Of a DNA stretch of 20,000 nucleotides, positions 1 through 20,000 are shown one piece after another (positions within the stretch are counted from its first letter, which is position 1; each line of letters starts with the position of its first letter). The translations under genes were made by a program, and so were the position numbers. Under the pieces are notes generated by a model, which saw only the letters and a program-made list of their open reading frames with translations, made no database searches and was not told the DNA's origin. Source of the DNA: Vermamoeba vermiformis (taxonomy: Eukaryota); assembly GCA_045837725.1 (NCBI GenBank), contig JBEWZL010000022.1, positions 119,715 through 139,714 on the forward strand, read 5' to 3'.

Positions 1-65
1 GTAACAAAAGCAAGGGACACGAGCAGCAAAATGATGGCGCCCGATGCTAATAATTGTAGTCGCAT
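1..65 (-). CDS. 5' end of a gene running off the left edge; N-terminal signal-peptide-like sequence
   Basis: Minus-strand ATG at 65 reads MRLQLLASGAIILLLVSLAFV(T), a basic residue followed by a hydrophobic core. It is divergent from the transporter ATG at 364. Only 21 codons are visible. Confidence 0.5.
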   Translation of the reverse strand, partial: MRLQLLASGAIILLLVSLAFV

Positions 66-363
66 AAATCTAACTCGTGCTAAGTTCAAATGCAAATAAT
101 CGTGCGAGGACAACAAATAATTGTGTGCTTCTCTTATCATAATGGCGCCATAATAATCAAAACACACCTTCCAACCGGTTTAAACGATCAATAGCAAGCT
201 ATACTAACAACGAATGGTTATTATGGTATTATTTGCGAATGTTCCTTCTTGTTGCGATTGAGTTCCGTTGCGAAGATTTTGATCTGAATTCAGTTTATTT
301 TATTTTCAGTGCGTGCTTGCCAGTAGACCACAAATAGGCCAATAATATATATAGCACAAAGTC

Positions 364-2574
364 ATGGCATTTGCATTCATTCTCGTGCTGGGCATGCTCG
401 TGACGGGTACGCAGAGATCATCACCGGCAGATCTCGATCGAATCCACTGAAATAATGAATTAATAATATTATAGGCACGCTCAACACACTTGTAAAAAAG
501 CTGCAAAATGAGTCACTAGCCGAAGGCATTCATGGAGACATTCATAAATTCACTCATCCTTGGTTTCAAACTTGGGTTATGTTTATTGGTGAGTTAAGCA
601 TACCGTTAGAATATATTATTTATTTACATAGCGTTACAATAATGAACGCTAATTTTTAACCGCAAGAAAGGTCAGATCCGATCAGCGTAAAATTGATTTT
701 CGCTTCTACGTGCAGAAAATTCCTCCGAAAATTATTATATTCATTACTTAAATTTATAGAGGCCTATTGAGTGTATTTTGACAGTATTAGAAAGTTCCAA
801 CGCGAATTACAGAATCACTTTCCATTAACCGGCCGTTTATATCCGTATTTTCCATTTTATTAATGTAATTTTCGTATTAATAGGCGAGGCACTATGTCTG
901 ATAGCATATGCTTTCACTCAAATGCGAAAGAAGCGCGAAGAAAGCCGTCCCATTTTTTCAGTTAACGAAAGTCCCTTCGTTGAGTAAGTGATGGTCAATA
1001 ATACGCATTGTATTGCTACCGATAATATAACCAGCAATATATTTATAAGCTGATATTTTTAATCAAATTTTAAGACAGTTAGCGTAAAATGCGTAAATTT
1101 TCGATAACGATGCAGCACCGTTCATAAGGACCAAAATAATATGACCGAATTATTTACGTTACTATAGTACTTAATTAACGCGTATTTATCACTCAGACCG
1201 AAGAAAAAGAGCTGGTTTTCATTCATTTTTATCTTGCCCACTATTTGCGACTTGGCAGGCACAACTTTAGCCGGCATTGGTCTGTTATATACTGATGCCT
1301 CTGTCTGGCAAATGGTACGTTAATATATTAATACTATAGATCTTATTAACTGATGTCATAGCTCCGTGGATCCATCATTATTTTCAGCGGAATTCTGTCG
1401 GTCATTTTCTTGAAGCGAAAAATGTATTTCCATAATTGGTTAGGCATGGGCATTGTCACTGCTGGCTTGCTCGTGGTCGGAACATCGAGGTATAGTCGCG
1501 CCAGATCATAAATAAATATCTGTGGCTAACTGCGAATTTTTCACAGCATTCTTCAGAGCCAAGCCAAAACAGTCATTTCGTACGTACAAAAATATTTATG
1601 ACCAGCAGCTTTATGTTAATGTTATTGATATAGTGGTCCTCCTCACGGCGCAGCGTTTTTTGACCAACCGACGAGGTAGGTTCTCGAGTACTGTGCCAAT
1701 ATCGTGGCTAATATTTTTGTGTTAGCGGCACTCCTCAAGGCGAGACCAAAACGGATCCGACAATTATTCTCGGAATTGCACTTATTCTCGCTGGTCAGCT
1801 CGCCAGTACGTACCAATATACTCGCTAATTAGTCTTTGCAAATATTTACGTGCGTGTCTAGATGCCGTTCAAATGGTGGTCGAAGAGACATTTTTGAAGA
1901 AATCAGGATACGCGCCATTGAACGTTGTCGGCATGGAGGGCTTGTGGGGTGTGATTCTAATGACTGTTATTATCTTGCCTATTCTCTACTTCATTCCTGG
2001 CACTGACAATGGCTCGTACGAGAACGCGCTCGACGCCTTCGTGCAGATCGGTAACTCCACGTCATTGTTGATCTTCAATGTTGGGTACTTGTTGTCAATT
2101 GCCTTTTACAACTTCTTCGGTCTCAGTGTCGCCAAGAAATTGACCTCAGTTCACCGCACACTTATTGACGGTACGTGCTACATTCGTCAAAACATGACGT
2201 CTCGGATCTGGATCTTGCATGTTTTTTAGCAAACCAACCTTCACCCCTATTCATATTCATATATTAATTATTATATCACAGCTTGCCGTACTATCTTCGT
2301 ATGGGGCTTAAATCTTGCGCAGTACTACTTGATCTTTCAATTCAACCCCACGAAAATTCCTCGCTATGGTGAGCCGTGGACGGACTACAGTTACGTGCAG
2401 CTCGGTGGCTTCGTGTTGCTCGTGTTCGGCACGCTGATCTACAACGCAGTCATCAAAGTGCCGTGCTCGACGTACTTGACTGCCGCGCAACAAGCACAAC
2501 AGAACGCAGCTGTTGGCAAGCCGGAAGATGAACAGCCTTTGTTGCAAGAGAAAGAGCTCGAGCAGGATATTTAA
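364..2574 (+). CDS. SLC35F6: SLC35F6-like drug/metabolite (nucleotide-sugar) transporter, 10 exons
   Basis: GT-AG exons approx. 364-406, 475-588, 884-983, 1197-1314, 1362-1489, 1547-1579, 1634-1675, 1726-1805, 1862-2170, 2282-2574 join into one frame. Family-like motifs: GMLVTGTLNTL, HPWFQTWVMFIGE, LPTICDLAGTTL, ASVWQMLRGSIIIFS, AVQMVVEE, VVGMEGLWG, SIAFYNFFGLSV, HRTLIDACRTIFVW. Multiple hydrophobic TM segments. Confidence 0.88.
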
Positions 2575-2883
2575 ATATGGATTGAATAAATTATTGGTAA
2601 ATATAATCATGATTTATTTGAAGGTGCCTCAAAAATGTTGGATCGAGATCTCTTATTAACAAAGTGCTTTACTCCTTAAAAATTATTCGGTGGATTGAAT
2701 TCTTAACATTTTGGTATTCAGTTAATTATTGTACGAGCAAAGGCACGTGCGTCAGATCGGAAATTTTCTGCTGATCTGTTTTTTGGTTCTTTTTTCTTCA
2801 GGCCCAAACAGTTGAAAGCACCTCCCTTGTCCTATAGTGAATTATTGTAAATATAATAATCAGGTGCTACCTAAGCTAATACA

Positions 2884-4446
2884 ATGCGACGAAGCACGGG
2901 CCCAAGTCCTTTCAATCTCTCCACCATTGAAGAACGAGATCGACAGAAAACTCACAAGCGAAAGCGATCCAGCGACGGTTCTCACGATGAAGAGCATAAT
3001 AAGCGCACTAAAGTAGATAAAAATGCTCCTGCAAATAACAATGCACCAGCTGCACCCAAATCCGTTGAAACTGTAGATCTGGCAGCGTCAGAAAAAGGAG
3101 GAGTAAGTCATTATTATACCTTATTCATGTATAAATATAATTTTACTAATTCTTTAATTTATCAAAAGAATCCAGAAGAAACAAATTCAGCGCAAAATTC
3201 TCCAGCAGCAGGTAAGTGTTAATTTTGCGTAAAACGAGGAAATAATATTATAATATCCAATGTCAAAATTATTAGGGCCCTTTAAAGGGTTATTGAAAAT
3301 ATTTTGAATTTTATTTTCTTTTTCTGGATTGACTGAACGGAAATCTTTGTGATTTTCAATTCTATTAGGACTTTTGTATTAATTAATTATTATAGTCAAG
3401 CCATTGCTCACTCTTCCAGCACTATCTGAAGTTGCTGTGCATCTCGACACGGATTTGCAAAAGATCGAACAGGATTACAAACAGGCGCTAGAAAGAGCTA
3501 AAGAGACGCAAAAAAATGAACGATTAAGACTGTGCGAACAAATGGAGCGTGAATTGAAAGAGAAGGAACAAGAATACAAAGATCTGCTCAAAAAATGGGA
3601 CATGCAAATCACTTGCGGCCTCTGCTACGATCAATTTTTACGCGTAAGTACATAATAATATAATCAGACTAATATATGATTATATATTCTAACGTAAATT
3701 TCACTTGTCAGTCACAAATCCCGGATCTGAAGTACTTCCCTTGTCACAGCAAGAACTACTATTGTCTGTCGTGTTACTGCAAGATGTTCAAAGTGTCAGC
3801 GTACGGCCACAGCTACAGACTGTGGGTCGAATGTCCGCTCTGTCGCTCCAAGTGGTGGACAGATGTGCAGACCTTTAACGACCACAACGGCGTGCGTGAA
3901 GGCTCCTCGGTGCAGACCTTGCCCGCACAGCTGTCACCATTCACAGCGCGCGACGTTCCTGTAGCCAACTCGGGCATCGCGCACTTCTTCTCGCAGTACA
4001 GAAGCACCGTGCGGCCACCACAACAACCGACTGCGCAGTCACGCGGCACGAACAGATTTGTGTTGGACGACGACGATGACGAGCAAGACGAGGACAACAC
4101 TGGCGACAGCGAGTCAGACTTGTTGCAGTCATTCGCGCAGAGCTTGCACGACACGCTGAACGATCGCAACAGCAGCAACAACGCGACGAATGCTGCGAAT
4201 GACAATCACACGAACATTGTGAACAATGCCGTGCTGCCTGGCAATGTCGGGCACGCTGGCAGCACAGCACCACGCGCGATTAGGCCTGGAAATGATTACC
4301 GCATCGTTGATTTTTTCCCGTGGGATCAGCAGTCGAGTTCAGCTGCCTCGCCGTATGTCATTTCAGATCTGGACGATGACAGCGACGATGATGATGACGA
4401 TGAAGATAACGAGATTGGATATGCAGGCGTGTATCCATATGGTTAA
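2884..4446 (+). CDS. Coiled-coil + atypical RING-finger protein with acidic low-complexity tail (putative E3 ligase), 4 exons
   Basis: Exons approx. 2884-3102, 3169-3211, 3396-3643, 3712-4446. Basic NLS-like HKRKRS and a coiled coil (LQKIEQDYKQALERAKE...). After splicing: CGLC-x16-CHSKNYYCLSC-x19-CPLC. Acidic and Asn-rich C-terminus. Confidence 0.75.
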
Positions 4447-4833
4447 AGAATACTGCTATTGTACAAATGATGTGCTGTAAATATGTCGCAGAAAACTTGT
4501 AAATACAAAAGGGTGTAATATCCTTAAACAATCATGATCTTATTAGATCCTATTATTATAGTGCTTGTTGATGGCATTGTTATTTGAAAATCTAATCTTG
4601 TAAGTGTCATCGTGTCAAAGAGCGGAAATGGGGCGTTGGACTTTTGGGCTTGTGCGATTAATGTAATTAATTAGCCTAACTCCCCAAATATCTATCGCAT
4701 TCTCATTGGGGTCTCAACCCCTACGCTCCATTATTGGGGTGCAAAAAAGTACAAAAGCAGATCTGCTCCTTCATTCTCTTCATCAAAACAAAACGACAAC
4801 CACTCAAGACAATAAGCAAAACAACTCTTAACT

Positions 4834-5304
4834 ATGTCTCTTCAAATTCGCAAGGCTCAAAAGGAGATGGAAGAGTCCTCCAACTACAAACAGTTCTTCA
4901 CCGTCATGAAAGACATCGTGCCCACCGTCGAAGTGATCGTAGACAGCGAGAGCATTAAGAAGCTCGAAGGCACTGGCAGATACAACGGCAACGACGAGTC
5001 AGTGCCCCTCGTATTGTTCAATGTCCTCAGAGGCTACTTCTGGAAAGGCATTTCTAACGCATTCCGTGACGCGTTGAACGACGACATGGCCAAGGAAGCT
5101 GCGGCCGATGCAATCAAGCGCGTGACCGTGACATTCGTGCAAAATGACGAGCAGAAAGGATACGGCTGGGAGCTGGCCAAGACACAAGACAAGGACTGGA
5201 CATTGAAGGTCATCAAGAACTGGAAGGGCCTCGTGTTCGATACGGAATTCAACACGTATCCTAACGCTCCTGAAATCAAGGACCAACTGCTCAAGTCTCT
5301 GTAA
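4834..5304 (+). CDS. Intronless 156-aa protein of unknown function
   Basis: Clean ATG-TAA ORF with a strong preference for C/G-ending codons (AAG, GAC, TTC, AAC, ATC), an A/C-rich leader and a downstream AATAAA near 5366. No family recognised with confidence. Confidence 0.8.
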   Translation: MSLQIRKAQKEMEESSNYKQFFTVMKDIVPTVEVIVDSESIKKLEGTGRYNGNDESVPLVLFNVLRGYFWKGISNAFRDALNDDMAKEAAADAIKRVTVTFVQNDEQKGYGWELAKTQDKDWTLKVIKNWKGLVFDTEFNTYPNAPEIKDQLLKSL

Positions 5305-5535
5305 TATCATAATAATACTGATTTTATTCTCGCTAATTCGCTGTCATTGAGTTCTGATCCTCAAAAATAAAGCTGCATATTGAACTGAATACTCTTTTGA
5401 ACACTGACTCGTTGTGCGTCTAATTAATCTTTAACTGAATTCTCGATGCCCAAGGCTGTCCAGCTATTTTTGGATTTAGTGTCAGTGCGCAATGAGCCAT
5501 TACAAGGCAGGCCTCACAAAGCTATCATCAAAGTG

Positions 5536-7436
5536 CTACAGTCTTCCCCCCGCATTACGACGCCATTCCAATAGCCTACCAATGATAGGCGGCCAAATCG
5601 ACTTTGGGCACAAATCACGGAGAATTGGTAGGATCTGAAAGAATGATAAGATTATTGCAATAGGAATAAATAACTACGTACACTAGGCAGCTCGTGTTCA
5701 ATGTAGTACACAGCATAAGTATGTCTGCCAGTTCCGATATTAGTATTTGCAATCCAATCGATCACTGAGGCCGCTATTTCATCGGCCACGGCTTGCTCAT
5801 AATTCTCGTTGTTTTTCAGCAATTTTTTGACCAACGAAGCAAACAGACTCGGTAGTTGTGTGTTGTCTGCAAACAAGTTGTTAAATAAGCTTAAAACATG
5901 TACCATATTTATATGTGCTTACTGTATTCGGTCTTAATGATATTGAGAACCTGCGTCAGGTGTTGTGTGACAAACTCTTTGCTTGAATCTGCAATAATAT
6001 CTCGTAGCAGTGTTATTAAATCTGTGGGGCCGTGCAAGCGAACGCGTTCCTTATAGTCCAAGTCTGAGTCTGACTCTTCTTTCCATTCTTTCAATTTAAT
6101 GTCCCGAGTGTCGCCGTCACTCGCATTACTATCATAGTCCATCGAGTCCGAGCTGTGGCCTGAAAAGGACTCTTCATCTTCTATAGGCATAGCATCTCCT
6201 CCGTAGGGTTCGTAAATGTCTTCGCCAAATTCAGCTCGCATTCGATGTAATCTATTTCCTATTAAGGAAATTAAAGCTGATAGAGAGCTTTCAGGCACCT
6301 CTTCGATTTGCCTAATGTTTGAATCCAAAATAAGTTGTTCGATGGCTTCAACTTGCTCTATTTGGTACTCTTCAAGCAAGGTGCATAATAAACTTCGGCT
6401 ACATTTTGCTACCGCGCCAAAAAATTTTCCATTGCCCGGATCTGTGACGATGTATAATACTAGGTCCTTGTACTACCAAAAAGTATAATTAATATATTGC
6501 ATCATCATTACTATCTATGTATCCTCCTTACCTCAGCGATTCTATCGCAAGCAATGGCAAACTTTGCTATAATTTTATCAACTTGGTGTTGTTCATCGGC
6601 ATCACCTGCTTCATCGCCGAGTTGCTCTAATTGATCGAAAATCTTGTTCTTTTGCTCTTCCGTGAATACATAACTTAAATTGATGTTATGTTACGAAATA
6701 ACATATCTTGCTTGCAATCTGCTGTTGAAGAATTTCATAGTGATACAAGACCAGCATTTTGTCGTTCGATGGCCCGGTTGGCATCGGCAAAGAATCGAAC
6801 CTGAATTCGCATTAGATACTGTGGTGAAAAAAACGCAATCTCTCCTCTTACCCGCTAATCAATTTGCCAACCTCTTCATCAAGCTTCATAGATCGGGTGA
6901 AGTAGCTAATGAGCAGCAGTATCAAATGGTCGCGAGTTGTCTTGGGCGGGTAGATCCGTTGCAGAACTTTCAGCGATGACGAACCCATATTGTGTGATTC
7001 TAATAGGAAGCTAATTTGTAATTACATTATTGCATTATTAAGCATGCAACTTACGTACTTTGTCAAAATAACTCTGCACAGTGCTTCTGACATGCGACTT
7101 TACAGTTTGGTCGAGTATCTTAGTCATTGTTGATTAGTTACAATCATTAGGCCCATTTGATAGTATATTTACCAGCTCGTGTTCGATAGGCCAGGTCATT
7201 AATGCATTAATTAACAAGTGAAAGACTTCATTCAGCGTGTCAATAACTGGGACTCGTTCAGCTTCAAGACTTGGCCACTCTGCCTCCCTGCACAAATTAA
7301 TTCGGGCTGGCGACCGTTTAGCCAGCCAGCAAAGTTGCAACCTGGCCACAGCTGGCGGAATGGAAGGTCGGCACAGCTGGCGGAAATAGCGACGGCACAG
7401 ATAGAGGTATACGCGACTGGCCCAGATCCGGTGGTC
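5536..7436 (-). CDS. Multi-exon protein of unknown function (accessory gene B); 5' structure uncertain, possibly partly degenerate
   Basis: Splice-bounded exons approx. 7173-7436, 7055-7118, 6852-6999, 6716-6800, 6532-6673, 5923-6472, 5682-5866, 5536-5634. They give helical and acidic sequence (ILDQTVKSHVRSTVQSYF..., YVFTEEQKNKIFDQLEQL..., ILPILRDLCPKSIWPPIIGRLLEWRRNAGGRL*). The junction near 6674-6716 cannot be joined with a canonical GT-AG intron. An alternative ATG exists at 7127. Confidence 0.6.
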
Positions 7437-7606
7437 TATTTTAAGGTACGCCAAATATGGTAATTCAATATTTATTTATATATTACAATAGTAATTACAA
7501 TTTTCTATAGTAAACGCGGTGATGATTGTACATGCGATGCTGTGCTCCTGAAATAAATCAAATTAATAACGGATCTGATCTAACCTGAAGTTATTCGTAC
7601 TTACTT

Positions 7607-9228
7607 TTACTTGCCAACAGCGAATGACGTTGTGGTTCGGGTGCGAGTACTCACTGTTATTAGCAATCAGTCAGGTATTGTACGTATTTGTAACGGAGTT
7701 CTTACCGCGAACTGTTCCGCTGGAGTGCAGCGTATTGTTGTTATTGTTGTTTGATTGAAGGGCTTCGTTAGAGCGCTGCTGATGTGTAGATGAAGTCGCA
7801 CCCTTTTCAGGAGTGTTGTTACGATAGGCAGTGTCTGTTAAATTGTAAGAATTGCCGTTGATTGACACGTGTCACGTACCATTACACGGCTCTACCGGCT
7901 CAGCCATCTCATTGGCACCACTGCCCTCGTCAACTAAATATATTTAATGAGAATCTAAGTATTTTGCCTACAACTTGACATTACCTTGGATTGGCGGAAC
8001 TGCTTTCGGTTTCTGACCACGCTTTGGAGCTGTCAGAGCTTTAGGAGCAGGATTTGGCTCTGAATGCCACGTTAGTAATGACACTGACGTACAATATTTG
8101 TTTTCTTACCGTCGGGTGCCTCGCCAGCAGCTTGAAGTGGATTCAACGCAAAGTACTTCTCAACGGTTGTCATTTGACCGATTTGAGAACGGGCTTCAAT
8201 CTTATTCGGGAAAGCTACTTAACTGATTAATACTAATAATATAGACTATGAATACTTACTTGAAGCGAAGACCAACCTGTCCCTGATGAATGCGGCGATC
8301 GGATCTGGCATCGATATATTTTTTGACGATTTGATCTTGGTCTTGAACGTGTAGAATGCCAAGAAGACGTGTCTGATGAACTCCTTGCCATCTGGTGTTC
8401 GATAGAAGCTGGCATTATTGCGAAATTGCTCCAGAGTCTTTTCATTTGTCGGATCGAAGAGCTCTGCAACAATTTTATCGCAAGCCTCAGTACGGCGAGT
8501 GTTGAACCAAGTTATGACCTAAAATAATAAATTAATATACACTTACAATATATTAGGTTGCTTACTTACTTCTTCAAAGACCAAATCCACATCCGCTTCG
8601 GAGATGCGAACAACATTGTTGTTCTTCAACCAAGTCTTTGATTCGTCGTCCTTACGGAGTGTTGGATACTCTAAGAAGGCATCCAACATGTCTCCAACTT
8701 TTTCTTTCAACAGCTGTGCCTATAATGAAGTTAAAACGAGTTCAAAACTTGTAACGCGCGTACCCATCGAGACTTGGGTGGATCCTTTTGAGCAACTACC
8801 CAACCATCAATGCTCTGTATCGTTTCTTTAGGGAGCCTTTTCATCATATTGAATATGTCCCCGCTGATCAGGCCTCTTCGAAGCATCGCGATGTACATTT
8901 CGTACTGCGCTTCCGTAAAAGTACTGAAATGATCGCTTAGTAGAGTTTTTAAAAATATAAAAGCGGTTGAAAAGGTACTTACATATCAGGATGAATGTCT
9001 TCTAGCCTCCTGATGAATATTAAAAATTTAGTAAGCAAGATCCGCTCAAGATCGAGTACCGAAAAAAAGACAATTTGCTAAAAATAAACTGAGAGGAGGA
9101 AATATCGATTTCTAGTGCTTAATATATATTAAAAATTTAATTATAATAGCTGAGACGTACCTTCTCTTGGCAGGAGGATCGGATGCGGTATCTGAAACTT
9201 GGTCTAAGGAGCGCTTCTCTCCGGACAT
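7607..9228 (-). CDS. Multi-exon putative nuclear/DNA-binding protein (accessory gene A), about 10 coding exons plus a 5' UTR intron
   Basis: ATG at 9228. GT-AG splicing yields one open frame: MSGEKRSLDQVSDTASDPPAKRRRLEDIHPD...EEVITWFNTRRTEACDKIV..., then a low-complexity P/S/N tail to TAA at 7607. It has a bipartite NLS-like N-terminus. An intron-like segment at about 9243-9295 lies upstream of the ATG. Confidence 0.72.
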
Positions 9229-9353
9229 GACTACTGCTTGATCTACGTATTTATAGAATTAGTTAGAGCATTGATTAATTTCGAGTTGTTGCTTACATTT
9301 AGCAATTTTTAAGAAATTTGAACTTCAAAAAAATTCGGTTGGCGTTGACCACA

Positions 9354-12300
9354 ATGCAAGTTGATAGTCCGTTGTTTTATCAAGTGTCTCCGTTCAAATT
9401 TAAGTGCCTAATATGCAACATTAATGTTCGTCTATTGGACATCAAAAACCAAAAGCATATTAGTTCGCCGGACCATATAATTAAACATATAAGTTTACGT
9501 AAGTACGAAAAGACAATATTATAATTTAGATAATAATGAATAATTATTAGTGGAAGATATTAAGGCTCAATATGATGCCATTCGACAACGAGAAGAAGAA
9601 CATTATGATCGGATGGAAATTGACAACGAAGACGTACCTAACGAGGAGATTTTTGCTGAGATTGCAGGTCAAATAGGCGACGAAGGTTATTTGTCTGATC
9701 CTTTCTTGATCGAAGGCCTATCATGGTAAGTGTTAGCATTTTGACACGTGTCACATCAGATCTAATTTAAATTTTAATGTTTAAGGTCAATTGAATGCAA
9801 TTTGGTTGATAACAAGGCAAAATTTATGTTAGTTTTCAATGCAACTCCTGATAGATACGCAAGTATCATCTGTCGACTCAAAGCAAAATTAACGACAACT
9901 GATGAAGATCCAACCGAGGAGATTTGTAAGTGTAGTATTATTCGGCAAATCAATTAATATACTCGATACCTAGGTAAAGCGGGTATATTTAATCACCCAT
10001 ATGGTTCGTGCAAGACGGAGCTATTCTCACGCAATCTCAAGGCAGGAGATAAATTCAAAATTGAACTTACGATCGACGTACAGAGCTATCAAGAGGCAAA
10101 GCTTGAAAACCCTGATGACGCACAACCTGTCAAATCAAAGCGAGGAAGGCCTTCGCTTCACCTGAACCACGATAATTGGTCAACGCGGATGTTGTTGGTT
10201 TGGTACCACAACAACCATCATTCACCCTTATCAGGTAAAATAACAGTTCGAAAGAATATGCCAACTAACGTTTATAGAAAACGCGTTGATTCAATTGCTT
10301 GAAATTCTCAAGCATGAATTGTTCAACTTAGCGGATTTACCTTGGTCGATCCACGTACTCAAGAAATGCGACAGATTCGTTTTAGAATCGATGAAATTAG
10401 AGAAATATAAATTTAGTAACGGGCAAATTATTCAATATCATAATTTGCACGAGATAATGCAACGAATTCTGACTTCGATTGAGTTAACGAAAGGTAAGTG
10501 AAACGAATTTAATTATGACATAGCTAACTTGATGACAGATTGGATTGAGTCATCAACAGAAGATTACGATCATCCCTCAAGCGCAGAGGGGTGGAAAGAG
10601 ATCGAAGATCATTATAAAGACTTACTCGCAACGAGGAAAGCCATTCTCGTACTGCCAACTCTTTGGGTCGACAGCTTTGTTGGTGAGCTGACGCGAACCA
10701 AGTCCTTTTGTAGCTTCAGTCTCTCCATGGCCAACTTTTCGACGGAGGTCAATACCAGTCAATGGTTAAATGTATCACTTACGAGTTCGATTGACAGGTG
10801 TCAATGTCGCAAAAGGGTCATTTCTACATCACCACGTTGCCTCCGTCCCTGTTAAAGCTCAAAGACGAGTTCATTAAAGACGTTATACTCGACTTCTTCA
10901 ACAAGCTCGAGAATGGAACGCACATGTGCGTTGATTTCAAGGATCGTCGCGGATTGATTCCAGTAGGAACGCTCTACGCTATTAAGGGTTAGTTGATTGA
11001 TAACATAATCCATTTAACTTACCATCGTAGGTGATCATATGGGAAAGATTGAGTTGGCAGGAATCGTCGCTCCGTCAGGTAATTATCCTTCGTTCTACAC
11101 AACGACCGCGAAGGCTGATTTCAGTGACTTGGATCTCAAGAGGCAATTCCGAAGTCCAACAGAGAGTACGTCATTACGTTCTCTGTTACCCTATTTAACA
11201 ATATTAGGTCTTCGTAAGATTGAAGAAATGCTACGAATGACAAAGACACGAGCAAAAGAGGAACCTCCAAAGCACGGACTTAAACGAAGAAGAGTATGTA
11301 ATTAAAACGAAATATGTCATAACTTACGTTTAAATAGAGCCCATTATGGGATTTGAAACTCTTTGCCAACAACTTCTACCGCCGTTATGCCACTTGCCCG
11401 CTACATCTGTTCACCATGGGGATCGTCGACAAAATGGCTTTATATATGGGTGATGCGAAGACAGTTGCCTATCGAAAACGTAATGTTAGTTGAATAACAT
11501 AATGCGTTGCTTATTTGTGATCAGATATGAGCACAACGTTGAAACAAATGACGGCACCAAATGATTTACCAAAAATAACTATGAATATTTATCGTACAGA
11601 ATCCGGTAAGTAGGACATATCGTAATTTCAGTGTTAATTAATAATTAATTATAAAGATACGAATACGACTTCCTTACCTGGTGGGATGTGGATGTCGTAC
11701 GCGTACTTATCCATCATAGTCCACAAGCAATTGGTAAACTGCAGAGACGCTGCCTTGTATAATATCTCCCTGACAGAGCATCGTTTGTGGAAGCAAGTCA
11801 TGAATAGTGTCATTCGAATTTTAACGACGATCTGGCTGCCCGATCAATTGAAGACCAACGGAGAACTGGAAAAGTTGATCTATTCAATGAAAGCGTCAAT
11901 GCTAGTATGTTAATGATTAATAATCCGATCAAATCTAATATTAGAAATTTAGAAATTATTTCCAAAAGCAAGCTTCGAATTTCCAAACTTTGAAACCTTG
12001 TTCGCTGTACCTTATCAAATTCGTTATCTTGGTCCACTACATTTCCAAACGACGGAACGCGAAGAAGAAATGAACCGATTGAAGAGGCAAATCATTCGTA
12101 ATTTGAATCATAAGGATCCAGCCAACGATCTGACCAGTGCCGTAAGTACAGACCTAAGTAAAACAAATAGATTAATTCGAGTCAGATTGCTATTCGACAA
12201 GCAGCGACAAATGTAATGATCGATGTCGATGATACTAGAATGCCGTTCAACAAGTATTTCAGCAAGTCACGAGACAAGCAAGACACCGTTATCGAGTAAT

Positions 12301-12899
12301 TAACTTGTAGTTTGCAAAATTTAACACTGCCGTTATTAATATTAAATTTAGAAACTTTACCTTATTTGGGGAACGAGCAGAAAGAAACTTGGAACCAAGA
12401 GATCTGGAGCGGATTGAGGACTTGATCCTCACTGACGTGTTGTCCGATGAGCAAGTATCCCTCGTAGGTTGTTACGATGTAAAGGGATTCTACTATGGTT
12501 CATCGAAAATAGTCCCTGACGACCCAAAAAAGACCAATACACGAGAAGGATTGGTTCTTAACGCAAGTAAAATTAGCTGATAATTCGACCATTCTAATCA
12601 TACTTACATAGCACCGATATGATTCTAAAGACCATGTGATCGTTGGGCAGCTGCTTCACGTATTTATCGTCAATGCTCTGATTCAAGTGGTTGACGATCC
12701 CGGATCACAACGAACCGAGGAGTACTCGTTCGTAGCTCTTCGTAGATTGAAGTTGGAGAGTGCATTGTCCAAGGGTGTTAACGACGCAACGTTCTATAAG
12801 GAAATTGAATTTTATCCCCTGGGCTGGAACGAATGTCAGATCGCGTCTCGGGCAACAGTCATCGAAATTAATAACAGAGTTCATGTAACGATTAAATAA
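9354..12899 (+). CDS. CMC/EnSpm/Plavaka-like DDE transposase, 16 exons, about 941 aa
   Basis: Exons 9354-9498, 9551-9725, 9786-9925, 9974-10234, 10278-10493, 10539-10747, 10798-10987, 11031-11165, 11208-11293, 11338-11479, 11525-11605, 11657-11904, 11953-12141, 12186-12295, 12352-12562, 12612-12899 sum to 2826 nt with no internal stop; the last intron is GC-AG. CMC-like blocks in the expected order: LLEIL..LPWS, HPSSAEGW, LWVDSF..SLSMANF, KLENG, YAIKGDHMG..LAG, PLHLFTMGIV, IRYLGPL..TTEREEEMN..NHKD. Confidence 0.8.
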
Positions 12900-12952
12900 T
12901 TTAATTTTTCAAAATAAAAGTCTATTTAATATACTGCAAGAACTTACGTTTA

Positions 12953-14130
12953 TCATTGAGTTATCTGCGAAGCTGGGAAAAGTGCTACTGTCCCTTGATC
13001 GGATCCGCCAGTCAACAGGCGTAATACTTTATCAGTTTTGTAGCTCCATGGATAAACTATGGCTCTTGCGAAATAAATATCAGTAATTAGATTCGGTAAA
13101 ATATTCAATACTATTGTGTATTTGATTGAAACTTTGGTGATCTATTTTAAATACTATCGGGTGACAAAAATTAATTTTGATCGCTGATTATTTACGTAAT
13201 TATATTATTTTATATTATTACGTACCTTGGAGTGCTGTAGTAATTTTAGTGAGCTACATCTGCGATCTTGACATCGCCAACTCCATTTAATGGACTCATA
13301 CTCTGACCAAACTGATATCAATATTCTCTACAGCATAAATTGTTCGTTTTAATGATGTTAAAAATACCTCTATTGTGGTCAAGTGTAAGAGTCGCTCGGA
13401 CAGATGCAGAACGAATTTTTTTTTTTCTCTTCCGTGCTTTCTGTCATTTGTCACTATAATATGTTAGTATACATCGATACTAACCTTACATATACACTTT
13501 CTACCAATTTTGATGACAAAATTTTCCAGCCCGGTGAGAGTGATCTGAGCGCAATTCGCAGCGAAAAAAATTTCATAACAACCGCTCAAATAGAATGAAC
13601 TGTTGCAAAAATATGAATCCCCCTGTATTCGGGGTATGTCAATGATCAACAATGGCCAGTACATCCTCCTGTATTTAATAAATTAACGCGTCTTTGATCC
13701 GGGATACTTCGTTTATCACCACCGACGAATATGGTCTCAATTCTGGCATTATGCAAACCGAATGATAGTGCTACATCACGCTATTTAATATTTCTGGAAT
13801 ATCTCCGCACTGACCAGAATAATCACGTCAGATCGAAGACATTTTCGGTTTTTTTCAATCATCCCGCATTGTATGACCTCACCTGTGTTCACCACAAAAT
13901 ATTCATAAATGTATTGGTTATTATTGGTCCTCGCATATGATAGCGATGCAATGTATTCCGCATCTCAAACCTGAAATCGTTAATCGTAGATCCGCTACGT
14001 AAGAGAGCAAAAGGTAAACCATCTTCATTAAAAAACATTTTATTAACGTTAATAATTAAATTTACAAATATTTAACACTCTGGGCTTGATCTACTTCATG
14101 ATCCTGTGTTTCACCGTTGATCAGCCTATT
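12953..14130 (-). pseudogene. Fragmentary exon-like segments of an unresolved minus-strand gene
   Basis: Several segments bounded by AG/GT with protein-like reading (e.g. DAEYIASLSYARTNNNQYIYEYFVVNT, RMYWPLLIIDIPRIQGDSYF, RILISVWSEYESIKW, AIVYPWSYKTDKVLRLLTGG...*). They could not be joined into one frame. Confidence 0.3.
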
Positions 14131-14199
14131 TTATCGGGTTAATTATCATTAATATTAATTAAACATATTATTACGTCCATATTTACCATCGGATTCCCT

Positions 14200-15483
14200 C
14201 TACGAGCTCGGTTTACGCCGATCTAGTAAAAAATTAAATCTGCTTACCTCCAACTATTTAACGTCTAAAACCCCTTATTATATAATTAAATATATGTAAA
14301 TAAATATATTTTATCATATCTAATATTATAACTTACCTAGCATCGCGGATGTTCGCTTCAAATCTGAGATCCGGTGAATCCAACACTGCCACCCTCGTCG
14401 CCCGTTAGTACCAACACCCTTCGAACCCCTGCTACCATCGCGACACTTCTCTCTGCTCGTGTCTCTTAGCGCCAATGGTACCTATCGGTACCTGGCGCGC
14501 AATCTCCCAGGCCAGCTGGGATTTATTTGTGCAGGGCTTATCATAATGCAGCACTGAAAACACAATGTTGAACATCAATGCTATTCCTCGACTGTACTCC
14601 AAGTCCTTTCGTTCGATGAGGTCTACGTACTTGTACATGAATTGCAAAATAAGCCTATTGCGCCGATTAGTAGGACGGCATTAAGGATTGAACAGTACCT
14701 TAGTAATGGCGTTGATAATGCGCCTTGAAAACAGCCTATGCGTAAGAACCATGAGCCGATGCCTACATGCTTGACACGAGTGCCAGTACACTTCGAAGTC
14801 ATGACCAGATCCATCGTCAGAACGAACTTTGTTATGTCCACTATTGTTTGTTTGTGTATTAATTTCGAATATACTTCTTTGCGTTCGTCGGGGAGTGTGT
14901 AATAAGCTGTTCCGTATTCAACGATAAAGTTCACAATTGTTTTCAGATCGCGCAATGTGAACCATGTTTTGTCCATCACTTCGTCCAGTATTTCCTTGAT
15001 AACCTTCTTGTCATTCGTTCCATTCAGGAGGAACCTCACCTCAAATGTGTCAATATTGTCGTATAAAAACTGGAGGCCGCGAGAAAGCGAAGGAAGAGTA
15101 GATCTAGTGCAAAATTAGCTCATAATTATTTTTAGAGACCCCTATAGTTGGCATTGATTACGTACTTAATGTCGTAGACGGTTTTCCAGTCAATCCGAGA
15201 TTCTGGTAATTCAAATAAATAAATAAAATAAATACTGCCAGATGTGATAGGCATTACCTTTATCGATTGTTGGAATAAGCCAATTGCGTTTACAATCTTG
15301 TTTGTTTGGCAATGAGGACCACGTCTCGAGACATTTTTGTCTCCATAACTCGAGAACTTTGCTCATCTGAAACCATTTTTTATTGACCACGATGCAAGGA
15401 CCTGCAATGGAAAAAAAATGTTAAAATTATTTAGTAAGTCTAGGTATCAGTTAACAGTCTAAGTTCACCGACCAATTTGCTCG
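14200..15483 (-). pseudogene. F-box protein gene, interrupted at its 5' end by the retrotransposon
   Basis: Exon remnant 15473-15483, then 15258-15401, 15166-15202, approx. 14699-15103, 14492-14654, 14337-14386, 14200-14222. These read EQIGPCIVVNKKWFQMSKVLELWRQKCLETW...IDWKTVY..., i.e. the C-terminal half of an F-box plus typical flanking motifs. A canonical TACTAAC branch point lies at 14404-14410. The 3' end is less certain. Confidence 0.65.
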
Positions 15484-15608
15484 ATGCAGCGACACTGCCG
15501 AAGGAAGTTAGCGCCGGAATATTGCACGGAAGTGAACAGCCACGTGCATGTCAAGCTGTCAACACTATTTCCTGGTAATTCTTGGCCGTCCGTTATTACC
15601 TCGCCATT
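15484..15608 (+). repeat. Split direct repeat A1 (minimum extent)
   Basis: 125 nt starting ATGCAGCGACACTGCCG, identical to 19876-20000. Confidence 0.95.
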
Positions 15609-15674
15609 GCAGCACCACAACTCGCTGCTAGATTCGCATTGTAACGTATATTTTTTCTTTTCCTTGGTAATAAA

Positions 15675-17105
15675 ATGAGCGAATCTACGTCGCGATCTGC
15701 AGGCACTCGTGCCAACAACCTGGAATCCCTACGAACAGCTCTTCAACAAAACTCAACAGACCCCAATGCATGGAAGATTACTCTCAGCGGAATCACGAAA
15801 TGGCAGTCACGCATCGACAGCTGTGGATCAGATTTGGAAAATTTTCGCCTGCTAGCAGCCATGGCCCTGGCTATTAATTTGGGTGGTAATTTGAAATTAT
15901 TAGAGCGCAGCCAACCAACAAGTGCGGATTTCCTGGCAGAAATTTACGAGAAAGCGAGAGATGCGTCAGATGCACCGTTGTATATTCCTCTACTTGCACC
16001 CCTGACGAAGAGAATCGAAGAACTAGAGGGAATTCCGCCTATTGATCTGGAACTGGACGTCGGATCAAAGGAGGTGTCTCTTGACGTGGACCAATTTCAG
16101 TCTTTGGCCGAATCGGCTGATCCACAGACCAGAGAGGTGGTGGAGAAGATTCTCCGTAAATCTGTCACCCCAAGCAAGTCCAAGGCACCCAGCAATGCCA
16201 GTTCGCAACCTTCACCGCCGCCGCAGACTCAATCACTTCAAGCCCCGCCAAACAACGAGTCTTTCAATTCGAATGCTACGATGGCTCAGTTTATGAATTT
16301 ACTCCAAGGTTTGGTCCATCAGCAGACGGTCCCGTTGCCAACAAATGCTGCCGTTCCCCCTCACGTGGCGGCCCAACCTCCTCCAGCACCGGGTATGCAA
16401 GCACCTAACGTCGTTCCGAATGCAGCAGCGCAAGTTGGCGCCCCACCACCACCAACGAACTACAGTGCCCCTACGCAGCAAGCTCCACCACAACAAACTC
16501 ACGCTTCAGCAATCCCAGTCACAAGAGGCATCTCACTCCCTTCTACGGCGACAGTCTCGATCCAAGGCTCGGTTTTGCTCCCACGCAATTACTCGAAAGA
16601 AAATCAAGGCAAGAAAGCCTCAGCAGACAACAAGCTCCCGTCCTCAGTGGAGGAGTATTTGCATGCAGCTCTCACTATTGGTGACGATTTGGTGAAGTAC
16701 GTTCCTGGACAGGACGAGTTGCAATACTGTAAGTACATCCGTTGGATCTTTGACCTGCATTGGAACTACACCTGGTCTTCGGTCATGATTCTAGACGAGC
16801 GCTTCCGATATGAGCAGGCGACAGGCTCAAAACAATGGTCAGACCGCCCGTGGGAAATGGTGGTGATGATCCTCGTGCAGAAGACGGGCCAGACTGATTC
16901 AGAGAGACCAGAGAGACCGGAGCAGACAGTCTGCCTCAATTTCAATCGCGAGAAAGGCTGCTCATACAAGCATTGCAAGTTCCCTCACTTCTGCGTGATC
17001 TGCCCAGAGAAGAATTTCAAGCATGGAGCTTTTCATTGCAGCAAGAGGTCGGGAAATGCCAACCCCGGGCAGGCGAATTCATCGGCCGCTCCTGGTCGGG
17101 GGTAG
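15675..17105 (+). CDS. gag: Gag-like ORF1 (476 aa) with C-terminal Cys/His zinc knuckles
   Basis: P/Q/A-rich linker, then YTWSSVMILDERFR...W and CLNFNREKGCSYKHCKFPHFCVICPEKNFKHGAFHC, which is typical of Ngaro/DIRS ORF1. Confidence 0.88.
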   Translation: MSESTSRSAGTRANNLESLRTALQQNSTDPNAWKITLSGITKWQSRIDSCGSDLENFRLLAAMALAINLGGNLKLLERSQPTSADFLAEIYEKARDASDAPLYIPLLAPLTKRIEELEGIPPIDLELDVGSKEVSLDVDQFQSLAESADPQTREVVEKILRKSVTPSKSKAPSNASSQPSPPPQTQSLQAPPNNESFNSNATMAQFMNLLQGLVHQQTVPLPTNAAVPPHVAAQPPPAPGMQAPNVVPNAAAQVGAPPPPTNYSAPTQQAPPQQTHASAIPVTRGISLPSTATVSIQGSVLLPRNYSKENQGKKASADNKLPSSVEEYLHAALTIGDDLVKYVPGQDELQYCKYIRWIFDLHWNYTWSSVMILDERFRYEQATGSKQWSDRPWEMVVMILVQKTGQTDSERPERPEQTVCLNFNREKGCSYKHCKFPHFCVICPEKNFKHGAFHCSKRSGNANPGQANSSAAPGRG

Positions 17106-18670
17106 ACATTGTGGCCAAGCTCAGCACCTTGACAATCAAGTTCTCACTCTGGTCGAAGTTCCTTGAAGGGGATCCTGATAAAGAATTCCTAACAGAGATC
17201 TTTGCACCGGGAGGTGGTTTCAAGATCGTTGGCCCGAATGTCAAGGTGCCTAGCTCTGCGGTGGCCAACTACAAGAGTGCGCTGGATGCGTGGGACATTG
17301 TCGATCGCGACATCAAGCAAGAATTAGCCAGTGGCTTCATTGCACAGGTTGACTTTGTTCCACGGAAGATCAACGCAATCGGCGTGGTCGCAAAGAAGAA
17401 TGGCAAGCTGCGACGCATCACGGACCTTAGCAGACCGAAAGGAAAGGCCCTGAACGAGTTCACCCACACTGTGCACTTCGAATTTGCTTCAATTGACGAT
17501 GCCTGCCGTGTCATCTTGCTCTACAAGATCGTCTTTGGTGGCAAGTTCGATCTAGTCTCAGCTTATCGTCATATCCCAATCTGGCCAGAGCATTGGGATT
17601 TGCTTGGTTTTATGTGGGACGGTGTCTATTACATTGACCTCCGTCTTTGTTTTGGCCTGAACACTGCACCATATGTCTTCTGGCGAATCTCTAATTTTAT
17701 AGTCCGCGTAGGCAACAAATATTACAACGTGGTATTTATCATCCCATACATGGACGACTATCTGGTGCTGTCCCCAGGCAACACAAGAGAAGAAGCGAAG
17801 GACAATTGTACTCGCGACTGCAATAACTTCGCACAATGCCTATCTGACATGGGCTGGGAGATTTCAGCAGAGAAATTCGTTGCTCCCTGTCAAGACCTTG
17901 TCTTCCTCGGTATCCGCATTAATTTGGCTGATAGAGTTCTCTCGTTGCCAGACGACAAGTTGGCAGCCCTGCTCGCGCTGTTGAAAGAGTTCTCCTCACG
18001 CACGTCAGCGATCAAGCGCCAGATCGAGAGTCTTGCAGGGCATCTCAATTTTGCCTGTAAGGTCGTTCGTGGTGGCAGGACTTTCCTTCATCGCATAATC
18101 ACGCTGATGAACACGGTTGATGATCACAATGCAGAGGTGAAGTTGGACGACGAATTTCGCCTGGATGTCCAATGGTGGCTGGATTTCGCATCAGAGTGGA
18201 ATGGCAAAGCAGTAATGCTTGATCCTCATCCTATCGACTCACGCCGCTTCAGTGTTGACGCCTCAAACAAGGCGGTATGTGCCATTTTTGATAATGAATT
18301 TATCATCTTCGAACACGACGACATCACTTCATCGTGGCACATTAACGACAAAGAGTGCTTCGGAGTCTTCATTGCGGCCCTGCGTTGGGGTCATTTATGG
18401 CAGAATTGTCATATCGTTGTGGAATCCGACAATTCTACAACAGTCGCAGCGATCAACTCAGGTTCGTGTCGCTCGAAGAATATCATGCACATGCTGCGAA
18501 AGTTATTTGGCATCTCAGCTCGTTTCAACTTCCACATTACGGCAAAGCACGTGCCAGGCATTCTCAACACTCTCGCTGACGCTGGCTCTCGGCTAAACCT
18601 CACTCCACTTGTCGAGGCGAACTTGTCTATGGTCCCATGCCCTGCGACTGAAAATCTACAATGGAATTAA
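16973..18670 (+). CDS. pol: Reverse transcriptase / RNase H ORF (no ATG start)
   Basis: RT motifs GKLRRITDLS, KFDLVSAYRHIPI, LCFGLNTAP, YMDD, FLGI. RNase H motifs VDAS, INDKE, ESDNSTTV, HVPGILNTLADAGSR. Confidence 0.95.
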   Translation: MQVPSLLRDLPREEFQAWSFSLQQEVGKCQPRAGEFIGRSWSGVDIVAKLSTLTIKFSLWSKFLEGDPDKEFLTEIFAPGGGFKIVGPNVKVPSSAVANYKSALDAWDIVDRDIKQELASGFIAQVDFVPRKINAIGVVAKKNGKLRRITDLSRPKGKALNEFTHTVHFEFASIDDACRVILLYKIVFGGKFDLVSAYRHIPIWPEHWDLLGFMWDGVYYIDLRLCFGLNTAPYVFWRISNFIVRVGNKYYNVVFIIPYMDDYLVLSPGNTREEAKDNCTRDCNNFAQCLSDMGWEISAEKFVAPCQDLVFLGIRINLADRVLSLPDDKLAALLALLKEFSSRTSAIKRQIESLAGHLNFACKVVRGGRTFLHRIITLMNTVDDHNAEVKLDDEFRLDVQWWLDFASEWNGKAVMLDPHPIDSRRFSVDASNKAVCAIFDNEFIIFEHDDITSSWHINDKECFGVFIAALRWGHLWQNCHIVVESDNSTTVAAINSGSCRSKNIMHMLRKLFGISARFNFHITAKHVPGILNTLADAGSRLNLTPLVEANLSMVPCPATENLQWN

Positions 18671-19747
18671 CAACAGAGCAAATCCTAGCTGCAGGTTTTG
18701 CCGAGAGCACGAACAAAGCCCGCAATTCCATCGTGTCAAATTTTCAGCAGTTTTGCACGAACAACAGTGCTCCATTTCTCCCTACGGATATCAATACTTT
18801 ATCCGCGTACATCACCTTCCTAGCTAACAAGAAGATCAAAGCTAGCACAATCCGCACGTACATCGCAGCGATCGGTACGCACCACAAATTGAATTCACTA
18901 CCCAACCCAGCAGAGAACTCTTTCCTCGTCAAGACTATGCTCAAAGGTGTCAAGCGTCTGCAAGCGTACATGCCTAGCGGCAAGCACCCACTCACGACTC
19001 GAGAACTGCTCCTCATTTACAACACGCTCAATTGGTCCAGGTCACGCGATCGCACTTTTTGGGCATGCCTGGTTATTGGGTTTTGGACTTTCCTCAGAGG
19101 CGGAAATCTCGTACCCAATGCCTCAAACAAGTTCGACGCTGATAAGCACGTGTCAGGTCGGTCGCTGATCATTGCCAAAGATCGAATTATGATTGGTTTG
19201 CGTCGCACAAAAACCATTCAATTTAACGAGAGGAAACTCATTCTACCTCTCGTCCCAGTGGCAAATTCGCCTCTATGCCCTATCTGGGCTCTTGCTCAAA
19301 TGTGGGAGCTATGTCCTCTGCAGGACCAGGGCTCTCTCTTTGCGTATGCTGACGCTAGCGGCGTCAAGCAATTGCTTCATGCGAAGCTGAACGAATGTAC
19401 GTATCGCTAGATACAGCGTAGTCAATTGGCATTGACTAAATCTTCACTTTGCAGTGATAAAACAGGCTTGCAAGCAAGCGGGCCTGAATCCTGAGCATTT
19501 CTCCGCTCACTCATTGCGGAAGGGCGGAGCAACGAGCGCTCTTCTAGCAGGTGCGGATGAAATTCTAGTGAAATCTCAGGGAGACTGGGTCTCCGACGCC
19601 TACAGGCGCTACATCTCTTTCTCAATGGAACAACGCGAACAGATTCCACGCGTCATTGCTGACGCCATGAAATCTCCCGAGTTCAACACTCGCTGCGAAA
19701 CTCTCGCGTGGTCGACCTCTCTCTCTCTCTACAACGGTTTGGGGTAA
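18661..19747 (+). CDS. Tyrosine recombinase, 2 exons (18661-19396, 19455-19747; 342 aa)
   Basis: N-terminal SAM-like region (STIRTYIAAI). Catalytic residues R (FLRGGN), K (RTKT), HxxR (HSLRKGGAT), W (GDW) and Y (AYRRY). Removing GTACGT...TTTGCAG (58 nt) fuses the two ORFs in frame. Confidence 0.92.
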
Positions 19748-19875
19748 TTCCCTTCGGGTTGGGGTCTGTAGCGTCACTCGGGTGTGCTGGCACAACACCC
19801 AGTGACTCTGAGGCTAAATAAACCACCCGTATTTACCCCCAAACCTCGTGAGAGAACGAGAGATAAGCAATATTC
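19748..19875 (+). repeat. Putative B1 segment / 3' UTR with AATAAA (19817-19822) and extensive self-complementarity
   Basis: Lies between the YR stop and A2. A second copy (B2) is predicted outside the window and was not observed. Confidence 0.55.
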
Positions 19876-20000
19876 ATGCAGCGACACTGCCGAAGGAAGT
19901 TAGCGCCGGAATATTGCACGGAAGTGAACAGCCACGTGCATGTCAAGCTGTCAACACTATTTCCTGGTAATTCTTGGCCGTCCGTTATTACCTCGCCATT
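19876..20000 (+). repeat. Split direct repeat A2 (truncated by window edge)
   Basis: Identical to 15484-15608. Confidence 0.95.

Follow-up and report, generated by a model that had tools for sequence, protein, structure and literature searches.

An intact sixteen-exon gene with a D-D-E-like triad and without the insertion-domain zinc ligands of CMC/CMCT transposases

Can a transposase of the CMC/CMCT kind do without the zinc module of its insertion domain? This question is raised by a gene at 9354..12899 on the + strand of the window, the whole stretch of 20,000 nt of DNA that was analysed here. A C2H2 zinc module joins both ends of the insertion domain in all described CMC/CMCT members. Kojima 2025 (PMC12730594) finds the C(2)C pair and the H(3-4)H pair in all lineages between plant En/Spm and RAG1, and counts "2C and 3H" as conserved. 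For RAG1, PMC4914335 assigns C727/C730 and H937/H942 to one zinc-binding domain and states that mutations of the zinc site destabilise the fold. An earlier note on this DNA had described the locus as a CMC-like transposase that lost these ligands. The intact frame, the D-D-E-like triad and the absence of the ligands stood up to our analysis; the CMC origin and the loss stay hypothetical, as no profile or sequence tie to that group was obtained.

Before splicing, the + strand of 9354-12899 is a series of short open frames. Removal of 15 introns gave 16 exons and one unbroken frame of 936 a.a., from the ATG at 9354 to the stop codon at 12897-12899, with a coding length of 2,811 nt. The introns lie at 9499-9550, 9726-9785, 9926-9973, 10235-10277 and 10494-10538 (introns 1-5), at 10748-10797, 10988-11030, 11166-11207, 11294-11337 and 11480-11524 (introns 6-10), and at 11606-11656, 11905-11952, 12142-12185, 12296-12351 and 12567-12630 (introns 11-15), the last of which was placed there because the frame must be kept. 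All 15 are GT..AG introns of 42-64 nt, with 30/30 splice dinucleotides intact. The donor is exactly GTAAGT in six of them, most contain a branch site like CTAAC, CTTAC or TTAAC, and the GC content is 0.28 in the introns versus 0.42 in the coding sequence (computed over 2,800 of the 2,811 coding nt). The junction of intron 6 is less certain, with a weak donor (GTCAAT) and an alternative acceptor at 10815, 18 nt further, that would give 6 a.a. fewer. Intron 8 is also less certain: it is 42 nt long, in frame and without a stop, and could be retained. The motifs described below are unaffected by either choice. The unbroken frame after splicing had been predicted, and the 15 GT..AG introns bear this out; the protein length had been given as 941 a.a., which agrees with ours in the intact frame and not in the exact value, probably owing to a difference at one junction. 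We thus regard both the intact gene and its ligand-free state as real.

The proposed catalytic residues were assigned by motif and spacing. The first Asp is D357 in LWVDSF (WVDS; exon 6, 10670..10672), and the second is D447 in KGDHMG (KGDH; exon 8, 11033..11035), 90 residues after D357. The proposed Glu, E711 in TTEREEEMNRLK (TTEREEEMN; exon 13, 12055..12057), follows 264 residues after D447, so that the candidate triad reads D(90)D(264)E. The WVDS, KGDH and TTEREEEMN motifs, all on the + strand, are thus at the places where the catalytic D, D and E had been proposed. Towards the N-terminus, a C-x2-C-x13-H-x5-H pattern (C18, C21, H35, H41; 9405..9476, + strand) resembles a C2H2 zinc finger and, judged from the pattern, is likely to be a DNA-binding module; exon 1, which carries it, had no match in Pfam. 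KRGRP (a.a. 209-213, 10138..10152, + strand) resembles the core of an AT-hook.

The zinc ligands were assessed by listing every Cys and His residue. Between D447 and E711, this complete list contains two Cys (C539 and C622) and seven His (H448, H513, H542, H567, H616, H635 and H706). There is no CxxC in this interval, the only one in the protein being C18/C21. Likewise, no Hx3-4H occurs after a.a. 236, and the only Hx3H pairs, H41/H45 and H232/H236, are both upstream of D357. No Cys is found within a.a. 427-538, and the C(2)C expected soon behind the second Asp is therefore absent; no His or Cys is found within a.a. 636-705, and the H(3-4)H ahead of the catalytic Glu is therefore absent as well. 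Since every Cys and His was listed and neither CxxC nor Hx3-4H occurs there, the absence of the ligands is independent of any alignment. The full list thus corroborates the claim that the four expected ligands are missing, and, as long as D357, D447 and E711 are kept, no alignment can place different Cys or His residues on the ligand sites.

The same positions can be compared with mouse RAG1, whose triad D600, D708 and E962 is spaced by 108 and 254 residues (PMC4914335), a likeness to the 90/264 found here. In RAG1, C727/C730 are located at +19/+22 after D708; at the same offsets after D447, the present protein has S466/T469, within NYPSFYT (a.a. 463-469, 11081..11101, + strand). RAG1 H937/H942 are located at -25/-20 before E962, and the residues at these offsets before E711 are F686/T691. 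Both belong to FPNFETLFAVPYQIRYLGP (a.a. 686-704, 11980..12036, + strand), the expected place of H(3-4)H, in which F686-L692 correspond to 11980-12000 and G703-P704 to 12031-12036.

A further motif, CPLH (C539-H542; 11395..11406, + strand), is of the C/DxxH type and lies 92-95 residues after D447. Yuan and Wessler are said to have reported in 2011 that CMC enzymes usually carry Asp at the first position of the DxxH motif, and CPLH had been read as a deviation from DxxH. We could not uphold this reading: according to PMC4763223, hAT enzymes have CXXH as the conserved form, which is required for hairpin formation, and the active site of Hermes contains H268. Because CXXH is conserved in hAT active sites, we counted CPLH as retained and not as a third loss. 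By its position, H542 plausibly represents the third conserved His of the clade (the xxH motif).

To which family does this protein belong? We searched profiles and sequences with individual exons and with read-throughs across in-frame introns, in which stops were written as X; the D357-D447 core is split by two frame-shifting introns and was searched in separate pieces. No transposase family in Pfam was matched by ten single exons (E<=1) or by four in-frame read-throughs (E<=10), one of which spans 268 a.a. from CPLH to past E711. A repeat of the Pfam search with the core exons and the relative described below also gave no transposase family, and NCBIfam gave no match for the exons or in-frame read-throughs. 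With exons and in-frame read-throughs as the only queries, no profile match was obtained to PF02992, PF13960, PF18759 or PF26100, nor did exons or read-throughs match the KDZ (Kyakuja-Dileera-Zisupton, PF18758) profile. phmmer against all PDB chains returned only unrelated weak matches; in this the protein differs from RAG1 and Transib, as no solved chain of either was matched. An AlphaFold2 model of the 268-a.a. read-through of exons 10-13, computed without an alignment, had a mean pLDDT of 36.9, too poor for a fold search.

Language-model look-alikes in the Atlas gave leads to a family. For exon 13, which carries E711, the look-alikes were DUF4218 clusters at 0.94-0.95; the first matches reached 0.95 and 0.94 and had 171-179 features in common. 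Of the 30 matches to this exon, ten were clusters with PF13960 DUF4218 (10% of members), mostly from Basidiomycota, an agreement of all ten family matches that is also seen for one third of shuffled proteins. In CACTA-type transposases, the Glu block lies within DUF4218. Exon 7 (a.a. 383-445; 10798..10987, + strand), between both Asp residues, had rows at 0.87 that were clusters with PF02992 Transposase_21 (21% of members) and PF26100 RAG1_RNase_H (12%); these are leads only, as the recognition value of 2147 is below the tool's mark of 2300 and the family rows are below 0.9. Two unrelated families, CbeA_antitoxin (0.88) and DUF1280 (0.87), also appeared for exon 7, and its top rows were unnamed.

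Exon 7 is also the sole part of the protein with a detected relative. HMMER against 1.84 billion protein representatives returned two matches to this exon, one of which is a real relative (P0001; E 9.4e-7, 42% identity, 25 of 63 residues identical) that keeps PPSL and DFFxKLExGT. We judged the other match, the repeat protein P0002 (E 7.2e-4), to be spurious. P0001 is an 80-a.a. ORF fragment on a single 3,014-nt Logan contig, and it covers exon 7 only and no ligand position. Its alignment stops directly behind ..KG, at the end of exon 7, as would be expected if both genes have an intron at this position; the sequence read through from its intron is perhaps similar to the intron here, although weakly so, with a shuffle P of 0.175. 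Word-indexed protein searches with exon 6, exon 12 and exons 8-9 gave no match, in a collection that also lacked the window's own ORF. Pattern searches yielded 592 and 283 matches in metagenome contigs and 111 and 21 in viral contigs, and none was confirmed in either. The protein family is very rare in public data.

Among the known systems, EnSpm/CACTA enzymes (TNP2-like; PF02992 and PF13960) share with the present protein the proposed D-D-E, an insertion of ~260 a.a. between the second Asp and the Glu, an xxH in the middle of the insertion, a GP...ER...LK-like block around the Glu, and the Atlas look-alikes with DUF4218 and Transposase_21. Such a GP...ER...LK-like block around the Glu is typical of the EnSpm/CACTA family. 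They differ in that the present protein has no HMM match to them and neither C(2)C nor H(3-4)H, and no CAC..GTG termini or target duplication was found in the window. The order of the motifs after the first Asp is, as we take it, broadly like that in CACTA and Plavaka sequences. Plavaka, a fungal CMCT lineage (PF18759), offers a further likeness in its fungal-type, intron-containing transposase gene. However, both pairs of ligands, C(2)C as well as H(3-4)H, are retained in Plavaka according to Kojima 2025 (PMC12730594), there is no PF18759 match here, and neither TGT..ACA nor CATCA..TGATG ends were seen in the window. CMC elements are known from Basidiomycota and Mucoromycotina.

Of the five residues outside the catalytic triad for which conservation throughout the CMC/CMCT clade has been reported, the protein lacks four, which is equally expected if it were outside the clade. 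We did not file it as a CMC/CMCT member because two clade-defining features were tested and proved absent. On the Atlas leads and the RAG1-like spacing, CMCT ancestry nevertheless appears fairly probable, and we describe the protein as a variant that probably works like a member.

Alternatively, the protein may have no CMC/CMCT kinship, being either an enzyme of another DDE superfamily with a large insertion and a CxxH, such as a hAT-like one, or a lineage-specific protein in which the D-D-E is coincidental. This would fit the failure of HMM and sequence searches to reach a CMCT family, the missing C(2)C and H(3-4)H pairs that define the clade, the lead-grade nature of the Atlas evidence, and CPLH, in which Cys takes the first position as it does in hAT enzymes. 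The hAT version, however, meets with several difficulties: neither a hAT model nor a hAT-type Pfam family was matched by the exons and read-throughs, and no BED finger, no CxxH soon after the second Asp and no C-terminal dimerisation domain (which we take to be PF05699) was found in the protein. In Hermes, the CxxH is C265/H268, shortly after D248, whereas here it lies 92-95 residues beyond D447 and nothing similar occurs near +20. In addition, those Atlas family rows that deserve weight (DUF4218, Transposase_21 and RAG1_RNase_H) are of the CMCT type, which argues against an absence of CMCT kinship in either version. We therefore regard this alternative as unlikely, and a divergent CMCT-type protein as the better reading.

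Is the gene part of an element that can still move? It is wedged between two genes: a divergent upstream gene begins at 9227, ~127 bp from the ATG, and downstream a convergent gene has its last ORF, which extends to 12953 and so leaves ~54 bp to the stop codon. Neither flanking gene had a match in Pfam, and their status as ordinary host genes is our assumption; a WFNTRR motif in the upstream neighbour, considered as a homeodomain, was dropped as it lacked Pfam support. Comparison of the 126-bp 5' spacer with 512 bp downstream gave one inverted repeat at k=9 versus 0.56 expected, and none at k>=10. The best longer inverted pair in the window, 7286-7311 / 14511-14536 (85% over 26 nt), was rejected as element ends: its right arm falls in a coding exon that belongs to the downstream gene, and the pair has no matching 3-bp duplication. 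CA..TG termini with target-site duplications of 2-5 bp were not found, nor were any credible inverted termini in the 20 kb. tblastn of the gene model against the 20-kb window detected the gene itself and no second copy or fragment. The codon usage is unlike that of the neighbouring ORFs (RSCU r = -0.01), an uninformative value that leaves the term 'host-like' unsupported. The genes beside it are apparently multi-exon, in the same small-intron style. The window also contains one clear mobile element, with long unbroken ORFs and a GC content near 0.50. Three RNA runs under the same species label placed no read on 9000-13200, a result without weight for expression; one run, X3, contained just two identical pieces of 151 nt.

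Such searches could miss an element that still moves, is present in few copies and represents a new CMCT-like lineage without zinc, if its ends are very short or if the element includes the neighbours. Several observations speak for it, namely the intact frame, the full D-D-E-like triad with the CxxH kept, and the lack of a recognisable family for either flanking gene. A single real relative among 1.84 billion representatives is also more in keeping with a mobile element of patchy distribution than with a host gene under conservation, and the 42% identity of P0001, with an intron read-through that is perhaps similar, gives a weak hint (P = 0.175) of near-neutral divergence between copies. On the other hand, terminal inverted repeats are not above chance, the spacers to the neighbours are just ~127 bp and ~54 bp, and the 20 kb holds no further copy or fragment. 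Moreover, the gene has 15 small introns like its neighbours, in contrast to the long unbroken ORFs and the GC near 0.50 of the window's clear mobile element. Continued mobility thus seems improbable to us. Given the lack of detectable terminal repeats and the position between two genes, we favour a copy that no longer moves, whether domesticated or stranded, over an active autonomous element, if only as a leaning.

That the gene is instead a dead relic, its zinc site lost by decay and its frame open by chance, would account for the disappearance of all four structural ligands and for a codon usage unlike the neighbours', but is very unlikely given a 2,811-nt frame open over 16 exons with every splice dinucleotide intact, the retention of the proposed triad and CxxH, and Ser and Thr at zinc positions without a nearby frameshift or stop.

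Taken together, the reading we prefer, to which we give an even chance, is that the gene is very divergent, derives from a CMCT-type transposase, functions with no zinc module and has probably lost its mobility. The protein would be a DDE enzyme of the EnSpm/CACTA-Plavaka-Transib/RAG1 (CMC/CMCT) kind; its family, fold and catalysis, like the lost mobility, are what we infer. In such an enzyme, the N-terminal C2H2-like finger and the AT-hook-like KRGRP would bind DNA, and D357, D447 and E711, carried by an RNase H-like core, would bind the catalytic metal ions. The histidine H542 in CPLH may lie close to the active site, as that of CXXH does in Hermes. Around S466/T469 and in the Cys/His-free stretch of a.a. 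636-705, ordinary packing would take the place of zinc coordination.

If the gene is domesticated, Kat1 of Kluyveromyces lactis, a domesticated hAT transposase, may serve by analogy as a working model. Kat1 is a fungal precedent that keeps the DDE and CXXH and still cuts DNA, and its C402A/H405A mutant nicks DNA without hairpin formation (PMC4763223). It differs from the present protein in belonging to another superfamily and in having a BED finger and a known function and target sites. A literature search, which was not exhaustive, found no zinc-less CMC enzyme and no CMC-derived domesticated fungal gene. To our knowledge, no fungal example of a domesticated CMC-derived protein without the zinc module has been described.

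A more specific proposal, which we put forward tentatively as a possibility less probable than the preferred reading itself, is that the locus represents a CACTA/RAG1-type lineage that has no C2H2 zinc module and keeps the triad and the CxxH, now present as an immobile, intron-rich, domesticated and possibly DNA-cutting gene in a compact genome. If the family link fails, the locus would merely be a lineage-specific gene without an assigned function, an ordinary finding. If the protein is a true relative of the CMC/CMCT enzymes, it would be a natural, intact case showing that the zinc module can be replaced, and a test case for the role of zinc in fold stability versus catalysis. If it is domesticated, it would add a CMC-type member to the short list of transposase-derived fungal host genes, such as Kat1.

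The transposase-like gene (9354-12899, plus strand) lies between two apparent multi-exon genes on the minus strand. The upstream neighbour (~7500-9227) is divergent from it, with an ATG-to-ATG distance of ~127 bp, and had no Pfam match, also when one in-frame intron was translated through. A WFNTRR stretch in this neighbour recalls helix 3 of the homeodomain, but Pfam lends that likeness no support. The downstream neighbour (~12953-15375), which had no Pfam family above the cut-off, is convergent with the transposase-like gene, and only 54 bp separate the stop codon of the latter from the end of the neighbour's last ORF; therefore, the 3' ends of both genes must nearly touch or overlap.

Further to the right, a DIRS/Ngaro-type tyrosine-recombinase retroelement occupies 15484-20000. 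In Pfam searches, the ORF at 16898-18670 produced an RVT_1 match (E 1.1e-9) and weak RNase H matches, and the integrase-type matches of the ORFs at 18652-19410 and 19436-19747 were below the Pfam cut-offs. An exact 125-nt repeat is present at 15484-15608 and 19876-20000, the second copy reaching the end of the window. The element looks recent, since its GC content is ~0.50 versus ~0.40 in the surroundings and its long ORFs are unbroken.

The 14-nt palindrome TTGACACGTGTCAC, with CACGTG as its core, occurs at 7862-7875, 9741-9754 and 10791-10804, with two copies exact and one more at 86% identity. One exact copy falls within intron 2 of the transposase-like gene, and two per 20 kb is about the chance expectation. 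Within the insertion, the stretch between the candidate catalytic residues D447 and E711, the only close Cys/His pairs are C539/H542 and H616/C622 (residues 539-622 of the model, window 11395-11742), which, purely as speculation, could in principle make a substitute metal site.

Finally, we compared intron 7 (10988-11030) with P0001, an 80-aa ORF fragment related to exon 7. Past ..VKG, P0001 continues for 13 residues similar to the intron translated in the same frame, NIIH being common to both. This pairing scored highest among the 45 intron-frame translations (23, versus 20 for the runner-up), but its shuffle P was 0.175. The nucleotide divergence between exon 7 and P0001 is at least 27.5%. 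If the likeness is real, the intron and the exon would have diverged at similar rates, and therefore at least one copy, the transposase-like gene or P0001, would have evolved near-neutrally.
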